A stretch of DNA of 64,000 nt from Alphaproteobacteria bacterium (GTDB lineage Bacteria; Pseudomonadota; Alphaproteobacteria; Rickettsiales; SXRF01). Positions 1 to 64,000 of this stretch are shown piece by piece. Positions within the stretch are counted from its first letter, which is position 1; every line of letters starts with the position of its first letter. The notes beneath the pieces were generated by a model. That model had not been told where the DNA came from and searched no databases. It saw nothing but the letters and a program-made list of their open reading frames with translations. The DNA lies in assembly GCA_033763575.1 (NCBI GenBank), contig JANRKF010000013.1, forward strand, positions 81,396-145,395. Reading direction: 5' to 3'. Made by a program: the position numbers and the translations under genes.

Positions 1-2628
1 GGCGGCACGCCGGACGATGCAAGCATCGTGCGCTTTGTCGAAGAAATTCGCTCGCGTGGCCTCAAGGTCGCGTTTTACCCGCTGCTGTTCATGGATATCA
101 TCGGCAAACCGTGGCGCGGGGAGCTGACCGGCAGCAGCGCCGATGTCGCAGACTTCTTCACCAAAGCGAACGGCTATAACGCCTTCATCAATCACTATGT
201 CGGCCTGCTTGCCGGCAAGGTCGACGCCTTCATCATAGGCTCGGAACTCAAAGGCCTCACCAGCGTTACAAGTACCCCCGGGGTGTATCCGGCGGTATCG
301 GCACTGGTAAGCCTTGCAGGCACGGTAAAAACCGCGCTCGGCGGCAGTGTCACCGTCACCTACGCCGCCGACTGGTCGGAATATCACCACACCGACGACG
401 GCTGGTATAACCTTGATCCGCTCTGGGCCTCTTCCAGCATCGACGTGGTCGGCATCGACGCCTATTTCCCCTTAAGCAACGTGCAGGCCAGCCTGTATGA
501 TATCGATGAAATCCGCGATGGCTGGACCTCCGGCGAGGGCTATGATTTTTATTATTCCGACCCGGAACGTACCACCGAAGTGGCGCTCGATCCGGAATTC
601 GCATGGAAAAATATCGCGTGGTTCTACAATAATACCCACGTCAATCCCGACATGTCCACCACCGGCTGGACCGCCGGCATGAAAAAAATCTGGTTTACCG
701 AGGTGGGGTATCCGAGCGTCGATGCCTGCACCAACCAGCCGAACGTGTTTTACGATCCGAGCAGCAGCGGCAGAGCCTTCCCTTATTTCTCCAAAGGCCG
801 CGTCGATATCCGCGCCCAGCGCGCCGCCCTCATGGCGACGCTTGAGGAATGGAAGGGTTCTTCCATCGTCGAACAGATATTCCTCTGGACCTGGGATGCG
901 CGGCCTTTCCCATACTGGCCCGACCTCACCAGCATCTGGAGCGACGGTGCGGCGTGGAAAACCGGCCACTGGGTGCAGGGCAAGCTCGGCATCTCGAATG
1001 TCTCGGCCATCGTTTCCGACCTCTGCGCCCGCGCCGGGCTGGACGAAACGCTCATCGACGTCGCCTCCGTCAATATACCCGTGGAGGGGTATGTGATCGG
1101 CCGCCAGCAGTCGCTCCGCAGCTGCATCGAAGCGCTGCAATCGGCATTCTTTTTCGATGCGGCGGAAAGCGATTACATCCTGAAATTCATCCCACGCGGC
1201 GGCGAGAGCATCCTCACCATCGAGGAGGATGATCTGGTGATGCAGGAACGCTCCGGCAGCAACAACAGCTTCACGCTCAGGCGCATGCAGGAGGTGGAGC
1301 TGCCCAAGCGGGTGAACGTCATGTATTTAAGCCGACTGACCGGCTACCAGACCGCTACTCAATATGGCGAGCGCCAGGTCACCGAATCGAAGGACATCAA
1401 CACGCTCGATTTGCCGCTGGTGATGAGCGACCAGACCGCCAAAAACATCGCCGATATTACGCTCTATACGGCGTGGCTTTCGCGGGTGTCGTTCGAGTTC
1501 ACGCTGCCGCCAAAATATGCGGCGCTGGAGCCGGCCGATGTGATTACCGTGAATGCGTCGGGCGTTGCCCACACCATGCGTATCCTCACCATGCGGCTGG
1601 TTTCCGGCGGCATCGAAGTGTCGGCGGTGGCGGAAGATATCGCGGCCTATGATTTTTATCAGATACCGGGGGAGGGTATCCTCGCCGATACCGATAATGC
1701 CACCCTGCCGGAGACGGAACTGGAATTGCTCGACATCCCGGCGCTGCCCGGCGACAATGAAACGCAGGCCTTCCTGCGTATTGCCGCCACCGGGAAATCG
1801 GCAGGCTGGAACGGGGCGGCCATTTACCGCTCCGACGATGATGGCGCGAATTACACGCGGCTGGTGGATGCCACCTCGGCCAGCGCCATCGGCACCGCCT
1901 CCACCGCGCTCCCCTCCGGCACCACCGCCGTCTTCGACGATGCGAACAGCGTCACCGTCCTGCTGATCGGCAACACCAGCCTGCAATCGGTGAGCGCACT
2001 CGCGGTGTTAAACGGCGCCAATGCAGCACTCCTCGGCAGCGAAATCATCCAGTTCAAAAATGCCACGCTGGTCGGCGATAACACTTACGAATTGTCGGGC
2101 TTGCTGCGCGGCAGGCTCGGCACGGAATGGGCGGTGGGCACGCATGCGGCAGGCGAACGCTTCGTGCTGCTGGATTCGACGCTCGCCAAGGTGTCGGGCA
2201 GCCAGCAGATCGTGGGCCTTGCACGCTCCTACAAGGCGGTGACGTATGGGGGCACGCTGGCCGCCGCACCCGCCGAGGATTATACCTATACCGGGCTGGG
2301 GTATAAACCCTACAGCCCGGTGCATCTCACCGGCACGCGTGACGGCGGCGGCAACCTGACGATCGGCTGGGTGCGCCGCACCCGCGTGGGCGGCGGGTGG
2401 ATGGACGGGGTGGACGCGCCGCTTTCCGAATCCTCCGAAGCCTACGAAATCGACATTATGGACGGCAGCGATGTGGTGCGAACCATTTCCACCGCCACCA
2501 CCACCGCCAGCTACTCTGCCGCCAGCCAGACCGCCGATTTCGGCAGCCCGCAGGCTTCCATCGATGTGCGCATCACCCAGCTCTCCGCCATAGTCGGGCG
2601 CGGCACGGCGGGCACGGCAACCATTTAA
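1..2628 (+). CDS. GTA/phage tail host-specificity protein (RcGTA ORFg15-like), 5' end cut by the window edge
   Basis: Frame 1 is open from nt 1 (GGTPDDASIVRFVEEIRSRGLKVAFYPLLFMD...) to TAA 2626-2628. The N-terminal part resembles the TIM-barrel-like glycoside-hydrolase domain and the rest the large tail domain of the last gene of alphaproteobacterial GTA clusters. Confidence 0.8.
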   Translation, partial: GGTPDDASIVRFVEEIRSRGLKVAFYPLLFMDIIGKPWRGELTGSSADVADFFTKANGYNAFINHYVGLLAGKVDAFIIGSELKGLTSVTSTPGVYPAVSALVSLAGTVKTALGGSVTVTYAADWSEYHHTDDGWYNLDPLWASSSIDVVGIDAYFPLSNVQASLYDIDEIRDGWTSGEGYDFYYSDPERTTEVALDPEFAWKNIAWFYNNTHVNPDMSTTGWTAGMKKIWFTEVGYPSVDACTNQPNVFYDPSSSGRAFPYFSKGRVDIRAQRAALMATLEEWKGSSIVEQIFLWTWDARPFPYWPDLTSIWSDGAAWKTGHWVQGKLGISNVSAIVSDLCARAGLDETLIDVASVNIPVEGYVIGRQQSLRSCIEALQSAFFFDAAESDYILKFIPRGGESILTIEEDDLVMQERSGSNNSFTLRRMQEVELPKRVNVMYLSRLTGYQTATQYGERQVTESKDINTLDLPLVMSDQTAKNIADITLYTAWLSRVSFEFTLPPKYAALEPADVITVNASGVAHTMRILTMRLVSGGIEVSAVAEDIAAYDFYQIPGEGILADTDNATLPETELELLDIPALPGDNETQAFLRIAATGKSAGWNGAAIYRSDDDGANYTRLVDATSASAIGTASTALPSGTTAVFDDANSVTVLLIGNTSLQSVSALAVLNGANAALLGSEIIQFKNATLVGDNTYELSGLLRGRLGTEWAVGTHAAGERFVLLDSTLAKVSGSQQIVGLARSYKAVTYGGTLAAAPAEDYTYTGLGYKPYSPVHLTGTRDGGGNLTIGWVRRTRVGGGWMDGVDAPLSESSEAYEIDIMDGSDVVRTISTATTTASYSAASQTADFGSPQASIDVRITQLSAIVGRGTAGTATI

Positions 2629-2645
2629 CCAGAAAGGACTTCACC

Positions 2646-3293
2646 ATGACCACCACCTCCCATATTGCCATCACGCTTGTCGAGCAATCGCAGGCGCAAA
2701 AAGAAGTGACCGTGAACGCGGCGCTCACCCGCATCGACGCGCTATTGAACACCGGCGCCAAAAGCCGCACCACCGCCACTCCGCCGGGCTCGCCGGGCGA
2801 AGGTGACCTTTATATTGTCGCGGCTTCCGCGACCGGCGCATGGGCCGGGCAGGACGACAAGCTGGCTTTTTACAACGCCGGCTGGAAATTCATCACGCCG
2901 GGGGAGGGGATACAGCTCTTCGTGCAGGATGAAGACGTGTTTTACCTCTATAACGGCAGCTCATGGTTCTCGCAGGCGATTTATATTTATACCGCGCTTG
3001 CCGGCACCGCGCACACGCTCGACAGCAGCTATGTGGGCAAAACCATCACCTTCACCAATGCCAGCGCCGTGGCGTTCACTTTGCCGAACGACCTCTATGT
3101 CGGTTTCAAATGCCGCGTAATTCAATACGGGGCGGGGCAGGTGACGTTCACCCCAGACTCCGGCGCCACCCGCCGCAACCGCAGCAGCCACACCAAAAGC
3201 GCTGGTCTTTATGCCGTATGCACGCTGGAAGTGGTGAGCAATTCCGGCGGCACGGCGGCGGAATATATCTTATCGGGGGACACGGCGGCATGA
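2646..3293 (+). CDS. DUF2793-domain protein (GTA/phage tail-fibre-associated)
   Basis: ATG 2646 follows an AAAGGA RBS, 17 nt after the g15 stop. MTTTSHIAITLVEQSQAQKEVTVNAALTRIDALLN...GDLYIV...AFYNAGWKFITPGEG matches the DUF2793 N-terminal signature that usually follows g15. The 5' part of track ORF 2397..3293 overlaps g15 and is not coding. Confidence 0.7.
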   Translation: MTTTSHIAITLVEQSQAQKEVTVNAALTRIDALLNTGAKSRTTATPPGSPGEGDLYIVAASATGAWAGQDDKLAFYNAGWKFITPGEGIQLFVQDEDVFYLYNGSSWFSQAIYIYTALAGTAHTLDSSYVGKTITFTNASAVAFTLPNDLYVGFKCRVIQYGAGQVTFTPDSGATRRNRSSHTKSAGLYAVCTLEVVSNSGGTAAEYILSGDTAA

Positions 3294-3469
3294 GTTACAT
3301 CATTCAGGAGCGCGGCTGGCGGCTCGACCGGCGCGTGCCGCTGGGCATGGTGCTGGCGATCGCGCTACAGCTCGGCGCGGCTCTCGTATGGGCGGCGCAG
3401 CTCGATACACGCGTCGCCCGGATCGAGAAGGATATCGATTACATGCGCACTAAAATGGAATTGTTATGA
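3290..3469 (+). CDS. Small single-pass membrane protein, putative holin or lysis accessory protein
   Basis: 59 aa, MSYIIQERGWRLDRRVPLGMVLAIALQLGAALVWAAQL + coiled-coil tail. ATGA overlaps both the upstream gene (3290-3293) and the lysozyme start (3466-3469), implying translational coupling. Function is inferred from position only. Confidence 0.45.
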   Translation: MSYIIQERGWRLDRRVPLGMVLAIALQLGAALVWAAQLDTRVARIEKDIDYMRTKMELL

Positions 3470-3897
3470 AAATATCCGAGAACGGCCTCCTCCTCATCAA
3501 GCGGTTCGAGGGGTTCTCGGCCACTCCTTATCTATGCCCGGCGGGGAAGCTGACCATCGGCTACGGGCATGTCCTAGCCCCGCATTTATTGCGGGGTCCG
3601 GTGACAATAAAAGAAGCCGAAAAACTTCTGCTTGCGGATCTGGCCCCCGTCGAGGCCGCCATCAACCGGCTGGTCGTGGCTCCGCTCACCCAGAACCAGT
3701 TCGATGCGCTATGCTCGCTCACCTATAATATAGGGGTGGGGGCGTTTGCAAAATCGACGTTGTTGCGCTTACTGAACACCACCAACCACCAACCATCAAC
3801 CACCAACCAATTTTCCCGCTGGGTCTATGGGGGTGGAAAACGCCTCGCCGGGCTGGAAAAACGCCGCCGCGCCGAAATGGAATTGTTTCAGCAATAA
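3466..3897 (+). CDS. GH24 phage-type lysozyme (endolysin)
   Basis: MKISENGLLLIKRFEGFSATPYLCPAGKLTIGYGH... has the canonical E-(8)-D/C-(5)-T lysozyme N-terminus. ...FDALCSLTYNIG...RWVYGGGKRLAGLEKRRRAE matches the family C-terminus. Confidence 0.85.
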   Translation: MKISENGLLLIKRFEGFSATPYLCPAGKLTIGYGHVLAPHLLRGPVTIKEAEKLLLADLAPVEAAINRLVVAPLTQNQFDALCSLTYNIGVGAFAKSTLLRLLNTTNHQPSTTNQFSRWVYGGGKRLAGLEKRRRAEMELFQQ

Positions 3898-4057
3898 CCC
3901 TCCCCCCTTGAGGGGGAGGGAAGGGTGGGGGGTGGCGGAATAAATGAGAAACTGAAATAGGTAGCAACCACCCCTCCCCCAACCCCTCCCTCAAGGGGAG
4001 GGGGATATCTATAAAATACAACAAGATAATTATAACACCCCCCACCCCCCCGCCACC
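3898..4057. repeat. Composite nested palindromic repeat (family 1, CCCTCCCC-N4-GGGGAGGG hairpins)
   Basis: Hairpins ccctccccccttgagggggaggg (3898-3920) and cccctccctcaaggggagggg (3983-4004). gggtggggggtggcgg (3923-3938) is inverted at 4038-4057. Internal segments resemble the elements at 21824-21958 and 38966-39126. Confidence 0.7.
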
Positions 4058-4080
4058 TTCACATAACCGACACGCAATCT

Positions 4081-4122
4081 TCATCAAACTGTAACACACA
4101 AACGCTATTATTTTGCTATATT
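4081..4122 (+). promoter_or_regulatory. Shared promoter-like block, copy A (AAAC-TGTAACACAC...TATTAT)
   Basis: tcatcaaactgtaacacacaaacgctattatt is about 85% identical to 6870-6903. A TATTAT box lies 16 nt after the TGT, about 100 nt upstream of ATG 4189. Confidence 0.45.
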
Positions 4123-4188
4123 GGATTTTAAGTAAGGCAGGAGCAACCACCCCCTGCAGGTAACAACACTAGAAACGAGGAGAACGTT

Positions 4189-5595
4189 ATGGCTATATCA
4201 GCAGAAGAACTTGCAGCCTTATTTGAAAAAGGGCTTGGCAAAAAATCATTCGCCAAAATTATGGAAGCGGCGGTGGAAAACTCCACGCTGCTCGATTCAC
4301 TGACCGGCGCCCAAGAAGCTGCACTCAAGAAATTTGCTTCTAAGAATCCCGCTGCCGCCGCTGAAGCCTTTGGCAAACTCGCCGAAAGCCAAGCACGTAC
4401 TGCACTTGCAGAAGAACTTGGCGTAGACCCCGCAGCCGCTAAAAAAGAGGTAGACTGGGATTTAACACGCAAACCACGTGAATTTGAAGAAGCCATGACC
4501 GAGAGATACAAACGCATGGGCATCAAGAATTTTGCCGATGACATGGGCTTTGACAAGGAGAGCTTCGACGAGTCGGTTGGAAAACACGTCCGTATCACCG
4601 AAGACAAATATGGTGATGCCAAGGTCGAGCTTCGTAGAAAATCTGCCTTGGATGACATCAAGGGTGAGATTGACAAGTTACATCGGGATAAAGAGCGCCT
4701 GCTGGAGCGCGATCCATCAAAAACCAAGGAAATTGGCGCAATTGACAAGAAGCTTGAGGTGCTCGGTAAAAAAGCGCAGCGGGAAATTTATGACGCTCGC
4801 GAAAGTATCGATAAATACGCAAAGGGCCTTGATGATGCTCATGCGAAAAAAATGTATAAATTGGAAGATCGCCAACGTGAGATCACCGATGCTCTCGACT
4901 CTATCGACCACAAAGGCAAAAGAGGCGCTCGTAAAATCATTCTGGATGAAGAGCTGAAAAAATCCCTGTTGATTGAAACCGACCATGGACAATATCGCAT
5001 CGATGAAGATGGGGTAAGTTTGGCGGGTAGAAATAAATCTGGCAAGGCGGTTGAAGTAAAGGATTTAAAAGAGGGTCAAATCAAAGGCATTCGAGAAAAA
5101 GCCATAGAGCGTGTTGAACAGCGCTATGACGCTATCAGAGATGCTGCAAAAGAACGGCATGAGGTCGTACAAAAACACCTGACCAGCGCCTCTGAACATA
5201 TAAACGGCGAGATAAAAACAGAAGTCAGCACCAAAACCGGTATGGGCGAATGGACGGGTAAAACCGCTTCCAAGGTCACTCCGGGTGGGGTGCAGGCCGC
5301 CTCCAAAGGCATCATGACCGAAGTAGAATACGAAAAACTCAGCCCCACCGAGAAATTTGGCGCCAAAACCAAGGCGGTATTCAAAAGCGGCCCGATGGGC
5401 ATGGTGCAGACTGGCCTGATGGCGCTCGGCGGTATCGACGGTTTCCGCCGCATCATCGAGGGCGGCAGCGACATCATGTCGGGTGATCCTGAACGCCAGA
5501 ATGGCTGGAGCAAAGTCTTCATCGGCGTGCCGGAAGTGGCCGTTGCCGGATGGATCGGCCAGATGGGCGGGCGCAACAAAGTGCTCGGCGTATAA
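4189..5595 (+). CDS. Hypothetical K/E-rich coiled-coil protein with Gly-rich hydrophobic C-terminus (orphan)
   Basis: 468-aa ORF with GAGGAGAACGTTATG initiation context. Long charged helical repeats, then a C-terminal GPMGMVQTGLMALGGIDG...VAVAGWIGQMGG hydrophobic segment. No family recognised. Confidence 0.6.
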   Translation: MAISAEELAALFEKGLGKKSFAKIMEAAVENSTLLDSLTGAQEAALKKFASKNPAAAAEAFGKLAESQARTALAEELGVDPAAAKKEVDWDLTRKPREFEEAMTERYKRMGIKNFADDMGFDKESFDESVGKHVRITEDKYGDAKVELRRKSALDDIKGEIDKLHRDKERLLERDPSKTKEIGAIDKKLEVLGKKAQREIYDARESIDKYAKGLDDAHAKKMYKLEDRQREITDALDSIDHKGKRGARKIILDEELKKSLLIETDHGQYRIDEDGVSLAGRNKSGKAVEVKDLKEGQIKGIREKAIERVEQRYDAIRDAAKERHEVVQKHLTSASEHINGEIKTEVSTKTGMGEWTGKTASKVTPGGVQAASKGIMTEVEYEKLSPTEKFGAKTKAVFKSGPMGMVQTGLMALGGIDGFRRIIEGGSDIMSGDPERQNGWSKVFIGVPEVAVAGWIGQMGGRNKVLGV

Positions 5596-5617
5596 ATACT
5601 CCTTTAAAGTTTTTCCC

Positions 5618-5655
5618 ACCCCCCGCTAAACCCATGGTTTGCGGGGGTTTTCTTT
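5618..5655 (+). terminator. Rho-independent terminator
   Basis: accccccgc-taaacccatggtt-tgcgggggt stem-loop followed by a TTTTCTTT run, 23 nt after the stop at 5595. Confidence 0.6.
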
Positions 5656-5904
5656 GCCTTTTCGCCCGCCGCGCTGGCGGGGCAGAAACCCGTTTACACA
5701 TGCATTTTAGAATGTTAGACTGGTAGTTCGTCTTTATGCAATTTCCTGTATATTTCCCGCTGCGGCGAGAAAAATGCAAGGAATGCCGGAGCAGAGAAAC
5801 GCAAATGTAGATGGGCTACATGCGGATTCGAGCACCGCCATGACGCGGCAGTTTTCCGCCGCAGACAGGGAAAGACCAGGAAATTCCGAAGGGGGGTTAC
5901 TGTT

Positions 5905-6108
5905 TTGGTTGAAGTTGTAGTTCGTGATAATAACGTTGATCAGGCTCTGCGCGCATTGAAAAAGAAAATGCAGCGCGAGGGGCTTTTCCGCGAGATGAAA
6001 ATGCGCCGTCACTATGAAAAACCTTCCGAAGCCCGCGTTCGCGAGGCGGCGGAATCACAGCGTCGTGCCCGCAAGCTCGCCCGCAAGAATACCGATAAGA
6101 ACGACTAA
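5905..6108 (+). CDS. rpsU: 30S ribosomal protein S21
   Basis: (TTG start) [46 protein letters not shown]... is the canonical S21 sequence. Confidence 0.9.
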
Positions 6109-6151
6109 AGCCCCGCACTTGTTGCGGGGTCTGGTCTTCTTATAAGGCATT

Positions 6152-6185
6152 AAAAAACCCACCGTATCGAACGGTGGGTTTTTTT
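6152..6185. terminator. Bidirectional rho-independent terminator between convergent rpsU and ssb
   Basis: aaaaaacccaccgt-atcga-acggtgggtttttt: a perfect 8-bp GC-rich stem flanked by an A-run and a T-run. Confidence 0.75.
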
Positions 6186-6218
6186 GTAGCCGGACCCCGC
6201 AATAAATGCGGGGCTTGG

Positions 6219-6686
6219 CTAAAAAGGAATCTCATCATCCATCAGTTCAGCGACCGGCTTCGAGGCAGGCGCAGCGGAAGGCGAGTTGTAGCTTTGGCTC
6301 GCGCCGTAATCGCCGCTGCTGCCGCTGTCATCGCGCTTGCCGTCGAGCATGGTGAGCACGCCGTTAAAGCCCTGCAGCACCACTTCCGTGGAATATTTCT
6401 CCGCGCCGTCTTTATCGGTATATTTGCGGGTCTGGAGCGCGCCTTCGAGATAGACTTTCGCGCCTTTTTTCAGGTAGTTTTTGACCACCTTCACCAGGTT
6501 ATCGTTGAAAATGACCACGCGGTGCCACTCGGTCTTTTCCTTGCGCTCGCCGGTATTTTTGTCCTTCCAGCTCTCCGAGGTGGCGATGTTGAGGTTGGCG
6601 ATCTCGCGGCCATCCTGCGTGCTGCGGATTTCGGGATCACGCCCCAGATTGCCAATTAAAATCACTTTATTCACGCTTCCGGCCAT
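6219..6686 (-). CDS. ssb: Single-stranded DNA-binding protein
   Basis: [43 protein letters not shown]...TEWHRVVIF... OB fold, with the acidic tail ending DDEIPF. The start is moved to the internal ATG (6686) that matches the family N-terminus. Confidence 0.92.
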
Positions 6687-6801
6687 AATGTTTCTCCCTG
6701 TTAAATCGGCCTGCATGGCAGCGCAGGAGGGCACCCATGTCAAGTCTTTTTACACCTCCGCCGCCGATTCCGCACGCCACCGGCGAAGGTTCTTTATAAA
6801 T

Positions 6802-6825
6802 AAGTTATTAATAAATTAATAACTT
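6802..6825. promoter_or_regulatory. 24-bp AT-rich palindrome in the ssb / 975-aa-gene divergent region
   Basis: aagttattaataaattaataactt is a near-perfect inverted repeat (one central mismatch). Function is unknown. Confidence 0.3.
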
Positions 6826-6869
6826 TAAATCATTTTATTTCCGAATGTCACAATTTTGTCGCACAGGAT

Positions 6870-6903
6870 TCACCGAACTGTAACACACGCCACGCTATAA
6901 TTG
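6870..6903 (+). promoter_or_regulatory. Shared promoter-like block, copy B (GAAC-TGTAACACAC...TATAAT)
   Basis: tcaccgaactgtaacacacgccacgctataatt. TATAAT at 6896-6901 lies 17 nt after the TGT. Extra tgtcacaa and tgtcgcaca boxes sit at 6846-6866. It is 55-80 nt upstream of ATG 6958. Confidence 0.5.
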
Positions 6904-6957
6904 GACTAGTATGAGGGTGAATAGAGAACCCGCAAATCGAATGAGCAGGAGAATGTT

Positions 6958-9885
6958 ATGAGCGAAGAACCAACCAACAATGACAGCATGGCAGCAGACG
7001 CGCTTACACCCGCAAATACGTCAGCAGACAAAAAGGACGACGCCCCGGCGGATGCGCGGGAGGAAGAAGACCGCGCCGCAAGAGCCCGCGAGGAAGAAGC
7101 GAAAGCAGCGGCTGAGGAATTGGCGCGGGCGAATGCAATCCGACTTGCTATTGCACAAGCAACAAACAGCTTGTATTCATCGCCTGAATCACCTCCCGCC
7201 GATGCACCGCCGCTGCAGACACCAAAAGGACCTGGCCCCGTGATCGAACCACCCGAGGCCGGCGAACCTATCTCCGCGCTCGGATCGATTGCAAATGCCG
7301 AAGGACAAAAAGGCCCGCCTGTGCCTGGGTCACCGAAAGCCCCAACTTCAACCTCTGTGGCAAGCGAAGCAAGTAACGCAAAAATGGATACGGGGGAAGA
7401 ACGAAAACAGCCCGTAGCAAATACAAAAGACGCCCAAGAAGCCGCCGCACAGCTTGAGGCACAAACAAAAACGGCAGGGGCCGCCATCATCACCGATGCC
7501 GCCACCCGCGCCCGCGAGGCCGTGGCAGGGTTTTTCAAAAAACCGTATGAATCGACCGTGCCATCTCCTACCAGAGAAGAGCTTGCGGACATCCAAGTAG
7601 ATATGGCGAGAAAACTGACAGCCGCTGCAGAACGTGCAGAAGGCCCGCCAGCACCGGCATTGCCGGAGCCGCTTACGCCCGCATTGCCCAAATTTGATGA
7701 ATTGAATAACGCAGAATTACTGGATGAGATGCCGAAGCTGGCCGCTCGCCTTAACAGCACACAGGCACAGCTCGAAAACAATAAAAACAACGTAAGGACA
7801 TCGCCACAGCTCCAAGCTGACCTGGATGCCGCCAACGCAGCCTTCGAAGCCGGTATGGCAGAAGTGACCAAACGCGCCGGCGTGCTCTCGGAAAATCAAC
7901 TGCCGATTGTGCAAACGTCCCAAGCGAAAACCGTACAGAGTACGGGCTTCCGCTATGCGCTCCTTACCAATGATGCCAGCGTAAAAGCGCATCAGGACAC
8001 ACTGCTTACCCAGATGACCGAGCATGAGCAGTCACAACAACCTGTCTCCGCGCTTGCCCCCGTAGAAATAGCCGCAAATAATGCGATGATACCGGATGGC
8101 ATTCCACCTTCATCTCCAGCGCCCAAGACTCCAGCGGCGGAAGAATTACCGCCATCTCCTTTGCCGCCGCTGGCTCCTAAGGGAATTGCAACCTCGATTA
8201 AACCGCAACCGGCTACCGTCACTGCCGCCCAAGCGGCAGGCATGGGATTCGCTCCCGCCGCCAATGCAGCCATGCCGCCTGCACCTGCAGTGGTGGTGCC
8301 AGTAGTAACCACACCAACTGCGGCGGCCGTACCCCCAGCCGAGGCTGCACCTGCAACTCCGGCGCCTGCGCTGATTACCAAAATCACGGATGAGAATATC
8401 GACAAAATCACCCGTGCCGATCTGGAGCGGATGGGTCTGGAAGCACCGGAAGGCATGCTGCCGAGCGAACTGGCCGATAAAGACCTTATCAAAGCCGCCC
8501 GCGAAAATCTCGTATCGCACCTGCAGGAGAATATCAGCGAGCAATTGCTGCAAAAAGAGCGCCTGAACAGCGAGCTGAAAGACCTGACGGAAAACAACGC
8601 CTCGATCAGCAAGGAAGAAGCTGCAAGGGTTGCGGCGATCCGCGAGGAAATCAAGGCAATCGACGGAAAGGCCGATGCCGTCAAGGAAGTCTCAGGCATC
8701 AAACTGGAAGCCAGAAAGGTGAACGATGTCGATGCCATTTCCTACGAACTAAAGACCCATGGTAAATTAACGGGCGCGCTGGAAGCAAAACTTACATCCA
8801 TCAAAGAGACGGATATGGATGAACGGCTCGCCGTGCTCTCCGAGCAAGATCGCACAAAACTCAAAGAAGTGATCAATAAGGCGATTACGGACGAGAAGGG
8901 GAAAACCGATGCCGAGGGCGCGCCGAGCGTCAACCAGACGCGCCTGCTCGAACTGCAGAAACTGCAAACCAAGGTGGGGGCTGGCAGCAACACCAGCGAT
9001 TCCACCCAGGCGCGTGACCTTGCCAAGGCCCTGAAAGCCATGAGCGATCAGGAATTACAGGAATACATGGATAGCAGAAGCGCCAAGGAAGTGGGCGAAA
9101 TCGCCCAGGCGCTGCAAAACGAAGTGGATGCCGCGAACGGCGACCGCGAGAAAGGTGGCCTCTACCAACGGCAGCTGGATCGTATGCGCGCCATCAACCC
9201 AGCACTGCAGGTTAGCAACGCCAAGAAAGCGTCCGACTCCATAAACACCAACGTGACCGGTGAAAATGATGATGGGCTGGAAAATGCAAAAATCATCGAT
9301 GCGACCGAACTTGGGGAAGCCATTACAGGATTCAATACGGAACTGGCCAAATTAGACGGCACAAGCGGAATCAGCTCCGCCGATCTCCAGCTTCTGCTGG
9401 CCGAAGGCACTCGCAAGAATGGCCGCTTCCAATTGTCGGAAAAGGCGGTGGATGATCTGAAAGAGATGATCCCGCAAATGCAGAAAAGGGAAGCCGAAGC
9501 CGCCGCCGCAGCAGCAAAATCAGAAGCAGCTCAAGCAGACCGCACGGAAGACATGCGGATGCAACGCGCGATGGACCAATGGGTTGGCAGAGGTTCTCGT
9601 GGTAATGAGGACCTAAAAAATGCGCTCAATGCATTACGGGCGGATATGGTCGATGGCCGTGTTGGCGCTCACCGCGACCTCAATCAGGATGGAGAATTCG
9701 ATTACGAGGATCTGAGAAAATTTCTGGATGAATTTGCAAAACGCAATAACTCGGCAGAAGCCTATCAGGGTTATAATCTCGCCGGCATACAGCGCATCAT
9801 GGACAACACCCAACCCGTAGTCGAAGCGCCATCCACTCCGAATGAGCGCGGGACTGGCAACAGCGGTCCTGCTCGCCCACGCTGA
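6958..9885 (+). CDS. Large hypothetical protein, Pro/Ala-rich and coiled-coil (orphan, effector-like)
   Basis: 975-aa ORF with CAGGAGAATGTTATG context. Acidic N-terminus, PxxP-rich tracts (PPSSPAPKTPAAEELPPSPLPPLAPKG), long coiled coils, and an EF-hand-like loop DLNQDGEFDYEDL (9676-9714). No family recognised. Confidence 0.7.
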   Translation: MSEEPTNNDSMAADALTPANTSADKKDDAPADAREEEDRAARAREEEAKAAAEELARANAIRLAIAQATNSLYSSPESPPADAPPLQTPKGPGPVIEPPEAGEPISALGSIANAEGQKGPPVPGSPKAPTSTSVASEASNAKMDTGEERKQPVANTKDAQEAAAQLEAQTKTAGAAIITDAATRAREAVAGFFKKPYESTVPSPTREELADIQVDMARKLTAAAERAEGPPAPALPEPLTPALPKFDELNNAELLDEMPKLAARLNSTQAQLENNKNNVRTSPQLQADLDAANAAFEAGMAEVTKRAGVLSENQLPIVQTSQAKTVQSTGFRYALLTNDASVKAHQDTLLTQMTEHEQSQQPVSALAPVEIAANNAMIPDGIPPSSPAPKTPAAEELPPSPLPPLAPKGIATSIKPQPATVTAAQAAGMGFAPAANAAMPPAPAVVVPVVTTPTAAAVPPAEAAPATPAPALITKITDENIDKITRADLERMGLEAPEGMLPSELADKDLIKAARENLVSHLQENISEQLLQKERLNSELKDLTENNASISKEEAARVAAIREEIKAIDGKADAVKEVSGIKLEARKVNDVDAISYELKTHGKLTGALEAKLTSIKETDMDERLAVLSEQDRTKLKEVINKAITDEKGKTDAEGAPSVNQTRLLELQKLQTKVGAGSNTSDSTQARDLAKALKAMSDQELQEYMDSRSAKEVGEIAQALQNEVDAANGDREKGGLYQRQLDRMRAINPALQVSNAKKASDSINTNVTGENDDGLENAKIIDATELGEAITGFNTELAKLDGTSGISSADLQLLLAEGTRKNGRFQLSEKAVDDLKEMIPQMQKREAEAAAAAAKSEAAQADRTEDMRMQRAMDQWVGRGSRGNEDLKNALNALRADMVDGRVGAHRDLNQDGEFDYEDLRKFLDEFAKRNNSAEAYQGYNLAGIQRIMDNTQPVVEAPSTPNERGTGNSGPARPR

Positions 9886-9916
9886 GGCTGACCGCTTTAA
9901 ACCCTTGTACATCATG

Positions 9917-9946
9917 AAAAGAGGGGCTAGTTTTAGCCCCTCTTTT
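9917..9946 (+). terminator. Rho-independent terminator
   Basis: aaaagaggggct-agtttt-agcccctctttt hairpin with a T-run, 30 nt after stop 9885. Confidence 0.7.
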
Positions 9947-9972
9947 CGTTTGTGAATGGCGGTTTGAACCTG

Positions 9973-10926
9973 ATGTCTGTTTTGTCTCTTTCCACCCCTC
10001 TGCGCGGCCATGCCGCCGTGGTGCTTTCCCAGCTTGAGCGCGAGATCGCGGCGGGCACGCTCGCTCACGGCATTTTGCTTTGCGGCCCGCAAGGTATCGG
10101 CAAGGCCACGCTCGCCTTCGCGCTTGCCCAAAAACTGCTGGGCGAGGGGGTGGGGGTGGAAGCCCGCATCCGGGCCGGATCGCACCCGGACCTGCTGGTG
10201 ATTTCCCGCCCTTACGACGAGAAAAAAGAGGAATTCGCCAAGGATATTCCGGTGGAGCAGACCCGCAAGATCGCCGAATTCCTGTCGCTCACCGCAGGCG
10301 AGGGCGCGTGGCGGGTGGTGATTATCGACGGCGCCGACGCGATGAATATGAGCGCCGCCAATTCCATCCTGAAAATTCTGGAGGAGCCGCCGCCCAACAG
10401 CGTGCTGATCCTGGTTGCCCATCAGGCCAGCCGCCTGCTGCCGACCATCCGCTCGCGCTGCCGCACCACCCGTGTGGCCCCGCTTTCCGAAGACGATTTT
10501 ACCGAGGTGATGCGCCATGCGCTGCCCGACCTCAGCCGCGAACATGGCCGGCGGCTCGGCGAACTCAGCGATTATGCCCCCGGCCTCGCGCTTACCCTCC
10601 ACGAGCAGGAAGCGCTCGACATGCAGGACCAGATGGAGCTGATTTTTGCCGGGTTGCCGCGCATCGCGCATGAGCGGGTGCTCGCCATGGCCGAACAGGT
10701 CGGCAGCGGCAAGCAGCACGCCAACTGGCAGCTTTTCTCGCGGCTGGCGCTCCACTGGATGGCAAGGCAGGCGCACATTACCGGCAGCAGCCATTGGGCG
10801 GAAGGCTGGCAACAGACCAGCCAGACATTCGCCACTTGCGAAGCGCGGCACCTTGACTATAAATCGGCGGTCATCAGTTTCTTCCACAGCCTGCCCAACC
10901 TCCAACCCACCGCACGTTCCGCATGA
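9973..10926 (+). CDS. holB: DNA polymerase III subunit delta'
   Basis: AAA+ clamp-loader motifs: HGILLCGPQGIGKATLAFALAQ (Walker A-like), VVIIDGADAMN, ANSILKILEEPP, TIRSRC. The start could be GTG 9952 or ATG 9973. Confidence 0.8.
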   Translation: MSVLSLSTPLRGHAAVVLSQLEREIAAGTLAHGILLCGPQGIGKATLAFALAQKLLGEGVGVEARIRAGSHPDLLVISRPYDEKKEEFAKDIPVEQTRKIAEFLSLTAGEGAWRVVIIDGADAMNMSAANSILKILEEPPPNSVLILVAHQASRLLPTIRSRCRTTRVAPLSEDDFTEVMRHALPDLSREHGRRLGELSDYAPGLALTLHEQEALDMQDQMELIFAGLPRIAHERVLAMAEQVGSGKQHANWQLFSRLALHWMARQAHITGSSHWAEGWQQTSQTFATCEARHLDYKSAVISFFHSLPNLQPTARSA

Positions 10927-12590
10927 GCCATTACTACATTACCACCCCGATTTATTATGTGAACGACCGCCCGCATATCGGCCATGCCTATACCTCGGTG
11001 GCGTGCGACGTGCTGGCCCGTTTCAAGCGCCTTTCCGGCGAAAACGTCCGATTTCTGACGGGTACGGACGAGCATGGGCAAAAGGTCGAAAAATCCGCAG
11101 CCGCACAGGGTATCTCCCCACAAGCCATGGCCGATGCGAACTCGCAACATTTCCGGGACATGGCGCAGCTCATGAATATCAGCAACGACGATTTCATCCG
11201 CACCACCGAGCCGCGCCATAAAAAAGCCGCGCAGGCATTATGGAAAAAAATGGCGGATCAAGGCTTCATCACGCTGGGTTCCTATGCCGGGTGGTATGCC
11301 GTGCGCGACGAAGCCTACTATGCCGAATCCGAATTGGTGAACGGCAAAGCCCCCACGGGCGCGGATGTCGAGTGGGTGGAGGAGCCGAGCTATTTCTTCA
11401 CGCTCTCGGAGTTTCAGGACAAGTTGCTGGCGTTTTACGAGGCCAACCCCGGCTTCATCCAGCCCGATTCCCGCCGCAACGAGATCATCAGCTTCGTGAA
11501 GGGAGGCCTTCGGGATTTATCCATCAGCCGCACCACCTTTAGCTGGGGTATTCCAGTGCCAATCACCTCCCCCAATAGGGGGGAGGGAGTACACATCATG
11601 TATGTCTGGCTGGATGCGCTCACCAACTATCTCTCGGCGCTCGGCTACCCCGAAAACACCCCGGAAATGGCCTTCTGGCCGGCCAGCCTGCACATGGTGG
11701 GGAAGGACATCATCCGCTTCCACGCGGTATACTGGCCGGCCTTCCTGATGGCCGCCGATTTGCCACTGCCGAAACAGGTCTTCGCGCATGGCTGGTGGAC
11801 GATCGAGGGCGAAAAAATGAGCAAATCGCTGGGAAATGCCATCGCGCCCGCCGATCTCGTCGCCGAATTCGGCCTCGACCAGACCCGCTGGTTCCTGATG
11901 CGCGAAGTGCCCTTCGGAAACGACGGCAATTTCAGCCGCGAGCGCATGATTACGGTCATTAACAGCGAGCTGGCCAACAATATCGGCAACCTCTGTCAGC
12001 GCACGCTGTCGATGATTGCCAAGAATTGTGATGGGAAAGTGCCAAATTGGAGTAAAAGTTGGGGCAGCAATCCAGACGACATAAAAAAAGCAGTGGAAAG
12101 AGCCTTAGCTCTTCCGCTCGGGGAATATGCTAAATTAACAAAAGAAGAGACTGCAAAACTTGAATCTTTAGCTCAGTTATATGATAGCGGCGGGGTATCT
12201 GCATCTGCTGTAGGAATCCGTGGTATTGATTTTGAAACAATTGCAGATCAAGTAAGCCACTGCCAATTTGATAAATATCTTGGAAATATAATTAAATGGT
12301 CATCTGAGGCAAATGAGTACATTGATAAATACGCGCCTTGGACATTTAAAAAAGAGAGTAAGCTAGAAGAGATGGAAGCTGTCCTTTTCTCCTTAGCTGA
12401 ATCTATTCGTAAAATAGCAATTTTACTTTGGCCAGTAATACCCACCTCTGCCGCTAAGATTCTTGATCAGTTGGCCGTGCCCCCTGCCGAGAGGGGGTTC
12501 AAGCATTTGAGTGCCGAATTCGCCCTGAAACCGGGCACGCCTCTCCCCCCCCCGAGTGGCGTATTCCCTCGCGTGGGGGGCGCGGTGTGA
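10923..12590 (+). CDS. metG: Methionine--tRNA ligase
   Basis: MSHYYITTPIYYVNDRPHIGHAYT (HIGH motif) ...KMSKSLGN (KMSKS motif). ATGA overlap with holB. Contains a short repeat-derived insertion (11563-11592) and an AT-rich 3' segment. Confidence 0.93.
   Translation: MSHYYITTPIYYVNDRPHIGHAYTSVACDVLARFKRLSGENVRFLTGTDEHGQKVEKSAAAQGISPQAMADANSQHFRDMAQLMNISNDDFIRTTEPRHKKAAQALWKKMADQGFITLGSYAGWYAVRDEAYYAESELVNGKAPTGADVEWVEEPSYFFTLSEFQDKLLAFYEANPGFIQPDSRRNEIISFVKGGLRDLSISRTTFSWGIPVPITSPNRGEGVHIMYVWLDALTNYLSALGYPENTPEMAFWPASLHMVGKDIIRFHAVYWPAFLMAADLPLPKQVFAHGWWTIEGEKMSKSLGNAIAPADLVAEFGLDQTRWFLMREVPFGNDGNFSRERMITVINSELANNIGNLCQRTLSMIAKNCDGKVPNWSKSWGSNPDDIKKAVERALALPLGEYAKLTKEETAKLESLAQLYDSGGVSASAVGIRGIDFETIADQVSHCQFDKYLGNIIKWSSEANEYIDKYAPWTFKKESKLEEMEAVLFSLAESIRKIAILLWPVIPTSAAKILDQLAVPPAERGFKHLSAEFALKPGTPLPPPSGVFPRVGGAV
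11563..11592. repeat. Family-1 hairpin (cctccccc-aata-ggggggagg) embedded in frame in metG
   Basis: cacctcccccaataggggggagggagtac encodes ITSPNRGEG between the conserved GIPVP and HIMYVWLDAL blocks. Confidence 0.6.
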
Positions 12591-13366
12591 TGCTGGTTGA
12601 CTCCCATTGCCACCTGAACTTCCCGGACTATAAAACCGACCTTCCGGACGTCATCAAACGGGCGAGGGAGGCGGGGGTTGGGGTCATGCAGACCATCTGC
12701 ACCGAAGTCGCCGAATTCGAGGAAGTTTACGCCATTGCCGAAGCAAACGAGGGAGTTTTTTGCTCCGTGGGAGTGCATCCGAATGATTCCGGTAAGGAAG
12801 AAATCGTTGATTCAAAATGGCTTATCGAGCAATGTTCACGCAAAAAAGTGATCGGCATCGGGGAGACGGGGCTGGATTACCACTACGAAACCACCGACCG
12901 CGAACACCAGAAAAAATCACTATATCAACATATTATAGCAGCTCGTGAAACCGGCGTTCCGCTAATACTCCACACCCGCGATGCCGATGACGATACGGCA
13001 GAGATATTATCCACAGAAATTCCAAAGGGAAATATACGCGGAGTCCTTCACTGCTTTACCTCTTCAAAACAACTTGCTGATAAAGCAGTGGAATTAGGAT
13101 TTTACATCTCCCTTTCCGGAATTATCTCTTTCAAGAACGCTGCCCCCCTGCATGAGGCTATCCGCGATGTTCCGCTGGATCGGCTGCTGGTGGAAACCGA
13201 TGCGCCGTTCCTCGCCCCCATCCCATTTCGCGGAAAACGCAACGAACCGGCCCATGTGGTCCATACCAACCGCATTCTGGCGGGCATTAAAGGCATTTCC
13301 GAGGAGGAGTGCGCCCGCATCACCACCGAGAACTTCTTCCGGCTATTTGACAGGGCGGCGGCATGA
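12587..13366 (+). CDS. tatD: TatD-family metal-dependent hydrolase (DNase)
   Basis: MLVDSHCHLNFPDY..., IGETGLDYHY, LHTRDA, LHCFT, VETDAPFL: all the conserved TatD metal-ligand blocks. GTGA overlap with metG. Confidence 0.88.
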   Translation: MMLVDSHCHLNFPDYKTDLPDVIKRAREAGVGVMQTICTEVAEFEEVYAIAEANEGVFCSVGVHPNDSGKEEIVDSKWLIEQCSRKKVIGIGETGLDYHYETTDREHQKKSLYQHIIAARETGVPLILHTRDADDDTAEILSTEIPKGNIRGVLHCFTSSKQLADKAVELGFYISLSGIISFKNAAPLHEAIRDVPLDRLLVETDAPFLAPIPFRGKRNEPAHVVHTNRILAGIKGISEEECARITTENFFRLFDRAAA

Positions 13367-13372
13367 AGACAC

Positions 13373-13464
13373 GTCATTGCGAGGAGGCAACGCCAACGAA
13401 GCAATCCATCTCTCAACAAGCGGGGGCATGGATTGCCGCGCTCCCGGTGGTCGCTCGCAATGAC
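13373..13464. repeat. Family-2 palindromic element (GTCATTGCGAG...CTCGCAATGAC)
   Basis: gtcattgcgaggaggcaacgccaacgaagcaatccat...atggattgccgcgctcccggtggtcgctcgcaatgac has terminal and internal inverted repeats. Related copies are at 48027-48105, 39212-39284, 24031-24114 and 32050-32114. Confidence 0.75.
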
Positions 13465-13481
13465 GAGAACGGAGCATTATA

Positions 13482-14261
13482 ATGACCCTTAGAGTGACCA
13501 TGCTAGGCTGTGGCAGCTCGGCGGGGGTGCCGTTCATCGGGTGCGATTGCCCGGTCTGCACTTCCAAAGACCCTAAAAACAACCGCACCCGCGTCTCGCT
13601 GTGGATAGAAATAAACGGCAAGAACCTGCTGATCGACAGCTCGCCGGACCTCCGCCAGCAGGCGCTCCGGGAAGGCATGACCAATCTCGATGCCGTGCTC
13701 TATACCCATGATCATGCCGATCACACCCACGGCCTCGATGATCTCCGCTCTTTCAACTACTTATCGGGAGGTCCTCTACCGATTTACGGCGATGCGAAAA
13801 CGCTGGAAATGCTGCAAAAACGCTTTTCTTACGCCTTTCAGGCCAAACCGGAAAACCTCTGGTACCGGCCATGCCTGATGCCGCACACGGTTGTGGATAA
13901 GGATGTGGGCAGTTTTCCGCTTTTTGATACCGAAATAGGGTTTTTCAGGCTGGGTCACGGCAAGTCGAAGACCTATGGCTATCGTATTGGAAATTTTGCT
14001 TATTCGACCGATTGCGATGCCATCGATGACGCCAGTTTTGACGCGCTTTCCGGCCTCGATGTCTGGATTGTAGATTGTCTGCGTCCCGAGCCGTCCTACA
14101 GCCATGCCCATCTGGAACTCACGCTTTCATGGATTGCGCGGGCCAAACCGAAGCGCGCCATCCTCACCCATATGAGCCATGATTTCGACTACGACACCCT
14201 AAAAGCATCATTGCCAGCAGGCGTCGAACCGGGCTATGATGGACTGACCATAAACTTATAG
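13482..14261 (+). CDS. MBL-fold metallo-hydrolase (PhnP-like)
   Basis: LGCGSSAGVP...CxxC...NRTRVSLWIE...LLIDSSPDLRQQ...LYTHDHADHTHGLDDLR (HxHxDH motif). The position after tatD is typical. Confidence 0.8.
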   Translation: MTLRVTMLGCGSSAGVPFIGCDCPVCTSKDPKNNRTRVSLWIEINGKNLLIDSSPDLRQQALREGMTNLDAVLYTHDHADHTHGLDDLRSFNYLSGGPLPIYGDAKTLEMLQKRFSYAFQAKPENLWYRPCLMPHTVVDKDVGSFPLFDTEIGFFRLGHGKSKTYGYRIGNFAYSTDCDAIDDASFDALSGLDVWIVDCLRPEPSYSHAHLELTLSWIARAKPKRAILTHMSHDFDYDTLKASLPAGVEPGYDGLTINL

Positions 14262-14283
14262 AAACTGGGCTGGAGAAGGATAT

Positions 14284-14691
14284 ATGGGATACGCGGAGTA
14301 CGCCGGACTGCCAGCAGCACTTAATAAGAGCGAATTTGCAGTATTTATGAGCGCCCTGAGAGCCGCAATTGAAGCTCACGAAGAACAAACGAAAGATGGC
14401 GACAATATAGGGACTTTAGTGCACCGGATACAATTCATCGGGAAGACTTGTTTTCTCAGGCAACTCGAGAAATTAGAACAGCCCAGTATGGTTAGAATGC
14501 AGGATATCAGCGATGCATTTGACCGTGCGTTTGATCTTTTTATAAGCAGCGCAAGACAAGACGCCAAAATTAGAAACTTATTAAGCGCAATTGATGACTC
14601 TGCTACCATGATGCCCATTCAAACCGAGTATGGCGAATATAAACAAGCGTGGATTAAAGATACATACGAAAAATGCTTGATAACGCCTTAG
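14284..14691 (+). CDS. Hypothetical protein (orphan, AT-richer)
   Basis: 135-aa ORF with GGAGAAGGATATATG context in a low-GC patch. No family recognised. Confidence 0.45.
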   Translation: MGYAEYAGLPAALNKSEFAVFMSALRAAIEAHEEQTKDGDNIGTLVHRIQFIGKTCFLRQLEKLEQPSMVRMQDISDAFDRAFDLFISSARQDAKIRNLLSAIDDSATMMPIQTEYGEYKQAWIKDTYEKCLITP

Positions 14692-14736
14692 ACACACCAT
14701 TATTTTCCATAATATATATTATACGATAAATAGAAC

Positions 14737-15492
14737 ATGACCGAAACCCTTGAATCACTTCTGAACATGCTGTGCAAAACGGTGGCCAGGAGCCAGCAGA
14801 ACGCCCAGCAAACCGTGTATACGCTCACCGACGGGAAAGACGCCAAGCTGGCCTACGATCTGCTGGTGGCGTGCAATGCCGACGTCAAATATTTCGCCGA
14901 TGCAAATGCCGGAAATAAGCTCTATGTGCAGAATGCCTCGCTTGCCGCCTGCGCCGATAAAATCGCCGCTATTCTTGGCTCCGCCACCCTGTTTAAGCAG
15001 ATCAAAAACCTGCTCGACAGCACTGAAAATGCCGGAAACTATAGCCTCTCCTTCATCAACACCGCGCATGGCCGCCAGCTGACGCTGCTGTTGCCGCCGG
15101 AGAAATCGACGGCAAGCAACGCTCCTGCAGCGAAATCCGCCGCGCCGGAAGCCACCCAATCCCCCGTCATGACCTCCCCTCGGCCAAAAACACCAGTACT
15201 GCCCAAAGATGAGGATGCCCTGCTCGCCGGCCCTACGGTCGCCCGCAAAGCCATCCCAAAAAGCTTTAAAGCCAGTGCCACCGAGGAAGACCCGCTGAGA
15301 ACGCGCATCATGCTCTACTTAAGCAGCCGCGTTTTCACCAGCACAGCCTGGACCATGTTCGCATTGCTGATCCTCGCCGTGATTTTCAGCATCATCATCA
15401 CCATACGCGGCTTCCTCTGCCCGGATATCGCAGGCGTGCAGAATGTTCCGGCTTATTGCCCCCGTAAAATCGCCCCACAACAACAGGAATAG
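14737..15492 (+). CDS. Hypothetical tail-anchored membrane protein (orphan)
   Basis: 251-aa ORF with a single C-terminal TM (WTMFALLILAVIFSIIITI). Its stop lies 1 nt before the aroA ATG. No family recognised. Confidence 0.5.
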   Translation: MTETLESLLNMLCKTVARSQQNAQQTVYTLTDGKDAKLAYDLLVACNADVKYFADANAGNKLYVQNASLAACADKIAAILGSATLFKQIKNLLDSTENAGNYSLSFINTAHGRQLTLLLPPEKSTASNAPAAKSAAPEATQSPVMTSPRPKTPVLPKDEDALLAGPTVARKAIPKSFKASATEEDPLRTRIMLYLSSRVFTSTAWTMFALLILAVIFSIIITIRGFLCPDIAGVQNVPAYCPRKIAPQQQE

Positions 15493-15493
15493 C

Positions 15494-17470
15494 ATGACCG
15501 CCACTTCTTCCGCCTCCCAGCCCCTTTGCGGCGACGTGCATGTCGCGGGCGACAAATCCATCTCGCACCGCGCGCTGATGCTGGCCTCGCAGGCGCTCGG
15601 GCTCACCACCATCTCCGGCCTGCTCGAAGGCGAAGACGTGATGAATACCGCCGCCGCGCTCAAAAGCATGGGAGTAAATATCGAGAAAAATGGTAGCCAG
15701 TGGCGCGTCGAAGGCGTGGGCATCGGCGGCCTGCAGGAACCGCAGGGCGTGCTGGATATGGGCAATTCCGGCACCAGCACCCGCCTGCTGATGGGCCTCG
15801 TCACCCCCTACCCGTTCACCAGCTTCTTCACCGGCGACGATTCGCTGCGTTCGCGGCCGATGGCCCGCGTCATCACCCCGCTGGAGCAGGTCGGCGCGCA
15901 AATCACCACCCATAGCGGCGGCAGGCTGCCGCTTTCGGTGAAGGGCACCGACACCCCCAACGCCATCAGCTACACGCTGCCGGTGGCCTCGGCACAGGTG
16001 AAATCGGCGATTATCCTCGCCGCGCTCAATACACCCGGCACCACCACCGTCATCGAACCGCATGCCACCCGTGACCACACCGAAAACATGTTGGAATATT
16101 TCGATATCCCCATCACGCGTGGGCAGACCAAAGACGGCACCAACATCACCCTGACCGGACGGCCAAAACAAACCGCAAAAAATCGCGACATCGAAGTGCC
16201 GGGCGATCCCTCCTCCGCTGCGTTCCTGCTGGTGGCGGCGCTGATCGTGCCCGGATCGAATGTCATCGTGCGCAATATCTGCATGAACCCGCTGCGCACC
16301 GGCCTGTTTACAACCTTAAAGGAAATGGGCGCGGATCTTTCCTACGAGAATGAACGCACGCTCGGCGGCGAAAAACTGGCGGATATCCGGGTGCGTTATA
16401 GCGCGCTGAAGGCGGTAAATGTGCCCGCCGAACGCGCGCCCTCCATGATCGATGAATACCCAATATTGGCGGTGGCGGCGGCCTTTGCCAAGGGCGAGAG
16501 CGTAATGCACGGGCTTTCCGAACTGCGGGTGAAGGAAAGCGACCGGCTGAATGCCATCACCGAAAGCCTCACCGGCTGCGGTGTTACCGCCCGCGCCGAG
16601 GGCGATACGCTTTATGTCACCGGCGGGGTGCCCAAGGGCGGCACCACCATCGCCACCCGCCTCGACCACCGCATCGCCATGTCATTCCTGGTGATGGGTA
16701 TGGCGAGCAAAGAACCCGTCATCATCGACGATGCCAGCGCCATCAACACCAGCTTCCCGAATTTCATATCGCTGATGAACGGGCTGGGCGCCTCGATTGC
16801 CACCGACCGAGTACCGAGTACCGAGTACCGGGTACCGCTAGTCATCACCATCGACGGCCCCGCCGCCTCCGGCAAAGGCACCCTCGCCCGCCGCCTCGCC
16901 GAGCATTTCGGCATGGCCTATCTCGATACCGGCAGCCTGTATCGCGCCGTCGGGCTGAAACTGGTCTATAGCGACAAGGACCCGAACGACAAGGAAGCCG
17001 CGCTCAAAGCCGCCCGCTCCATCGATACCAATGATTTAAGCAACCCCCGCCTGCGGCAGGAACGTATCGGGAAAGCGGCATCCATCGTTTCCGCCTTCCC
17101 GGAAGTGCGGCAGGCGCTGCTCGATTACCAGCGGGAATTTGCTAAGACCCCCAACGGCGCGGTGCTCGATGGCCGGGATATCGGCACGGTGGTCTGCCCC
17201 GACGCGCCGATCAAATTCTTCATCACCGCCACCTTGTTCGCCCGCGCCAAGCGCCGTCACCGGGAGCTTTCCGGCGAAGGAATAGAGGTGGTGTTCGATT
17301 CGGTGCTGGAAGACCTGCGCGAGCGTGACGAACGCGACCAGAACCGCGCAGCCGCGCCGTTAGTACCCGCCGACGATGCGATTATCATCGATTCCTCCGC
17401 CGCCGACGCCAGCGAGATTTTCCAGCGGGCGCGGGAAATCGTGGAACTCCGGAAAGTCAGCGCTTCTTAG
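15494..17470 (+). CDS. aroA: Fused 3-phosphoshikimate 1-carboxyvinyltransferase / cytidylate kinase
   Basis: N-terminal ~437 aa is EPSP synthase (GDKSISHRALMLA, LDMGNSGTSTRLL, KESDRL, DHRIAMSF). After the linker RVPSTEYRVP comes a full Cmk (ITIDGPAASGKGTLARRLA...DGRDIGTVV...RDERD). One uninterrupted frame. Confidence 0.85.
   Translation: MTATSSASQPLCGDVHVAGDKSISHRALMLASQALGLTTISGLLEGEDVMNTAAALKSMGVNIEKNGSQWRVEGVGIGGLQEPQGVLDMGNSGTSTRLLMGLVTPYPFTSFFTGDDSLRSRPMARVITPLEQVGAQITTHSGGRLPLSVKGTDTPNAISYTLPVASAQVKSAIILAALNTPGTTTVIEPHATRDHTENMLEYFDIPITRGQTKDGTNITLTGRPKQTAKNRDIEVPGDPSSAAFLLVAALIVPGSNVIVRNICMNPLRTGLFTTLKEMGADLSYENERTLGGEKLADIRVRYSALKAVNVPAERAPSMIDEYPILAVAAAFAKGESVMHGLSELRVKESDRLNAITESLTGCGVTARAEGDTLYVTGGVPKGGTTIATRLDHRIAMSFLVMGMASKEPVIIDDASAINTSFPNFISLMNGLGASIATDRVPSTEYRVPLVITIDGPAASGKGTLARRLAEHFGMAYLDTGSLYRAVGLKLVYSDKDPNDKEAALKAARSIDTNDLSNPRLRQERIGKAASIVSAFPEVRQALLDYQREFAKTPNGAVLDGRDIGTVVCPDAPIKFFITATLFARAKRRHRELSGEGIEVVFDSVLEDLRERDERDQNRAAAPLVPADDAIIIDSSAADASEIFQRAREIVELRKVSAS
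16807..16837 (+). repeat. Heptanucleotide tandem repeat (ccgagta x3, ccgggta, ccg) at the aroA-cmk junction
   Basis: ccgagtaccgagtaccgagtaccgggtaccg read directly. It encodes the linker PSTEYRVP. Confidence 0.85.
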
Positions 17471-18002
17471 TCGGTTTTTTGGCCGGGGCTTTTTTCGCAG
17501 GCGCTTTCTTGGCGGTTTTGGCAGAGGATTTCTTCGCGGGACGCTCGTCTTCATCCTCGTCCTCATCCTCTTCTTCTTCGTCTTCGTCGATGCTATCGAT
17601 CAGGACTTCGCCTTCTATTTCTTCTTCCTCATCATCATCGCCGCCCTCATCAAGCTCTTCGAGGCTTTCGAGCGTCTCCATTTCGTCTTCCTCGATCTCC
17701 TCGATATCGTCATCGCCGGCGATCGGCTCGATATCCTCGAACGCATCCAGATCGACGCCCTCAATCTCCTTGACCGGCTTTTTTGCCTTGGCCTGGCGCA
17801 GCTCCATCTTGGCTTTTTCCTTGAGCAGGGGATCGTCGGCATCCCCGGTGACCACCGCTTTTGCCCGCCCGCGCTTGCGATGGGCAATGGTGCTGTCGTT
17901 GATGGTGGCGCATTTCGGGCACTTGGCGGGATTCTTGCCTAAATCGTAAAACTTGGCTCCACACCCCACGCAAACCCGTTTATTTCCTAAATCAATGCTC
18001 AC
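17457..18002 (-). CDS. TIGR02300/FYDLN_acid family zinc-ribbon protein with poly-acidic and Lys/Ala-rich tail
   Basis: (GTG) SIDLGNKRVCVGCGAKFYDLGKNPAKCPKCAT, then a D/E-rich region and a KKAPAKKAPAKK tail. A GGGAG RBS lies 6 nt before GTG 18002. The 3' end overlaps cmk by 14 nt (convergent). Confidence 0.75.
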   Translation of the reverse strand: MSIDLGNKRVCVGCGAKFYDLGKNPAKCPKCATINDSTIAHRKRGRAKAVVTGDADDPLLKEKAKMELRQAKAKKPVKEIEGVDLDAFEDIEPIAGDDDIEEIEEDEMETLESLEELDEGGDDDEEEEIEGEVLIDSIDEDEEEEDEDEDEDERPAKKSSAKTAKKAPAKKAPAKKPTKKR

Positions 18003-18072
18003 ATGATACTCCCTATGAATTCGCGCCAATGAGGTTTGCTTAAACAGAAATGTTTTTTTTGCAACATAAATA

Positions 18073-18099
18073 TTGAAATTTTTGAATAACGTACCACAT
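18073..18099 (+). promoter_or_regulatory. Putative sigma-32 (RpoH) heat-shock promoter of grpE
   Basis: TTGAAA-N15-CCACAT resembles the CTTGAAA-N13-15-CCCCAT consensus and ends about 38 nt upstream of the grpE ATG. Confidence 0.45.
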
Positions 18100-18137
18100 T
18101 CCCTTAGCTAAATAATTTTCAACCGAAGAAAAGAGCC

Positions 18138-18725
18138 ATGACCAGGAATAATGAAAAACCGATAGCCGAAGACCCGCAGGAACCTGCAACCGAAACGCAG
18201 GATATTGCTGCCGAAGCCGCAACAGCCGCGCAGATCGCCGATCTGGAAGAAAAACTGGCCCAGATGAAAGACCAGTGGGTGCGCGCTGCCGCCGAAACCG
18301 AAAACATCCGCAAGCGTGCCGAGCGCGACCAGCAGGAAACTGCCCGCTACGCCGCTGCCAGCTTCGCCCGCGACATGGTGGGCGTGCTGGAAAATGTAAA
18401 ACGCGCCGCCGAAAGCATCACCCCTGAAAAACGCGCAGGCGACGAATTGCTGAAAACCGTTGGCGACGGGCTGGACATGACGGTCGCCGAACTGACCGGC
18501 ATTTTCGAGCGCCACGGCATCAAACGCATCAACCCGATGGGCGAAAAATTCGACCATAACCTGCATCAGGCGGTGGTGCAGGTGGAGCAGCCCGGCACCG
18601 AACCGAACACGGTGATCCAGGTGGTGCAGGCCGGATACATCATGCATGACCGCCTGCTGAAACCGGCCATGGTCGCCGTCACCAAGGCCGCCAGCGATGA
18701 AAAAAAGCTGGATACCAGCGCGTAG
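18138..18725 (+). CDS. grpE: Nucleotide exchange factor GrpE
   Basis: ...QMKDQWVRAAAETENIRKRAERD...FARDMVGVLENVKRA...HQAVVQVE...GYIMHDRLLKPAMVAV is canonical GrpE. Confidence 0.9.
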   Translation: MTRNNEKPIAEDPQEPATETQDIAAEAATAAQIADLEEKLAQMKDQWVRAAAETENIRKRAERDQQETARYAAASFARDMVGVLENVKRAAESITPEKRAGDELLKTVGDGLDMTVAELTGIFERHGIKRINPMGEKFDHNLHQAVVQVEQPGTEPNTVIQVVQAGYIMHDRLLKPAMVAVTKAASDEKKLDTSA

Positions 18726-18754
18726 CCTGTCATTACCGCGCAGCGCACCCAGAT

Positions 18755-19570
18755 TTATCCGGGTAACGGACCTGATGCCCTACTAGCAGCATCCATCAAG
18801 GCTTGATCCGCCAACCTGTCGTAGGATGGCATGGACTCATGTGGCGGCCACTCACCATATGTTTCGTACTCCATACCTAAAGCACCCATCAGTTTAACGA
18901 GCTTGCTTTCGTCCACGACATCCACAAAAACTTCCGCCCCTCGCGTTCTAGCAACAGCTCCCGGCACCTGATGTGTTACGATCGCATGGTTGATGCTTGC
19001 AGCCATTTCCGAGGCGGCATCCGCATCGCCGGTTTGAATTAAGGCCTGAAAAAAAGCGGGGCGCAACTTTTTTTCACCCCTGTATAATTCACTGATACGA
19101 GAAAAAACAAAGCGATCCTTGGCGGCTTTCAATATTTCTTCCCAATTCTCAGGAATTTCAGGCTTATCACCAAGCCTACCGTCCTCCGCCATTTTGCATA
19201 GGCGAGTATAGAAACCCTCACTCTTAACCACGGCCTCGGCATGTGGAACACCTGGAACGGCTCCCGGAATGACCGTGCTGAGCCTTAACTTTCCCCCATA
19301 AACATCTTGAACCGTGTCAAATCCGCGATCGACAAATTCTTTTTTTATTAATTCCGCAATCTCAGCGCTTCTAGCATTGGCTACCTTTAGTTTACTTGCT
19401 GGAAGAAAAGTATTCACCGTGTCGCCGACGCTGTCAATTTTCATATCTATGCGCGTACCAAAATTACTGTCAGACGTTCTAGGCCTAGGGACCATTACTG
19501 TGTCCACCGCAATATTAACAACCGCCCCTTTGAAATTGATAACAACCGTTTTATCATCTCTATTCGCCAT
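18755..19570 (-). CDS. Hypothetical protein (orphan, AT-richer)
   Basis: Start is moved to MANRDDK (ATG 19570), which has a GGGGGG RBS. 271 aa, no family recognised. Confidence 0.5.
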   Translation of the reverse strand: MANRDDKTVVINFKGAVVNIAVDTVMVPRPRTSDSNFGTRIDMKIDSVGDTVNTFLPASKLKVANARSAEIAELIKKEFVDRGFDTVQDVYGGKLRLSTVIPGAVPGVPHAEAVVKSEGFYTRLCKMAEDGRLGDKPEIPENWEEILKAAKDRFVFSRISELYRGEKKLRPAFFQALIQTGDADAASEMAASINHAIVTHQVPGAVARTRGAEVFVDVVDESKLVKLMGALGMEYETYGEWPPHESMPSYDRLADQALMDAASRASGPLPG

Positions 19571-19695
19571 ACGCTGCCCCCCTAAAAAAATCGATTTGAA
19601 TCCTCGCCGTTTATTTATCAATCTATATAAATTATAAATTTTAAAAATTCTTTAATAAAAAAACTTATGCTTGCAGTTAAAGTGAATTAAAAGGT

Positions 19696-19723
19696 TGCAA
19701 AAGGTTGCCTTTTGCAGTAGTAT
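19696..19723 (+). promoter_or_regulatory. Putative operator and -10 box of the parD-like/relE operon
   Basis: Perfect 9-bp inverted repeat tgcaaaagg-ttg-ccttttgca (19696-19716), preceded by a direct repeat aaaaggttgc x2 and followed by TAGTAT (19718-19723), 7 nt before the ATG. Confidence 0.4.
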
Positions 19724-19729
19724 GACTTT

Positions 19730-19954
19730 ATGACAACTATCAAACTTTCCGATGATCTGGTGAACGATGCCAAGCGCTATGCAGCGGTGTTCAGCCGCTC
19801 CGTGCCCAAACAAATCGAATATTGGTCGCGCATTGGAAAAATCGTCGAGGAAAATCCGGATTTGCCCTACGAATTCATTCAGGAGCTTTTGCTTGCATTA
19901 GAGGATGACGACATTACTCCATTTGAATTTTCTAAACCAAAACGCAAAAAATGA
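19730..19954 (+). CDS. ParD-like type II antitoxin
   Basis: MTTIKLSDDLVNDAKRYAAVFSRSVPKQIEYWSRIGKIVEENPDLPYEFI resembles the ParD_like family. ATGA overlap with the downstream toxin. Confidence 0.7.
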   Translation: MTTIKLSDDLVNDAKRYAAVFSRSVPKQIEYWSRIGKIVEENPDLPYEFIQELLLALEDDDITPFEFSKPKRKK

Positions 19955-20229
19955 TCCTCGAACAAACTTCTTATTTTGCCAAAGCAATGAAGAAGTTGCG
20001 CGCCAATCAACGTGCATACGCTGAAAAGGCAATTCAGGACATAATGCATAATCCTTCGATAGGCGTAGCAAAGAAAGGAGACCTTGACGGGGTACGAGTC
20101 TATAAATTTTATATGTTAAAACAGCTAACCTTATTATCATACACTTATACCCATGAGCGCCTTACATTGCGTTTAATTTCACTGGGCAGCCATGAGAATT
20201 TTTACCGCGACCTGAAAAAATCCCACTGA
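19951..20229 (+). CDS. RelE/ParE-family type II toxin
   Basis: 92 aa, ...KKGDLDGVRVYKFYMLKQLTLLSYTY...LISLGSHENFYRDLK. Size, pattern and coupling to the antitoxin fit the RelE/ParE superfamily. Confidence 0.7.
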   Translation: MILEQTSYFAKAMKKLRANQRAYAEKAIQDIMHNPSIGVAKKGDLDGVRVYKFYMLKQLTLLSYTYTHERLTLRLISLGSHENFYRDLKKSH

Positions 20230-20323
20230 ATCTCGTGAATTATCGCAAGACTGGCTCGCGCTACTACGCTCTCATCACAAATAATGATTTGATACGTATC
20301 ATGAATCGGATAATACTTGCTCC

Positions 20324-21193
20324 ATGAAATCCGATTTCACCTTCGCCAAAGACGACGCCCACCGCTTCCTGCCATGGCATATCGGCATCATGGTGGCGCT
20401 CGCCACCTTCCTGCTGTCGCTGGTGCTGGCGCTCGGCGGCTGGGTCGGCGACCACCGCGAGGATTACACCGCGAATATTTCGGTCATCCTGCCCGGCGCG
20501 CTCGAAAATCTCGATGATAAAACCGCCAGGGTCAAAGCCGTCCTCGGCAAGGAAAAATCCATCGCCGAGGTGAAGCAGGTGAGCGAAAGCAACCTGCGCG
20601 AGCTGCTGGTGCCATGGATCGGCAACGGCGACGCGCTGCTCGATATGGCGCTGCCGGTGGTGCTTGACGTCACCCTGAAAGAAGACGCCGCGCCGCTGGA
20701 TGAAAAATCGCTGCAAAAAGCCCTTTCCGACATCGAACCGACCATCGAACTCGATACCCATAATAGCTGGGCGGAGGTATTCGCCACCTTCATCCGCATC
20801 CTGCAAGGGCTGGCGGTGACGCTGGTGGCGACCATTCTGGGCGCGATGACGCTGATGATCGTGTTTTCCGCCCGCGCCTCGCTGCACCTGCACCAGCGCA
20901 CGGTGGACCTGCTGCATGCCATGGGCGCGGAAGACGGCTATATCGCCCGCCAGTTCCAGCATGAGCATTTCAAGATCGGCCTGAGGGCCGCGGCCATCGG
21001 TACGGCGGCGGCGGCATTCGCCTATTGGGGCCTCGGCCTCTGCGTTGCCGCCATCAAGGCGCCAGTGCTGCCAAGCTTCGCTTTTTCCCAGCCGCATATC
21101 GCGCTGGTGCTGCTGATGCCGCTCGGCTGCGCGCTGGTCGTGCGTTATACCACGCGGGTTTCGGTGCTGGGCCAGCTAAGGGAAATCCTCTGA
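20324..21193 (+). CDS. ftsX: Cell-division ABC transporter permease FtsX
   Basis: One N-terminal TM, a periplasmic loop and three C-terminal TMs, with the conserved LHAMGAEDGYIARQF block. No ftsE lies upstream in this window. Confidence 0.75.
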   Translation: MKSDFTFAKDDAHRFLPWHIGIMVALATFLLSLVLALGGWVGDHREDYTANISVILPGALENLDDKTARVKAVLGKEKSIAEVKQVSESNLRELLVPWIGNGDALLDMALPVVLDVTLKEDAAPLDEKSLQKALSDIEPTIELDTHNSWAEVFATFIRILQGLAVTLVATILGAMTLMIVFSARASLHLHQRTVDLLHAMGAEDGYIARQFQHEHFKIGLRAAAIGTAAAAFAYWGLGLCVAAIKAPVLPSFAFSQPHIALVLLMPLGCALVVRYTTRVSVLGQLREIL

Positions 21194-21810
21194 TGCTCAC
21201 AATGTTCCGCACGCTGTTCTGCACCCTGATGCTGGTGGCGGTGTGGGCGCTCGCGGTCGCCGGGTTCGCTTTCTACATCAACCAGTATGCGCTGGAAGAA
21301 AATGCCCGCGCCGATGGCATCGTGGTGCTGACCGGCGGCGGCGGACGCATCGAATATGGCCTCGAATTATTCGGACAAAATCGCGGCAGGCTGCTCTTCA
21401 TCAGCGGCGTCGGCAAGCAGGTGCCGCTTGCCGACCTGCTGGTCAAGGCTCCCGATGCCGCGCAGGCGATATTAAACGGCAATACGCTGGGCCGCATCAC
21501 GCTGGGCCGCGAGGCGGCCAACACCATCGGCAACGCCAGGGAAAGCACCGACTGGATCAAAAAACACCACCTGAAATCGGTGCTGCTGGTCACCGCCGAT
21601 TACCATATGCCACGGGCGCTGATGGAGTTTTCCACCGAGCTTCCCGGCAATGTCATCCTCATCCCGGCCCCGGTCAAAACCCAAAACTACATTGATTTTA
21701 CATGGATCAGAGATGCCGAGATCCGCAATATCGTGCTCGCCGAATTCCACAAGCTGATCGCCGCGCAAATCCGGCATTATGTCATCAGCACAAGCGATGA
21801 AGCCGCATGA
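21193..21810 (+). CDS. YdcF/DUF218 family protein
   Basis: N-terminal TM, then GIVVLTGGGGRIEYGLELF, LLFISGV, VTADYHMPRA (DUF218 blocks). ATGA overlap with ftsX. Confidence 0.7.
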   Translation: MLTMFRTLFCTLMLVAVWALAVAGFAFYINQYALEENARADGIVVLTGGGGRIEYGLELFGQNRGRLLFISGVGKQVPLADLLVKAPDAAQAILNGNTLGRITLGREAANTIGNARESTDWIKKHHLKSVLLVTADYHMPRALMEFSTELPGNVILIPAPVKTQNYIDFTWIRDAEIRNIVLAEFHKLIAAQIRHYVISTSDEAA

Positions 21811-21823
21811 TTCTCCTGCGCTC

Positions 21824-21958
21824 ATATTCCTCCCCCAGTAGGGGGGAGGCCAGGAGGGGGGCATTATTTATTCCGCCTCCCGTGGATGCCCCCACCCCCC
21901 TACGCCCAGTGGCTTCGGGGGACGCAGCCCCAACCCTCCCCCTAATGGGGAGGGCGCA
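21824..21958 (+). mobile_element. Family-1 palindromic element (about 135 bp, MITE/RPE-like) flanked by a 17-bp direct duplication
   Basis: atattcctcccccagtaggggggagg...ccctccccctaatggggagggcgca. Flanks are atgattctcctgcgctc (21807-21823) and atgattttcctgcgctc (21959-21975). Its reverse complement is about 85% identical to 38966-39126. Confidence 0.8.
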
Positions 21959-22657
21959 ATGATTTTCCTGCGCTCGCTGCTGTTCAATATTCTGTTTACC
22001 GCCTGGGCGTTCGTTACCTCGGTATTGTTTGCGCCGCTCTTCCTGATATCGCCGAAAAGCGCGGGCAAGCCGTGGGCGCGGGGGGCATTGTGGCTGGCGA
22101 AAACCATACTCGGCATCACCCACGAAGTGCGTGGCCGCGAGCACCTCACCAACCAGCCGGTGATCTATGCCTCCAAGCATCAATCGGCGTGGGATACGAT
22201 TATTTTTTTGGTGCTGCTCGACGCGCCGTGCTATGTGCTGAAACGTGAGCTGCTGCGCATTCCCGGCTGGGGTTGGTATCTGTGGCGGATGGGCATGATC
22301 GCCATCGACCGCTCCGGCAGCGCCAGCGCCATGAAACAGATGCTGCGCGACGCGAAGGCACGCATCAGCGAGGGCCGCACCATCGTGATTTTCCCCGAAG
22401 GCACCCGCAAAAAACCCGGCGACGCGCCGGACTACCACCCGGGCGTGATCGCGCTCTATAGCCAGCTCGGCGTGCCGACCATCCCGGTCGCGCTCAATTC
22501 CGGCCTGTGCTGGGGTAAGGATGCGTTTTTCAAAACACCCGGGAAAATCATCATCAGCTTCCTGCCGCCCATCCCGCCGGGTTTGCCCAAAAAAGAATTC
22601 ATGGAGACACTGCAGCCACAGATAGAAACAGAGAGCAGCGCACTCGCCGGCCTTTAA
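21959..22657 (+). CDS. plsC: 1-acyl-sn-glycerol-3-phosphate acyltransferase
   Basis: HQSAWD (HX4D) and FPEGTR acyltransferase motifs, with an N-terminal TM. Confidence 0.85.
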   Translation: MIFLRSLLFNILFTAWAFVTSVLFAPLFLISPKSAGKPWARGALWLAKTILGITHEVRGREHLTNQPVIYASKHQSAWDTIIFLVLLDAPCYVLKRELLRIPGWGWYLWRMGMIAIDRSGSASAMKQMLRDAKARISEGRTIVIFPEGTRKKPGDAPDYHPGVIALYSQLGVPTIPVALNSGLCWGKDAFFKTPGKIIISFLPPIPPGLPKKEFMETLQPQIETESSALAGL

Positions 22658-23163
22658 CCGCCCATGGGAGGAGTGCCGGGCGTTTTGAATTTCTTCGCCC
22701 AATCATCGAGGGAATCGGTGGTTGCGTTGATAACTGATTGCAAATGCATTTCGGTTAATTTTCTATCAAAATTCTGACCGATTGCCACCATTTCGATTTC
22801 ACCTCCTACTGCAGGCTTACGGATATTAGTATTTGCGGCAATGATGGGGGCTAAAATGGCGCTATTCACATCTCCTACTTGCGAAAAGTCGAGCACCACG
22901 AGAGGTGGCGTGCCCTCTTTTTGTATTTTTTCCACTGCGCTTGCAGACGGCTCTGTAATAGCCAGCATCGCTGCCAGAGCTTCATTAAGTTGTCCGCCAA
23001 AATGTTCGGCGTCCTCTTGCAACAGAGGAAGTTTTCCTGCCGGCAGATAATCCATGAGCTTGCGCGGAATTATTTTCAACACCAGCACATTCGCGGGTAA
23101 ATCGTCCCGTTTTATTACTTGAATAAATTGATGCTTATCAGCTTTGTCCACTGGCGCAATCAT
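22654..23163 (-). CDS. Hypothetical protein with a possible STAS-like C-terminal half (orphan, AT-richer)
   Basis: 169 aa. PPLVVLDFSQVGDVNSAILAPII...IEMVAIGQNFDRKLTEMHL loosely fits the STAS pattern. Low certainty. Confidence 0.4.
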   Translation of the reverse strand: MIAPVDKADKHQFIQVIKRDDLPANVLVLKIIPRKLMDYLPAGKLPLLQEDAEHFGGQLNEALAAMLAITEPSASAVEKIQKEGTPPLVVLDFSQVGDVNSAILAPIIAANTNIRKPAVGGEIEMVAIGQNFDRKLTEMHLQSVINATTDSLDDWAKKFKTPGTPPMGG

Positions 23164-23302
23164 ACGTCCCCCATAATAAACCGATGGAGCCAGTCTAATG
23201 TACTATGTATTAATATCCAGTAAATAAATTATCATTGATTTGCAATTGACTCTCGCGCCAACTCGCCTAGCCTGCGGCCATATTGCAAAAAAGGAAAAAA
23301 TC

Positions 23303-24019
<717 letters not shown>

Positions 24020-24030
24020 GTGTCTCATTT

Positions 24031-24114
24031 GTCATTCCCGCGAAGGCGGGAATCCACTCGCAAAGAATAAATTGTTTTTATAAGCGAATCGACTCCCGCC
24101 TACGCGGGAGTGAC
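24031..24114. repeat. Family-2 variant palindromic element (GTCATTCCCGCGAAGGCGGGAATCC...CCCGCCTACGCGGGAGTGAC)
   Basis: Two internal hairpins (cccgcgaaggcggg, cccgcctacgcggg) with GTCAT/GTGAC termini, between rph and rdgB. Confidence 0.7.
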
Positions 24115-24125
24115 AGAATATATTT

Positions 24126-24728
24126 ATGATTCGTGAACTGGTCATCGCCACCCACAACGCCGGGAAGCTCCGCGAGTTTGAATCACTGCTGGCGCCGCTG
24201 GGCATCGCGGTGAAATCCGCCGGGCAGCTTGGCATTCCCGAGCCGGAAGAAACGGGCGCGACCTTTGCCGAAAACGCCGAACTCAAAGCGCGATATTCCA
24301 TGCTTGCGTCCGGCCTGCCTGCCCTTGCCGATGATTCCGGCCTGGTGATCCCGGCCTTGGGCGGTGCGCCGGGCATTTACTCCGCACGCTGGGCCGGGCC
24401 GGATAAAAACTTCAATACGGCATTTGATCGCATCGAAAAAGAGCTGGACGCTGCCGGTGCGCCAGCCTCCAGCCCGGCCTATTTCGCCTGCGCGCTGGCA
24501 CTTGCCTTTCCCGGCGGCGAATGCATCCATTTCGAAGGACGCGCCCACGGCACCCTCACCTTCCCCCCACGCGGCAAAAACGGCTTCGGTTACGATCCTG
24601 TTTTCATTCCGGAAGGATATGATGTAACCTTCGCCGAGCTGGAGGCGAATACAAAACAGGCGATCAGCCACCGCGCCCGGGCTTTTAGTGAATTTTTAAT
24701 TTATATGGAGCAACGTGCCGCTTCCTGA
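24126..24728 (+). CDS. rdgB: dITP/XTP pyrophosphatase (Ham1/RdgB)
   Basis: MIRELVIATHNAGKLREFESLL...DDSGLVIPALGGAPGIYSARWAG...GFGYDPVF...ISHRARAF. Confidence 0.9.
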   Translation: MIRELVIATHNAGKLREFESLLAPLGIAVKSAGQLGIPEPEETGATFAENAELKARYSMLASGLPALADDSGLVIPALGGAPGIYSARWAGPDKNFNTAFDRIEKELDAAGAPASSPAYFACALALAFPGGECIHFEGRAHGTLTFPPRGKNGFGYDPVFIPEGYDVTFAELEANTKQAISHRARAFSEFLIYMEQRAAS

Positions 24729-24749
24729 TACCATACAGCTGAGGTAGTT

Positions 24750-26807
24750 ATGCGTTTACTGGCCGTGTTATTTTCGCTTTTCCTGACATCGAGCGCTGCG
24801 TTCGCCGAGCAGCTATCGGTGCATAACGACAACACCGATGCCACGATCCTGGTTTCGCACGAGGCGGTGAAGCCCGGCGATGAAATTATAGTTGGCCTGC
24901 TGCTGCAACCGAAGGCGGGATGGCATACCTACTGGCAGAATCCGGGCGATGCCGGCATTCCCACCACCCTCACCTGGACCCTGCCGGAAGATACCAACCA
25001 TAGCGGCATCCTGTGGCCGTTGCCCAGCCGCATCCCCGAGGATACGCTCGCCGTCTACGGCTATAAAGGCGATGTGCTGCTGCCGACCAAAATCCGCGTG
25101 CCGGATATTTACAAGGGAGAAGAATTCCCGATCAAAGTGAAGGCCGAGTGGCTGGTATGCGAGAAAATCTGCGTGCCGGAGAGTGCGGAATTTTCGCTCA
25201 CCCTTCCTGTCGCCAAGGAAAGCAAGCAAAGCCAGTATCACGAGGACCTCGAAAAAGAACTAAGAGCCATTCCCAAAAAACTGGATATTCCGCTGCCGAC
25301 CAAGGTCGCGCCCGACGGGCTTGAGATCATGCTGCCGGAGGAAATCGCTGCCGATGGCCACATCTATTTCTTCCCGCGTGAACAGAACCATGTGGCGTAT
25401 GCTGCGCCCCAGCAGATGAAAGGCCATGTACTGTTCGTGCCGCTCAATGGGGAAGCGACCGCACCCGCCACCCTCACCGGCTATCTTGAAAGCAAGACCG
25501 GCATGTATGATGTCGAGCTGGCGATCGATAAATTCACGTCTTTTGCACCGACTGCCCTTCCCGTGGCCAGCGATGCCCAGACGGCCAGCGCGCCACCTCC
25601 TGCCCCGCCCGCGAAAGGCTTCTTCGGGCTGATTTTATTCGCCATCATCGGCGGGCTGATTTTAAACCTGATGCCATGCGTGCTGCCGGTGCTCTCGCTC
25701 AAGGCCCTCGCCATCGCCAAGAAATCAGGGCATAACCGCCGCGTGGTGGTGAAGCAGGCACTCGCCTATACGTTCGGCGTGCTGGCATCATTTGCAATCA
25801 TCGCCGCGATCCTCATCAGCCTGCAAATGGCCGGGCAATCGATCGGCTGGGGATTCCAGATGCAGTCGGCGCCGTTTGTCGGATTCCTCTGCATCCTCCT
25901 GTTTGTCGTCGGGCTGAATTTCGCGGGCATGTTCGACCTGCCGGTGCTGTTCGGTAGTGCGCTTTCCGATACGCCGCAACACGGTTTACGCGGCAGCTTC
26001 GCAACCGGCGTGCTCGCCACTGCGGTTGCCACCCCCTGCACCGCCCCCTTCATGGCCACCGCGGTCGGCGCAACCCTCACACTCGCGCCGTGGATGTCGA
26101 TGATTATTTTCCTGTCCATCGGGCTGGGGCTGGCCTTGCCGTTCCTGTTGATCGCCATTCACCCGAGGCTGGTCGCCTATCTTCCAAAACCCGGCGCGTG
26201 GATGGAGAGCTTCAAGCAATTCATGGCATTTCCGATGTTCGCAAGCGTCATCTGGCTGCTCTGGGTCATTGTGCAGCAGGCCGGCTCGAAAGGCCTGCTC
26301 ATCACGCTGGTGACGATACTCGCCATCAGCTTCATCATCTGGCTCAAGGGACGCTGCCGCGATGCCTCGCCCCTGTGCCGCATCTCCATCCTGCTGTTGC
26401 TGGCCGCCGCGCTTTATAATGGTGTCAATGCGCTGGCGATGGTGCAGAATGCGCCGCCGCCACTTAATCACATGGATTTTTCCGAAGAGCGATTGCAGGC
26501 GCTGCGCGATACCGGCCAGCCGGTATTCGTCGATGTCACCGCCGCATGGTGCCTGACCTGCCAGGTGAATGCGCGCACGGCGATTATGACTCCCGCCGCA
26601 CAAGCCGCCTTCGCTGAAACCAACACCGCGCTGATGGTCGCCGACTGGACCAACCGCAACGACGCCATCACCCAGTTCCTCAAAAGATTTGGCTATAACG
26701 GCGTTCCGCTCTATGTTTATTTCCCGCCTTCCGGTGAGCCGGTGGTGCTGCCGCAAATCCTCACCGAATCACTTGTCATCGATACTGTAAAAGGAGAAAC
26801 ACCATGA
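24750..26807 (+). CDS. dsbD: DsbD-family protein-disulfide reductase
   Basis: Signal peptide, a periplasmic N-domain, a multi-TM core with LMPCVLPVLSLK and TPCTAPF motifs, and a C-terminal thioredoxin domain with a WCLTC motif. Confidence 0.8.
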   Translation: MRLLAVLFSLFLTSSAAFAEQLSVHNDNTDATILVSHEAVKPGDEIIVGLLLQPKAGWHTYWQNPGDAGIPTTLTWTLPEDTNHSGILWPLPSRIPEDTLAVYGYKGDVLLPTKIRVPDIYKGEEFPIKVKAEWLVCEKICVPESAEFSLTLPVAKESKQSQYHEDLEKELRAIPKKLDIPLPTKVAPDGLEIMLPEEIAADGHIYFFPREQNHVAYAAPQQMKGHVLFVPLNGEATAPATLTGYLESKTGMYDVELAIDKFTSFAPTALPVASDAQTASAPPPAPPAKGFFGLILFAIIGGLILNLMPCVLPVLSLKALAIAKKSGHNRRVVVKQALAYTFGVLASFAIIAAILISLQMAGQSIGWGFQMQSAPFVGFLCILLFVVGLNFAGMFDLPVLFGSALSDTPQHGLRGSFATGVLATAVATPCTAPFMATAVGATLTLAPWMSMIIFLSIGLGLALPFLLIAIHPRLVAYLPKPGAWMESFKQFMAFPMFASVIWLLWVIVQQAGSKGLLITLVTILAISFIIWLKGRCRDASPLCRISILLLLAAALYNGVNALAMVQNAPPPLNHMDFSEERLQALRDTGQPVFVDVTAAWCLTCQVNARTAIMTPAAQAAFAETNTALMVADWTNRNDAITQFLKRFGYNGVPLYVYFPPSGEPVVLPQILTESLVIDTVKGETP

Positions 26808-27400
26808 TAAAATATGCCCTCACACTGATTGCATTCTTTGCTGCCCACAATGCCTTCGCCGCCGCGCAGGTCGGCAGCGCTGCGCCGGATTTCACCGCCA
26901 CCACCGCCTCCGGGAAAAGCGTGAAACTTTCCGATTACAAAGACAAGATCGTGGTGCTGGAATGGACCAATCCGGGCTGCCCGTTCGTGAAAAAATTCTA
27001 TGGCGCGGGCGCTATGCAGAAACTTCAGGCCGAGACCAAAGCCAAGGATGTTGTGTGGCTTTCGGTGAATTCGGGTGCGGAGGGTAATCAGGGCTATGTC
27101 GATGCCGGAAGCGCCAAAACCCTCATCGCCGAACAGAAAGCCGTGCCGAGCGAGTACCTGCTCGATGCCAAGGGTGAAATCGGTCATCTTTATGCAGCCA
27201 AAACCACGCCGCATATGTTCGTAGTCGATAAAAAGGGCATCCTCGCCTATGCCGGTGCCATCGATGATAAAGCGACCCCGAACCCCGAGGATATCGCCGG
27301 CGCGAATAACTACGTCGTCGCGGCGGTGGATGCTCTCGTGGCCGGGAAAACCCCTGAAACCACCTCCACCCAATCCTATGGTTGCAGCGTGAAATATTGA
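26804..27400 (+). CDS. Periplasmic thioredoxin-fold (redoxin-like) protein
   Basis: Signal peptide, then VVLEWTNPGCPFVKKFY, typical of thioredoxin-like proteins. Start overlaps the dsbD stop by 4 nt (ATG 26804, TGA 26805-26807). Confidence 0.7.
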   Translation: MIKYALTLIAFFAAHNAFAAAQVGSAAPDFTATTASGKSVKLSDYKDKIVVLEWTNPGCPFVKKFYGAGAMQKLQAETKAKDVVWLSVNSGAEGNQGYVDAGSAKTLIAEQKAVPSEYLLDAKGEIGHLYAAKTTPHMFVVDKKGILAYAGAIDDKATPNPEDIAGANNYVVAAVDALVAGKTPETTSTQSYGCSVKY

Positions 27401-27487
27401 TCTTCATCACCAATAAAGCTCTTGAAGAATAAAGATTTTGTAGTATAATGGCAAGATAGGTTTGGTGCCGAAAAAACATATAGGTGA

Positions 27488-28354
27488 ATGTATAAATTCT
27501 TAGCAGTTGCAGGGATGGGTGGTGCTTGTGGGAACCAGCGCAGGCACGGCTTCAGCTTGTTGGAGTTGTCGATTGTGCTCACCATCATCGGCCTGCTGAT
27601 CGGTGGCGTCGTAGTGGGCCAGACGCTGGTCAAGCAAGCGCAGTTACGCAGCGTGCTCACCGATATCGACATGTTCCAGTCCGCCATCCTCACCTTCAAA
27701 GTGAAATATAACGCCATTCCCGGCGATATGACCAACGCCACCGACTTCTGGGGCACCAATCCCGGCTGCGCCGCCGGCACCGTCGGCACCGGCACCGAAA
27801 CCTGCAATGGCAATGGTGATTCGGCCATCAATCTTGGCGGCCCAAGCCAGGTGCCGCCGCGGGAACAATTTTATGCCTGGCAGCACCTTGTCAATGCCGA
27901 GTTGATTCGTGGCGCCTATACCGGCGTTGCCGACGATTATGCTACCTGCGTCATTGGAGAAAACTGCCCCGCTGGCCGCATCAGCCCGGCCCAGGCATAT
28001 TTCATCTCCACCGCTATTCCCACCCCTCCGGTCAACTGGTGGCCCAACTCTTTGGCAACCGCCATCAATATCGGGGTCATCGATCCCGAAAGGATCGGAG
28101 CTTCCTACCCCGCCTGGCCGATCTTGACGCCGCAGGAGGCGCTTGGCCTCGACCGCAAGGCTGACGACGGCAAGCCGGGCAGCGGTTTCTGGAAAACGTT
28201 CGGACCAAAGAGTTATTCCCTGGGCTGCGCAGTCGACGGCACCACTTTCGCCGCTATCGTCGACGCGGAAGCGGAGCAGGACACCGCCGTTTACAACCCC
28301 AACAGCACGGACATTTTATGTTCGCTGCTGATTTACTTGAGGACAATACAATAG
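27488..28354 (+). CDS. Prepilin-type N-terminal cleavage/methylation-domain protein (pilin/pseudopilin-like, orphan)
   Basis: ...RRHG|FSLLELSIVLTIIGLLIGGVVVG is a class III signal with Glu at +5, followed by a ~260-aa Cys-containing globular domain. The start may be ATG 27515. No pilus or T2SS genes are nearby. Confidence 0.65.
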   Translation: MYKFLAVAGMGGACGNQRRHGFSLLELSIVLTIIGLLIGGVVVGQTLVKQAQLRSVLTDIDMFQSAILTFKVKYNAIPGDMTNATDFWGTNPGCAAGTVGTGTETCNGNGDSAINLGGPSQVPPREQFYAWQHLVNAELIRGAYTGVADDYATCVIGENCPAGRISPAQAYFISTAIPTPPVNWWPNSLATAINIGVIDPERIGASYPAWPILTPQEALGLDRKADDGKPGSGFWKTFGPKSYSLGCAVDGTTFAAIVDAEAEQDTAVYNPNSTDILCSLLIYLRTIQ

Positions 28355-28355
28355 T

Positions 28356-28808
28356 TCAACGGTAAGTGACGATCCGCAGGAAACGCATGCCGCCGAACAC
28401 GGCCTGCACCGCGCCGCCGTCACCAAGCGGCAGCAGCACCTGGCGGAATTTGAAGTGGTCGCCATGCGGGTTGGTGATCTCGCCCTCGCTGACCAGCGGC
28501 TTACGGGTGCTGATGACCTGCTTATAGCCATTGGCGAGGCTGTCCATGTCGGGAAAAAGGGAGTCTTCCATCTGCTCCATTCCCTCGCGATAGACATCTT
28601 CAATCGCCTTGCCGAGATAGGAAAAGTGATACCCCTCCTTACCGATGTCTTTCACATGCGCGATGAAGCAGTAGGGCCACAGATCCGCAATATCCGCCGG
28701 GCTCATCTCTGCCTCGGACGGCATCCCACGCGTGCCGCGCCTTTTCTCCCAATAGGAGAGAAGCCGGAGGGTGATGCGCCGTTCTTCGGGTGAGTGGGTT
28801 GCGTCCAT
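28356..28808 (-). CDS. PAS_5 (DUF1457)-type PAS domain protein
   Basis: LRLLSYWEKRRGTRGMPSEAEMSPADIADLWPYCFIAHV...FSYLGKAI...FRQVLLPLGDGG matches the small alphaproteobacterial PAS_5 family pattern. Confidence 0.65.
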   Translation of the reverse strand: MDATHSPEERRITLRLLSYWEKRRGTRGMPSEAEMSPADIADLWPYCFIAHVKDIGKEGYHFSYLGKAIEDVYREGMEQMEDSLFPDMDSLANGYKQVISTRKPLVSEGEITNPHGDHFKFRQVLLPLGDGGAVQAVFGGMRFLRIVTYR

Positions 28809-28892
28809 AGGATTTCATTCTACCGACAAGCTACTAACTTAATGTAAATTATAGATACAATTTTATACGTTTCTGCGGCGGCCTGCCGTGCC

Positions 28893-29912
28893 TTAGAACG
28901 CCCGCGCCTGTGCCAGATTGAGATTGTGCGAAGTTTGCGCCATACTGCTCTGCCGCTTGCTCGCAAGCTCGGCGAACGTGCGGTCAAGCATATTGATCAT
29001 CATATCGTCGCGAACCGTGCCGCTGGGACCACCCATGATGACCGCAACGATATTATAGCCGCTCTTTTTCACCGACGTCACCAGGTTGAAACCCGACGCC
29101 CGGATATAGCCGGTTTTAATGCCGTCGGCCCCGTTATAGCGAAGCATTACGCGGTTGTGGGTCGTGTATGTCACCCCACGAAAATCGAAGCGCTCGGTCT
29201 TGAAATAAGGGTAATATTCCGGAAAATCGCGGCGGAGCGCAATACCCAGCCGCGCCATATCGAACGCGTTGGTATATTGCCCGTTATCCGGCAGGCCGTT
29301 GGGATTGCGGAACACCGTATCGCGCATGCCGAGCTCGCGGGCCTTCTGCGTCATCATCTGCGCGAAGCTCCAGACCGTGCCGCCCAGCTTCTCCGCCAGA
29401 ACCACCGACGCATCGTTACCGGAACGCACCACCAGCGCCTCAATCGCCTCTTCCACGGTCAGCCAGTCTCCCTCGCTGAGGTTGATATTGGTCTGTGGCT
29501 GCCCCGCCGCCTTGGCCGAAACGGGCAATTTCTGGTTCAGCCTGAGCTTGCCGCGTTTCAGGGCATCGAACGTAAGATACAGGGTCATCATTTTGGTAAG
29601 CGAGGCCGGGTAACGCAAATCACCCGCATTCTTTTCGTAGAGCACCTGCCCGGTCGAGGCATCCACCACGACGGCCGCGAATTTATCGGCGCTGGGAGCG
29701 GATGGGCGAGCGCCGTAGCGTTTTTTGAGGCGCTTCTTAGTGGAAGAAGTTTTCTTTTTGCTGCTCGATTTTGCCTTGGCTTTTGTGGATTTCCCGGAGG
29801 AGGTCGCGCTGCTGGTGGCGTTGCTTTTAGCGTGGGCGTCTATCACCGAAACAGGCGCAGCAAAGGCCAATAAAAACACGCATAACGCCACCCCCAGACC
29901 CCGCAAACGCAT
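28893..29912 (-). CDS. D-alanyl-D-alanine carboxypeptidase (S11, PBP5/6-like)
   Basis: Signal peptide plus SxxK (ASLTKMM), SxN (SGND) and KTG (IKTGYI) motifs. Confidence 0.85.
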   Translation of the reverse strand: MRLRGLGVALCVFLLAFAAPVSVIDAHAKSNATSSATSSGKSTKAKAKSSSKKKTSSTKKRLKKRYGARPSAPSADKFAAVVVDASTGQVLYEKNAGDLRYPASLTKMMTLYLTFDALKRGKLRLNQKLPVSAKAAGQPQTNINLSEGDWLTVEEAIEALVVRSGNDASVVLAEKLGGTVWSFAQMMTQKARELGMRDTVFRNPNGLPDNGQYTNAFDMARLGIALRRDFPEYYPYFKTERFDFRGVTYTTHNRVMLRYNGADGIKTGYIRASGFNLVTSVKKSGYNIVAVIMGGPSGTVRDDMMINMLDRTFAELASKRQSSMAQTSHNLNLAQARAF

Positions 29913-30142
29913 CTCACCCCCATCCTTTTTTGTTCAATAACCACACCATCCATAGTAGTTGCATAGGGCAGCACCATCAAGATAATGTTTTACCATGGCG
30001 CTGTAAACCTGTTTTGTCGCGGGCGTGTATTTTTTCTTATTCTTTCAATTGATAAAATCTTGACTTTTTACCCGCGAGGAACTACATAGTTTCCGTTGCT
30101 GCATTGCAATATAAATAACACACAGACTTCATGGAGAATGTC

Positions 30143-30754
30143 ATGACTCAAGCAAAGAAAACATCGAGCACCGCCGCTAAACTCGCTTCCAGCGCAGCTA
30201 ATAAAGCGGCAAAGAGCACTTATTCCGCAGTGGAATCCACCCGCAGCTCGGCGGAGAATGTAGTGAAAATCGGCAGCCGCGCTGCCAAGGATTTCCTGAG
30301 CCAGAGCGCCGGGGAAGCACAAAAAGCACAGGATAAAATCCTCGCCATGAGCCGCGACGGCGCGCAGCAGCTCGCCAAATCCGCCGACGCCGTGACCAAG
30401 GCGCTGTATGAAACCATCAGTACCTCGCGTGATAACCTCGAAGCTGCCGTGGAATGCGGCAACGTGGCCGCCGCGCTGGCGAAAGACGTGAGCAGCGAGA
30501 TGATGGAATACGCCAACAAAACCTTCACCGACAATGTCGAAATGTCGAAAGAACTTTTCGCATGCCGCACCATCAACGATATGATGGAACTGCAGAACCG
30601 CATGCTGAAAAAAGCCATGGACAGCGGCTTCGCGCAGACTTCCCGCCTGTCGAACCTGTTCTTCGAATATTCCAGCGAAGCGCTGGAGCCGATCAATGAG
30701 CGCGTGGCCCAGGCCTCCGAGCAACTCAGCAAAACGCTGAAGACGGTTGCCTAG
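30143..30754 (+). CDS. Phasin-family (PHA-granule-associated) protein
   Basis: All-helical, Ala/Ser/Lys-rich, about 200 aa, with TINDMMELQNRMLKKAMDSGFAQTSRLSNLFFE typical of Phasin_2. The start is set at the ATG with a GGAGA RBS. Confidence 0.6.
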   Translation: MTQAKKTSSTAAKLASSAANKAAKSTYSAVESTRSSAENVVKIGSRAAKDFLSQSAGEAQKAQDKILAMSRDGAQQLAKSADAVTKALYETISTSRDNLEAAVECGNVAAALAKDVSSEMMEYANKTFTDNVEMSKELFACRTINDMMELQNRMLKKAMDSGFAQTSRLSNLFFEYSSEALEPINERVAQASEQLSKTLKTVA

Positions 30755-30791
30755 TGCCGCTCTAACGCATTTCATTTTTGGTTAGATGAGT

Positions 30792-30827
30792 AAAAAACCC
30801 TGCCGCCACCACGCGGCGGGGTTTTTT
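30792..30827 (+). terminator. Rho-independent terminator
   Basis: aaaaaaccctgccgcc-accac-gcggcggggtttttt. Confidence 0.7.
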
Positions 30828-30914
30828 ATAGGCTCCTGACACAACTTGTTGTTGAAAAACCGATAAAAATCATGCAATAATGTATCATTGTTAAACAATA
30901 GAAAAAGGGTGCGC

Positions 30915-31391
30915 ATGGCAGACCCCGAACAGATTACGACGCTTGGTGAATTGGCCGCCGCGCTGAATGAATATGCTGCACAAGATTCAAATTTTCCGAT
31001 TGTGGGGGTAAATCTTGGAAGGGCCGGGCTTAGAACATTAGAAATCACTCCACGCACAGACAATCATACAGCAATTATTTTGGATTCTTTCGCGAGCATT
31101 CACATTCAGACAACTATGTCAACCAACCCTTCTACAGCCTCTACCATCATAGTGTTCGACCGCAGCCTCGATACTCACGGCTACCAGAACATTTTTAATC
31201 AACTGATACAAATGTCGAGAATGCCAGGGGTGGAACAACCTATAATCTCGACAGAGCCTGATAAACGCCCTTTAGAAAAAGGCCATCGTATTAAAGTAGA
31301 AGACCGTCGACGTATTGCAAAAGCGGGTGCTTTAGCTGAAATGCTAACAGAAGACGGCGGCTTCCCCACCGCATTTTTTCCTTCGCACTAA
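30915..31391 (+). CDS. Hypothetical protein (orphan, AT-richer)
   Basis: 158-aa ORF starting MADPEQITTLGELAAAL. No family recognised. Confidence 0.4.
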   Translation: MADPEQITTLGELAAALNEYAAQDSNFPIVGVNLGRAGLRTLEITPRTDNHTAIILDSFASIHIQTTMSTNPSTASTIIVFDRSLDTHGYQNIFNQLIQMSRMPGVEQPIISTEPDKRPLEKGHRIKVEDRRRIAKAGALAEMLTEDGGFPTAFFPSH

Positions 31392-31502
31392 TCCCATAAA
31401 ACCCCTTGATTTTTGCTTGGTAATCAACCATACAGGCAGCCCGAATATTTTTTAAAAACAACTTCTGGAGGACCGTTTGAACTATCTGGTACACGCTCGT
31501 TT

Positions 31503-32015
31503 ATGAGCAAAGCTGACGAACCGCGCATCAACCGCCAAATTCATGCCCCGTCGGTAAGGTTGGTGGATCACAATGGCAACATGGTAGGCGTTGTCGCCGT
31601 CCCCGAAGCGCTGCGCATGGCCGAGGCCGCAGGGCTGGACCTGGTGGAAGTATCGCCGAACGCGAACCCACCCGTATGCAAAATCCTCGATTACGGCAAA
31701 TATAAATACGAAGTGCAGAAAAAAGCGCACGAGGCCCGCCGCAAGCAGAAGGTAATCCAGGTCAAGGAAATCAAGCTGCGCCCGACCATCGACAAGCACG
31801 ATCTCGAGATCAAAATGCGCCATGTGGTGGAATTCCTCGAAGATGGCGACAAGGTGCGTATTTCCATGCGTTTCCGTGGCCGCGAGATGGATCACATGAA
31901 CATCGGTTACCAGCTGCTCGACCGCGTGCAGGAACAGCTCGCCGAGATCGCCAAAATCGAACAGGCCCCGAAAAGCGAAGGCAAGCAGATTGTCATGCTT
32001 GTGGGGCCAAAGTGA
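31503..32015 (+). CDS. infC: Translation initiation factor IF-3
   Basis: MSKADEPRINRQIHAPSVRLVDHNGNMVGVV...GLDLVEVSPNANPPVCKILDYGKYKYE...KEIKLRP.ID.HD is canonical IF-3. Confidence 0.9.
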   Translation: MSKADEPRINRQIHAPSVRLVDHNGNMVGVVAVPEALRMAEAAGLDLVEVSPNANPPVCKILDYGKYKYEVQKKAHEARRKQKVIQVKEIKLRPTIDKHDLEIKMRHVVEFLEDGDKVRISMRFRGREMDHMNIGYQLLDRVQEQLAEIAKIEQAPKSEGKQIVMLVGPK

Positions 32016-32049
32016 CAGCCATCTTGGCAGCTTGCTGCCTTAGATGCCT

Positions 32050-32114
32050 GTCATCCCTGAATTTGGTTTTCTCTGTGAATGAAATGAGCAGTAAGAAAAC
32101 CTAATATCAGGGAT
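32050..32114. repeat. Family-2 variant palindromic element (GTCATCCCTGA...TCAGGGAT)
   Basis: gtcatccctgaatttggttttctc...gagcagtaagaaaacctaatatcagggat, with terminal inverted repeats. Confidence 0.55.
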
Positions 32115-32231
32115 CTCGTGCCACATACTGAATAACCCTAGCCCCCGCAACAAGTGCGGGGTGACAAAAGAAAGAAACGACCACCATTTTTTATCAACCA
32201 TTTTCCCCAAGAAAAAGTAAGGAGAATCACT

Positions 32232-33812
32232 ATGCCTAAAGTCCTCATCGCCGACAAACTATCCTCGCAAGCCATCGACGTCTTCAAGAAAAAAGGCGTC
32301 GAGACCGATGTAAAAACCGGCCTCGCCCCGGAAGAGCTATTGAAAATAGCCGGTGATTACGAAGGCATCGCGGTGCGCTCTGCCACCAAAATCACCAAAG
32401 AGGTGCTCGCCGTGGCGAAGAAGCTCAAAGTGGTGGGCCGCGCCGGTATCGGCGTCGATAACGTGGACGTTCCGGCGGCGACCGCTGCCGGTGTGGTGGT
32501 GATGAACACGCCCTTCGGCAATTCGGTGACGACCGCCGAACATGCGATCGCGCTGATGATGTCGCTCGCCCGCCAGATCCCCGAAGCGAACGCCAGCACC
32601 CACGCGGGAAAATGGGAGAAAAATAAATTCATGGGTGTCGAGCTTTCGGGTAAAACGCTCGGCCTCATCGGCTGCGGCAATATCGGCGGCATCGTCGCCG
32701 ACCGCGCACAAGGCCTGAAAATGAAAGTGATCGCCTATGACCCGTTCCTCTCCAAAGAACGCGCCGAAGCGATGAACCTGGAAAAGGTCGAGCTCGATAC
32801 GCTGCTGGAACGCGCCGATTTCATCACGCTGCACACGCCGCTGACCGAAACCACCAAAAATATTTTGAATAAAAACACGCTGGCCATGTGCAAAAAAGGC
32901 GTGCGCATCATCAATTGCGCGCGCGGCGGGCTGGTTAATGAAGCCGACCTGAAAGAGGCGCTGGAATCCGGCCAGGTGGCCGGCGTGGCGCTCGACGTGT
33001 TCGAGGAAGAGCCGGCAAAATCGAACGCGTTGTTTGGCATGGCGAACGTGGTCTGCACGCCGCATCTCGGCGCCTCCACCAACGAAGCGCAGGAGAATGT
33101 CGCGGTGCAGGTCGCCGAACAAATGGCCGACTACCTTACCAGCGGCGCCATCACCAACGCGCTCAACATTCCGTCCATGTCGGCGGAAGATGCGAAAGCG
33201 CTTGCCCCCTATATCACGCTGGCCGACCAGCTTGGCGGTTTCGCCGGACAGCTCACCGAGCACGGCCTGAAAAAAATCGAAATCGAATATGACGGCAAGG
33301 CCAGCCTGCTCAACACCAAACCGCTGACCGCCGTGCTGCTGAAAGGCCTGCTGTCGCCGCTCATCGAAGGGGTGAATATGGTGAACGCGCCGATCATCGC
33401 CAAAGAACGCGGCGTCGAGGTTTCCACCACCAGCCACGAACGCGCCGGCGATTATTCGACGCTGGTGCGCGTCACCGTTACCACCGACAAGCGCACGCGC
33501 ACCGTAGCGGGCACGCTGTTTGCCGGGCATCCGCGCATCGTCGAAGTGAACGGCATCAAGCTCGAAGCGGGCCTCGGCACGCGCATGCTGTATGTGAATA
33601 ACGACGATAAACCGGGCTTCATCGGCACACTCGGCTCGCTCCTCGGCAAGTCGAATATCAACATCGCCTACTTCCATCTTGGCCGCAACGAGGCGGGCAC
33701 CGAAGCCATCGCACTGGTCGAGGTCGATCAGGATATTTCAGTGGACCTCCTCGCCGAGATCACTAAAATCCCCAGCGTGATACAGGCGAAACTACTTCGC
33801 TTCCCCGCATAA
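32232..33812 (+). CDS. serA: D-3-phosphoglycerate dehydrogenase
   Basis: MPKVLIADKLS...VGRAGIGVDNVDV...GLIGCGNIGG (NAD-binding site)...CTPHLGAST, plus a C-terminal ACT domain. GGAGAATCACTATG RBS context. Confidence 0.92.
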   Translation: MPKVLIADKLSSQAIDVFKKKGVETDVKTGLAPEELLKIAGDYEGIAVRSATKITKEVLAVAKKLKVVGRAGIGVDNVDVPAATAAGVVVMNTPFGNSVTTAEHAIALMMSLARQIPEANASTHAGKWEKNKFMGVELSGKTLGLIGCGNIGGIVADRAQGLKMKVIAYDPFLSKERAEAMNLEKVELDTLLERADFITLHTPLTETTKNILNKNTLAMCKKGVRIINCARGGLVNEADLKEALESGQVAGVALDVFEEEPAKSNALFGMANVVCTPHLGASTNEAQENVAVQVAEQMADYLTSGAITNALNIPSMSAEDAKALAPYITLADQLGGFAGQLTEHGLKKIEIEYDGKASLLNTKPLTAVLLKGLLSPLIEGVNMVNAPIIAKERGVEVSTTSHERAGDYSTLVRVTVTTDKRTRTVAGTLFAGHPRIVEVNGIKLEAGLGTRMLYVNNDDKPGFIGTLGSLLGKSNINIAYFHLGRNEAGTEAIALVEVDQDISVDLLAEITKIPSVIQAKLLRFPA

Positions 33813-33857
33813 GCAAGAGCACGTTGCGGGGGCTGGTCAACTGGAAGGAAATCGCTG

Positions 33858-34493
33858 ATGTCTAATACAGATAAGCCTGACTCCGCCATACGGCGGAGCT
33901 TGTACTACTCCCCCAATTCCCCCTATGCGCGCAAATGCCGCATCATTATCGCTGAAAAGAAATTGGAGGGCATCGAGCAGATCGAAGTGAATGCCATGGA
34001 AAACCCGCCGGAGCTGCTCGCGGTGAACCCGCTCGGCACGGTGCCGGCGCTGGTGACGGACGACGGGCTGCATCTGTGCGACAGCCAGCTCATCTGCGAA
34101 TATCTGGACGGCCTACCCTCAGCCGCGCCGAAACTCCTCACCGACGATAGCGGGGCGCGGCTCTGCATCATGGCGCTTGCGGAAATGGCCCACGGCATGA
34201 TGGATGCGGCGGTGATGTGCGTCATCGAAGGCCGCCGCCCGCCGGAGAAACAATTAGAGAGCGTGACCCAGCGCAAGGAAAAGGCGCTGCTGCGCACCAT
34301 CGAAAAAATTTCTTCGGCGAATCTCGATTTCACCACACCGCTCACACTCGGCACGCTAAACCTCGCCATCGCATTGCTTTATGTCGATTTCCGCCTGCCG
34401 CATCTCGGCTGGCGCAGCAAACATGCCGCGCTGGCACAGTGGGCGGATGAAATGAAAATGCGCCCATCTTTCGCCGCGACGGCACCGAAATAA
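33858..34493 (+). CDS. Glutathione S-transferase
   Basis: LYYSPNSPYARKCRIIIAEKKL...NPLGTVPALVTDDG is a thioredoxin-like GST N-domain, followed by a helical C-domain. Confidence 0.8.
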   Translation: MSNTDKPDSAIRRSLYYSPNSPYARKCRIIIAEKKLEGIEQIEVNAMENPPELLAVNPLGTVPALVTDDGLHLCDSQLICEYLDGLPSAAPKLLTDDSGARLCIMALAEMAHGMMDAAVMCVIEGRRPPEKQLESVTQRKEKALLRTIEKISSANLDFTTPLTLGTLNLAIALLYVDFRLPHLGWRSKHAALAQWADEMKMRPSFAATAPK

Positions 34494-34609
34494 AGCGATT
34501 GCATTAATATAAAATTAGCAGTCTTATTTTAGGACAAAGGAAAGAGCGTCACCCACGAAGGTGCGCCGCACGCAGGACATCACGAACAAACAGTTGAGGG
34601 CGAGATGTT

Positions 34610-35635
34610 ATGAATGACGTAAGCATAGCGACGATTATCAATAATATCCAAAACCGGATTGAAAAATTCGCGAAGACCAGCGAGACCATCGCCGGGCAGA
34701 CAAACCTGCTGGCGCTCAACGCCACCATCGAAGCCGCACGCGCGGGTGAAGCGGGCAAAGGCTTTGCCGTGGTCGCCGGCGAGGTAAAAAGCCTCGCCAC
34801 ACAGGCCGCAAGCAATTCCAAAGAACTGCGCACGCTGGTCATCAAGGAAATTCAGGCGCAGACGAGCGTGCTGCAAAAACAATTTGACGACAAGGAATAT
34901 AGCCGCCTGTCGGAAATGTCGCAAACGCTGGTGCAGCTGATCGTGCGTAATTTATATGAGCGCACGGCGGATGTGCGCTGGTGGGCGACCGACGATGCGC
35001 TCTACCGCTGCCTCGAATCGCTCGACCCCAAGGATGTTGACCACGCCACCTACCGACTCGGCCTCATCAATCGTTTTTATTCCGTCTATATGAACCTCGT
35101 GCTGGTAGGCACCGACGGTAAGGCGATCGCCTGCTCGCAGCCGGATATTTATGGCAAAGTCATCGGCACCGATATGTCGAATGTGAATTGGGTGAAGCGT
35201 GCGCTGGCCACCAGCAGCGGCGATGAATATATCGTCGACGATATTTTCCGCGACCCGATGCATAATAATAAGCTGGTTGCGGTCTATGCCACGGCTGTGC
35301 GTGAAGGCGGCAAAGTGGATGGCAAAGCGGTGGGCGCGCTCGGCGTGTTCTTCGACTGGGAGGAACAAGCCCGCGTCATCGTCGAAAGCGAGCCTAACCT
35401 AAGCAGCGAGGAGTGGACGCGTTCCCGCGTCATGCTGCTCGATCATAACCTGCGCATTATTGCCGCTTCTGACCATGAGGGGCTGCTTACCCCCTTCCCG
35501 CTCAAAGCCGGTGGGCAGCAAAAAGGATTTTATTTCGACGATAACAAATCGCTGGTCGCCTTCGCCAAGACCATCGGTTACCAGGAATATGACGGGCTGG
35601 GCTGGTATTCCGTCATTGTGCAAAAGCCTAAGTAA
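34610..35635 (+). CDS. Soluble protein with an MCP signalling-tip fragment fused to a C-terminal Cache/PAS-like sensor domain
   Basis: N-terminal ~90 aa contains the invariant chemoreceptor hairpin tip [34 protein letters not shown]. The rest ([14 protein letters not shown]...) looks like a ligand-binding domain. No TM or HAMP. Confidence 0.65.
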
Positions 35636-35638
35636 TCA

Positions 35639-35776
35639 TCACACCTGATTAGCCGGAGCGCGACGGTCGCACGGGGAGCCTTCGCCGCCGACGCACGGGC
35701 TTTTCAGCTCCGGCGGCGCGTTGCTGCAAGAGGCGAGTAATACACCAGAGAGCAATACAAGAGCAATTATTTTCAT
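35639..35776 (-). CDS. Small lipoprotein (45 aa)
   Basis: Not in the ORF track (under 60 aa). ATG 35776 has a GGAGG RBS 5 nt upstream. MKIIALVLLSGVLLASC|SNAPPELKSPCVGGEGSPCDRRAPANQV has a lipobox LLASC. Confidence 0.55.
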   Translation of the reverse strand: MKIIALVLLSGVLLASCSNAPPELKSPCVGGEGSPCDRRAPANQV

Positions 35777-35939
35777 CGGTGCCTCCATTTTTTGTGAAGT
35801 CACTATATAAAAAATCCTTTGAAAACACCAGCCTTTTTCTATTTGTCCCGAACAAAGACAGAAAATGCGTTTTCTGTTTATTTCATTTTAAACGAAGCGA
35901 GGTAGAAACATCTGGTCGTCCACCCATCATGGAGTCTTT

Positions 35940-36572
35940 ATGAAATTACCGTATCTTCTTGGCCTGCTGCTTGTGACCGCTATCAATACATCCTCCGCTT
36001 GCGCCACCGAGGCCGGAGACTGGGTCGTCCGCGCCCGCGCCGTCGGCGTGTTGCCTCAGGAGGATGCGGACATCACCGGCGCCGTCACCGGCAGCTCGAT
36101 CGATATCGAGAACTCTCTCGTGCCGGAAGTCGATATCAGCTATTTTATTACGCCCAACATCGCGATGGAGCTGGTCCTCGCCACCACCCCGCACGATGTC
36201 AGCGCGCAAAATACCAGCTCTGGAAATCTTGATCTCGGTAATGCATGGCTGCTGCCGCCGACGCTCACCGCGCAATATCACTTCACCGATTTCGGGGCGT
36301 GGAAGCCATATGTCGGCGCGGGTGCAAACTACACTATTTTTTACAAGGAAAAAGCGGCAGGCTCCTCCATCGCCGATATCGAGTATGACAACAGCTTCGG
36401 CCCGGCTCTGCAAGTCGGCATGGATTACATGATCGACGAACGCTGGATGCTCAATATCGATATCAAAAAGATATGGATCAATTCCGACGTGAAGATCAAC
36501 GGCGGTGCCGTTCGCGCCGATGTTGACATCAACCCATGGCTGGTCGGCGTCGGCGTGGGCTACCGTTTTTAG
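35940..36572 (+). CDS. ompW: OmpW-family outer-membrane protein
   Basis: Signal peptide plus W.VR.R...V.P...beta-strand pattern, LLPPTLTAQYHF..FGAWKPYVGAGANY, and a terminal GVGVGYRF. Confidence 0.85.
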   Translation: MKLPYLLGLLLVTAINTSSACATEAGDWVVRARAVGVLPQEDADITGAVTGSSIDIENSLVPEVDISYFITPNIAMELVLATTPHDVSAQNTSSGNLDLGNAWLLPPTLTAQYHFTDFGAWKPYVGAGANYTIFYKEKAAGSSIADIEYDNSFGPALQVGMDYMIDERWMLNIDIKKIWINSDVKINGGAVRADVDINPWLVGVGVGYRF

Positions 36573-36669
36573 GTACAAGCTATTATTCGGTCGGTGATGA
36601 GAGCGCAGCAGGCGCGAACCAGCCATGAGCAAGCTTCATGCGATTTGCAGGAGCAAATCGCGGAAGCAG

Positions 36670-37812
36670 CTATAAAAGCTCCTCATACACCGCCAGCGTT
36701 TTCTCACACATGGTATCGAGTGAAAAACGCTCCGCCTGCTTGCGCGCATCGCGGGCGATGTGCTGCTGCATCGTTTCATCCAGCCCCATCACGTTCTCGA
36801 TCGCGGCGGCGAGCGCCCCCACATCACCCGGCGGCACCAGAAGACCTGTTTCCCCGTGAATCACCGTTTCCTGAGGCCCGCCGTGGCTGGTGGCGATCAC
36901 CGGCTTGCCCATCGCCTGCGCTTCCAGCACCACGCGGCCAAACGCCTCCGGCTCAATCGATGTGGCAACCACCACCCGCGCCAGCATATAGGCCTCGGTG
37001 ATATGCTGCGTATGCTCGGCAAAGCGCACATGCTCCTCCAGCCCCAGCTCGGTGATGAGCGACTCCAGCTCGCCGCGATAGCTCCCGCCTTTTTTATCGT
37101 CGCCTAAAATCACCGCGAAGAAATGACGGTGCGGCAGCGCGGCGAGTGCGCGCAGGAACACGTCCTGCCCTTTCCAGCGGGTGATGCGGCCGGGAAATAA
37201 AATCACCGGCAGCTCCATCGGCAGCCGCCATTCCTTGATCAGCGCGTCCATCCGCTGGTGCGAAAATAAATCGGGGGTGAATAAATTCAGATCCACCCCG
37301 CGATGGATGATGCGGATATTGGCCGGATCGACCGCATAATTCGCCTTGATATGCTCGGCGATGAAATTGGAAATGGCGATCACCCGCTCGCCCTTCACCA
37401 TCACGCTGTTATAGCGGTGCTTGAAACGGTTCTGGATGCCGTAGGTGCCATGGAAGGTGGTGACGAAACGGCAGCCGGTCTTATAAGCCGCAAGCCACGC
37501 GCACCATGCCGGCGCACGGCTTCTGGCATGCACGATATCCACCCCATGCTCGCGGATGATGCCCACCAGCGCACGCGCATTGCGCCACACGGTGAAGGGG
37601 TTTTTGCTATCGAGCGGCAGGGTGATATGCTCGGCGCCAAGGCGAAACAGCTGATACATCATCTTGCCGCCGCTGGAGGCGACCAGCGCCCGTCCGCCCG
37701 CCTGCTGGATGGCACGGGCGATTTCCACCGTACCGCGCTCTACCCCGCCGCTGGAAAGAGCGGGCAGCACTTGCAGAATGACAGGGGGCTTTTTATCGTG
37801 CATGGGGTACAT
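36670..37812 (-). CDS. Glycosyltransferase family 4
   Basis: ILQVLPALSSGGVERGTVEIA... and a C-terminal EX7E region EPEAFGRVVLEAQAMGKPVIATSHGGPQETV. The start is set at the ATG with a GGAGG RBS. Confidence 0.8.
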   Translation of the reverse strand: MYPMHDKKPPVILQVLPALSSGGVERGTVEIARAIQQAGGRALVASSGGKMMYQLFRLGAEHITLPLDSKNPFTVWRNARALVGIIREHGVDIVHARSRAPAWCAWLAAYKTGCRFVTTFHGTYGIQNRFKHRYNSVMVKGERVIAISNFIAEHIKANYAVDPANIRIIHRGVDLNLFTPDLFSHQRMDALIKEWRLPMELPVILFPGRITRWKGQDVFLRALAALPHRHFFAVILGDDKKGGSYRGELESLITELGLEEHVRFAEHTQHITEAYMLARVVVATSIEPEAFGRVVLEAQAMGKPVIATSHGGPQETVIHGETGLLVPPGDVGALAAAIENVMGLDETMQQHIARDARKQAERFSLDTMCEKTLAVYEELL

Positions 37813-37854
37813 ATACACCTCCCCCCATCAAGTGCAAGAGGGGCATGGATAGGC

Positions 37855-37901
37855 TTGACATGCATTATTAACGTACGTATAATGGTACAAATAATTGTAC
37901 A
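37855..37901 (+). promoter_or_regulatory. Consensus sigma-70 promoter plus TGTACA-type operator of yefM-yoeB
   Basis: TTGACA (37855-37860), a 17-nt spacer, TATAAT (37878-37883), immediately followed by GGTACA (37884-37889) and TGTACA (37896-37901). Confidence 0.6.
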
Positions 37902-37914
37902 TATTGGAGATGCT

Positions 37915-38172
37915 ATGGAAGTGGTCAACTACACGGAAGCGCGTGCGAATTTGAAGCAACTCATGGATAAAACCTATGACGATTCGACGCCGATCATCAT
38001 CACCCGCCAGCGCGGCGCAAAGCCTGTGGTGATGATGTCGCTCGACAGCTATAATTCCATGGAGGAGACGATGTATCTGTTGCGAAGCCCCGCGAATGCA
38101 AAATTCCTGCGTGCGGCGGTGGAAGACGTGCGCAAGGGAAAATACAAGAAGCATAAATTATTGCCTGCATGA
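37915..38172 (+). CDS. yefM: Phd/YefM-family antitoxin
   Basis: MEVVNYTEARANLKQLMDKTYDDSTPIIITRQRGAKPVVMMSLDSYNSMEETMYLLRSPANA is canonical YefM. Confidence 0.88.
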   Translation: MEVVNYTEARANLKQLMDKTYDDSTPIIITRQRGAKPVVMMSLDSYNSMEETMYLLRSPANAKFLRAAVEDVRKGKYKKHKLLPA

Positions 38173-38429
38173 ATGTCTGCTTCCATCCCAAGGCGTGGCA
38201 GCAATATGTCGAATGGCAGGTTTATGACAAGCAGGTGCTCAAAAAAATCAACCACCTCCTCAAAGACATCCAGCGCTCCCCATTCGAGGGTATCGGCAAG
38301 CCCGAACCCCTCGCCTATGAGTTTTCCGGTTTCTGGTCGCGGCGCATCACCGATGAGCACAGGCTGGTTTATACTATCGATGACGGCAACATTATCATCG
38401 TGCAATGCCGTTATCATTATGATGGCTGA
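38169..38429 (+). CDS. yoeB: Txe/YoeB-family toxin
   Basis: ...AWQQYVEWQVYDKQVLKKINHLLKDIQRSPFEGIGKPEPL...GFWSRRITDEHRLVYTIDDGNIIIVQCRYHY(DG). ATGA overlap with yefM. Confidence 0.9.
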   Translation: MNVCFHPKAWQQYVEWQVYDKQVLKKINHLLKDIQRSPFEGIGKPEPLAYEFSGFWSRRITDEHRLVYTIDDGNIIIVQCRYHYDG

Positions 38430-39386
38430 ATGATGGCTGAATTTCTTGAAACCCCCGCCCATCCGCTCGCCTACCGCACACAGGAAGGCAGCGGCCCCAC
38501 GGTGATGTTCTGCACCGGCTTCATGTCGGACATGGCGGGCACCAAGGCCGAAACGCTTTCCACCCATTGCGCCGCACGCGGGCAATCCTTCATCCGCTTC
38601 GATTATTCCGGCCATGGCCAGTCCGGCGGCGATTTCATGGACGGCACCATCGGCCAGTGGAAACGCGATACGCTGGCGGTGCTGGACGAACTAACCGAAG
38701 GGCCGGTGGTGCTGGTGGGCTCCAGCATGGGCGCATGGCTGGCCCTGCTCGCGGCGATGGAAAGGCCCGAACGCATCAAAGCCCTCATCGGCATTTCCGC
38801 CGCGCCGGATTTCACCGAACGGCTGATCTGGCAGAAGCTCGCCGCCGCCCAGCAGCAGGAATTGCTGGAAAAGGGGGTGTTTTACGCGCCATCCTGCTAT
38901 GGTGAAGCGCCCTACCCCATCACCCGCAGGCTGATTGAGGAGGCGCGGTCGCACCTGCTTATTACTCCCTCCCCATCCGCCTGCGCGCAAGCGCTGCGGC
39001 GGGACAAGTTAGGGGGAGGGTCGGGGCTGCGCCCCCCGAAGCCACTGGACATAGGGGGGTGGAGGCATCCACGCTCGGATGGAGAAAATAATGCCCCCCT
39101 CCTAACCTCCCCCCTACAGGGGGAGGATATTCCCATCCACCTGCTACACGGCACAAGGGATGAGGATGTGCCGGTGGAAATCGCCCATTTGCTGGTTGAA
39201 AGGTTAAAATCGTCATCCTGCGGCCCACAACGTGGGAGCACAGTATCCATGGATTCTGCGCAGCCTTCCGGCTCGCAGAATGACAATACAAGAATACAAC
39301 TCGCCCTGATTGAGGGCGGCAACCACCGCTTAAGCGAACCCGAAGATTTGCGCTTGCTTTGCCGTACCGTTTGTGATATTAGTTAA
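38430..39386 (+). CDS. Alpha/beta-fold hydrolase carrying two in-frame repeat-element insertions
   Basis: GSSMGAW nucleophile elbow, HGTRDEDVP (Asp) and GGNHRLS (His). The frame stays open across elements at 38966-39126 and 39212-39284. Confidence 0.75.
   Translation: MMAEFLETPAHPLAYRTQEGSGPTVMFCTGFMSDMAGTKAETLSTHCAARGQSFIRFDYSGHGQSGGDFMDGTIGQWKRDTLAVLDELTEGPVVLVGSSMGAWLALLAAMERPERIKALIGISAAPDFTERLIWQKLAAAQQQELLEKGVFYAPSCYGEAPYPITRRLIEEARSHLLITPSPSACAQALRRDKLGGGSGLRPPKPLDIGGWRHPRSDGENNAPLLTSPLQGEDIPIHLLHGTRDEDVPVEIAHLLVERLKSSSCGPQRGSTVSMDSAQPSGSQNDNTRIQLALIEGGNHRLSEPEDLRLLCRTVCDIS
38966..39126 (-). mobile_element. Family-1 palindromic element inside the hydrolase CDS (inverted relative to 21824-21958)
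   Basis: Its reverse complement aligns by eye with 21829-21954 at about 85% identity. The terminal hairpin loop holds an extra ~33-bp palindrome (ccgcctgcgcgcaagcgctgcggcgg). Confidence 0.8.
39212..39284. repeat. Family-2 variant element inside the hydrolase CDS (GTCATCCTGCG...CTCGCAGAATGAC)
   Basis: gtcatcctgcggcccacaacgtgggagcacagtatccatggattctgcgcagccttccggctcgcagaatgac. It has the same termini and central atccatggat core as 13373-13464. Confidence 0.7.
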
Positions 39387-39411
39387 CAATATTTTAATAT
39401 TGTGAGTTTTT

Positions 39412-39873
39412 ATGATAAAAAATATGTCCAATACCGATACGGTGCTTGATGATGGAGAACTGACGATACTCCACCGACTGGCTAAAATGAATACACCCGA
39501 TCAAATCATTGGTGATGTGTATTGTTATAACATCGGTAACAACGAAGAGGAAGCAAAGCGCTACCAAACGCTTTTTGATACGTTAATCGCGGCTGAAATA
39601 ATTACGGACGTTTTTAAAGCAGGAGTTTATGCTGATGATCCGGAGGTAAAAGACGCGCCTCCTGATCACTATGAAATTCACGTTACAGAACATCAACTAC
39701 AACAAATTGCACACTACATAAAAACATTAGAACTCACTCGTAGCGACCGAACAAATCCGGGCAGGAGAGCAGCTGAAAAGGTCCAGCTTGCAGAACAGAG
39801 TGGGCACTATCAACGCATCATCGAAAGAAGAGCAGAACAGAACGGTGAGCCATTGCAACCATCTGTGAGTTGA
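39412..39873 (+). CDS. Hypothetical protein (orphan, AT-rich)
   Basis: 153-aa ORF in a clearly AT-rich patch. No family recognised. Confidence 0.4.
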   Translation: MIKNMSNTDTVLDDGELTILHRLAKMNTPDQIIGDVYCYNIGNNEEEAKRYQTLFDTLIAAEIITDVFKAGVYADDPEVKDAPPDHYEIHVTEHQLQQIAHYIKTLELTRSDRTNPGRRAAEKVQLAEQSGHYQRIIERRAEQNGEPLQPSVS

Positions 39874-39934
39874 CAATCCGTGGCTAGCAGCTAAAAGTGG
39901 CGGCAATTTCAACCGCTAACCAATGGCCTGCCTC

Positions 39935-41116
39935 ATGAAACCTACTACCAAACCCAATAATCCCTGTTTTTCCTCCGGCCCATGCGCCAAGCGTCCCGGC
40001 TGGAGCGTCGATGCGCTGAAAGACGCCGCGCTTGGCCGCTCGCACCGCGCTAAAATCGGGAAAAACAAACTCGCCGCAGTCATCGACCAGAGCAAAGCCA
40101 TCCTCGGCATGCCGGAAGATTGGGTGCTGGGCATCGTCCCCGCCTCCGACACCGGCGCGATTGAGATGGCCATGTGGTCGCTGCTGGGCAGCCGCGGGGT
40201 GGATGTATTCGCGTGGGAAAGCTTCGGTTCCACCTGGGCATCCGACTGCAAAAAACAACTGAAACTCACCGACCTCAATATTTACGAGGCGGGCTACGGC
40301 AAGCTGCCCGACCTCGGCAAATACAATAAATCGCGTGATGCGATCTTCACCTGGAACGGCACCACCAGCGGCGTGCGCGTGCCCAATGCCGATTGGATTG
40401 CCGACGACCGCGAAGGCCTCGTCATCTGCGATGCCACCAGCGCCGTCTTCGCCATGAACATCGCATGGAACAAGCTCGACGTGGTGACATGGAGCTGGCA
40501 GAAAGTATTGGGTGGTGAAGGCGCGCACGGCATGATCGCGCTTTCCCCACGCGCCGTAAAACGCCTGGAGGAATACACCCCGGCATGGCCGATGCCCAAA
40601 ATCTTCCAACTGACCAAACCTAATAAGGAAGGTGGGGGCGGTAAACTCATCGAGGGTATTTTCAAGGGCGAAACCATCAACACCCCGTCCATGCTCTGCG
40701 TGGAAGATGCGCTGGATGGCCTGAGCTGGGCGGCCTCGGCAGGCGGCATCAGCGGGCTGGTGAAACGCTCGGAAGCCAACCTTGCCGCACTCGCCGCATG
40801 GGTGGAGAAAACCGCGTGGGTGGATTTCCTGGCCGAAGATAAAGCCACCCGCAGCTGCACTTCCATCTGCCTGAAAATCGTCGACCCGGCCTATCAGAAA
40901 CTCGCACCCGACGCGCAAGCCGAGCTTGCCAAGAAACTGGCCTCGCTGCTGGAAAAAGAAGGCGTGGCCTATGATATCGGCGCCTATCGAGACGCACCGG
41001 CGGGCCTGCGTATCTGGGGCGGCGCTACGGTGGAAACCAAGGACATCGAAACCCTCACCCCATGGCTCGACTGGGCATGGGCCGAGGCAAGCGCCGGACT
41101 GAGCAAGGCAGCGTAG
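39935..41116 (+). CDS. serC: Phosphoserine aminotransferase (alphaproteobacterial long type)
   Basis: [24 protein letters not shown]...GRSHR...[19 protein letters not shown]...[10 protein letters not shown]. Confidence 0.88.
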
Positions 41117-41119
41117 ACC

Positions 41120-41401
41120 ATGGGCGCAGATATTCATTCTTATGAATTTATCATGCGCCTGAAGTCGTTACCATGCGTTGAGTCGCTTTATCTGTTTGGT
41201 TCGCGTGCCCGCACCGACCACCGGGAACGTTCGGATATTGACATTGCGGTGAAATTACGCGCCAATACTGCGGAGGATTGGCGCAAGGTCATGGATATCA
41301 TTGAGACTGCGGATACATTGCTTGAGATTGACTGCGTGAATCTGGACGAAGCGGAGGAAGCGCTTCGTCAAAAAATCGAAACGCAGGGAACATCGTTATG
41401 A
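41120..41401 (+). CDS. MNT-type nucleotidyltransferase (HI0073-like antitoxin)
   Basis: LYLFGSRARTDHRERSDIDIAV is the GSx10DxD minimal nucleotidyltransferase motif. It starts 3 nt after the serC stop. Confidence 0.8.
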   Translation: MGADIHSYEFIMRLKSLPCVESLYLFGSRARTDHRERSDIDIAVKLRANTAEDWRKVMDIIETADTLLEIDCVNLDEAEEALRQKIETQGTSL

Positions 41402-41799
41402 ATGAAATGCTGGCGGCTGCTTTTGAGAATGCAGGCAGTGCTATCGCCCGGTTGGGCGAGGCTCTGGAGCAATCGGCGGGCGCTCCGAGCGGCTCGCTGA
41501 TGATTGACGGCACTATCCAGCGATTTGAATTTTCCATTGAAACGACGTGGAAGCTGCTGCGAAAAATCCTGCAAACGGAAAAAGTGGAGGATACTCTCAC
41601 CCCGAAGCAGATTATGGTGAAGGCCTATGGCTATGGGCTGATTGATGAGGAGGATGTCTGGCTGGCAATGCTGGATGACCGCAACCTGACATCGCATACC
41701 TATCGGCAGAAGCTCGCCAACGAAATATATGCGCGTATCCAAAAATATCATATTGTCATGCAGTCGACGTTCGACAAGCTGCAAAAAAAATATGGGTGA
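41398..41799 (+). CDS. HEPN-domain protein, HI0074-family nucleotidyltransferase substrate-binding subunit (toxin)
   Basis: TIQRFEFSIETTWKLLRKIL...MLDDRNLTSHTY (Rx4-6H HEPN motif). ATGA overlap with the MNT gene. Confidence 0.8.
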   Translation: MNEMLAAAFENAGSAIARLGEALEQSAGAPSGSLMIDGTIQRFEFSIETTWKLLRKILQTEKVEDTLTPKQIMVKAYGYGLIDEEDVWLAMLDDRNLTSHTYRQKLANEIYARIQKYHIVMQSTFDKLQKKYG

Positions 41800-41820
41800 T
41801 TAGTAAAGGGGCGTAATCCA

Positions 41821-42579
41821 ATGGTCGATTGGCAGCAACGGCATCTTGAAGAAGTCATGTCTGCGGATGATTTTCCGGCCCGTGTGCGTAAATATTTTCT
41901 GGAGGCCATGCTATACACGCTTCGGGAAATGCCCAAAGATGTGCATGAGCAGCGCAGGGTGATGCTGGAGCAAGACGATGGACACTTTCCGGACGGACGG
42001 CCAACAAACTACCGCACCGCAAAGTTTGCAAATTTACTGGAGCCAGGCTTTGTCAGCTTTCCACGCAGGGCGGAATTCTCCACCTCAACCACCCATCAAT
42101 GCGGATATCCGGAAGGGGGGGTAAGTTATGCAAGTGCCGCTACAATGCATCTCCTCGCTGAACCAGCCGAAAACTATCTTAATGATAGAGGTGGCGGAAT
42201 CATTAATCTTGGTATACGCCTGTCAGGTGATTGGTTGGGAGAGGCAGATTCCGAAAAGCCGGAATATTCCAAGCTCATTGCAAGTTTGCGGCTCGAAAAA
42301 TTCCTGCGGCACATAGCAGAAACCGCGGGTTTTATTGAAAAATCCCATAACGTCGTGCCAAGAGGTGAATTTGGGATAGATAGTTTTTATCAGGGCGATG
42401 ACTGTCATTGCTCGCTGCAGTTCCATACGAATGATTATGCAAAGCTTGAAGATACGCTAAAAAAAATGATCGCTGAGGTGCAGCCGAAAGTAGAGGCGGA
42501 GGCGGCACAGGACCCCACCCAGCAGGTGCTCTTTAAGCTGGGGATAACCCCGAAGGATGGCGGCCTCAAAATGGAGTAG
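41821..42579 (+). CDS. Hypothetical protein (orphan)
   Basis: 252-aa ORF, 21 nt after the HEPN gene. No family recognised. Confidence 0.45.
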   Translation: MVDWQQRHLEEVMSADDFPARVRKYFLEAMLYTLREMPKDVHEQRRVMLEQDDGHFPDGRPTNYRTAKFANLLEPGFVSFPRRAEFSTSTTHQCGYPEGGVSYASAATMHLLAEPAENYLNDRGGGIINLGIRLSGDWLGEADSEKPEYSKLIASLRLEKFLRHIAETAGFIEKSHNVVPRGEFGIDSFYQGDDCHCSLQFHTNDYAKLEDTLKKMIAEVQPKVEAEAAQDPTQQVLFKLGITPKDGGLKME

Positions 42580-42655
42580 CTGCAAATTTCTGCTTGCCAT
42601 TGCCCATAAAGCGTTTCTACATAGGCTCCCCCAATTATCGAACGGAGTAACAACC

Positions 42656-42934
42656 ATGAGCAAGAAACCTAATCGCGTTGGCGGCGTCGCTGTCGATCAA
42701 CTGAAATCCATCATCGGCCGCGTCGAGCGCCTCGAAGAAGAAAAAACCGGCATCAGCGCCGATATCCGCGATGTGTTCGCCGAAGCCAAGGGCAGCGGCT
42801 TCGATGTGAAAGCCATCCGCCAGATCATCAAGCTGCGCAAACTTGATGCCAGCGAGCTGGAAGAGCAGGAAACCATTCTCGATACCTACCGCCGGGCGCT
42901 CGGCATGCTGCCGGAACTCGACGAAGCCGCTTAA
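42656..42934 (+). CDS. gapR: DUF2312 / GapR-type nucleoid-associated DNA-binding protein
   Basis: MSKKPNRVGGVAVDQLKSIIGRVERLEEEKTGISADIRDVFAEAKGSGFDVKAIRQIIKLRK is the canonical DUF2312 sequence. Confidence 0.8.
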   Translation: MSKKPNRVGGVAVDQLKSIIGRVERLEEEKTGISADIRDVFAEAKGSGFDVKAIRQIIKLRKLDASELEEQETILDTYRRALGMLPELDEAA

Positions 42935-43692
42935 CGCGACGATTCCAGATATTTCGCAACACGGAGGAAACGCCCGAAGGCATAGACCACCGAATAGGCG
43001 AAGCCCCGCCAGCCGCGCATAGCGTAGCCGCGAAAGCAGTATATTTTCACGAAGGCCAGCGGCAATTCGATAAGCAGGCGCAGATGCGGGAGAAGCATTT
43101 TTTTGTGCTGCATGGCCGCCGCCTGTGCGCTGCTGTAGCTGTTGATTTTCTCCACCATATGCGCGAGCGAACGGAAGGAACGGTGCAGCACCGGAAACTC
43201 TAATATTTGCGTGCCACCCTCTTCCACGATCACCGAATCATGCACCGGGCTATCGGAGAAACGCGCCCATCGCTTGTCATAAAGCCGCAAGCACAGGTTG
43301 GTGTAGGAAAAATGCGATAGCGATTCCTCACCCGGCAGCAAGTCGCGCACCTTCAGGTGAAATCCGGCAAGCGAGGGTGCATCGCCGCTAAAAAGCGCCG
43401 CGATCTCGCTCGCCAGCGCCGGCGTCACCTCCTCATCGGCATCCAGGTTGAGCAACCAATTATTCCTGCACTGCTCCTCGCCAAAGCGTTTTTGCAGGCC
43501 ATAGCCGGGCCATGCGTGAAAAATCACCCGCGCACCCAGCCGCTCGCACACCGCCACCGTATCGTCGCTGCTACCGCTATCGATCACGATGATTTCATCG
43601 ACCCAGCCCGCCACGCTGCCGATGGTGCGCGCAATCCGGTCGCCTTCATTCCGGGCGATGATAAAACAGGAAATCGGAAGGGATTTAGACAT
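42931..43692 (-). CDS. Glycosyltransferase family 2
   Basis: ISCFIIARNEGDRIARTI...DEIIVIDSGSSDDT...NLDADEE (DxD). Confidence 0.8.
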   Translation of the reverse strand: MSKSLPISCFIIARNEGDRIARTIGSVAGWVDEIIVIDSGSSDDTVAVCERLGARVIFHAWPGYGLQKRFGEEQCRNNWLLNLDADEEVTPALASEIAALFSGDAPSLAGFHLKVRDLLPGEESLSHFSYTNLCLRLYDKRWARFSDSPVHDSVIVEEGGTQILEFPVLHRSFRSLAHMVEKINSYSSAQAAAMQHKKMLLPHLRLLIELPLAFVKIYCFRGYAMRGWRGFAYSVVYAFGRFLRVAKYLESSR

Positions 43693-45025
43693 GACTCACC
43701 TCTTTTTGGGCGCGTGTGATGGCAATGGACCAGGCGATCGATTGCCATGCCAGCAGCGCCGGCCAATTAGAGAAGAAACTTTGCGTCGGCACAAGCGGGA
43801 AAAAATTGATAAGCAGCCCGGCGGCGGCAAAAAAAGTAAGGATACAGCGCTCGCGGGGCGGCGGCATATTGGACTTCACGACCGCCATCACCAAGCTCGT
43901 CACCAGCAATAGCATCAACAGCAGCCCGATGCCCCCATATTCCGAGAGCATTTCCAGATAAATATTATGCGAGTGGGTGCTGCAGAAAATCACCCTCCCT
44001 TCATCCAGCAATGTCGGGCAGGCAAGGCGGAAATTCATCATCCCGACACCGATAATGGGGTGCTCCTGCCATAAAAGAAACGAGGCTTTCCATAACTGGC
44101 CGTAATCGCTCTGTGAAAATTCCTGCAGGACGAATTCCGTCTCCTGCACACGTTTTTGCACCGACGGCAGCGACTGGTAGGAAACCGCGATCAATGCGGC
44201 GAACGCCACCAGCGACAGTGTGAAGGCCAGCCGCGCCTGCCGGAAGGAAAAGGCCACTCCACCGCCCACCAACACTATGCCAAGGGCCAGGGTGAAGGTC
44301 GCCGTGCGCTCGTTACTCAAAAGCACGACACCGAAACAATAAACCAGCGCCAGCGCCAGAAATGCCAGTCGCTTTTTCTGATGCGCCTTCCACGCACTGT
44401 ACAATAAAATGCCAAACACCGGCATCGCCAGCTTCGCCAAATAGATGCCGATCACGACTTTTTTGAAAGGCCCGGTGAGCCTGTCCTGCTCATAAGGCAC
44501 CCCGGCGAGCGAAAATCCCGTGCAATACTGGTAAAGCGCATCGGCACCGGCAAGCAGCAATATACCCAACATGACCGCCGCAATCTTGCGCAGCTCCTCG
44601 TGATAGCTCGAAAGCCAATAGGCAATCGCGGCGAAAAGCAGGATAAAACGAATCCACCCGGCGCGGGCAAAAGAAACGCCCGGATCGAGGGCAAACGGCG
44701 AAACTACCAGCACCGAATAAGCCCATAAGATAAGCGCAATTACCACCGGCGGTTCACGCAACCACGACCAGTTGCGCGCACGAAAGCTCCACACCAGCAA
44801 CAGCACGCCAAGCCCAACCCCGATAATATCCGCCGCCACCCGCGAATAGATCATCGCGAGCGGCAAAAGCAGCAATAGATAAAGCGCCGCAAACACCAGC
44901 CGCGCCTGAAATTTATCGGTTGCAAGAAGTTGTTGGCAGGCTGACGATTTCCCTAGAAGCATAGGCTGTGCATACGCTATAAGCATAAAAAACGCTACAA
45001 CAGATTTGGATGCAGATTGATGCAT
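43685..45025 (-). CDS. O-antigen ligase (Wzy_C)-family membrane protein
   Basis: About 10-12 TM segments with a central periplasmic loop, between two glycosyltransferase genes. The start is uncertain (alternatives at 44986 and 44962). Confidence 0.65.
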   Translation of the reverse strand: MHQSASKSVVAFFMLIAYAQPMLLGKSSACQQLLATDKFQARLVFAALYLLLLLPLAMIYSRVAADIIGVGLGVLLLVWSFRARNWSWLREPPVVIALILWAYSVLVVSPFALDPGVSFARAGWIRFILLFAAIAYWLSSYHEELRKIAAVMLGILLLAGADALYQYCTGFSLAGVPYEQDRLTGPFKKVVIGIYLAKLAMPVFGILLYSAWKAHQKKRLAFLALALVYCFGVVLLSNERTATFTLALGIVLVGGGVAFSFRQARLAFTLSLVAFAALIAVSYQSLPSVQKRVQETEFVLQEFSQSDYGQLWKASFLLWQEHPIIGVGMMNFRLACPTLLDEGRVIFCSTHSHNIYLEMLSEYGGIGLLLMLLLVTSLVMAVVKSNMPPPRERCILTFFAAAGLLINFFPLVPTQSFFSNWPALLAWQSIAWSIAITRAQKEVSHV

Positions 45026-46081
45026 ATCGTCAACATCATGTTAGCAAAAACCGGCGGCGGCATCGAACAGGCGGCGGTCGATTATTGCGAAGGTCTGCGC
45101 GACATCGGCCACCGCGTCACCGCCATCGTCTACCCCGGCGGCTGGACGGAAACGCAGATGCGCGCGCGCGGCATTACCACCGAGCCGCTTTTCAATGTGA
45201 GCGAATATGACATGGTGGCGTGGTGGCGCCTTCGCCGCCTGATTAAAAAACTCGCGCCCGACGCGGTGATTGCGCATGCCAACCGCGCCATGGGGATGAG
45301 CAGCTTCGCACTTAAGAACCGCAGCTTCCCGCTGGCCGGTGTGGTGAATAACTATTCCACCCGCCGCTATAACCGGGCCGATGCCGCCTTCACCACCACC
45401 TATGATTTAATGGACACGCTGGCCGCACAAGGCATCCCACGGGAAAAGATCTTCCATATCCCCAACATGGTGAGGGTGAGCGAATTGCCGCAGCGCCACC
45501 GCCGCAACACCCCACCCATCATCGGCACGATGGGACGGTTTGTGAAGAAAAAAGGCTTCGATGTCTATATCGAGGCGCTGGCGATATTGAAATCACGCGG
45601 CATCCCCTTCAAAGCGTTGCTGGGCGGCAGCGGCGAAGAAGAATCGGCGCTCCGCCGGCTCGCGACAGGAAAAGGGCTGGAGGATGTGTTGGAATTTATC
45701 GGCTGGGTCGAAGACCGCCGGGCATTTTACGGCAGCATCGATGTGTTCTGCCTGCCGTCGCTGCACGAACCGTTCGGCATCGTGCTGCTGGAAGCATTTG
45801 CCCACGGCGCGCCGATTATTTCCAGCAACAGCGAAGGCCCGAAGGACATCATTACTCCGAATTACGATGCGCTGATTGTTGAAAAAGGCAACGCCGAACA
45901 ACTCGCCGACGCGATGGAAAAATTGCTGAAAGACCCGGTGCTGTGTGAAAAACTGGCGGCAAACGGCTTCGCCAAGGTCAAAACCCGCTACAGCCAGGAG
46001 GTGGTCTCGGAGAGCATCACCGCCGCGCTCAAGGAAATGATAAGCCAAGGCATTCACGCCGCCGCTAGGCGCATGGAATGA
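45020..46081 (+). CDS. Glycosyltransferase family 4
   Basis: MHIVNIMLAKTGGGIEQAAVDY...LPSLHEPFGIVLLEAFAHGAPIISSNSEGPKDII (EX7E). Confidence 0.8.
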   Translation: MHIVNIMLAKTGGGIEQAAVDYCEGLRDIGHRVTAIVYPGGWTETQMRARGITTEPLFNVSEYDMVAWWRLRRLIKKLAPDAVIAHANRAMGMSSFALKNRSFPLAGVVNNYSTRRYNRADAAFTTTYDLMDTLAAQGIPREKIFHIPNMVRVSELPQRHRRNTPPIIGTMGRFVKKKGFDVYIEALAILKSRGIPFKALLGGSGEEESALRRLATGKGLEDVLEFIGWVEDRRAFYGSIDVFCLPSLHEPFGIVLLEAFAHGAPIISSNSEGPKDIITPNYDALIVEKGNAEQLADAMEKLLKDPVLCEKLAANGFAKVKTRYSQEVVSESITAALKEMISQGIHAAARRME

Positions 46082-46246
46082 TACAGGGCCGCCCTGCGCC
46101 ATGCTATTTACGGCGGATAGTTCCATGCAGCGATTGGCACCATTCTGGTATGGTTGTTGCCTTCCCTTGCCCATCCCCGGCGCTGAAAGAGCGCTTTCTG
46201 GAGCAGGTGGAGAATATGGGTGTAATGACTGTGGGGATGGGTAAGG

Positions 46247-46323
46247 TGGCGTGCCCGGAGGGATTCGAACCCCCGACCTGCAGCTTAGAAGGCTGCCGCT
46301 CTATCCAACTGAGCTACGGGCAC
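46247..46323 (-). tRNA. tRNA-Arg (anticodon TCT)
   Basis: Reverse complement gtgcccgtagctcagttggatagagcggcagccttctaagctgcaggtcgggggttcgaatccctccgggcacgcca folds as a cloverleaf. Anticodon loop is cTTCTaa, CCA is encoded. Confidence 0.9.
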
Positions 46324-46410
46324 TTAACAGTTATCGGTTGACAGTCTGCGCCTATCTACACTAACAACCATCCACCAACAACTGGTTAATACGTTGTTTT
46401 TTGGTGAGTG

Positions 46411-46438
46411 AATATAAACGGGCGGTTAGCTCAGCTGG
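46411..46438 (+). pseudogene. Duplicated 5' fragment of tRNA-Val plus its upstream 9 nt
   Basis: aatataaacgggcggttagctcagctgg is identical to 46494-46521. It is followed by an inverted copy of the D-arm (cgctctaaccagc, about 46465-46477). Confidence 0.7.
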
Positions 46439-46502
46439 CCAGCCCTGCGGCGCTTGAGCGGAAACGCTCTAACCAGCATGCGCTGTGGCAGGAAATATAA
46501 AC

Positions 46503-46579
<77 letters not shown>

Positions 46580-46709
46580 CGCTTCGCCCTGACGGGCTAC
46601 GCGTGGCGCAGCCACGTGGAGGCCGACATCTTGGGCGAAGCAGTGCCCGGCGTAGCTCGTAGAGCGTAGACGGGCTGGTCGATACTTGCTGTAACAACCA
46701 TATCTCTTA

Positions 46710-47210
46710 TCAGGCTGATTTTCTTTGGGTGACCGCAGCCTCCAGCGCAAGCAGCCATTCCTTGCGTTTTAGGCCGCCGCCATAGCCGACCAGCGCGCCG
46801 GTGCTGCCGATCACACGGTGGCAGGGGATGATGATGGAAATGGGGTTGCGGTTATTGGCCATGCCCACGGCGCGGGCTTTCTTCACGTCACCCATGCTGG
46901 CTGCCTGCTCGCCGTAGGAGCGCGTTTCGCCGTGCGGAATCTTTTGCAGGGCCCGCCATGCATTAATTTGGAAGACGGTGCCTTTCAGCTCCAGCGGCAG
47001 GTCGAATGCGCTGCGTTTCCCGGCGAAATATTCAGCCAGCTGTTTTTCCGCCCGCACCAGCATGATGTGCGTTTCGGAAGGTTCTGCCTCGCCATCCAGC
47101 GCCGCATATTTACCATCCGCCCCTTCAAATCCGACATAGCGCAACCCCTTGTCGGATGCGACAATACGAAGCGTGCCCACCGGTGAATCGATATGTTTTT
47201 CGTAGAGCAT
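46710..47210 (-). CDS. ogt: Methylated-DNA--protein-cysteine methyltransferase
   Basis: ...SYGEQA...ARAVGMANNRNPISIIIPCHRVIGSTGALVGYGGGLKRKEWLL (PCHR active site). The start is set at MLYEKHIDSPVGTL. Confidence 0.85.
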   Translation of the reverse strand: MLYEKHIDSPVGTLRIVASDKGLRYVGFEGADGKYAALDGEAEPSETHIMLVRAEKQLAEYFAGKRSAFDLPLELKGTVFQINAWRALQKIPHGETRSYGEQAASMGDVKKARAVGMANNRNPISIIIPCHRVIGSTGALVGYGGGLKRKEWLLALEAAVTQRKSA

Positions 47211-47314
47211 ATAAACCTCCGCACCTGAACCGTTATGTGAGCGCAGCAGCGCGAACCAGCCTTGAGCCAGCTTCATGCGAAAGTCAGCAGACTTTCGCGG
47301 AAGCCTCCTTAAAG

Positions 47315-48118
47315 TTAAACCGTCCCGAAGCTCTTAATAAGGCTCCCCGCCAGCATATACCAGCCGTCGATCAGCACAAAGAAAATAATCTTGAACGGCA
47401 GCGAGATCACCACCGGCGGCAGCATCATCATCCCCATCGCCATCAGGATGGAGGCCACCAGCATATCGATGATGATGAACGGGATAAACAGCAGGAAACC
47501 GATCTCGAAAGCGCGTTTCAGCTCACTAATCATGAAGCCGGGAATGAGCACGCGGTAGGGCGTATCGGCAGGCGTTTCGATGGTGAGGCCCGGCGACATA
47601 TCGACAAACAGTTTCAAATCCTGCGCCCGCACATGCGCCAGCATGAAGGCATGAAACGGCGCGCCGATTTTTTCCAGCGCCTCTTTCTCGTCAATGCGCT
47701 CTTCCAGCAACGGCTGCACGCCCTGCTCATACGACGCCTGAAACACCGGCGCCATGATGAACAAAGTAAGGAACAGCGCCAACGAAATGAGCACCTGGTT
47801 GGGCGGCGTCTGTTGCAGGCCGAGCGCGCTTCGCAGCATGGAGAGCACGATGATGATACGCATGAACGAGGTCATCATCACCAGGATCGAAGGCGCAAGG
47901 CTGATGACCGTCATCACGATAATGAGCTGGATCAGCCGCCCGGTCGCGCCGCCGCTGGTGGTGTTCCCGAGGTCGATATTCATCGACTGGGCAAAGGCAT
48001 TATCAGTGTGCATAAACAAGGTTATCGTCATTGCGAGGAGGCATAGCCGACGAAGCAACCCAATTTTCTGATGGCTGGATTGCTTCGCCTGCGGCTCGCA
48101 ATGACGTACATTAAACAT
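47315..48118 (-). CDS. fliP: Flagellar type III export protein FliP
   Basis: ...LIQLIIVMTVISLAPSILVMMTSFMRIIIVLSMLRSALGLQQTPPNQVLISLALFLT is canonical. ATG 48118 overlaps the fliO stop. Residues 5-31 are encoded by a family-2 element. Confidence 0.85.
   Translation of the reverse strand: MFNVRHCEPQAKQSSHQKIGLLRRLCLLAMTITLFMHTDNAFAQSMNIDLGNTTSGGATGRLIQLIIVMTVISLAPSILVMMTSFMRIIIVLSMLRSALGLQQTPPNQVLISLALFLTLFIMAPVFQASYEQGVQPLLEERIDEKEALEKIGAPFHAFMLAHVRAQDLKLFVDMSPGLTIETPADTPYRVLIPGFMISELKRAFEIGFLLFIPFIIIDMLVASILMAMGMMMLPPVVISLPFKIIFFVLIDGWYMLAGSLIKSFGTV
48027..48105. repeat. Family-2 palindromic element inside the 5' end of fliP
   Basis: gtcattgcgaggaggcatagccgacgaagcaacccaattttctgatggctggattgcttcgcctgcggctcgcaatgac. 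Confidence 0.8.
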
Positions 48119-48383
48119 TTTTTTTCTCCACCCGCTCAATCAGTAATTCACTCTGCGGCGAGAGCAGCAGCAAATGTTCCTGTTCGTCGCGCTTGATAAG
48201 CACCAGCCTGCGCCGTGCATCGATCATTTTCGACTCGATAATTTGCAATCTGCCGCCGCCCTTGTGCAGCGCCCAGCCAGGATTGCGCCGCAGCACAAAA
48301 CGCATGGCCAGCGCCGAAAGCCCAATGAGGGCGACCACCAGCACAAAAGACAGCAGCACACGGATAGGATCGACGATGTCCAT
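48111..48383 (-). CDS. fliO: Flagellar biosynthesis protein FliO
   Basis: 90 aa, one TM (LLSFVLVVALIGLSALAM), then ...LQIIESKMIDARRRLVLIKRDEQEHLLLL, and position directly upstream of fliP. Confidence 0.7.
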   Translation of the reverse strand: MDIVDPIRVLLSFVLVVALIGLSALAMRFVLRRNPGWALHKGGGRLQIIESKMIDARRRLVLIKRDEQEHLLLLSPQSELLIERVEKKNV

Positions 48384-48709
48384 TATTCTTTATCCCGCTT
48401 GCCGAAATTATCCCGCGAATCGGCGGTCTGGTAGGCAACGCTGGCATTGCGGTGCTTAGGAATTTCAGCCACATTCCCTGATTGCTCGCGCATTTCATTG
48501 CCGAGCGCATTGAGGTTGGAAAGCAGCTCCTGCAGGCGGCTTTCATAGGTCCGGCGGTCATCATTCGAGAGCGCCTCTATCATGTCGCAAAGCTGGCCGA
48601 TGCGTTCATCCAGTTTATGCATCTCCAGCTCCTCACCGGCGGCCACCGTGGCGCGGCTGGCGGCGATATACTGCTCCATCTCGGTAAAAAGCGGGGCGAT
48701 TTCTGTCAT
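48383..48709 (-). CDS. Hypothetical helical protein in the flagellar export operon
   Basis: 108 aa, start/stop-coupled to fliO and to the FlhB-like gene. No family recognised. Confidence 0.4.
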   Translation of the reverse strand: MTEIAPLFTEMEQYIAASRATVAAGEELEMHKLDERIGQLCDMIEALSNDDRRTYESRLQELLSNLNALGNEMREQSGNVAEIPKHRNASVAYQTADSRDNFGKRDKE

Positions 48710-48990
48710 GAATGCTTCCTTTTGAGGCTGTCGTTCGCACGATACACATAGGCGAGAATTTCCGCAACCGCCGCATAGGCCTCCAGCGGAATCGGCGTGT
48801 CGATGTCGAGTTTTTCCAGCATATGCACGAGGTCGCGGTCCTGGCGGATTTCGATATTATAGCGCTTGGCCAGCTCGATGATCTGCTGCGCCATATAGCC
48901 CTTGCCCTTGGCGGCGATCACCGGCGCGCTCTGCTTCTCACGCTCATATTTAAGCGCCACCGCCAGCTTGTCCCTGTCGAACCCGGCCAT
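48706..48990 (-). CDS. FlhB C-terminal-domain-like protein (EscU/YscU/HrcU-family small paralogue)
   Basis: APVIAAKGKGYMAQQIIELAKRYNIEIRQDRDLVHMLEKLDIDTPIPLEAYAAVAEILAYVY matches the FlhB C-domain lacking the NPTH cleavage segment. Confidence 0.8.
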   Translation of the reverse strand: MAGFDRDKLAVALKYEREKQSAPVIAAKGKGYMAQQIIELAKRYNIEIRQDRDLVHMLEKLDIDTPIPLEAYAAVAEILAYVYRANDSLKRKHS

Positions 48991-49247
48991 TACTTGCGGT
49001 CCGGCTTGACGCCCAGCCCATCCAGATCCAGATCGAAATCGACATCGCCGAAATCAACATCGCCCGAGGTGGCCGCCGCAATATTCTGCTCCATGATTTT
49101 TTCGTGCAGCTCTTTGCGCAGGATGCTTGCCTCCTTGGGAAACACGAACCCGAGTTTCACTGATTTTCCGCGCACTTCCATCACGGTCAGCTCGATATTA
49201 TTATTGATGATGATCGACTCACCGATCTTGCGGCTTAAATATAACAT
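48990..49247 (-). CDS. csrA: Carbon storage regulator CsrA with an acidic C-terminal extension
   Basis: MLYLSRKIGESIIINNNIELTVMEVRGKSVKLGFVFPKEASILRKELHEKI is canonical CsrA. The start is set at the internal ATG. Confidence 0.85.
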   Translation of the reverse strand: MLYLSRKIGESIIINNNIELTVMEVRGKSVKLGFVFPKEASILRKELHEKIMEQNIAAATSGDVDFGDVDFDLDLDGLGVKPDRK

Positions 49248-49413
49248 TCTCTGCGGATCCTCATGATGCGCTATGTTGGCACAAGTTTTGAATACATCTT
49301 TATCAGATAAAAGCAAATTTTGTCTGGAAGTGGAACAAAAATTATGCTAATGTGGGAAAATAATTCCTACTTATAAATAATTAAAAAAATCGGCCCAAGG
49401 ATAGGATATTACA

Positions 49414-49830
49414 GTGGATTTTACCGGCATTCCCCTCTTTAACATGATGCAAAGCAAGCTGAAATACCATGCGGCCAACCAGTCGGTGCTGGCGCGGAAC
49501 GTCGCCAATGCCGATACGCCGGGCTACCGGGCGCAGGCCATGGCGGCGCCGGATTTCGCATCAATGATGGGAAAAACAGGCTCCGCCTCTTCGATGAGCG
49601 TAACCAGTCCGATGCATATGCGCCCCGGCATGGGCAAAGGCGGCATGAGCGGCAACATCCGCAACCGCGAAAACACCTACGAGCTGAACCCCATCGGCAA
49701 CAACGTGGTGATCGAGGAAGAGGTGATGCGCGTGGCGGAAAACCAGGCGGAATATCAGAAGACGCTGGGAATTTATAAAAAATCGATGGAGCTGTTCCGG
49801 ATTGCGATCGGCAAATCGAGTGGCGGATAA
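49414..49830 (+). CDS. flgB: Flagellar basal-body rod protein FlgB
   Basis: GTG start; ...QSVLARNVANADTPGYRA... rod-protein N-terminal motif. Confidence 0.88.
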   Translation: MDFTGIPLFNMMQSKLKYHAANQSVLARNVANADTPGYRAQAMAAPDFASMMGKTGSASSMSVTSPMHMRPGMGKGGMSGNIRNRENTYELNPIGNNVVIEEEVMRVAENQAEYQKTLGIYKKSMELFRIAIGKSSGG

Positions 49831-49840
49831 GGAGTAGAGA

Positions 49841-50248
49841 ATGCAACTGACCGATTCACTTAAAATAGCCGCCGCCGGCATGCGCGCCCAGGGAGATCGC
49901 CTGCGCGTCGTCGCGGAAAATATCGCCAACGCCGATTCCACGGCAACCACGCCCGGGGGCGAGCCTTATCGCCGCAAGACCGTGGTATTCCAGAATGTGC
50001 TGGATAAGGAGCTGGGTATTGAAACGGTGCGGGTCGCCAAGCGCGGCACCGATAACTCTGATTTCAATAAAAAATTCGAGCCCTACCACCCCGCCGCCGA
50101 TGCGGAAGGGTATGTGCTCTATCCCAACGTCAACACCATCATCGAAACAATCGATATGAAAGAGGCGCGGCGCGCCTATGAAGCCAATCTCGGCGTGGTC
50201 GAGGTTTCCAAGGCAATGGTGGCGCGCACGCTTGATCTCTTACGGTAA
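49841..50248 (+). CDS. flgC: Flagellar basal-body rod protein FlgC
   Basis: SLKIAAAGMRAQGDRLRVVAENIANADST...PYRRK.V.F...GYVLYPNVN...EMVDM.EA.RAYEAN. Confidence 0.9.
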   Translation: MQLTDSLKIAAAGMRAQGDRLRVVAENIANADSTATTPGGEPYRRKTVVFQNVLDKELGIETVRVAKRGTDNSDFNKKFEPYHPAADAEGYVLYPNVNTIIETIDMKEARRAYEANLGVVEVSKAMVARTLDLLR

Positions 50249-50273
50249 TAGCAGGGGAAATTAGGGGAAGATT

Positions 50274-50588
50274 ATGGTCAATATGTTATCCGCACTGAAC
50301 GCCTACAACAACCAGCTCAAGCTCGGCAGTGGCGGCGGGGCGATGGAAAGCACCGAGAATCCCACCGGCGGCCCCAGCTTTTCGCAGCTGCTCGAAAGCC
50401 AGCTCGACGATGTCGTGAATACCCAGAAAAGCGCCGAGGGCGCGAAGATGGAGGCACTCACCGGCAAGGGCGACATCACCGATCTCGTCACCGCCATCGC
50501 CAATGCAGAAATGGCGCTCAACACCATCGTCACCATCCGCGATCGCGCCATCTCCGCCTATCAGGACATCATCCGCATGCCGATATAA
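50274..50588 (+). CDS. fliE: Flagellar hook-basal body complex protein FliE
   Basis: ...FSQLLESQLDDVVNTQKSAE...DLVTAIANAEMALNTIVTIRDRAISAYQDIIRMPI. Confidence 0.85.
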   Translation: MVNMLSALNAYNNQLKLGSGGGAMESTENPTGGPSFSQLLESQLDDVVNTQKSAEGAKMEALTGKGDITDLVTAIANAEMALNTIVTIRDRAISAYQDIIRMPI

Positions 50589-50636
50589 ATGCTCGACTAG
50601 CGCTCGAAAATATGGCATCATGGCCCTAGAGGTTTT

Positions 50637-50900
50637 ATGCATACACGCGATACTATTTTGCAGCAAGCCATGGCTTTGACGCCGGCCGATCAGGCTTATC
50701 TGGTGCTTGCGCTGGAAGATCACCTTGCGGACCAAATTCCTGCGGCAGTGGACGCGGGGAACGGTATAAGCGGCGCGGCTTTTCTCGCGGAACTTGAACG
50801 GCGCTCGCACGCCTATAAAGCGGGAAAGATGGATGCACACCCGGCGGGGGACGTCATGGCCGAATTACGCACACGTCAGGCGACTGAGAACGTGCAGTGA
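50637..50900 (+). CDS. Putative addiction-module antitoxin (Unstab_antitox-like)
   Basis: 87 aa, ...ILQQAMALTPADQAYLVLALEDHL...AFLAELERRSHAYKAGKMDAHPAGDVMAELR resembles the 'putative addiction module component' family. GTGA overlap with the toxin. Confidence 0.65.
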   Translation: MHTRDTILQQAMALTPADQAYLVLALEDHLADQIPAAVDAGNGISGAAFLAELERRSHAYKAGKMDAHPAGDVMAELRTRQATENVQ

Positions 50901-51205
50901 TTCGCATCGTTGCGGATGCCACCGCCGAAATTGAATCAGCCCGGCACTATCTCAACCGGCATTCCCGTCTTCTCGGCCACCGCTTTCTCGAGGATCTGGA
51001 ATTCACCTTATCGGCAATTGCCGAGATGCCCCTTGCCTACCCTGCGATTGAAATTTTTGAGTCATATGTTCCATTTCGCAGGGCATTGCTGCGAACTTTT
51101 CGCTATGCTGTGATCTTTGAGGTGCTTGCCGATGAGATTCTTGTCGTCGCGGTTGCACATACAAGCCGCGCCCCTGATTACTGGCTGGAACGCTCTAAGC
51201 TATAG
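50897..51205 (+). CDS. ParE/RelE-family type II toxin
   Basis: 102 aa, ...AEIESARHYLNRHSRLLGHRFLEDLEFTLSAIAEMPLAYP...RRALLRTFRYAVIFEVLADEILVVAVAHTSRAPDYW is the typical ParE-like pattern. Confidence 0.7.
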   Translation: MIRIVADATAEIESARHYLNRHSRLLGHRFLEDLEFTLSAIAEMPLAYPAIEIFESYVPFRRALLRTFRYAVIFEVLADEILVVAVAHTSRAPDYWLERSKL

Positions 51206-51279
51206 TTGATAGTTGTTGGTTGTTGGAAAAATAAAACCCTGCTACACCACCAACTATCAACCACCAACCATCAACCGCC
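51205..51279. repeat. Family-3 heptamer-built palindromic element
   Basis: Left arm gttgata-gttgttg-gttgttg, loop aaaaataaaaccctgctaca, right arm caccaac-tatcaac-caccaac-catcaac. Confidence 0.7.
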
Positions 51280-51546
51280 ATGGAACCCACCGAAATCATC
51301 GATATTGGCCGTGACGCCATTTATGTGCTGATCGTGATCGCCTCACCGGTGATGCTGACATCGCTGATCGTGGGCCTGATCGTTTCGCTCTTTCAGGCCC
51401 TCACCCAGATTCAGGAACAAACGCTCACCTTCGTTCCAAAAATCCTCACCATGCTGGTCGTGCTCGGCTTCACCATGCCCTTCATGCTGCAGCACCTCAC
51501 CGATTTCACCCACCGCCTCACCGAAAAAATCGTGCATATTGAATAA
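51280..51546 (+). CDS. fliQ: Flagellar type III export protein FliQ
   Basis: ...IGRDAIYVLIVIASPVMLTSLIVGLIVSLFQALTQIQEQTLTFVPKIL is canonical FliQ. Confidence 0.9.
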   Translation: MEPTEIIDIGRDAIYVLIVIASPVMLTSLIVGLIVSLFQALTQIQEQTLTFVPKILTMLVVLGFTMPFMLQHLTDFTHRLTEKIVHIE

Positions 51547-51640
51547 AATGGTTGCCAGGTTTCTGGGTTGCTAGGTTTCTTGGTAAGGATTACATTGCTA
51601 CACCTAGCAACCTAGAAACTCAGCAACCCAGCAACCACCT
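51547..51640. repeat. Family-3 palindromic element (ggttgc/aggtttc arms)
   Basis: ggttgccaggtttctgggttgctaggtttcttggt - loop - acctagcaacctagaaactcagcaacccagcaacc (imperfect ~35-bp arms). Confidence 0.7.
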
Positions 51641-51644
51641 TCCG

Positions 51645-52409
51645 ATGACCCTCAATGATTTCCTTGTCTCCGAAATATTCACCTTCCTGCTGATTTTCTG
51701 CCGGGTGGGCACGGCGTTGATGATTCTTCCCGGTTTCGGCGAAGCATTTGTGAGTGCGCGTGTGCGGCTGCTGCTGGCGCTGATGTTTAGCCTGGTGCTC
51801 ACCCCGGCGCTGCCCGATTTCCCCGCCCCGCCCAGCCACGTATTCACGCTGATGACCATCATGATGGCGGAAATTCTCACCGGTATTTTCTTCGGGATGC
51901 TGGGCCGCCTGATGCTGGCTGCGATCAGCACCGCCGGTATGATCATCGCCTACCAGGCCGGGCTGGCCTCGGCGCTGGTGCAGGACGTAACGATTGCCGG
52001 CGGCCAGGCCTCCAGCCTCGGCAACCTGCTCGGCATCACCGCGATGGCGCTGCTGTTCGCCACCAACATGCATCATCTGATGTTGCAGGCGCTGATGGAC
52101 AGCTACCAGATTTTCCCGGTCGGGCAGTTTCCGAATGTCGAGGATTTCACCTGGCAGGCGGCGAAGATCGTGAACAGCTCGTTCCTGATTTCGCTGCAGA
52201 TCGCCGCCCCCCATATCGTCATTGGGCTGGTGGTCTATCTCGCGGGCGGTATCACCGGGCGGCTGATGCCGAGCCTGCAGGTGTTTTTCATCCTGCTGCC
52301 GCCGCAGCTAATACTCAGCTTTTTCGTGCTGATGGTGGCGTGGAGCAGCATTATGATGTGGTATATGGATTATTTCCGCGACGGCATCTCACAGTTTGTG
52401 GGGCAGTAA
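51645..52409 (+). CDS. fliR: Flagellar type III export protein FliR
   Basis: MTLNDFLVSEIFTFLLIFCRVGTALMILPGFGE... with multiple TMs. The upstream part of the track ORF is repeat sequence. Confidence 0.85.
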   Translation: MTLNDFLVSEIFTFLLIFCRVGTALMILPGFGEAFVSARVRLLLALMFSLVLTPALPDFPAPPSHVFTLMTIMMAEILTGIFFGMLGRLMLAAISTAGMIIAYQAGLASALVQDVTIAGGQASSLGNLLGITAMALLFATNMHHLMLQALMDSYQIFPVGQFPNVEDFTWQAAKIVNSSFLISLQIAAPHIVIGLVVYLAGGITGRLMPSLQVFFILLPPQLILSFFVLMVAWSSIMMWYMDYFRDGISQFVGQ

Positions 52410-52411
52410 AG

Positions 52412-52500
52412 GAGTCTTGGTTGCTAGGTTGCTTAGTCTCTTGGTAAGCAATCAGAAACCAGGTAACATAGAGACCAAGTAACCTAGAGACCTAGAAACC
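52412..52500. repeat. Family-3 palindromic element
   Basis: gtcttggttgctaggttgcttagtctcttggt - loop - accaggtaacatagagaccaagtaacctagagacctagaaac. Confidence 0.65.
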
Positions 52501-52509
52501 GAGATATAC

Positions 52510-53586
52510 ATGGCTGAGGGCGGAGATCAGGATAAGGACCAGAAGACCGAAGAACCAACCTCCAAGAAATTGCAGGAGGCGTTCGAGAAAGGTAATGTGC
52601 CGTTCTCGCGGGAGCTGGGGCACTTCCTCATGCTGTTTCTGCTGGCCTTAATCATCGCGAATTATTCACCCGGCATATTGCGCGACACCCGCAACCTGCT
52701 CGAACATTACATTCTCAATGTCGACACCATCGCCGTCGATAAAACCGGGGTGAGCATCATCTTGCGCGATCTGGCCTTCGGCGGGATCATGGTGTTGGCG
52801 GTGCCGCTGATCGGCTCGGTGATCGTGGCGCTCGCCGCCGGATTCTTGCAAAACGGCATCGTGATTTCCGCCGAAAGCATCAAGCCGAAATTCAGCAAAA
52901 TATCGCCGGTGGCGGGGCTTAAAAAGATTTTCTCGATGCGCACCCTGGTCGAGTTTATCAAAAATATCGTCAAGATCAGCATCGTGAGCATCGTCGCCTT
53001 CATGGCGGTGTACCCGGAGCTTTCGCACCTGAGAGAACTCTCCAACCACAGCGCCGAAGGTATTCTGCTGTTCCTCGCCAAGCTCGCCACGCAGGTGGCA
53101 ACGGGTGTGGCCATCGCCATGTTTTTCATCGCGCTGTTCGATCTGGTCTATCAACGATTGCACCACATGAAATCGCTGCGCATGACCAAGCAGGAAATCA
53201 AAGACGAATATAAGCAGAGCGAGGGCGATCCGATCATCAAGCAACGGCTGCGGGCGCTCCGGCAGGAAAAAGCCAAGCAGCGCATGATGGGACAGGTGCC
53301 GAAATCCGATGTGGTGATTACCAACCCGACCCACTTCGCCATCGCGCTTTCCTATCGGCCCAAGGAGCATAAAGCGCCGGTGGTGGTGGCCAAGGGGCAG
53401 GATCTGATAGCGCTGAAAATCAAGGAAGTGGCGGAGGAACATGATATACCGGTGATACAGAATCCGCCGCTCGCCCGTGCGCTATTCGCATCCGCCGAGC
53501 TGGAGGAGGAAATCCCGCTCGTCCACTATGAAGCAGTGGCGAAAATCATCTCCTACGTCTATAAGCTGAAGGGTCGGCGGATGTAG
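52510..53586 (+). CDS. flhB: Flagellar type III export protein FlhB
   Basis: ...DKDQKTEEPTSKKLQEAFEKGNVPFSRELG..., 4 TMs, ...VVITNPTHFAIAL (NPTH autocleavage site). Confidence 0.9.
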   Translation: MAEGGDQDKDQKTEEPTSKKLQEAFEKGNVPFSRELGHFLMLFLLALIIANYSPGILRDTRNLLEHYILNVDTIAVDKTGVSIILRDLAFGGIMVLAVPLIGSVIVALAAGFLQNGIVISAESIKPKFSKISPVAGLKKIFSMRTLVEFIKNIVKISIVSIVAFMAVYPELSHLRELSNHSAEGILLFLAKLATQVATGVAIAMFFIALFDLVYQRLHHMKSLRMTKQEIKDEYKQSEGDPIIKQRLRALRQEKAKQRMMGQVPKSDVVITNPTHFAIALSYRPKEHKAPVVVAKGQDLIALKIKEVAEEHDIPVIQNPPLARALFASAELEEEIPLVHYEAVAKIISYVYKLKGRRM

Positions 53587-53589
53587 TGG

Positions 53590-55044
53590 TTAGCTAAGGA
53601 AACGTCCGCCATTATCCATGGGAATGCCCGGCACTTGAACGCCATCCGGGTTCGTATCCATCTTTGTTGCACCCTGCCCCTTAAAATTCACGGCGTTGGC
53701 CGCCAGTGCTTTCACATCCGTGTCCAGGGGGTCATTGGAAGCGGTGAACTGTTCATATTTTATCTGAGCAAAATGATCTTGCAGCGCCCTCTGGCTATTA
53801 TCACCGGGATATATAACCCTTTTGTTCATTCTCTCTATCTGCGCATCCGACAACTGCATACCCTCCGGCAATTGCATGGAGAAGCGCCCCGGATATTCCT
53901 CCACCGGCCTTAATTTATTGCTGACTTTACCAACATGCACCAGCGGCTTGCCATTAATCACCGGCGCACCCAGCACTACCGTACGAGTTGCTTCATCCCA
54001 GCCGACGATGTGCAGCTTCGGTGGCGGAGCAAAGAACGGGCTGTTAAGTGCAGTGCCGGTATTCGTCATCACATCAGGATTTTCAAGCGCTTCGCTGGCA
54101 GCCTGATAAGATGCATGATGACGCTGTGTGACCGAATGCATCGCATGCTCGTAACGCGCCGCGCGGTCTGCCGGCGCAAGGGGGCTGCTAAAACCCGCCC
54201 CCGAATCCTGGTAGCTGGTCATGCCCATACGGTCGCGCTGGTTAAGTATCTCCATTTTTCTTGCACGTTCCAACCACACATTGCCGCCGGGATTGCTGCG
54301 CGCCCAACCACGGAGTTTTTCCTGTTCCAAATCTTCACGCAACCCCGGCAGCGTATCGTGATTGGTTAGTCGCGCCATTACCCGTGGATCATGGATATCA
54401 TGTCCGTGATACTGCGTGCCGGTCAGGTGCGAAGTGCTGGCGCGCAGGGCGACATTACGTTCCATTTCCTCAAGCCTAAGTTCCGATTCGATATTTTGCC
54501 GGAAACCACTGACGGCACGATTGATTCGGACGCGATCAGGATTTTCCTCTCTCGTGGCGGGGAAATTTCCGCCTTGCGCAACGGCATCCAGCTCCGGCTC
54601 AGTGATGGCATTTTTTTCCACCACTTGCAAAAGCTTGCCCCAGCAAGCTGCGCGTTGCATGCCGTGATCCGCCGCCGCCGTGTGCTCGGCGTCAAGATAT
54701 TGCGAGCGCTCACGACGCATTGGATTGAAATCGGCAAAAATATTTTCTTCCGGCAATTGCGGCATGGCGCCTTTTTCACGCGTCGCCCACTGCTCCTCCG
54801 CCTGCTGCGCGCCCTGCATATCCGCCATTAATTTATTGAACGCCGCCTGCGACATCATGCTGATTTTCTGCTCCTGCTCGGCGTCCTCAAAACGACGTGT
54901 TTCTTTGGAATCCGGGGAATAAACGGCGGGGAACACTGTGGCATAGCGTAGCGCCCCGCCCTGTTTCATATCCATAGCGAATTTATGCACGGTGACGTCA
55001 CCGTCATCTCCCGCGACCGCAATGTTGAACATCACTTCATTCAT
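53590..55044 (-). CDS. Hypothetical 484-aa protein (orphan, effector-like)
   Basis: Long ORF with GGAGAGGTTATG context and the shared promoter-like block upstream. No TM or signal peptide, and no family recognised. Confidence 0.6.
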   Translation of the reverse strand: MNEVMFNIAVAGDDGDVTVHKFAMDMKQGGALRYATVFPAVYSPDSKETRRFEDAEQEQKISMMSQAAFNKLMADMQGAQQAEEQWATREKGAMPQLPEENIFADFNPMRRERSQYLDAEHTAAADHGMQRAACWGKLLQVVEKNAITEPELDAVAQGGNFPATREENPDRVRINRAVSGFRQNIESELRLEEMERNVALRASTSHLTGTQYHGHDIHDPRVMARLTNHDTLPGLREDLEQEKLRGWARSNPGGNVWLERARKMEILNQRDRMGMTSYQDSGAGFSSPLAPADRAARYEHAMHSVTQRHHASYQAASEALENPDVMTNTGTALNSPFFAPPPKLHIVGWDEATRTVVLGAPVINGKPLVHVGKVSNKLRPVEEYPGRFSMQLPEGMQLSDAQIERMNKRVIYPGDNSQRALQDHFAQIKYEQFTASNDPLDTDVKALAANAVNFKGQGATKMDTNPDGVQVPGIPMDNGGRFLS

Positions 55045-55097
55045 AACCTCTCCGCTCGATGCGTCGTGTTTTACTTACAGGGTCATTATAACCCATT

Positions 55098-55129
55098 TAT
55101 ATAAAGTAATTATGTGACAGTTTTATGAA
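55098..55129 (-). promoter_or_regulatory. Shared promoter-like block, copy C (AAAC-TGTCACATA...TATATA)
   Basis: The minus strand reads ttcataaaactgtcacataattactttatata. The first 18 nt match copies A and B, with the same 16-nt spacing to a TATATA box. TTATAAT lies further downstream, about 55-85 nt before the ATG. Confidence 0.45.
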
Positions 55130-55264
55130 TATTGTGTGATGACCCGCCACATTCCGGGCGGAATTAGAGAAAAAACAGAGAATTCAGCCGGTTGTTAATA
55201 TATTTTCTGCGCAGAAACCAAAAAACCAGTTGTATCCGGGGCGTGATTTCCTTAAAGATTAGGC

Positions 55265-56281
55265 ATGGCAACACGTTACATTGACATGGGGTTGGATGCG
55301 ACGGGGGCGCGGGATTTCGTCGTCCGCAGCCGCGTGCCAAGCTTCACCCAGATCCTCATCATCTTTGCCAGCGCCTTTTTGATTGCCGTCAGCATCACCG
55401 TATCGGTGCATGACGTGGTGCAGCTCATCGTCACGCTGCTCGCCCTTTTCGCCATCCTTGGCTGGTATATCATCATCCAGCTCATGCGCAGCCGCGACAT
55501 GCTGCTGGTCACCGAATTCCAGAACGCGCTCTTTGCCTCGGCGATGGGGCTGCACAACAAATTCTGCCTCATCATCAAGCGCGACGGCTTCATCGTCTAT
55601 CTCGACCGCTCGTTCCAGCGCCTGTTTCCGGAGATCGTCCAAAGCTCCACCCGCACGGTGGATATGCTGCTGCGCCACGGGAAAGTGGACCAGATAGACT
55701 GCGACCGCGTGCTTTCCGCGCTGGATAAAGGCACCTACGAAAAAGTTATTTTCGACATCACCGACGCGCAGGGCGTTGTGCATCACATCGTCCTTTCGGT
55801 AGAGCCGATCATGCGGCCCGCCGGGTTCACCATGCTGCGCGGGCGGGAATATATCGAAGACCGTAATAGCAATTTTGCCGGAGGCGGCGGCGCGGGCATG
55901 TTCAGCAAATCGTCGGTTACGTTGTTTTCGCACGTGATGGAAAGCATGAAAATGGGCGTCTATATCAGCTCGCCCAACGGCAGCCTGGTCTATTGCAATC
56001 CGCTGTTGGAAGAATGGCTGGGCTATGGCGAAGGCGAGGTCATCACCCGCAACCTGAACGTCGATCACCTCATCCCGGCGGGGCGCAATCCCGGCATGTC
56101 CGCCGAACCGGCCGATTTCGAGGGCACGGTGCAGCTCGAGAAAAAAGTCGGCGGATTCCTCAAGGCCTTCCTCAACCAGCGTGCGATTCATAACGAGTCC
56201 GGGCAGCTGATGGGCTGCACCGCCGTGGTGCATCTCTACAACGACGATAATCCGCTGGACGAGACGCCGAAGGGGTTCTAG
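55265..56281 (+). CDS. CckA-like N-terminal module (2 TM + PAS-like region), ended by an in-frame TAG
   Basis: TMs FTQILIIFASAFLIAVSITVSV and LIVTLLALFAILGWYIIIQLM, then PAS-like segments. It is in the same reading frame as 56291..57847, separated only by TAG plus 3 codons. Confidence 0.6.
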   Translation: MATRYIDMGLDATGARDFVVRSRVPSFTQILIIFASAFLIAVSITVSVHDVVQLIVTLLALFAILGWYIIIQLMRSRDMLLVTEFQNALFASAMGLHNKFCLIIKRDGFIVYLDRSFQRLFPEIVQSSTRTVDMLLRHGKVDQIDCDRVLSALDKGTYEKVIFDITDAQGVVHHIVLSVEPIMRPAGFTMLRGREYIEDRNSNFAGGGGAGMFSKSSVTLFSHVMESMKMGVYISSPNGSLVYCNPLLEEWLGYGEGEVITRNLNVDHLIPAGRNPGMSAEPADFEGTVQLEKKVGGFLKAFLNQRAIHNESGQLMGCTAVVHLYNDDNPLDETPKGF

Positions 56282-56290
56282 CAAGGTATC

Positions 56291-57847
56291 ATGACACAAC
56301 CGACCGATAATATTCTCGACCAGTTCATCGCCCGTTCGCCGATCCCGATGACACTCATCGACCGCGCAGGCGCGCTGCTTTTCGGCAACGAGGCGTTCCA
56401 CATCCTGACCCAGCAAACGCTCGCGGGCAGCCTGCCGGTCTATATGGAAACGCTCTTCACCAAAGAGAAAATGGCGGAGGCGAAGCAGCAGCTCACACAG
56501 TTCATCACCGGGCAGATGTCCGAGGAGCCAGTGGTGTTCGAACTGCACCTGCCGAACAATGTCGAGATGATCGTGTCCTGTTATGCCAGCCCGTTCAGCG
56601 ATGAGCATATATTGCTGCACCTCATCAACATTACCGAGCAGAAACAGCTGGAGCTGCGCTTCGCCCACTCACAGAAAATGCAGGCGGTGGGCCAGCTTGC
56701 GGGCGGCGTCGCGCATGATTTCAACAACCTGCTCACAGCCATGATCGGCTTTTGCGACCTGCTGCTGATGCGTCACCCGGCGGGCGACCAGTCGTTCGCC
56801 GACATCATGCAGATCAAGCAGAATGCCAACCGTGCAGCGAACCTCGTGCGGCAGCTGCTCGCCTTCTCGCGCCGGCAGACCTTGCAGCCGAAAATTCTTG
56901 AGTTGACCGATGTGCTGGCCGAGCTTTCAAACCTCGTGCGGCGGCTCATCGGTGAGAATATCGAGCTGAAAATGTTCTATGGTCGCGACATCAGCAACAT
57001 CCGCGCCGACCAGGGGCAGCTCGAGCAGGTGCTCATCAACCTCGCGGTGAATGCGCGTGACGCGATGAAGGGCGGTGGCACGCTCACCATCCGCACCTCG
57101 CAGGTCACCATCGGCAAAGACCATGTCCTGCCCGCCAATGTCATCGCCCCGTCCGACGAGGACACCAAATTACCGGCAGGCGAATATGTGCTGGTCGAGG
57201 TGATTGATACCGGCACCGGCATACCGAGACATATTATCCAAAAAATCTTCGAGCCGTTCTTTTCCACCAAGGAAGTCGGCTCCGGCACCGGCCTTGGGCT
57301 CTCCACCGTTTACGGCATCATCAAGCAGAGCGGCGGCTATGTATTTGTCGAAAGCACCGAAGATGTCGGCACTAATTTCCAGCTTTATTTCCCCGCCGTA
57401 AGCGCCGAGGAAGAAGCTGCCGCCAAAGCGCAGGAACAGGAAGTGGTGCAGAAGGAAACGCATCAGGATTTAACCGGCGACTGCACGATCCTGCTGGTGG
57501 AAGACGAGATGCCGGTACGCACATTCGCGGCGCGGGCGCTTTCCAACAAAGGCTATAAAATTATCGAGGCCGATTGCGCGGAAACCGCACTGGAACTCAT
57601 GGAAGAGCATGGAGGCAAGGTCGAGCTGATCGTCACCGACGTCATCATGCCCGGCATGACCGGCCCATCGATGATCGAAAAAATCATGCCGAAATTCCCG
57701 AACGTGAAAGTGATTTTCATGTCCGGCTACGCCGAAGAGGCCTTCGTCGATAATTACGGCGTGCAGCGCGATTTCAATTTCCTCGCCAAACCGTTCACGC
57801 TCAAGCAACTCGCGAGCAAGGTGAAAGACGTGGCGGGCGGCGGATGA
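56291..57847 (+). CDS. cckA: CckA-type hybrid histidine kinase (PAS-DHp-CA-REC)
   Basis: [32 protein letters not shown]...[12 protein letters not shown]...[22 protein letters not shown]...[18 protein letters not shown], plus a receiver domain (ILLVEDE...DVIMPGM...KPF). This is a close match to the CckA H-box region. Confidence 0.8.
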
Positions 57848-58500
57848 GCTGGCTGGAACCCATCGATATTTATTGCGAGCGGATGGACGCCTCGTTCTTC
57901 GCCGAGCCGCTGAACGCGATTTCCAACGCCGCATTTTTTATCGCCGCCTGGTGCGCCTACTGCCTCTACCGCAAGAGCGGATGCCGGGAAAAAATCCTGC
58001 TGCTGCCGATCATACTCATCGCGCTGGTCGGCACCGGCAGCACGCTGTTTCACACCTTCGCCAACCGCATCACCGAAATGGCGGATGTCATCCCCATCGT
58101 CACCTTCGTGCTGGTCGCCCTGTGGATGCTGCTGCGCCGCCTGCTCGCGTTCACTCTGGCGCAAACCCTGCTGGCGCTCGGTATTTTCGTGCTACTTGCC
58201 TCGCAGACCGGACAAGTGCCGGGTCCGTTCCGCCTGAACGGCTCGATCATGTATGTGCCGTGCCTGCTGATGCTGCTGTTCATCTGGGCGAAGCTGCAAC
58301 TTCGCGCCCACCCCGCCGCCGGCGCCATCCTGCGCGCCGCCGGGATATTCGTCGTGTCGCTCACCTTCCGCAGCGTCGACATGGCGGTGTGCGACGCCCT
58401 GCCCATCGGCACCCACATATTGTGGCACCTGTTAAACGGCGTCGTGCTCTACCTCATCGCCAAAAGTTTGCTGGTTGCAAAAGCACCAAACAACATTTAA
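57844..58500 (+). CDS. Ceramidase-family (alkaline phytoceramidase-like) integral membrane protein
   Basis: About 7 TMs. N-terminus IDIYCERMDASFFAEPLNAISNAAFFIAA resembles bacterial ceramidase-domain proteins. ATGA overlap with cckA. Confidence 0.55.
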   Translation: MSWLEPIDIYCERMDASFFAEPLNAISNAAFFIAAWCAYCLYRKSGCREKILLLPIILIALVGTGSTLFHTFANRITEMADVIPIVTFVLVALWMLLRRLLAFTLAQTLLALGIFVLLASQTGQVPGPFRLNGSIMYVPCLLMLLFIWAKLQLRAHPAAGAILRAAGIFVVSLTFRSVDMAVCDALPIGTHILWHLLNGVVLYLIAKSLLVAKAPNNI

Positions 58501-59012
58501 CGAGAACTACCGCGACCCTGAGAACTATTGCGACCCTGTTCGGTATCCGTGAACTGCGCCCTAAATTCTGTCATAAAATCCATCGGATTTTCTACCGTTT
58601 TATAAAGTGTAATCGTAATAGGAGCGGATCCGCTACCAACAGCAGTGCCGCGTTGTTCTTCCGCGCTATCAAACTTAAATTTGCCGGCGCTGGCACTCAT
58701 TAAATACTCCGCCACAGCCTCAACCTGCCTCCTCGAGACCCCAGTGTTATTCGAACTTAATCTAACGACCACCACCCCACTCGTGCCATCTGCATCTCCA
58801 TCTCCACCAACCTTTGCTGGTTGACTTGTATCGTCAGCGCGGCTGAAAACACCGCTAAAATCATTAACGGGGGTCACGCCATCCTGCGATATCTCTATCC
58901 CTTTGCCTTTGCTAAGCATAGTGCTCAATATTTCGACCGCAGGGACCCAATCAGGATTCCCCTCTTTCCAGTTTTCAGCGCTTTTACCTGGAAATTTATC
59001 AGCAAATGCCAT
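58497..59012 (-). CDS. Hypothetical protein (orphan, AT-richer)
   Basis: Start is set at MAFADKF (ATG 59012) with an AAGGAGAAAAATATG RBS. 171 aa, no family recognised. Confidence 0.45.
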   Translation of the reverse strand: MAFADKFPGKSAENWKEGNPDWVPAVEILSTMLSKGKGIEISQDGVTPVNDFSGVFSRADDTSQPAKVGGDGDADGTSGVVVVRLSSNNTGVSRRQVEAVAEYLMSASAGKFKFDSAEEQRGTAVGSGSAPITITLYKTVENPMDFMTEFRAQFTDTEQGRNSSQGRGSSR

Positions 59013-59208
59013 ATTTTTCTCCTTTGTTTGTAAAATATGAGTCGGCGTAACCCTATCAGAATAGCAACCAAAGATCAATAAGATTTATTTATATTAAAAA
59101 TTATTAATAAAACATTGAGCATTTCAGCACAACAAAGAACCGCTTGAAACTGCGGTGAAGTTATCTTAGCCTGCGCGGGAAGCGCTCACCCCTCACCCTG
59201 TCGGTTTT

Positions 59209-59505
59209 ATGCCCCTCGCCCGTATTTATCTTCCCACGAAAAACGCCATGCAATCAGGCGGGGCCAAGGATGAATGGCTGCTGGAATTTGTGCCGGAAAC
59301 GCCGTATTTCACCGATAATCTGATGGGCTGGACGGGCATGGAAGGCACCGTGCGCGAAATCCGCATGCAGTTTCCCAGCTCCGAGGCAGCCATCGCCTAC
59401 GCCAAAAAGCACGGCATTTCCTATGATCTGGAGCTGCCCAACCCCACCGGGCAGGTCAAAAAGGCCTATGCCGATAATTTTGGCTTTAAGAAGATAAAAG
59501 CATAA
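59209..59505 (+). CDS. ETC complex I subunit conserved-region protein (NDUFS4/18-kDa-like)
   Basis: ARIY.P.KNAMQSG.....W.LEF.P........LMGWTG......V...F.S.E.AI.YA...G. The pattern is fully matched. Confidence 0.8.
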   Translation: MPLARIYLPTKNAMQSGGAKDEWLLEFVPETPYFTDNLMGWTGMEGTVREIRMQFPSSEAAIAYAKKHGISYDLELPNPTGQVKKAYADNFGFKKIKA

Positions 59506-59591
59506 TAATATCAACGCCCTAGCCACATACGTGACCGAGCCGAGGAGGCTCCATCGCAAGCAGGTTTGCAGCGGGAGTAGAATGAAGCCGG

Positions 59592-59616
59592 GTGTCACAC
59601 AAACGTCACAATAAAT
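59592..59616 (+). promoter_or_regulatory. Shared promoter-like block, copy D (TGTCACACAAACG)
   Basis: gtgtcacacaaacgtcacaataaat. The core is identical to copy A apart from a 2-nt deletion. It lies about 55-80 nt upstream of ATG 59672. Confidence 0.35.
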
Positions 59617-59671
59617 CGGTAACATTTTCCTGCTAATATGCTATGCTGTAACCATAAAACTGGAGCATACG

Positions 59672-59959
59672 ATGAAACGTTTTACCATTCCCTGTGATTT
59701 CAGCGGCACCAAATATCCGTTCCATGTCTATGTCGGGGAGCCGCACCCGGCGCGGCATCCGCTGCAGAACCAGGCGTGGTGGCTCTCGTCGATCCGCGGC
59801 GGCACCATCCCGCAGGACGTGATGGACAGTTTCGAGCGCCTCCACAAAATCGCCATTGAGAATAACGTATCGTTCGAGGATCTGTGTGTCTATGCGCTGG
59901 GCACGGCGGCGGCGGAAGAAGGCAAAAAAGTCGAAGTGCAGGACAACGCGACCAGCTAA
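59672..59959 (+). CDS. DUF2610-like small protein
   Basis: MKRFTIPCDFSGTKYPFHVYVGEPHPARHPLQNQAWWLSSIRGGTIPQDVMDSFERLHKIAIENNVSFEDLCVYALG. From memory this matches the Rickettsiales-type DUF2610 pattern; not verified. Confidence 0.5.
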   Translation: MKRFTIPCDFSGTKYPFHVYVGEPHPARHPLQNQAWWLSSIRGGTIPQDVMDSFERLHKIAIENNVSFEDLCVYALGTAAAEEGKKVEVQDNATS

Positions 59960-59973
59960 CATGATGGCACCTT

Positions 59974-64000: not shown

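Follow-up and report, generated by a model that had tools for sequence, protein, structure and literature searches.

Palindromic inserts lying in frame within genes are a textbook feature of Rickettsia. The Rickettsia palindromic elements RPE-1 to RPE-10 (Ogata et al. 2000, 2002; PMC10969869) are palindromic sequences of ~100–150 nt that are found between genes and also in frame within housekeeping genes unrelated to one another, where frame and orientation vary and the positions are fold-compatible, and no transposase is known for them (PMC10969869). REP, BIME and REPIN sequences, associated with RAYT proteins, are short hairpins rich in G/C, either single or in inverted pairs, with no obvious target duplication (Di Nocera et al. 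2013, PMC3733652; Nunvar et al. 2010, PMC2817692), and in-frame intragenic REPs, including some in tRNA synthetase genes, are known outside Rickettsia (Di Nocera et al. 2013, PMC3733652). Bacterial MITEs (Correia/NEMIS, ERIC, Nezha and Coxiella QMITE1; PMC10969869, PMC5896051) are small and non-coding, have terminal inverted repeats, give in-frame fusions, and have longer relatives with a gene between the same ends. The Vsr-like nucleases comprise E. coli Vsr, Caulobacter VsrA (PMC12907096) and I-Bth0305I (3r3p; PMC3424549), the last representing a branch of selfish homing nucleases (PMC3424549); DUF559 proteins fall in the same PD-(D/E)XK group.

In the 64-kb stretch of alphaproteobacterial DNA analysed here (the window), a G/C-rich palindromic sequence, E3, lies in frame within a hydrolase gene (Table 1). 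E3 is very probably one copy of a small mobile repeat that is palindromic, non-coding and MITE- or REPIN-like, and it is tolerated in an intact hydrolase.

Table 1. Positions of the hydrolase gene, its inserts and the element copies in the window.
Feature	Positions	Strand	Description
Host gene, ABHD10-like alpha/beta serine hydrolase	38430–39386	plus	318 aa; two in-frame palindromic inserts
E3, element copy	38967–39127	minus	161 nt; G/C-rich palindromic; codes for about residues 180–233
E3 left arm	39094–39127	minus	hairpin CCTCCCCC-TGTA-GGGGGGAGG at 39106–39126, then TTAGGAGGGGGG; codes for APLLTSPLQGED
E3 right-arm hairpin	38967–39020	minus	CCCTCCCC ... GGGGAGGG; loop enlarged by nested insert; located by alignment with the E2 hairpin (21934–21954) and DNA fold
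Nested 33-nt GC-rich palindrome	38977–39009		inside right-arm loop of E3; codes for SACAQALRRDK
Internal module CCAGTGGCTTCGGGGGRCGCAGCCCC	39023–39048	minus	26 nt; common to E2 and E3
Second in-frame insert of hydrolase	39211–39285	plus	CGTCATCCTGCG...CGCAGAATGACA palindrome, CGTC...GACG type, of another family than E3
E2, element copy	21828–21954	plus	127 nt; between genes
E1, element copy	3898–4005	plus	108 nt; diverged subfamily with TTGA/TCAA loops
Lone arm hairpin	11566–11586		CCTCCCCC-AATA-GGGGGGAGG; in frame in metG (10923–12590); exact pattern match

Structure of the element and its insertion in the hydrolase gene

The repeat put forward in the original prediction (38966–39126 against 21829–21954, at ~85% identity) was recovered as 38967–39127 against 21828–21954. 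The reverse complement of E3 aligned with E2 with 111 matches and 16 mismatches, i.e., 87.4% identity over 127 aligned bases, and with 34 gap columns that correspond to one 33-nt block and one 1-nt indel. The same pair was found in an independent repeat search of the window as I1 (90 nt, 81%) and I2 (47 nt, 89%).

The element is a long inverted repeat with two arms of ~33 nt, each carrying its own 8-bp hairpin, and a variable spacer between them. An arm is composed of a 21-nt hairpin, CCTCCCCC-loop-GGGGGGAGG, followed by yyAGGAGGGGGG, and arms were paired in inverted orientation both in the window and in the metagenome copies described below. In many copies the loop of one terminal hairpin is the complement of the other (CAGC/GCTG, TTGA/TCAA, AGTA/TAxT), so that each arm constitutes a terminal inverted repeat. 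The left arm of E3 fits the arm pattern exactly, and its 25 specified bases recur in more than 120 metagenome loci. The palindrome nested in the right arm of E3 is missing from E2 and occurs only once in the window; some DUF559 cassettes have a comparable nested insert, of 39 nt, in their arm hairpin. The internal module is suggested to be lineage-specific: its 26-nt core CCAGTGGCTTCGGGGGRCGCAGCCCC occurred exactly twice in the window (0.00 expected) and was absent from the listed metagenome copies of the family, and a 21-nt internal motif gave only three chance-level matches (Mycobacterium, Christensenellaceae and Cyanobium) in 185,579 species genomes.

The terminal hairpin motif was found at four sites of the window, as compared with 0.01 expected. 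In all, the window contains three full copies (E1, E2 and E3) and one lone hairpin. When a looser scan was applied to 20 shuffles of the window, unit matches were obtained in none of them and hairpin matches in one. E2 occupies the 148-nt spacer between a DUF218 gene (21025–21810) and a PlsC-type acyltransferase gene (start at 21959), its last GGGGAGGG stopping 4 nt upstream of the ATG of the latter; its DNA fold z-score was −2.55, and no promoter-like or terminator-like site was found in the region 21600–22200. E1, which directly follows the stop codon of a gene for a lysozyme of phage type (3466–3897), was supported by an arm match with three mismatches and by inverted repeat I4 of the repeat search; its loop type is also present in loci L075, L078 and L024. 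A hairpin at 3576–3596 was ruled out as a length insertion in this lysozyme gene, the Pfam Phage_lysozyme match being colinear (residues 12–137 against model positions 1–125). The lone hairpin of metG codes for part of ITSPNRGEG, and the alignment of the metG product with Brucella MetRS 4dlp (E 3e-173) contained a 6-residue gap facing ITSPNR.

The product of the host gene matched the Pfam families Hydrolase_4, Abhydrolase_1 and Abhydrolase_6, and its best solved relatives were mouse ABHD10 (6ny9), S. meliloti SM0281 (8trf) and A. vitis 3llc. The HMMER alignment to these relatives breaks into three pieces at the two inserts, and a Foldseek comparison of the hydrolase model gave target-normalised TM-scores of 0.85–0.87 to ABHD10, SM0281 and 3llc (0.85 to 6ny9). 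Judged from its sequence, the gene is intact. As had been predicted, the 318-aa frame 38430–39386 is open throughout the E3 segment, and the nucleophile elbow GSSMG (residues 97–101, of G-x-S-x-G type), the conserved Asp (D244/D246) and the conserved His (H299) all occupy columns that are invariant in an alignment of 77 sequences.

An ancestral domain was not indicated by the orthologues, which lack the segment: the stretch from HLLL to LLHG measures 19–22 residues in 74 of 76 orthologues versus 67 in the window protein. The gene of the closest orthologue, P0002, is 62–73% identical and has 28 nt where the window gene has 172 nt (38960–39131), corresponding to E3 with A/T-rich flanks; the 20.8-kb contig of P0002 contained no copy of the element family. 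Since 172 nt replace these 28 nt, about eight ancestral codons (EKPIPLHC) were lost, and the net gain at the site is 48 aa (+144 nt). The insertion itself agreed with the original prediction, but not its net size of ~55 aa. The pairing by MAFFT of PKPLDI in the insert with KPIPL of the orthologues was rejected as a coincidence because the intergenic copy E2 also encodes PKPLGV.

In the window copies, one frame per orientation is shut by several stops, including the TAG of the arm loop or the TAA in CCTAACC. The equivalent strand of E2 had been described as free of stops, which holds for the other frame but not for the one that matches the hydrolase reading in its first half, where a TAA follows directly after ...GHPREAE. 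E3 gets past this TAA only because the 1-nt indel moves the reading to the other open frame.

Structure prediction, which had been suggested as a check on the insert, gave an AlphaFold model with a core pLDDT above 90, in which residues 184–225 of the insert were below 50 and had no secondary structure. In this model, the E3-derived Gly/Pro-rich stretch of about 55 residues thus forms a disordered loop that is not part of the confident core. A word-index protein search with the 56-aa peptide insert gave no match and missed the source protein itself too. An exhaustive search with the insert among 1.84 billion representatives returned one true relative, P0126, which is another element copy, together with P0122 and P0123; three more entries, P0121, P0124 and P0125, proved on inspection to be translated CRISPR arrays.

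The second insert of the hydrolase comprises most of the extra residues 262–288, with pattern matches at both ends; it opens with CGTC and closes with GACA/GACG, and its sequence fits the CGTC-tagged REP class (PMC3733652). Residues 261–290 had a mean pLDDT of 53–66 per 10-residue block. This palindrome is older than the E3 insertion; it is common to P0002, at the same position (L004:10638–10728), and missing from all other orthologues. The sole other length exception at the E3 loop, P0016, has an unrelated CGTC...GACG palindrome there. The E3 loop is apparently a permissive site, entered by an unrelated palindrome in the P0016 lineage. Three independent palindrome insertions, in two loops, were thereby counted in one hydrolase family.

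The E3 copy would have been acquired after the split from the lineage of the closest known relative, by entry into the loop that joins the final helix of the cap (residues 166–175) to strand beta-7 (residues 236–241), with the displacement of about eight codons. E3 persists because the gene was left unbroken, with a net addition of 144 nt, a stop-free frame, untouched catalytic Ser, Asp and His blocks and an encoded stretch that is modelled as disordered. Most likely, the insert is tolerated as a passenger and is not a functional domain.

The family in other genomes

Repetition elsewhere, on which the original prediction depended, was found not only within the 64 kb but also in more than 120 metagenome loci, from many environments, that contain the same arms. 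Elements with both arms measured 77–194 nt in the metagenome set and 108–161 nt in the window. The two ~33-nt arms were mutual reverse complements, loops included, in 45 of the 128 matches with both arms detected. No consistent target-site duplication was seen beside the arms, an isolated case being AACTT in L049. A blastn search against plasmids gave no match, possibly owing to low-complexity masking, no Rfam family matched the element, and a literature search for the hairpin sequence returned nothing relevant.

The RPE-like behaviour attributed to this distinct G/C-rich family was borne out by in-frame copies in housekeeping genes of other genomes. In addition to the hydrolase, where the site is a disordered loop by prediction, and metG, the palindromic repeat lies in frame in at least 14 other, unrelated protein families. 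Pfam domains were present on both sides of the insert in all ten proteins scanned (TrmD, QueA, Xth, IlvB, ClpB, Acs, an ABC exporter, EtfB, IspE and CarA); PolA, TatB and a prohead protease are further carriers, and an AddB-like protein, listed with no Pfam check, reads through one copy. The listed in-frame copies use four reading frames, two per orientation. A composite query of the four frame peptides added only the PolA and TatB fragments. These protein searches therefore undercount in-frame copies.

The family decorates at least 15 proteins, several of them essential (TrmD, IspE, MetRS, PolA and ClpB), and the insertions provide a natural map of protein sites that tolerate 25–55 extra residues. 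For annotation purposes, the peptides PPPVGGRLGGG, SPxRGEVRRG, APLLTSPLxGEE and PPPNLPPxGGG mark repeat-derived inserts and not domains.

DUF559 cassettes and their possible part in the spread of the element

A Pfam DUF559 ORF (E 1e-34 to 1e-38) abuts an arm in nine of 120 arm-selected loci, and in the six loci examined closely the ORF is bracketed by two arms or arm-type hairpins. The association was also observed from the side of the protein: at DUF559 loci picked by protein similarity alone, a pyrimidine/purine hairpin stood beside the gene in 22 of 28, and the hairpin density at these 28 loci was 4.86 per kb near the gene versus 0.20 per kb elsewhere (24-fold). The cassettes measure 436–584 bp, have inverted repeats of ~40 bp and are found in differing genomic contexts; their only ORF is the DUF559 nuclease, with a 110-aa Vsr-like domain. 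Short elements and DUF559 cassettes from soil contigs have both arms in common, including arm-specific differences, and they also have sequence in common beyond the arms. Because homology of the aligned soil cassettes extends ~57 nt past one arm, the arms are not their outermost ends. Long flanking direct repeats (19–30 bp), at variable distance, were present at three of 12 cassettes. A motif scan of the 64-kb window found neither a DUF559 nor a Y1-transposase gene, and no paper linking DUF559 to hairpin-bearing inverted repeats or to a dispersed repeat family was found in the literature searched.

The element would owe its movement to a trans-acting protein whose gene lies elsewhere in the genome, and the best candidate, put forward tentatively, is the DUF559 (Vsr-like PD-(D/E)XK) nuclease of the cassettes with the same arms. 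The DUF559 cassettes may be the autonomous partners of the short elements. On this basis the G-rich hairpin-in-arm repeats could possibly represent gene-less derivatives of undescribed small cassettes (440–580 bp, with inverted repeats of ~33–40 bp), in which the DUF559 candidate would recognise pyrimidine/purine hairpins and drive the spread of both, coding sequences included; this proposal is likewise tentative. If true, bacteria would have a further, new kind of mobile element, and DUF559, a very widespread domain, would gain a function that can be tested with the purified protein and a 33-nt oligonucleotide. The odd inserts rich in Gly and Pro that are common in proteins of bacteria would also be accounted for. 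To our knowledge, DUF559 proteins are small nucleases without known strand-transfer activity.

DUF559 genes could instead home into palindromes. The short elements would then be empty target sites of a homing-type nuclease gene, spread by another route such as recombination or hairpin replication slippage, and DUF559 would be a parasite and not the engine. The position of the DUF559 ORFs at the centre of the palindrome supports this explanation, as do the grouping of DUF559 with Vsr and the group I intron homing endonuclease 3r3p (PMC3424549) and the direct repeats at three of 12 cassettes, whose variable distance is unlike a classical transposon footprint. It is nevertheless somewhat unlikely, as it leaves unexplained the short copies at unrelated sites within many genes, and the sequence common to short elements and cassettes beyond the arms fits a deletion derivative equally well.

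Movement by a RAYT, an IS200/IS605-like tyrosine transposase that reads a GTAG head on a single-stranded hairpin, would make the family a REP/REPIN-type element. The arm loops of E2 and E3 are indeed of the form xGTAG (AGTAG, TGTAG), a longer GTAG...CTAC hairpin can be drawn (GTAGGGGGG...CCCCCCTAC), the units form inverted pairs as in REPINs with no target duplication seen, and intragenic GTAG and CGTC REPs are on record, including clusters that encode 43–82 aa (PMC3733652). However, GTAG is not conserved across the family: it is lacking in E1, in the lone metG hairpin (AATAG) and in most metagenome copies, which have CAGC/GCTG, TTGA/TCAA or CCTC/GAGG loops. Moreover, a crude motif scan of the window and of 810 kb from the 120 arm-selected loci detected no Y1-transposase-like ORF, whereas the identical scan flagged ten DUF559-like ORFs, nine of which were confirmed by Pfam. 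This route of movement is decidedly unlikely.

That the host has co-opted the insert for a role in the enzyme, for instance as a lid, tether or interaction loop, is very improbable. The insert adjoins the cap domain, its frame has been preserved, with the 1-nt indel evading the stop of the intergenic copy, and the same loop carries an insert in a second lineage (P0016). Yet E3 is young, since it is 87% identical to the intergenic copy; the insert is predicted to be disordered, is missing from the closest orthologue, and has no conserved peptide among the 1.84 billion representatives other than in one further element copy. Decay of the gene to a pseudogene, or an assembly artefact at the segment, is scarcely credible: the source is a metagenome-assembled genome and repeats can cause misassembly, but the gene is in frame on both sides and retains every invariant residue, two separate inserts preserve the frame, the 16 substitutions and two indels of E3 are not those of a collapsed repeat, and in-frame copies are present in essential genes (trmD, ispE) of other assemblies.

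Comparison with known systems

The G/C-rich family, taken as a tolerated mobile repeat, resembles the Rickettsia palindromic elements in the features of size, placement, use of frames and orientations, and lack of a known transposase cited above. It differs from them in its poly-C/poly-G hairpins, in a genome of ~55% G+C and an uncultured alphaproteobacterial host that is not a Rickettsia, in its hairpin-inside-inverted-repeat structure, in its presence in many environments and in its candidate protein partner, DUF559. Membership among the RPEs by sequence is unlikely on account of base composition and host, and the likeness claimed is one of behaviour only.

With REP sequences the family has in common an imperfect palindrome of 20–40 nt and frequent inverted pairs (21-nt hairpin, 33-nt arm). 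Unlike in REPs, GTAG is found only in some subfamilies and is placed in the loop, and the gene between the arms is a DUF559 nuclease and not a tyrosine transposase, no RAYT having been found in a crude motif scan. The terminal inverted repeats bounding a short non-coding element, and the longer relatives with a gene between the same ends, are in agreement with MITEs; no consistent target-site duplication was seen, and, in contrast to MITEs, the longer relative encodes a Vsr-like nuclease and not a DDE or other known transposase. The DUF559 cassettes also differ from Vsr, VsrA and I-Bth0305I, around which no hairpin-bearing inverted repeats are reported in the literature searched. The G/C-rich family is new by sequence, and its RPE-like behaviour is a known kind of phenomenon.

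The palindromic element in the hydrolase gene

The reverse complement of E3, the copy of the G/C-rich palindromic element inside the hydrolase gene, aligned with the intergenic copy E2 (Table) at 87.4% identity over aligned bases (111 matches, 16 mismatches), the gaps being one 33-nt block and one 1-nt indel; the coordinates and the identity of about 85% estimated in the original prediction were thus correct. The same pair was detected independently by a repeat finder (I1, 90 nt, 81%; I2, 47 nt, 89%). Against an expectation of 0.00, a 26-nt core was present exactly twice in the window; for the terminal hairpin motif, four sites were found where 0.01 would be expected. The element unit was matched in none of 20 shuffles, and the hairpin in one of 20.

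The ORF (318 aa) remained open across the E3 segment and matched Pfam alpha/beta-hydrolase families. Its closest solved relatives were mouse ABHD10 (6ny9), S. meliloti SM0281 (8trf) and A. vitis 3llc, and the HMMER alignment to these was split in three, exactly at residues ~188–232 and 262–289. Comparison with orthologues lacking the insert, a search for further copies and structure prediction had been proposed as checks. The HLLL-to-LLHG distance was 19–22 residues in 74 of the 76 orthologues and 67 in the window protein. The gene of the closest orthologue, P0002, has 28 nt opposite 172 nt of the window, and therefore the net gain in the window gene is 144 nt (48 codons); about eight ancestral codons (EKPIPLHC) are absent from it at the insertion site. 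No element match was found in the 20.8-kb contig carrying P0002, nor was an empty insertion site recovered from any close relative.

GSSMG, D244/D246 and H299 were invariant columns of the alignment. In an AlphaFold model built with 77 sequences the core had pLDDT >90, and target-normalised TM-scores on ABHD10, SM0281 and 3llc were 0.85–0.87. The E3 insert was modelled between helix 166–175 and strand 236–241, directly before the catalytic Asp, as a loop without secondary structure (residues 184–225, pLDDT <50); the second extra segment had pLDDT 53–66. Both the observation and its interpretation as an in-frame RPE-like palindrome were upheld, with minor corrections. Directly upstream of the hydrolase lies a YefM/YoeB type II toxin-antitoxin pair; the stop codon of YoeB is immediately adjacent to the start of the hydrolase gene.

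Residues 262–288 are mostly encoded by a different palindrome, of the CGTC...GACG type (CGTCATCCTGCG...CGCAGAATGACA). This insert is older than E3, being shared by P0002 at the identical position and missing from every other orthologue. In another orthologue, P0016, the loop corresponding to the E3 site contains an in-frame CGTC...GACG palindrome, with the ancestral residues kept. This third event is independent of the other two, so that two loops of the hydrolase family have together received three insertions.

Coordinates of the features (positions in the window unless a locus is named)
Feature	Position	Remark
E1	3898-4005	directly after lysozyme gene
E2	21828-21954	between DUF218 gene and PlsC-type gene
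E3	38967-39127 (-)	inside hydrolase gene
Lone hairpin	11566-11586	in frame in metG
Last GGGGAGGG of E2	21947-21961	ends 4 nt ahead of acyltransferase ATG
YefM/YoeB pair	37918-38429	
Hydrolase ORF	38430-39386	
Segment opposite 28 nt of P0002 gene (L004)	38960-39131	
Second palindrome	39211-39285	in P0002 gene, L004:10638-10728
Its intergenic relatives	13372-13465, 48026-48106	
Possible further CGTCAT...ATGACG-type copy	63539	
Palindrome in P0016 gene	L125:6545-6620	
Direct repeat of L141 cassette	L141:1373-1402, 1904-1933	includes first codons of neighbouring gene
A/T-rich stretch	12048-12270	in frame in metG
CCCCGCA-nnnnn-TGCGGGG hairpins	3576-3596, 6111-6131, 6190-6210, 32140-32161	third small family
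65-nt direct repeat	36612-36676, 47249-47313	77% identity
ACCAACC-type repeats	3776-3808, 51244-51276	first in lysozyme gene, encoding NTTNHQPSTTNQ; second 47 kb off
GGTTGCTAGGTT-type 8-nt periodic repeats	51549-51584, 52410-52445	flanking ORF 51552-52409
tRNA genes	46250-46323 (-), 46503-46576 (+)	divergent

Anatomy, reading frames and distribution of the element

Comparison of many copies gave a long inverted repeat with the consensus layout (CCTCCCCC-loop-GGGGGGAGG yy AGGAGGGGGGC) - spacer - (GCCCCCWCCCy AA CCCTCCCCC-loop'-GGGGGAGG). Because the loops of the two arms are mutually complementary (CAGC/GCTG, TTGA/TCAA, AGTA/TAxT), each ~33-nt arm is a terminal inverted repeat with a hairpin inside. 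A 29-nt internal module is common to E2 and E3 and absent from other family members; in addition, the right-arm loop of E3 contains a nested GC palindrome of 33 nt that E2 does not have. The last GGGGAGGG of E2 could be the ribosome-binding site of the acyltransferase gene, sequestered within the arm hairpin. The lone metG hairpin corresponds to a 6-residue gap opposite ITSPNR in Brucella MetRS (4dlp, E 3e-173).

In E2 the frame equivalent to that used in the first half of the hydrolase insert meets TAA right after ...GHPREAE; in E3 a 1-nt indel in the spacer switches translation to the second open frame (...ENNAPLLTSPLQGED). The shift may reflect selection to keep the frame open, but E2 is not the parental copy of E3, which makes this an inference. 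In the window copies one frame per orientation is closed by several stops, such as the TAG of the arm loop or the TAA of CCTAACC. In-frame copies of the family are read in four different frames, two for each orientation, with the peptide signatures PPPVGGRLGGG, SPxRGEVRRG, APLLTSPLxGEE and PPPNLPPxGGG.

Besides the three full copies in the 64 kb of this genome that were covered, over 120 metagenome stretches among the matches listed contained the arm pattern (25 specified bases). A stop-free frame spans the element in TrmD, QueA, Xth, IlvB, ClpB, Acs, AddB-like, ABC exporter, EtfB, IspE and CarA genes; all ten proteins of this group that were scanned had Pfam domains on both sides of the insert. 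Further in-frame carriers were PolA, TatB and a prohead protease. A single high-copy composite repeat, made up of two tandem hairpins, the arm and a conserved ~60-nt tail (GTTCAGCGCCGCATGCGCGTAGGTGAGCAGCCTATGTTCACG...), accounts for about 40% of the listed arm matches (Ga0308xxx and Ga0272446 samples; e.g., L009, L010, L013, L015, L023) and probably comes from one abundant organism.

DUF559 cassettes bracketed by the arms

When the window and 810 kb of arm-selected loci were scanned by motif for Y1-transposase-like ORFs, none was detected. An ORF abutted an arm in nine of 120 such loci, and all nine were Pfam DUF559 (E 1e-34 to 1e-38), a Vsr-like nuclease domain; in all six loci studied in detail it was enclosed by a pair of arms or arm-type hairpins. 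The alignment of six related copies, from three or more genomic contexts, ended sharply, on the right just past the arm plus TAAAA and on the left ~57 nt beyond the other arm, with the arms falling within the DUF559 reading frame itself. Both arms recur, with identical arm-specific differences, in short gene-less elements from the same soil assemblies; these elements also have some sequence beyond the arm in common with the cassettes.

An independent set of 28 good matches was taken from viral contigs by DUF559 protein similarity alone. The hairpin CCTCYCCC-loop-GGGRGAGG was present ≤180 nt upstream or ≤150 nt downstream of the gene in 22 of these, and on both sides in 13; its density was 4.86 per kb near the gene versus 0.20 per kb in the remainder of those loci (24 times higher). 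The cassettes, found in different genomic contexts, measure 436–584 bp and are bracketed by inverted repeats of ~40 bp, each with the pyrimidine/purine hairpin (metagenome and viral loci L012, L016, L020, L022, L034, L041, L042, L060, L062 and L126–L156). Direct repeats of 19–30 bp occur 3–64 nt outside the arms in three of 12 cassettes (L141, L126, L130), a pattern unlike a classical target duplication of fixed length.

The association of DUF559 with the hairpin arms is solid; the nuclease may move the repeats, home into them, or merely use them as expression signals. DUF559 has been grouped with Vsr and a homing endonuclease (PMC3424549). The Caulobacter DUF559 protein VsrA, classed by its authors as a putative Vsr-like endonuclease, was shown to account for the SOS response of cells without the ScmA methyltransferase (PMC12907096). 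No link between DUF559 and repeats was found in the literature searched.

Other repeats and relation to known repeats

The A/T-rich metG stretch is non-palindromic, with G+C apparently well below that of the surrounding gene, and adds ~40 residues relative to Brucella MetRS (query 376–450 versus 398–431). One CCCCGCA-nnnnn-TGCGGGG copy lies within the lysozyme coding sequence, the length of lysozyme being unchanged. The 65-nt direct repeat, with an internal hairpin (GCGATTTGC...GCAAATCGC / GCGAAAGTC...GACTTTCGC), represents a further family of dispersed repeats. Rfam matches in the window were confined to the two tRNA genes.

The wider distribution and the DUF559 link add to the interest of the finding. 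In-frame palindromes are already on record, both among Rickettsia RPEs (PMC10969869) and in the case of some GTAG/CGTC REPs (PMC3733652). The phenomenon is thus of a known kind, and the sequence family itself is without description in the literature searched; like those repeats, it has in-frame copies within protein genes.

Follow-up and report, generated by a model that had tools for sequence, protein, structure and literature searches.

The hydrolase gene at 38430-39386 of the window (the whole stretch of 64,000 nucleotides that was analysed) carries two palindromic segments in its reading frame, and the second of these raises the question of what kind of element it is, how it came to lie in an enzyme gene, and whether it marks a gene under relaxed selection. 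Here, we describe the structure of this element, its status among homologues of the host gene, and its relatives in a metagenome assembly of 35 contigs (1.94 Mb, 55.6% G+C) to which the window belongs. We are fairly confident that 39211-39285 is a non-autonomous inverted dimer of CGTC-tagged hairpin repeats (CGTC-REP / Ssn-related motif), of a stem class that we call class E. The in-frame hairpin in the esterase is real, yet such insertions are known from earlier work and this one adds a further case; its broader kind includes some Rickettsia palindromic elements (RPEs). The features of the gene are as follows.

38430..39386, + strand: host gene, an intact ABHD10-like alpha/beta hydrolase of 318 aa with two unrelated in-frame inserts.
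38966..39126, + strand: neighbouring first insert, of a G/C-tract palindromic family unrelated to the element and separate from it.
39211..39285, + strand: hairpin repeat element of 75 nt (25 codons), read as an inverted dimer of two CGTC-tagged hairpin units.
39211..39249, + strand: left unit, C-GTC / ATCCTGCG / G / CCCAC-AAC-GTGGG / AG / CACAGTAT / CCA.
39250..39285, - strand: right unit, T-GTC / ATTCTGCG / A / GCC-GGAA-GGC / TG / CGCAGAAT / CCA.

The two units are arranged with their tags outward and their CCA tails abutting as CCA|TGG. Positions 39212-39284 read GTCATCCTGCG...ATCCA|TGGAT...CGCAGAATGAC (in full, GTCATCCTGCGGCCCACAACGTGGGAGCACAGTATCCA|TGGATTCTGCGCAGCCTTCCGGCTCGCAGAATGAC), and the flanking tag bases, C at 39211 and A at 39285, bring the total to 75 nt. 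Its two ends form an 11-nt inverted repeat in which a single position is mismatched; when at most one mismatch is allowed, the window contains 7 matches to the terminal pattern where 1.5 are expected, and both ends of the element are among them. The lower stem of the right unit is a perfect 8 bp (ATTCTGCG and CGCAGAAT pair at 8 of 8 positions), whereas that of the left unit has decayed, its arms ATCCTGCG and CACAGTAT pairing at 6 of 8 positions, with the upper 5-bp stem intact both in sequence and in the DNA fold. The left-unit layout of G, 5-bp stem, 3-nt loop and AG is that of 36-nt units in relatives, and the AGCC-loop-GGCT variant of the right unit recurs in genomes G216, G098 and G013. 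Folding of the element against shuffles gives z values of -3.7 (RNA) and -3.5 (DNA), and an Rfam scan of 38900-39400 returned nothing relevant. The 25 codons keep the frame and include no stop codon. The initial annotation had placed a palindromic element in frame between the Asp and His blocks of the hydrolase, quoting gtcatcctgcg...atccatggat, and both hold: the quoted sequence is found at 39212-39284, and 39211-39285 falls between D244/D246 and H299. Its figure of about 28 added residues agrees with the peptide SSSCGPQRGSTVSMDSAQPSGSQNDNTR (residues 261-288 of the 318-aa ORF), of which the element proper supplies 25, the remainder being covered by a 6-nt gain that coincides with an adjacent tandem duplication.

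The host protein matches the Pfam families Hydrolase_4, Abhydrolase_1 and Abhydrolase_6, and its catalytic residues are the nucleophile S99 (in GSSMG), D244/D246 and H299. An insert-free homologue (P0003) matches PDB 6ny9, a mycophenolic acid acyl-glucuronide esterase (human-type ABHD10), with an E-value of 4e-48. The element sits between HGTRDEDV (D244/D246) and GGNHRL (H299), and the catalytic residues of these two blocks are invariant, together with the GSSMG nucleophile, in an alignment of 58 sequences. AlphaFold, run with this alignment, gives a mean pLDDT of 83.4, mostly above 90 in the core; the values are 48-64 over the element residues (~263-288), which follow helix 249-262 and precede strand 289-294, and 38-57 over the first insert (residues ~180-232). 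The element is predicted from this model to lie in a disordered surface loop just before the strand that leads to the catalytic His. With the modelled host fold intact around a palindromic repeat carried in frame in a protein gene, the case resembles insertions of the RPE type.

Comparison with homologues shows that the element was inserted into a loop-coding part of the ABHD10-like esterase gene. A six-frame search found the hydrolase gene in all but one of 40 related genomes, and the matches break at query residues ~179, resume at 232-263, and resume again at 288-314. When 19 orthologues were aligned, two of them from the same genus, both insert segments proved unique to the window protein, and the loop at the element position varied in length by a few residues. 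The absence of the element from all 19 orthologues and the identity of its unit architecture with that of intergenic repeats bear out the proposal of the initial annotation that this is a selfish insertion, and it is indeed unrelated in sequence to the first insert of the same gene.

Among the 58 aligned sequences, only P0002 has an insert at the site of the element. P0002 (272 aa, 73% identical) is the closest protein in a large database and comes from a 122-kb JGI metagenome contig, L021; this protein aside, a metagenome scan for closer hydrolase relatives gave none above 46% identity. Its DNA (L021 3638-3727) holds a better-preserved class-E dimer at the same site, with a spacer of 14-17 nt and a DNA fold z of -5.1. 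The right junction, ATGAC|AAT, is identical to the base in the two genes, the frame is the same, and the window copy is shorter than the L021 copy by 12 and 3 nt. A second CGTC unit lies in the L021 neighbourhood, so its genome carries the superfamily too; with P0002 the sole sharer, no case of the insert in a repeat-free genome was found. In a tree of 30 homologues the window protein (P0001) and P0002 are sisters (UFboot 82, aLRT 77), and this relationship and the shared site and frame are most simply explained by one insertion before the two lineages parted; the first insert, which is missing from P0002 and all other homologues, is then the younger of the two. A further homologue, P0016 (L022), has a class-E dimer in a different loop of the same enzyme, in a short-loop form of the same stem. 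In a drinking-water metagenome run, which may be the source sample of the assembly itself, low-coverage contigs span both window junctions and no empty-site joint was seen.

The element had been assigned to one family with the copies at 13373-13464 and 48027-48105, but it belongs with them to one superfamily and not to the same family. What it has in common with them is confined to the ends (YGTCAT/ATGACR) and the core (ATCCA/TGGAT); these copies end in GTCATTGCGAG/CTCGCAATGAC, and the element has a stem class and a nuclease gene of its own. A genome-wide scan found about 57 two-ended GTCAT...ATGAC elements of the superfamily, in several stem classes. Across 57 dimers GTCAT is preceded by C in 31 and by T in 26, and ATGAC is followed by a purine (A or G) in 56 and by C in one, while a CCA tail is present in 53 of 78 classed units. 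Hairpin units were counted with a strict detector (155 matches vs 21 in a shuffle), used instead of a first one that was noisy (360 vs 112).

The element belongs to a low-copy "long-stem" class (class E), with the pattern ATYCTGYG...CRCAGRAT. The genome has 10 matches to the unit pattern ATYCYGYG..CRCRGRAT, vs 1.0 in shuffles, and the right unit is listed as a class-pattern match (G000:C13:120647-120679, where G000 is the window genome). Three other dimers (C21:56782, C33:24759 and C2:8446) have exactly the architecture of the element: GTC - ATYCTGCG - inner hairpin - CGCAGRAT - CCA, then a spacer and the mirror image. Since blastn-short found no near-identical copy of the element in the genome, the class link rests on this architecture, and recent class-E activity here is without support. 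Our sample of the order comprised 201 genomes, of which 19 contain class E, with no more than 81 units in any one; beyond the order the class was found in gamma- and beta-proteobacteria, Actinobacteria and others. Within the order we compared 54 distinct class-E units of 36 nt. In 34 of them the upper stem pairs along all of its 5 bp, always in the same register, with 30 different 5-mers represented, compared with 4.6 paired stems when partners are shuffled (maximum 10 in 1000 trials); a variable but complementary upper stem is therefore a trait of the class. No target-site duplication or target motif was found at the element or the other dimers, whose flanks are only AT-rich. The best direct repeat flanking the element is 6 nt long and lies 25 and 16 nt away, and the empty-site comparison gave no duplication.

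The genome has six small GIY-YIG genes besides uvrC, and five of the six lie between two inverted CGTC units, one stem class to each gene. The five bracketed nucleases are mutually 43-64% identical and score 54.8-60.8 bits against PF01541; for Ssn-like proteins there was no NCBIfam model above cut-off and no PDB relative. From their size, Pfam GIY-YIG domain and bracketing hairpins, they are putative Ssn-like nucleases (CDD cd10448). Of the 201 genomes in our sample of the order, 85 have Ssn-like genes. The gene bracketed by class-E units is the following.

G000 C24:138757-139125, - strand: Ssn5, a single-domain GIY-YIG gene of ~94 aa with its flanking units, bracketed by two class-E units.

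Ssn5 itself occupies C24:138803-139084. Its upstream unit reads GTCATCCTGTG-GCTTGCCGCAGGCAAGA-GCACAGGATCCAT and is followed directly by the ATG of the gene, and the other unit reads TGGATCCTGCG-CTACTGCTGCGCAGTC-CGCAGGATGAC; the stop codon of Ssn5 is the TGA inside the terminal GGATGAC of the bracketing unit. The left unit of the element (GTCATCCTGYGGC...GAGCACAGKATCCAT) closely resembles the Ssn5 upstream unit GTCATCCTGTGGCTTGCCGCAGGCAAGAGCACAGGATCCAT. Class-E units likewise lie on both sides of the closest Ssn5 homologues from other genera, one in G015 (67% identical) and one in G098 (59%). At the level of sequence, the element is tied to Ssn5 in that both carry class-E units.

These observations would fit a history in which the dimer is a nuclease-less derivative of an Ssn5-type cassette, analogous to a MITE, that was spread by its cognate Ssn nuclease and entered the gene a single time, in an ancestor shared by the window organism and that of P0002. 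It would have persisted through selection that spares only in-frame, stop-free insertions in tolerant loops, and later the left unit would have decayed and the spacer between the units would have shortened in multiples of three bases. The published enzyme makes one nick per unit, on the strand bearing the forward motif (PMC11893778), and in this way each strand would be nicked once at the outer edge of the dimer; because this is a single-strand nick per unit, excision is not given by itself, which counts against Ssn-driven spread. A REPIN-type mechanism was rejected, with no RAYT or Y1 transposase (Y1_Tnp/RAYT, PF01797) matched in the genome. Of the traits of a classical MITE the inverted termini are present, but the flanking direct repeat or target-site duplication is absent.

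Two selfish elements in one gene had been taken to indicate either strong tolerance of loop insertions or relaxed selection. We compared the window gene with L021, its closest homologue, as one sequence pair. The host part (240 codons) has dN 0.20, dS 1.16 and omega 0.17, and the insert (26 codons) has dN 0.26, dS 0.33 and omega 0.79, so purifying selection acts on the enzyme and, as protein, the insert is near unconstrained. In the same genome, superfamily copies lie in frame in carB, alaS (two), mtaB, a trmJ-family gene, ubiE and truB, and further ones in nadC, a family-4 uracil-DNA glycosylase gene and the N-terminal domain of cysG; one more is at the N-terminus of a sulfate-binding protein. 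With at least 10 other housekeeping genes carrying such in-frame inserts, two of them in alaS, two elements in one gene are part of a genome-wide habit and no sign of gene decay, in agreement with the descriptions of RPEs and of intragenic CGTC-REPs. Given the purifying selection, the retention of every invariant catalytic residue and these many other inserts, tolerance of loop insertions is the better reading, and relaxation of selection on the gene is unsupported.

The same comparison shows that the element is 60/75 bases (80%) identical to L021, against 41% identity at host synonymous sites. Its changes number 6, 5 and 4 of 25 at the three codon positions, with no codon periodicity, and third positions differ in 4/25 of its codons vs 112/240 in the host (Fisher p = 0.003). 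The differences lie mainly in the upper stem, where two base pairs have been swapped on both sides (CCCAC/GTGGG vs CGCGC/GCGCG). An identity of 80%, with changes spread evenly over codon positions, is unexpected for a passively decaying insert that is merely tolerated, and this nucleotide-level conservation of a translated copy is the sole feature that goes beyond the published picture.

This pattern could have arisen if the copies in the window gene and in L021 stem from separate events at the same site, either as gains at a hot spot or through overwriting of a resident copy (by gene conversion or Ssn-nick re-homing), in which case the conserved framework would reflect the family consensus and not descent. 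The excess identity over host synonymous sites and the low third-position change are in favor of such events, as is the concentration of differences in variable upper stems, with paired swaps, in a family whose upper stems are hypervariable yet complementary. P0016 took a class-E dimer into another loop of the same enzyme, and recurrent insertions into the same genes across taxa are reported in PMC3733652. We nevertheless regard separate events as unlikely: the right junctions agree base for base and share one frame, the sister position of P0001 and P0002 makes one event most parsimonious, no target motif was found that could direct repeated insertion, and the comparison involves two lineages only, the metagenome scan having given no closer relatives. 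That the segment is no insertion at all, being either an ancestral hydrolase loop lost by most relatives or a chance palindrome in coding sequence, is scarcely credible. Orthologues do vary by a few residues in the length of this loop, but the segment is missing from 19/19 of them and present at the site only in P0002 among 58 sequences, its unit-by-unit architecture is that of intergenic repeats both here and in a further 18 genomes from the order, class-E units bracket a nuclease gene, and neither the fold z (about -3.5 to -3.7) nor the count of the unit pattern (10 vs 1 expected) speaks for chance.

Conservation of nucleotides without codon periodicity could also mean that the sequence or hairpin of the insert has been co-opted and is selected for a role in cis, whether through mRNA or DNA structure acting on expression of the esterase or by serving as a target of Ssn and so influencing recombination at this locus. 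The right unit retains its perfect 8-bp lower stem, tag and CCA tail, and NTS repeats in Neisseria modulate transformation and recombination around genes (PMC11893778). The left lower stem, however, has decayed to 6/8 pairs, and the two species have spacers that are 12 and 3 nt apart in length; Ssn is inactive on RNA or dsDNA in vitro (PMC11893778), no Rfam family matches, and the conservation is that of one sequence pair over 75 aligned bases. We consider co-option quite improbable. A tentative proposal, to which we give a low probability, is that the intragenic copy is live, its hairpin framework being maintained as DNA long after insertion, through selection or through copying from other family members set off by Ssn, while the upper stem is renewed with complementarity always restored. 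If so, a nuclease/hairpin system would keep rewriting a 25-residue loop of an enzyme, and this would explain the five separate nuclease/hairpin specificities in one small genome.

A single ancestral insertion of a class-E dimer, which we prefer, makes this locus a clean, datable case outside Rickettsia of a hairpin repeat in an enzyme loop that is still translated across a speciation event. For annotators, it is a warning that low-complexity protein loops in these alphaproteobacterial metagenome genomes are repeat insertions. The decayed left unit and the intact right unit form a natural test substrate for Ssn specificity, and the higher-than-expected conservation of the insert at the nucleotide level hints, if slightly, that copies of this kind undergo more than simple decay. 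In practical terms the finding is of modest value.

Among known systems, REPIN/RAYT and IS200/IS605 elements likewise combine inverted hairpin doublets with a small enzyme gene that is present in one copy and lies between repeats. Target duplication is absent from them too, and the likeness may extend to an enzyme that recognises a hairpin in single-stranded DNA. Unlike REPIN/RAYT, the tag here is CGTC or TGTC and not GTAG, and the enzyme is a GIY-YIG nuclease with no Y1 transposase/RAYT. RPEs (RPE-1 to RPE-10) are ~150 bp long and lie in frame in unrelated metabolic genes in a manner compatible with the protein fold (PMC10969869). The palindromic repeats of this genome are also in frame in unrelated metabolic genes; the element differs in its length of 75 bp vs ~150 bp and in its host, a free-living-type alphaproteobacterium from drinking water and not Rickettsia. 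It is likened to RPEs by description, and the link to RPE-4 and RPE-6 comes through PMC3733652, where RPE-4 of Rickettsia conorii is equated with CGTC-4 and RPE-6 with CGTC-1.

According to that paper (Di Nocera, De Gregorio and Rocco, 2013; PMC3733652), CGTC-REPs have a CGTC tag (often TGTC, with CCTC allowed), stems of 8-9 bp that almost always start with AT, loops of 4-5 nt and a CCA tail. They are mostly inverted dimers, mostly in alpha-proteobacteria, and fall into families CGTC-1 to CGTC-4; intragenic dimers encode 20-30 residues, and the conclusion given there is that these repeats have no dedicated transposase. The element agrees in its unpaired 5' tag (CGTC in the left unit, TGTC in the right), its 8-bp stem beginning with AT (decayed in the left unit), the CCA that ends both units, its inverted dimer arrangement and its 25 encoded residues. 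It departs in having 13-16 nt in place of the 4-5-nt loop, with a second, hypervariable upper stem (3-4-nt loop) behind a small internal loop. We thus place it as a variant of the CGTC-REP class, non-canonical by its loop, the comparison being with the general definition in PMC3733652.

In Neisseria, the NTS repeat CGTCATTCCCGCGMAVGCGGGAATCYRG is bound as ssDNA by SsnA, a 94-aa single-domain GIY-YIG nuclease whose nick lies upstream of the CGTC tag by a few bases (Chenal et al., 2025; PMC11893778). The ssnA genes are typically flanked by the motif (NTS-ssnA-NTS), homologues differ in specificity, and mobility of the repeats by Ssn was left by the authors as a hypothesis (PMC11893778). The units of the element have the same CGTCAT-palindrome-ATCC layout, and here too a ~94-aa GIY-YIG gene, a predicted nuclease, lies between two inverted units. 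As in Ssn systems, several nuclease/hairpin specificities would coexist in this one genome.

The genome that holds the window (G000, 1.94 Mb) carries five Ssn-like genes, encoding small single-domain GIY-YIG nucleases of 94-108 aa that share 43-64% pairwise identity; the family assignment is made from size, Pfam domain and bracketing hairpins. Inverted CGTC units bracket every one of the five genes, with a separate stem class for each gene, and the five bracketing stem classes match the five repeat classes dispersed across the genome. The cassettes (contig:position) are located as follows.

Ssn-like nuclease cassettes in G000
C15:39244-39594, Ssn-like cassette (L023)
C35:~125877-126229, Ssn-like cassette (L024)
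C24:134812-135164, Ssn-like cassette (L025)
C15:5007-5380, Ssn-like cassette (L026)
C24:138757-139125, Ssn-like cassette with the Ssn5 gene (L027, L198)

The cassettes at C15:39244-39594 and C24:134812-135164, which lie outside the window and measure 351 and 353 nt, have long, imperfect direct repeats on either side (identity 38/42 and 47/55); at both, the repeats are the duplicated start of the adjoining gene. No flanking direct repeats were found at the two other G000 nuclease cassettes checked.

Long-stem units (class E, ATYCTGYG...CRCAGRAT, which includes the element in the esterase gene) were examined in genomes G013, G034, G098, G135, G162, G164, G208 and G216 of the same order (loci L030-L041). 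Their upper stem is hypervariable yet complementary: among 54 distinct 36-nt units, 34 are fully paired, compared with 4.6 expected when the partners are shuffled, and the fully paired units contain 30 different 5-mers. In many class-E units the apical loop is GCGAAGC or similar.

In-frame CGTC dimers are hosted in G000 by carB, alaS (two), mtaB, a trmJ-family gene, ubiE, truB and nadC, and also by a family-4 UDG and the N-terminal domain of cysG; one further dimer falls within the region of a sulfate-binding protein that forms its N-terminus or signal peptide.

Sites of CGTC dimers in these G000 genes
C24:39917, C30:6807, C30:7497, C33:129846, C24:77550, C6:32474
C6:61669, C30:34393, C30:908, C2:30842, C10:55640

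At the esterase gene itself, a tandem duplication, AATACAAG AATACAAC, lies immediately 3' of the element (window 39285-39300), where alignment gives the window 6 nt (two codons) more than the locus of the closest homologue (L021). A more distant homologue, P0016, has a short-loop CGTC dimer (L022, 3557-3628) that has the stem ATCCTGCG in common with the element and occupies a different esterase loop, near the position of the first insert of the window gene. Directly 5' of the hydrolase gene are two small ORFs (window ~37915-38429) that, judged by eye, resemble an antitoxin of the YefM type and a toxin of the YoeB type; the second, putative toxin ORF ends at 38429 and abuts the hydrolase start at 38430.

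G015 (C5:120127-120164) and G000 (C24:139088-139125), which represent two genera, carry exactly the same 38-nt unit 5' of the Ssn5 gene, GTCATCCTGTGGCTTGCCGCAGGCAAGAGCACAGGATC, and their Ssn5 proteins share only 67% identity.

What the first reader, a model, noticed from the sequence alone, without database searches (positions are those of the whole stretch)
48027..48118. Palindromic element forms part of the FliP signal peptide
The 79-bp family-2 element lies inside the 5' end of fliP. With ATG 48118 (overlapping the fliO stop) as the start, residues 5-31 (RHCEPQAKQSSHQKIGLLRRLCLLAMT) come from the element. That stretch includes the basic n-region (RR) and half of the hydrophobic core of the cleavable signal peptide, which ends NAFAQS.

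Alternatively, the element's terminal GTCAT supplies, on the coding strand, an internal ATG (48031-48029). That start would give a minimal signal peptide, MTITLFMHTDNAFA. Either way, a selfish repeat has been co-opted into the targeting sequence of a core flagellar export component.
Basis: partly seen in the sequence, partly recalled or inferred. Interest (0 to 1): 0.6.

Follow-up and report, generated by a model that had tools for sequence, protein, structure and literature searches.

The report
Mobile hairpin repeat inside FliP signal peptide
An 81-base selfish hairpin repeat sits exactly in frame at the start of the flagellar export gene fliP and most likely encodes the charged part and half of the greasy core of its cleaved export signal, and the same thing has happened in several other exported proteins of this genome and repeatedly in FliP of related bacteria.

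Summary
A palindromic element lies at 48026-48106 on the minus strand. It is 81 nt, exactly 27 codons, with 12-bp perfect termini, and it occupies codons 5-31 of fliP. The genome (1.94 Mb, uncultured alphaproteobacterium) holds about 41 copies of the family.

ATG 48118 has a GGAG 7 nt upstream and overlaps the fliO stop, as in the closest relatives that lack the element. Only with the element-coded residues does FliP have a normal signal peptide. Starts at M30 or M36, or removal of the element, leave 3-7 uncharged residues and no basic n-region.

This is part of a wider pattern:
- Ten copies lie in frame in N-terminal export or membrane signals. Seven are in proteins identified by family: FliP, cytochrome c1, CcmH, a sulfate-binding-type protein, CpaC secretin, a redoxin and a lipoprotein hydrolase.
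- All ten use the hydrophobic "..LLAMT" frame. Six copies inside enzymes and one in a TadE leader use the hydrophilic "..PRND" frame.
- 20 of 120 FliP homologues carry repeat-derived N-termini, needing at least 15 changes on the FliP tree.

The element's arms also bracket a small GIY-YIG nuclease gene and resemble the NTS/Ssn repeat.

There is no experimental proof. I rate it a new variant of a known kind, of moderate interest.

The parts
47315..48118 (-). fliP coding sequence (267 codons plus stop) from the start proposed here
   Evidence: ORF and translation. TIGR01103 fliP 293.9 bits, above the 217.45 cut-off. Aligns with solved FliP structures 6s3r and 6f2d. The collection's gene caller started it at M36, giving 232 aa (P0002), which leaves no signal peptide.
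48026..48106 (-). 81-nt palindromic repeat element, equal to codons 5-31 of fliP (RHCEPQAKQSSHQKIGLLRRLCLLAMT)
   Evidence: Inverted repeats. Fold -43.8 kcal/mol, z -6.07. 41 family loci in the genome. 95% identical copy at C30:34392-34472.
48075..48106 (-). 5' arm of the element (CGTCATTGCGAGCCGCAGGCGAAGCAATCCAG), an NTS-like hairpin unit
   Evidence: Exact pattern match. Shares the flanks CGTCATT...AATCCAG with the published NTS, CGTCATTCCCGCGMAVGCGGGAATCYRG (PMC11893778). Does not fit that paper's degenerate SRM pattern.
48026..48062 (-). 3' arm of the element. It encodes GLLRRLCLLAMT, the n-region arginines and the first half of the h-region.
48116..48118 (-). Proposed fliP start codon ATG, overlapping the fliO stop (ATGTTTAA)
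   Evidence: Sequence. The same overlap occurs in P0009/L041 (genes called 265-537 and 530-1270) and in G002.
48126..48129 (-). Shine-Dalgarno-like GGAG, 7 nt upstream of ATG 48118
   Evidence: Sequence. Start table. Conserved GTGGAGAAA in P0009.
47990..48118 (-). Predicted 43-residue signal peptide, with cleavage after AFA (A43|Q44)
   Evidence: The AFAQS / ALAQS motif is conserved in about 120 homologues. HMMER lays own residues 23-264 over Salmonella FliP residues 2-243. h-region statistics.
48029..48031 (-). Judged unlikely.
   Evidence: No SD upstream; lies inside the 12-bp terminal stem. It would give a 7-residue uncharged run with no positive charge.
48111..48383 (-). fliO, translationally coupled to fliP
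   Evidence: ORF. TIGR03500 FliO 34.5 bits, below its cut-off. Pfam FliO (weak) on orthologues.
13372..13465 (.). Second copy of the same repeat family in the window
   Evidence: Terminal motif matches at 13373 and 13464. nhmmer hit C13:94767-94860.

Best explanation
The element. An 81-nt non-autonomous hairpin repeat sits inside fliP. It is an inverted pair of NTS-like arms. Elsewhere in this genome the same arms bracket a small GIY-YIG nuclease gene.

Placement. It lies exactly in frame, 4 codons after the fliP start codon that overlaps the fliO stop.

Translation (inferred). Translation starts at ATG 48118, coupled to fliO, and reads through the hairpin.

The resulting signal peptide (inferred):
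- The 5' arm and loop give a long hydrophilic n-region.
- The 3' arm, read in its hydrophobic frame, gives GLLRRLCLLAMT. This supplies the two arginines and the first half of the hydrophobic core.
- The native remainder, ITLFM-HTDNAFA, completes the core and provides the signal peptidase I site AFA|QS.

Consequence (inferred). The whole 43-residue leader, including every element-coded residue, would be cut off after Sec-dependent insertion. Mature FliP and the FliPQR export gate would be unchanged. That explains why the insertion is tolerated. Because the native part alone is too short to work, the element has become a needed part of the signal.

Shown here: the element, its frame, its family, the comparative signal-peptide statistics, and recurrence in other genes and lineages.

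Not shown here: the start codon actually used, export, cleavage, and the need for the element.
For: 1. Exact in-frame geometry: 81 nt = 27 codons, with codon 5 starting at the first base of the element.

2. ATG 48118 has GGAG at -7. It is positionally orthologous to the fliP start of the closest element-free relatives: ATGCCTAG in P0009 and ATGCCTAA in G002.

3. Signal-peptide metrics:
- With the element: uncharged run 12, charge +4.
- From M30: run 7, charge 0.
- From M36: run 3, net charge -1.
- Element deleted: run 6, charge 0.
- 94 ordinary FliP signal peptides: run 7-20 (median 13), positive charge in 93 of 94.

4. Same-genus genomes have ordinary signal peptides and no element in fliP. 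G001 has no copy of the family at all.

5. In the same genome the family lies in the N-terminal signal of a solute-binding protein (PF13531), cytochrome c1, CpaC secretin, CcmH, a redoxin and a lipoprotein hydrolase.
- In cytochrome c1 the whole h-region (WIAASLALLAV) is element-coded, while 11 relatives have ordinary signals.
- In 7 of these 10 N-terminal copies an ATG with an SD-like motif lies 3-10 codons upstream of the element.

6. Frame partition (alaS read by eye only):
- 10 of 10 N-terminal signal copies end in the hydrophobic frame ..(L/A)AMT or AVT.
- 7 of 7 other in-frame copies end in ..RND or a variant (HND in nadC, RNG in the TadE leader). These are truB, thiC, nadC, a MiaB-like enzyme, alaS, agmatine deiminase and the TadE leader.
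- Hand-calculated exact probability 1/19448.

7. 20 of 120 FliP homologues of the clade carry repeat-derived N-termini from at least 4 repeat families. Parsimony on a tree of the mature FliP region needs at least 15 changes. In P0034, P0044, P0010 and L028 the native remainder is only 9-12 residues.

8. The flagellar system is otherwise intact: FlhA has a 727-aa open frame and flagellins are present. Mature FliP is up to 87% identical to its nearest relatives, without frame defects.
Against: - There is no direct evidence of the start site, export or cleavage.
- No SignalP-type predictor was available. The metrics are simple run-length and charge counts of my own.
- A -44 kcal/mol hairpin begins about 10 nt after the ATG and could hinder initiation.
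- Simple insertion cannot explain why the native part is so short (MFNV + ITLFMHTDNAFA). An accompanying or later deletion of about 8-15 native codons has to be assumed.
- Injectisome homologues (SctR/SpaP) work without a cleaved signal peptide, so a leaderless FliP is not impossible.
- The junction could not be confirmed from independent reads.
Confidence: 0.7

Rival explanations
1. fliP starts at the ATG in the element's terminal repeat (M30, 48031-48029). The element would then be an untranslated intercistronic hairpin between fliO and fliP that donates only the start codon. FliP would carry a minimal leader, MTITLFMHTDNAFA.
For: The terminal repeat ..GCAATGACG puts an ATG in frame in every A- and B-type FliP case. 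In the aat gene (C22:27501-27595) the same terminal ATG looks like the true start of a cytoplasmic enzyme, MTKTLTPELLLSAYAQGIFPMA. One frame of the terminus contains TGA, so only two frames can be open in any case.
Against: No SD is present; CCTCCTCGCA precedes the ATG. The ATG is paired in a perfect 12-bp stem. The leader would have a 7-residue uncharged run and no positive charge, at or beyond the extreme of 94 ordinary FliP signals. In cytochrome c1 and L028 the corresponding remainder cannot be a signal peptide at all. The conserved SD plus ATG overlapping the fliO stop is retained upstream.
Confidence: 0.12
2. Translation starts inside the element at the in-frame TTG (codon 21). This would give a compact 23-residue leader, MLRRLCLLAMTITLFMHTDNAFA. 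The element would still supply the n-region and half the core, but its 5' arm and loop would be untranslated.
For: That leader has canonical length and shape: run 12, charge +2. HMMER lays own residues 23-43 over the Salmonella FliP signal peptide.
Against: Only GGG lies directly before the TTG, so the spacing for an SD is not usable. The TTG lies in the 3' stem arm. The upstream ATG with GGAG is conserved and coupled to fliO.
Confidence: 0.1
3. FliP here has no working signal peptide. It would start at M36 as the gene caller chose, or the gene would be decaying. The element would be a neutral or harmful insertion.
For: The collection's gene call is 232 aa from M36 (P0002). Injectisome SctR proteins lack cleaved leaders (own knowledge).
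Against: The AFA|QS site is intact. Mature FliP is conserved and full length. FlhA, flagellins and neighbouring flagellar genes are intact. The reading frame through the element is open and exactly 27 codons. The same pattern occurs in essential cytochrome c1 and CcmH.
Confidence: 0.05
4. Assembly artefact: the repeat was placed between fliO and fliP by the metagenome assembler.
For: The genome is a metagenome-assembled genome, at about 2.5-5x depth in the only public run found. Logan's contigs break at the repeat, and other copies of the repeat in the sample are far more abundant.
Against: The element is shorter than a read. Both flanks are the expected syntenic neighbours. Without the element the leader would be non-functional. 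Independent assemblies show the same family at the same place in fliP: L043 from a Logan contig and L014 from G020.
Confidence: 0.03

Closest known systems
Rickettsia palindromic elements (RPE-1 to RPE-10; Ogata et al. 2000, 2002, as summarised in PMC10969869 and PMC2229807)
   Same: Short palindromic, hairpin-forming repeats with open reading frames. They are found many times in frame inside unrelated, still-functional protein genes of a small alphaproteobacterial genome. Here that applies to truB, thiC, nadC, alaS, a MiaB-like enzyme and agmatine deiminase.
   Different: The element here is 67-120 nt, against about 100-150 nt for RPEs. No sequence comparison with RPEs was made. The two papers read here do not report RPEs inside signal peptides. 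Here the reading frame used depends on context: hydrophobic in leaders, hydrophilic in enzymes. A nuclease-bearing parent copy is also identifiable.
Yersinia 168-bp YPAL/RU-2 MITE forming part of the predicted signal peptide of YPO1552 (Delihas 2007, described in PMC2229807)
   Same: A MITE reading frame rich in hydrophobic residues is fused in frame to a gene, so that a predicted signal peptide is partly formed by the MITE.
   Different: That case is a hypothetical, possibly new, exported protein. Here the element sits in, and has partly replaced, the native leaders of conserved core proteins (FliP, cytochrome c1, CcmH). It does so recurrently across lineages.
NTS/dRS3 and SRM hairpin repeats with their GIY-YIG single-strand nuclease Ssn (Chenal et al. 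2025, PMC11893778)
   Same: Each arm has the NTS flanks CGTCATT...AATCCAG around a short hairpin. All five small GIY-YIG genes of this genome are bracketed by inverted arms in the repeat-nuclease-repeat layout that the paper describes. One of them carries exactly this family's arms.
   Different: The A-type stem (GCGAG...) does not fit the paper's degenerate SRM pattern. Membership of the nuclease in cd10448/Ssn could not be tested. The paper does not mention in-frame coding copies or signal peptides.
Cleavable signal peptide of Salmonella / E. coli FliP (Ohnishi et al. 1997, from my own knowledge; structures 6f2d, 6s3r)
   Same: An N-terminal Sec-type leader ends in an A-x-A site just before a short periplasmic N-tail and TM1. 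Own residues 23-43 align over it.
   Different: The enterobacterial leader is 21 residues and wholly native. Here it is 43 residues, of which 27 come from a mobile repeat.

Membership tests
In-frame palindromic repeat insertions of the RPE kind | Dispersed multi-copy palindromic repeat with terminal inverted repeats and a stable hairpin | tested here: met
   41 loci in the genome. 12-bp perfect termini. z = -6.07.
In-frame palindromic repeat insertions of the RPE kind | Copies lie inside conserved protein genes without breaking the reading frame, and orthologues lack them | tested here: met
   fliP. cytochrome c1. truB, thiC, nadC, PAD_porph and a radical-SAM enzyme have Pfam matches that span the insert.
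In-frame palindromic repeat insertions of the RPE kind | Sequence homology to a named RPE family | not tested
   No RPE consensus was at hand. Rfam has no match.
NTS/SRM-Ssn repeat-nuclease system (PMC11893778) | Repeat fits the published degenerate SRM pattern HGTCWYN(0-2)YYVSBRHN(0-5)WNVSBRGN(0-2)RNCYNB | tested here: not met
   The A-type arm does not match, while the canonical NTS does. The genome has 76 pattern matches, against 12-17 in shuffles, from other arm variants.
NTS/SRM-Ssn repeat-nuclease system (PMC11893778) | Single-domain GIY-YIG nuclease gene of about 100 aa flanked on both sides by the repeat | tested here: met
   C35:125876-126230 has A-type arms on both sides of a 99-aa GIY-YIG ORF (PF01541, 60.2 bits). 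Four more nuclease genes carry their own arm variants.
NTS/SRM-Ssn repeat-nuclease system (PMC11893778) | Nuclease belongs to cd10448 and cuts its own repeat as single-stranded DNA | not testable with these tools
   No CDD library was available. No NCBIfam or PDB match was found. The activity test needs an enzyme assay.
Sec-type cleavable signal peptide | Positively charged n-region, uncharged hydrophobic core of about 7-20 residues, and small residues at -3 and -1 | tested here: met
   From ATG 48118: net charge +4 before a 12-residue run, LCLLAMTITLFM, then HTDNAFA|QS. This is within the range of 94 ordinary FliP leaders.
Sec-type cleavable signal peptide | Actual export and cleavage | not testable with these tools
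   Needs proteomics or reporter fusions. No SignalP was available.
FliP (flagellar type III export gate, TIGR01103 / PF00813) | Full-length match above the curated cut-off | tested here: met
   293.9 bits against 217.45. Structures 6s3r and 6f2d match at E about 1e-64 to 1e-68.

The most novel reading that the evidence does not exclude
Hairpin repeats of the NTS/Ssn type may act as portable signal-peptide cassettes. One reading frame of the arm encodes a basic-then-hydrophobic stretch (..RR-LCLLAMT / ..WIASLALLAMT / ..WIPAFAGMT).

Copies that land a few codons after a start codon fuse to, and then replace, the native leaders of core exported proteins such as FliP, cytochrome c1, CcmH, binding proteins and secretins. 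The native hydrophobic core is later trimmed.

The placement 3-10 codons after start codons may reflect a preference of the GIY-YIG element for gene starts. Two nuclease-bearing copies sit at gene starts with duplications of at least 23 nt of the start region.
Probability: 0.35. Interest if true: 0.7.

Novelty: new variant of a known kind. Interest (0 to 1): 0.5.

Why it matters
If confirmed, selfish DNA would not merely be tolerated in loops of enzymes. It would be repeatedly recruited to build the export signals of core, even essential, envelope proteins.

That would give:
- a concrete route by which signal peptides turn over so quickly;
- a natural set of "swapped" leaders for studying what a Sec signal needs;
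- a coding-level consequence for the recently described Ssn/NTS hairpin-nuclease systems, which have so far been discussed only as non-coding DNA signals.

There is also a practical point. Gene callers mis-start such genes. fliP here was called from M36, without a leader. Secretome predictions for genomes rich in these repeats will therefore be biased.

Tried and rejected
- **Independent read support.** The one public run with this organism holds it at about 2.5-5x depth. Logan's contigs stop at 48016 and resume at 48325, so the junction is neither confirmed nor contradicted.
- **Empty site in a conspecific strain.** No FliP closer than 87% identity exists in the 5.8-billion-protein collection.
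- **Known RNA family, terminator or promoter at the hairpin.** No Rfam match at E <= 1. No terminator-like or promoter-like site in the element.
- **Target-site duplication.** None of the 41 short copies shows a significant flank duplication.
- **Remnants of the element in the signal-peptide DNA of relatives.**
  - nhmmer at E <= 10 finds the family only in L014, L043 and L026, and not in same-genus loci or P0009.
  - A 15-of-17 match of P0009's leader DNA to the element's right end has shuffle p about 0.003. With about 32 targets tested, I leave it unresolved.
- **Published SRM pattern.** The A-type arm does not fit.
- **Finer naming of the GIY-YIG protein.** No NCBIfam or PDB hit.
- **Literature search by peptide or DNA motif (AFAGMT, APRNDG, GTCATTGCGAG).** Only chance primer hits.
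- **Twin-arginine (Tat) signal reading of LLRRLC.** Rejected by inspection. There is no S/T-R-R-x-F-L-K context, and FliP is a polytopic membrane protein.
Full report
**What is there**

On the minus strand, fliO (48383-48111) ends with TAA at 48113-48111. An ATG at 48118-48116 overlaps that stop (ATGTTTAA) and opens a 267-codon frame that is FliP. It scores 293.9 bits on TIGR01103, above the 217.45 cut-off, and aligns with solved FliP structures.

Four codons after this ATG begins an 81-nt palindrome, 48106 down to 48026. Its termini are 12-bp perfect inverted repeats, CGTCATTGCGAG / CTCGCAATGACG. Inner arms of 17 nt are 82% complementary, around a loop of about 13 nt. As RNA it folds at -43.8 kcal/mol, z = -6.07.

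The element is exactly 27 codons and begins and ends on codon boundaries.

**It is a repeat family**

BLAST finds 32 matches in the window's own 1.94-Mb assembly. An iterated nhmmer profile finds 41 loci of 67-120 nt. The closest copy, C30:34392-34472, is 95% identical over all 81 nt. A second copy lies in the window at 13372-13465.

Among 24 relatives the family is patchy:
- none in same-genus G001;
- 10 copies in G002;
- 36 or more in G013, G014 and G031;
- none in 9 of the 24 relatives, G001 included.

No Rfam family, terminator-like site or promoter-like site coincides with the element. The short copies have no detectable target-site duplication.

**Where does fliP start?**

ATG 48118 has GGAG (48129-48126) 7 nt upstream. 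The nearest FliP relative is P0009, 87% identical. It has no element, and its called genes overlap in the same way: fliO 265-537 and fliP 530-1270, ATGCCTAG, preceded by the same GTGGAGAAA. Same-genus G002 has ATGCCTAA. ATG 48118 is therefore the positional orthologue of the ordinary fliP start, and the element lies downstream of it, inside the gene.

It is also paired in the perfect terminal stem. The collection's gene caller chose M36 (P0002, 232 aa), which leaves no leader at all.

An in-frame TTG at codon 21 would give a compact leader, MLRRLCLLAMTITLFMHTDNAFA, but has no usable ribosome-binding site. In that variant the element still supplies the n-region and half the core.

**Does the leader need the element?**

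I compared 120 FliP homologues of the clade. I measured the longest run free of D, E, K, R, N, Q, H and P before the conserved AxA|QS site, and the net charge before that run.

| Leader | Length | Uncharged run | Net charge before run |
|---|---|---|---|
| 94 element-free leaders | 19-42 (median 24) | 7-20 (median 13) | positive in 93 of 94 |
| Own, from ATG 48118 | 43 | 12 (LCLLAMTITLFM) | +4 |
| Own, from M30 | 14 | 7 | 0 |
| Own, from M36 | 8 | 3 | -1 |
| Own, element deleted (MFNV + ITLFMHTDNAFA) | 16 | 6 | 0 |

Only with the element-coded part does FliP have an ordinary leader. HMMER lays own residues 23-264 over residues 2-243 of Salmonella FliP. This places RRLCLLAMTITLFMHTDNAFA over the enterobacterial signal peptide, which from my own knowledge (Ohnishi et al. 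1997) is cleaved.

These are simple counts of my own, not a trained predictor. Nothing here measures translation or cleavage.

Same-genus relatives have different, ordinary leaders:
- G001: MRNYLNRFLIIFAALILFYAPDSFA;
- G002: M..LAWGVVFAGVALCAAPAFA.

G001 lacks the repeat family entirely. FlhA (727-aa open frame) and flagellin genes are present. Mature FliP is conserved, so the gene does not look dead.

**The same thing elsewhere in this genome**

Of the 41 copies, ten lie in frame in the N-terminal signal region of a downstream gene. An eleventh lies in the cleaved leader of a TadE pseudopilin. Pfam names seven of the ten as typical exported proteins:
- FliP;
- a PF13531 solute-binding protein of the sulfate-binding type;
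- cytochrome c1;
- CpaC secretin;
- CcmH;
- a redoxin/thioredoxin-like protein;
- an S33 hydrolase with a lipobox (LLAAC) right after the element.

In cytochrome c1 the leader is MKKEMIT[SLRVKRSNPAKKIWIAASLALLAVT]TLEAHA|SS. The whole hydrophobic core is element-coded. Eleven relatives have ordinary leaders such as MKIFSVLFISSLMMVNVAYA|SS.

In 7 of the 10 N-terminal copies an ATG with an SD-like motif lies 3-10 codons upstream of the element.

Other copies are internal, in-frame inserts in enzymes. They occur in truB, thiC, nadC, a MiaB-like radical-SAM enzyme and agmatine deiminase, where the Pfam matches span the insert. One more is in alaS, read by eye.

**Frame depends on context**

The 3' arm can be read three ways:
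- hydrophobic (..LLAMT);
- basic and hydrophilic (..GLLRR.APRND);
- through a TGA stop.

All 10 signal-region copies end in the hydrophobic frame. All 7 other in-frame copies (six in enzymes and the TadE leader) end in the hydrophilic frame or a variant of it: HND in nadC, RNG in TadE. By my hand calculation the exact probability of such a perfect split is 1/19448.

The 95%-identical sister copy in nadC is read as SSLRAAGEAIQPSENWIAASAMPPHND. The fliP copy is read as RHCEPQAKQSSHQKIGLLRRLCLLAMT.

Leader-coding DNA can hardly exceed about 2% of the genome; this figure is my estimate, not measured. Seven to ten of 41 copies in leaders is therefore a large excess.

**Recurrence in FliP of relatives**

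Twenty of the 120 homologues have repeat-derived N-termini, from at least four repeat families:
- ..LAMT;
- ..PAFAGMT, the canonical NTS type;
- CHPALVAGS..KNGVT;
- PSPLRGEG-type repeats, the VTPAQAGG..RLRGND repeat of P0097, and others.

On a maximum-likelihood tree of the mature FliP region, parsimony needs 15 changes (18 when the families are kept apart). The window's FliP pairs with element-free P0009. P0010 carries the same family but is nested among element-free sequences with 95% support.

nhmmer confirms the same family at the same site in L043 (P0010) and L014 (G020).

In several genes the native remainder after the element is only 9-12 residues:
- P0034: MGSKWLAWIPVFAGMT|LLFMHPALA;
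- P0010: ..WIVASLALLAMT|GIFFATPAFA;
- L028: ..WIPAFAGMT|ILLASPALA.

In others it is still a full core, which gives over-long hydrophobic runs of 22-27 residues. This spread suggests, but does not prove, a path: insertion, then fusion of the two hydrophobic parts, then trimming of the native core.

**What the element is**

At C35:125876-126230 the same arms bracket a 99-codon ORF with a GIY-YIG domain (PF01541, 60.2 bits). The genome has five such small nuclease genes. Each lies between inverted GTCAT...ATC / GAT...ATGAC arms with its own stem variant.

This is the repeat-nuclease-repeat layout described for NTS/SRM repeats and the single-strand nuclease Ssn (PMC11893778). The published NTS, CGTCATTCCCGCGMAVGCGGGAATCYRG, shares both flanks with the arm here, CGTCATTGCGAGCCGCAGGCGAAGCAATCCAG. 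However, the arm fails that paper's degenerate SRM pattern. The nuclease could not be assigned to cd10448.

I therefore say it works like, and is probably related to, that system. I do not file it as a member. The 81-nt fliP element is best described as a nuclease-less inverted pair of such arms.

**Precedent**

Three earlier lines of work are close:
- In-frame palindromic repeats are classic for Rickettsia (RPEs; PMC10969869).
- A predicted signal peptide partly formed by a MITE was noted for one hypothetical Yersinia protein (Delihas 2007, in PMC2229807).
- The 2024 MITE review and the Ssn paper do not mention signal peptides or coding copies.

What is new here is the host gene (a core flagellar export-gate subunit), the partial replacement of native leaders in conserved proteins, the context-dependent frame, the recurrence, and the link to GIY-YIG hairpin repeats.

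Earlier notes of this scan report similar elements in leaders in other phyla. They are unchecked leads, not support.

**Weak points**

- There is no experimental evidence.
- The junction is unverified by independent reads.
- The signal-peptide metric is home-made.
- The loss of native codons has to be assumed.
- The strong hairpin begins about 10 nt after the ATG. It may make fliP translation depend on ribosomes arriving from fliO; this is my inference.

**Verdict**

I give it about 0.7, plus about 0.1 for the TTG variant, which keeps the same conclusion.

Noticed in passing
own genome C35:125876-126230 (outside the window): A 355-nt unit in which the same arms as the fliP element bracket a 99-codon GIY-YIG nuclease ORF. 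It is the likely autonomous or parent form of the 41 short copies.
   Followed up: partly
own genome C24:134794-135183 and C15:39236-39610: Two other nuclease-bearing hairpin units sit just after gene starts; one is in the lpdA-like gene (MTEQNFDVVVIGGGPGG). They are flanked by direct duplications of the target's SD-plus-start region: at least 23 nt by alignment, about 35-48 nt by eye. The downstream gene stays intact. This is unusually long for a target duplication and hints at insertion near start codons.
   Followed up: partly
L041 (P0009 contig) 530-600: The closest element-free FliP has TGCCTCTGCTCGCAATG in its leader DNA. That is the right end of the element with a 2-nt gap (shuffle p about 0.003, uncorrected for about 32 targets). 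It could be an eroded remnant, a microhomology used at insertion, or chance.
   Followed up: partly
own genome C22:27501-27595: In the leucyl/phenylalanyl-tRNA protein transferase gene (aat), the ATG of the element's terminal repeat appears to be the real start codon (MTKTLTPELLLSAYAQGIFPMA). The repeat may also donate start codons.
   Followed up: no
own genome C11:83169-83258: A copy lies in frame, in the hydrophilic frame, in the N-terminal leader of a TadE-like pseudopilin. It sits just before the G|ATEF-type prepilin peptidase site, which is another cleaved leader hosting the repeat.
   Followed up: no
window 47315-48010 (P0002): The public gene call for fliP starts at M36 (232 aa), downstream of the element and without any signal peptide. 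Repeat-rich 5' ends mislead gene callers.
   Followed up: yes
L017 (G015), L028 (G016), L022 (G013), L035 (G034): Other repeat families lie between the fliO stop and the FliP hydrophobic core in other genera: NTS-type ..PAFAGMT, CHPALVAG..KNGVT and VIPAQAGIQ. In G015 and G016 the element starts 6-9 codons after an ATG near the fliO stop.
   Followed up: partly
window 48383-48709 (-): The 108-aa ORF between the FlhB-C-like gene and fliO has no NCBIfam match. It is conserved in position in the P0004 contig (107 aa, no Pfam).
   Followed up: no

Follow-up and report, generated by a model that had tools for sequence, protein, structure and literature searches.

Is cckA broken in this alphaproteobacterial metagenome-assembled genome (MAG), or is it naturally encoded by two genes? 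In Alphaproteobacteria, the CtrA circuit for the cell cycle, motility, and GTA has CckA as its master switch, and to our knowledge this kinase has been studied solely as a single membrane-tethered polypeptide. In the window (the whole 64,000-nucleotide stretch of DNA that was analyzed), two ORFs with CckA-like features share one reading frame and are parted by a TAG codon and nine nucleotides, just as the initial annotation had reported. Their starts are 1026 nucleotides, or 342 codons, apart (56291 − 55265), with a single stop between them. The annotation implied an anomaly of the genome and offered four explanations without choosing among them: a recent nonsense mutation, a genuine two-polypeptide system, stop-codon read-through, or a sequencing error. 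We consider it highly probable that cckA is naturally split at this locus, in a two-gene operon derived from an old gene fission. The two genes and their junction are as follows.

55265 to 56281, forward strand: cckA-N (ORF A), 338 amino acids, MDX2073566.1, from ATG at 55265 to TAG at 56279–56281.
56279 to 56290, forward strand: cckA-N/cckA-C junction, the TAG stop of ORF A followed by the 9-nucleotide spacer CAAGGTATC (56282–56290).
56291 to 57847, forward strand: cckA-C (ORF B), 518 amino acids, MDX2073567.1, predicted soluble PAS-B-DHp-CA-REC hybrid kinase, ending in TGA at 57845–57847.

The NCBI records already list ORF A and ORF B individually, under accession numbers that follow one another. 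Their present names are generic, 'PAS domain-containing protein' and 'ATP-binding protein'.

ORF A had been described as two transmembrane helices followed by a PAS-like region. The helical hairpin and the PAS assignment both stood, with the amendment that the PAS-type domains number two rather than one.

55343 to 55483, forward strand: two predicted transmembrane helices (amino acids ~27–47 and 51–73) joined by a 3-residue loop, without a periplasmic domain (AF2, Kyte-Doolittle).
55553 to 55852, forward strand: first PAS-like domain, amino acids ~97–196 (family alignment, AF2, Foldseek).
55907 to 56239, forward strand: second PAS domain, amino acids ~215–325 (Pfam PAS PF00989, E 2.4e-6 over amino acids 221–265; TIGR00229; AF2).

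The AF2 model of ORF A places helices at amino acids 27–47 and 51–94; Kyte-Doolittle values in 19-residue windows exceed 1.6 over amino acids 32–67, and the hydrophobic hairpin spans amino acids 27–73. The first PAS-like domain is the best-conserved region of the ORF A family, with the motifs EFQNALF, NKFCLIIK, and EPIxRPxGF, and residues 100–195 are modeled as strands and helices at a pLDDT of 82–89. Foldseek matched the model to tandem-PAS proteins, and the predicted fold is a transmembrane hairpin followed by tandem PAS domains. The match of ORF A to the NCBIfam CckA profiles is weak (26 bits, positions 23–155 of the Brucella-type profile). As judged from sequence, ORF A is a stand-alone membrane sensor module, and its homologous, collinear counterpart in full-length CckA is the N-terminal third.

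The assignment of ORF B as a CckA-like PAS-DHp-CA-REC protein was borne out by matches to HisKA, HATPase_c, and Response_reg as well as to the CckA profiles.

56315 to 56650, forward strand: PAS-B-equivalent domain, amino acids ~9–120, beginning with a conserved N-cap, LDQFIxxSPI (NCBIfam profile, alignment with fused forms).
56690 to 56878, forward strand: DHp domain (Pfam HisKA, E 3.7e-10), with the predicted phospho-accepting His142 (CAT, 56714–56716) in the H-box.
57008 to 57397, forward strand: CA domain (Pfam HATPase_c; alignment to 5IDJ and 5IDM), including residues Y, K, and Y, which correspond to Caulobacter Y514, K518, and W523.
57488 to 57823, forward strand: receiver domain, amino acids 400–511 (Pfam Response_reg, E 5.8e-19), with the predicted phospho-accepting Asp450 (GAC, 57638–57640).

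No hydrophobic segment is present in ORF B, where the Kyte-Doolittle value peaks at 1.18. Its amino acids 27–513 align to positions 206–674 of the 678 in the Caulobacter-type NCBIfam profile, with PAS-B immediately preceding DHp. The H-box matches that of Caulobacter CckA in 5IDJ at every residue (E 3.3e-70 over DHp-CA). ORF B scores 592 bits against NF046020 and 493 bits against NF046026; these scores, like that of ORF A, are below the NCBIfam equivalog cut-off of 1000 bits, as is expected because each ORF covers the CckA profile only in part. The c-di-GMP site of Caulobacter CckA comprises G318, R374, Y514, K518, and W523 (PMC5026420). Four of these five residues have identical equivalents at the putative site in ORF B, and W523 is replaced by Y.

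Fused CckAs of 844–869 amino acids occur in more distant relatives (P0229, P0232, L036, and others) and are collinear with ORF A plus ORF B. For example, amino acids 16–323 of ORF A are 31% identical to residues 12–317 of P0229, which has 853 amino acids. In the alignment with fused forms, the TAG falls in a gap-rich, variable linker that connects PAS-B to the second PAS domain and is bounded by the motifs GCTAVVHLY and LDQFIxxSPI.

Relatives of the locus were then compared. A word-indexed search with ORF A returned 119 homologues, every one of them stand-alone (217–373 amino acids) and none of about 860 amino acids. In an exhaustive HMMER search against 1.84 billion representatives, the best 150 clusters included 71 of 300–375 amino acids, 47 of 190–225 amino acids, and 12 of at least 600 amino acids; the first fused protein in this ranking matched ORF A at 35% identity. 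The nearest homologues of ORF B are mostly 510–535 amino acids in length and lie on contigs that also bear ORF A homologues. An exact-match look-up for a contig encoding ORF A gave no hit. Scanning metagenomes with ORF A alone gave no match, and scanning them with an alignment of close relatives gave ten loci, all distant; the closest relatives in the locus set were retrieved individually and not from these scans. The relatives are labeled by their submitters as Rickettsiales, Holosporales, Alphaproteobacteria, or Pseudomonadota MAGs, and the 64-kb window contains no rRNA.

Among the 68 related loci, 59 are split into two genes and nine are fused, so the interruption is no peculiarity of this genome. 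The closest relatives (68–75% identity in ORF A) are split as well, with ORF B in frames 2, 2, 0, 1, and 2 relative to ORF A and with TGA or TAA as the ORF A stop. Over all 59 split loci, ORF B is in frame 0 in 15, +1 in 18, and +2 in 26, and ORF A ends in TAA in 24, TAG in 23, and TGA in 12. Two neighboring genes on the same strand share a frame by chance in one case out of three. Given the spread of frames among the relatives, the common frame of ORF A and ORF B in the window is a coincidence, one of three possible frame relations. The two-gene arrangement extends to relatives with as little as ~25–30% ORF A identity, and on this comparison the split is conserved in a broad clade of uncultured Alphaproteobacteria.

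These data bear directly on a recent nonsense mutation of a full-length cckA, which would have left ORF A, ORF B, or both as decaying pseudogene fragments. Only the bare pattern of a shared frame, a single stop, and a 9-nucleotide gap suggests such an event, together with the point that read-through of the TAG would give back a protein collinear with fused CckA. Against it, the split is found in all close relatives, none of which has an uninterrupted ORF, and with differing frames and stops; ORF A homologues are intact (310–373 amino acids) in more than 100 lineages; and the start ATG and N-cap motif of ORF B are kept across relatives. Furthermore, dN/dS in pairs with unsaturated dS is 0.12–0.22 for ORF A and at most 0.07 for ORF B, values that indicate purifying selection on both. 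The depth of the split and the selection on both halves refute the nonsense-mutation explanation, to which we give next to no credence, and a pseudogene was rejected on the same grounds.

A false stop arising from sequencing or assembly error was worth considering for a sequence that comes from a MAG. The comparison of relatives refutes this explanation too, and it is extremely improbable: two genes are consistently seen in independent assemblies, which come from different projects and sequencing centers (ENA, JGI, NCBI, and Logan). The site also has no homopolymer, and so the usual mechanism of such errors is absent at the TAG.

Programmed recoding would produce fused CckA alongside the split products, by read-through of the TAG in the window or by slippage on A-runs in relatives. 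Only one stop lies between the frames in the window; were it read through, X-Q-G-I would be added within a tolerant linker. In nine of the 59 split relatives, a run of nine or ten A residues lies at most 45 nucleotides upstream of the ORF A stop. This run is the sole A-run of at least eight in the fetched sequence at eight of the nine loci, the remaining one (L018) having three. At all nine of these loci ORF B is out of frame, and at eight of them the ORF B frame stays open across the run. L007, a relative with such an A9 run, lacks a plausible start codon for ORF B in the vicinity of the junction. However, no read-through signal is conserved, and the frame and the identity of the stop vary even in the closest relatives, leaving the proposed stop-codon read-through unsupported. 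The window itself has neither a homopolymer nor an A-run at the junction. The association between A-runs and frame is confounded, because the A-runs fall where ORF A has its conserved KKK(L/I)W C-terminus, which is itself a source of AAA/AAG runs, and because the overlapping start xTGGTAG alone gives frame +2. Slippage on poly-A as the cause of the split was rejected on this confounding, the occurrence of A9–A10 at only 9 of 59 junctions, and its absence from the window. Pyrrolysine or selenocysteine decoding was rejected in view of the presence of all three stops (TAA, TAG, and TGA) at the junctions of relatives. All told, we regard recoding as very unlikely.

Taken together, the comparisons of split, frame, stop, selection, and collinearity argue for an old, conserved fission rather than mutation, error, or recoding. 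Of the four initial options, the genuine two-polypeptide system is the one backed by the comparative evidence, the orthologues in relatives being naturally two genes. The number of fission and refusion events is uncertain from the rough neighbor-joining tree of the loci. In one lineage (L029/P0169), the genes have been re-fused and PAS2 has been lost.

The organization of the split loci is that of a two-gene operon: the genes are on the same strand, adjacent in 59 loci, minimally spaced or overlapping, and collinear with the fused forms. Spacers fall within −7 to +14 nucleotides at 38 of 50 non-redundant junctions, and overlaps such as ATGGTAG, GTGA, and TGATG are frequent. A scan for promoters and terminators found no such site between ORF A and ORF B, and none above shuffle expectation. 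One weak candidate for a ribosome-binding site precedes ORF B.

56283 to 56286, forward strand: AAGG, a weak Shine-Dalgarno candidate for ORF B, 4 nucleotides ahead of the ATG at 56291.

Initiation of ORF B driven by a Shine-Dalgarno sequence is not well supported, since a canonical core precedes ORF B at only 11 of the 50 junctions. A 469-amino acid ORF on the opposite strand (55259–56668, reverse strand) overlaps ORF A and part of ORF B; it is probably a shadow ORF, as it sits within two conserved coding regions under purifying selection.

On the reading of a naturally split cckA, the two genes would be co-transcribed and translationally coupled. ORF B would be the carrier of the CckA-ChpT-CtrA phosphorelay and may have a c-di-GMP-triggered phosphatase switch; neither ChpT nor CtrA was found among the 20 window ORFs (of ~64) scanned against family libraries. 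ORF A, in turn, would act in trans, through contacts between PAS domains, to recruit, concentrate, or activate ORF B at the membrane, so that non-covalent reassembly takes the place of the covalent tether. In Caulobacter CckA, PAS-A serves in polar accumulation and density-dependent activation, and PAS-B in the c-di-GMP response (PMC4853435). The tether that would have been replaced is the source of PAS-A-dependent polar localization and density-dependent kinase activity in that protein.

The two proteins might instead be a pair by descent only, with ORF B acting as a lone soluble CckA and ORF A as a membrane PAS protein in its own right. In solution, the cytoplasmic part of Caulobacter CckA shows kinase activity (PMC4853435), and an ORF A-like, stand-alone paralogue occurs away from any kinase (L032). 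Because such paralogues exist, the N-module may function independently of ORF B; the 190–225-amino acid forms among the best 150 representative clusters and the loss of PAS2 upon re-fusion also fit this alternative. Yet adjacency, common strand, and (near-)overlapping stop and start have been kept in 59 loci over deep divergence, which argues for stoichiometric co-expression of the two proteins. In addition, ORF A has a conserved C-terminal tail that overlaps with the start of ORF B, and PAS-A of Caulobacter CckA is needed for localization and activation by membrane density (PMC4853435). We therefore judge functional separation of the pair to be unlikely, although less so than the preceding alternatives.

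A broader proposal can be put forward tentatively, with somewhat more doubt than confidence. CckA may have been broken repeatedly and stably at one linker, giving a membrane localizer/activator subunit and a soluble kinase subunit, such that kinase activity in a large uncultured clade is set by reversible association in place of a covalent tether. A fused isoform could perhaps also arise as a minority product, through TAG read-through here or A-run slippage in relatives. On the main reading of the locus, a split version that is widespread and selected implies that the covalent tether is dispensable as a link. Split CckA offers a ready-made system for testing how localization or density signals are passed in trans to the kinase core and, if association is indeed reversible, a natural experiment on PAS-A-dependent density and polar sensing. 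In practical terms, genome annotators should not call split cckA loci pseudogenes.

Full-text literature searches for split or soluble CckA found no description of a split CckA. The PAS-B, DHp, CA, and C-terminal REC domains of ORF B resemble those of Caulobacter crescentus and Brucella CckA (NF046026/NF046020; 5IDJ, 5IDM), apart from the Y at the position of Caulobacter W523, and in ORF A, as in full-length CckA, a membrane anchor of two helices with a short loop precedes the PAS sensor domains. Unlike in full-length CckA, the anchor and upstream PAS domains are on a separate polypeptide. PAS-B is preceded by two PAS domains, the number found in the longer Brucella-type CckA, as compared to one in Caulobacter. 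Sensing or localization modules and catalytic modules are also carried on different chains that assemble non-covalently in Rhodobacter sphaeroides CheA3/CheA4 and in chemoreceptor-CheA arrays, which belong to families different from CckA. A parallel within the CckA pathway is the Rhodobacterales DivL that consists solely of its PAS domain (PMC9430884). There, as proposed here, a PAS module of a CckA-pathway kinase is a separate protein that regulates CckA in trans; however, that arrangement reflects domain loss in a partner, whereas the locus described here probably reflects fission of CckA itself.

The stop codon at issue separates two open reading frames, ORF A (cckA-N, the membrane sensor piece) and ORF B (cckA-C, the soluble kinase piece), arranged as follows.

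ORF A: ATG at 55265 to TAG at 56279–56281, + strand, 338 amino acids
Spacer between ORF A and ORF B: 9 bases after the TAG, CAAGGTATC
ORF B: ATG at 56291 to TGA at 57845–57847, + strand, 518 amino acids

Re-reading of the window bore out the initial annotation as to the coordinates, the shared frame (1026 nt, or 342 codons, between starts), and the single TAG plus 9 nt between the ORFs. The two are consecutive NCBI entries on a 176-kb contig of an 'Alphaproteobacteria bacterium' MAG: MDX2073566.1, 'PAS domain-containing protein' (ORF A), and MDX2073567.1, 'ATP-binding protein' (ORF B), the latter starting at the same ATG as used here. Scanning the junction for promoter-like or terminator-like sites gave none between the two ORFs.

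ORF B has HisKA, HATPase_c, and Response_reg domains and aligns with CckA equivalog profiles over positions 350–866 of 868 (592 bits) and 206–674 of 678 (493 bits); its earlier identification as CckA was correct on these grounds. Its match to the DHp-CA region of Caulobacter CckA (5IDJ) has an E value of 3e-70, with an identical H-box. The c-di-GMP site of CckA consists of G318, R374, Y514, K518, and W523 (PMC5026420), and in the alignment the predicted site in ORF B has four of these five residues, with W523 replaced by tyrosine. Hydropathy analysis detected no membrane-grade hydrophobic segment in ORF B. ORF A contains a strongly hydrophobic stretch (amino acids 27–73), has PAS matches in a domain search, and weakly matches a Brucella-type CckA profile (positions 23–155). 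An AlphaFold2 model of ORF A, calculated on a 21-sequence alignment (mean pLDDT 72), predicts the following elements.

Amino acids 27–47 and 51–94: helical hairpin, the second helix extending beyond the membrane
Amino acids 100–195: PAS-like domain
Amino acids 199–224: disordered linker
Amino acids about 215–324: second PAS domain
Amino acids 327–338: disordered tail

A Foldseek search with this model returned tandem-PAS proteins (HIF/ARNT, DosP, LOV-PAS, and FixL).

All 119 ORF A homologues recovered from 5.8 billion clustered proteins, the most distant of them at 31% identity, are short, separately encoded proteins of 309–373 amino acids, except for a few truncated entries of 217–282 amino acids; none has the ~860-amino acid form. 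When 1.84 billion representatives clustered at 50% identity were searched exhaustively with HMMER, 62 clusters reached E ≤1e-30, 48 of them at 300–375 amino acids and 3 at 600 or more. Among the best 150 clusters, 71 were 300–375, 47 were 190–225, and 12 were at least 600 amino acids in length. The ~200-amino acid stand-alone proteins (L032 3947–4558; P0290, P0294, P0297, and others) consist of the TM hairpin and first PAS-like domain only. The one in L032 has no adjoining kinase and comes from the same MAG (SW_3) as the split locus L017; in L041 and L068, the 200-amino acid form lies directly upstream of a kinase gene. The closest ORF B homologues are mostly 510–535 amino acids and share contigs with ORF A homologues, and fused forms of 844–859 amino acids first appear in the ORF B search at about 63–66% identity of the kinase part.

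We fetched 58 loci from GTDB species representatives, 10 metagenomic loci, and 9 loci around the closest relatives, and determined for each where ORF A stops and which frame ORF B uses; the relatives are all MAGs, with imprecise taxonomy. The initial annotation had proposed examining orthologues in related genomes, and these are two adjacent genes in 59 of the 68 loci holding both parts (fused in 9). Among the 59 split loci, the ORF B frame relative to ORF A is 0 in 15, +1 in 18, and +2 in 26, and ORF A ends with TAA in 24, TAG in 23, and TGA in 12. The closest relatives (68–75% identity of ORF A) also differ from the window at the junction.

L069, L070, and L072: 1-nt overlap (TGATG), frame +2
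L073: TAA plus 6 nt, frame 0
L074: TAA plus 19 nt, frame +1
L077: frame +2

Since frames and stops vary even in these, the in-frame TAG is one of three equally ordinary outcomes, with no feature of the TAG conserved. Two explanations raised earlier, a nonsense mutation leaving a pseudogene and a sequencing error creating a false stop, are contradicted by these comparative data and are ruled out. Programmed read-through, also raised earlier, may occur as a minor event in this genome, where a single stop lies between the two frames, but a conserved signal is absent across the relatives. By the Nei-Gojobori method against the closest relatives, dN/dS is 0.12–0.22 for ORF A and ≤0.07 for ORF B where dS is unsaturated; neither ORF is decaying.

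Spacers range from a 7-nt overlap to +14 nt in 38 of the 50 non-redundant junctions, the commonest junction (8 of 50) being the overlap ATGGTAG, GTGGTAG, or TTGGTAG. A canonical SD core occurs at only 11 of the 50, so SD-driven initiation of ORF B is poorly supported. The conserved C-terminus of the ORF A family, KKK(L/I)W followed by the stop, is encoded as AAAAAGAAGCTnTGGTAG, and it may be conserved partly because the same bases hold the overlapping start of ORF B along with a purine-rich leader. In the window's own subclade this tail has been lost: ORF A ends in PKGF, and the 9-nt spacer contains AAGG. In the junction regions of 9 of the 59 split relatives (L001, L005, L006, L007, L013, L018, L035, L053, and L059), an A9–A10 run precedes the ORF A stop by no more than 45 nt; the window has no such run. 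For eight of the nine, this is the sole run of at least 8 A in the fetched sequence (2.4–9 kb). ORF B is out of frame at all nine, and at eight no stop interrupts its frame across the run; at L007, a usable ORF B start near the junction was not found. Such runs could allow transcriptional slippage to a fused isoform, could be homopolymer assembly errors, or could simply come from KKK codons.

Fused CckAs of related MAGs (P0229, 853 amino acids; P0232, 846; L036, L044, L048, and others, 838–869) are collinear with the two ORFs taken together, and amino acids 16–323 of ORF A are 31% identical to residues 12–317 of P0229. The multiple alignment puts the TAG within a linker of about 20–45 residues that is gap-rich and unconserved. 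On one side of this linker is the final strand of the second PAS domain (GCTAVVHLY), on the other the conserved PAS-B N-cap (LDQFIxxSPI). Judged from the sequences, the split is a fission and not a failure of fusion. In a rough tree built from the kinase part by NJ alone, too crude to count events, the window belongs to a crown clade whose members are all split except for L029, with fused forms as its sister group; split and fused forms are mixed in deeper lineages. This pattern suggests that fission or refusion happened more than once. The L029 protein (4001–6190; P0169) is a single 729-amino acid ORF in which the TM and first PAS domain are joined directly to the kinase part and the second PAS domain is absent, an apparent re-fusion with domain loss.

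The two genes lie 9 nt apart, with conserved adjacency and with spacers of the size usual for coupled operon genes. We infer that they would be co-transcribed and translationally coupled, with ORF B predicted to carry the kinase/phosphatase and phosphorelay function of CckA and ORF A probably acting in trans as a membrane anchor and PAS-A-type module. Polar accumulation and density-dependent activation of Caulobacter CckA depend on PAS-A, and its c-di-GMP response requires PAS-B (PMC4853435). Another possible reading is that ORF B functions without ORF A, which would have some other role, as hinted by N-module paralogues standing away from any kinase (L032) and by the many ~200-amino acid forms; against it is the tight, often overlapping linkage kept over deep divergence. 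The cckA pair is followed by a ceramidase-family membrane protein gene (57844–58500, + strand; PF05875, E 1.9e-14), which is probably the third gene of the operon because it overlaps the ORF B stop by ATGA; 12 of 52 related loci have the same gene immediately downstream as well.

Other genes in the window include the following.

15443–17470, + strand: fused aroA-cmk (3-phosphoshikimate 1-carboxyvinyltransferase and cytidylate kinase), a single 675-amino acid ORF
46250–46323, − strand, and 46503–46576, + strand: two divergent tRNA genes, the sole Rfam matches in the window
51552–53586, + strand: fliR and flhB, flagellar export genes upstream of the cckA pair
53590–55044, − strand: 484-amino acid ORF between flhB and cckA-N
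59974–62406, + strand: 810-amino acid ORF

The 484- and 810-amino acid ORFs have no Pfam or NCBIfam match, and the former has no homologue in the 77 related loci. The order flhB, variable gene, cckA-N is preserved in the close relatives L072–L076, with the slot of the 484-amino acid ORF taken in close relatives by unannotated genes of varying size (297–653 amino acids) and strand. At the left edge, an 866-amino acid ORF (28–2628, + strand) matches the GTA baseplate protein 'megatron' (NF048004, 746 bits) in its C-terminal part (profile positions 340–1298). The gene probably extends past this edge because the ORF as listed begins at base 28, in which case the start of the window would cut through the final gene of an RcGTA-like cluster, and the organism probably makes a gene transfer agent. 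[quoted passage not shown]

Full-text literature searching found no description of a split or soluble CckA. Given the modularity of kinases and the existence of split sensors, such an arrangement would not much surprise a specialist, but it amounts to a natural experiment on CckA tethering that is both clean and widespread. Within this pathway, the closest parallel is provided by the PAS-only DivL of Rhodobacterales (PMC9430884). Set against the CckA family, the pair described here is, judged by sequence, a genuine CckA system, but it departs from the single-polypeptide architecture and falls short of the equivalog score cut-off.
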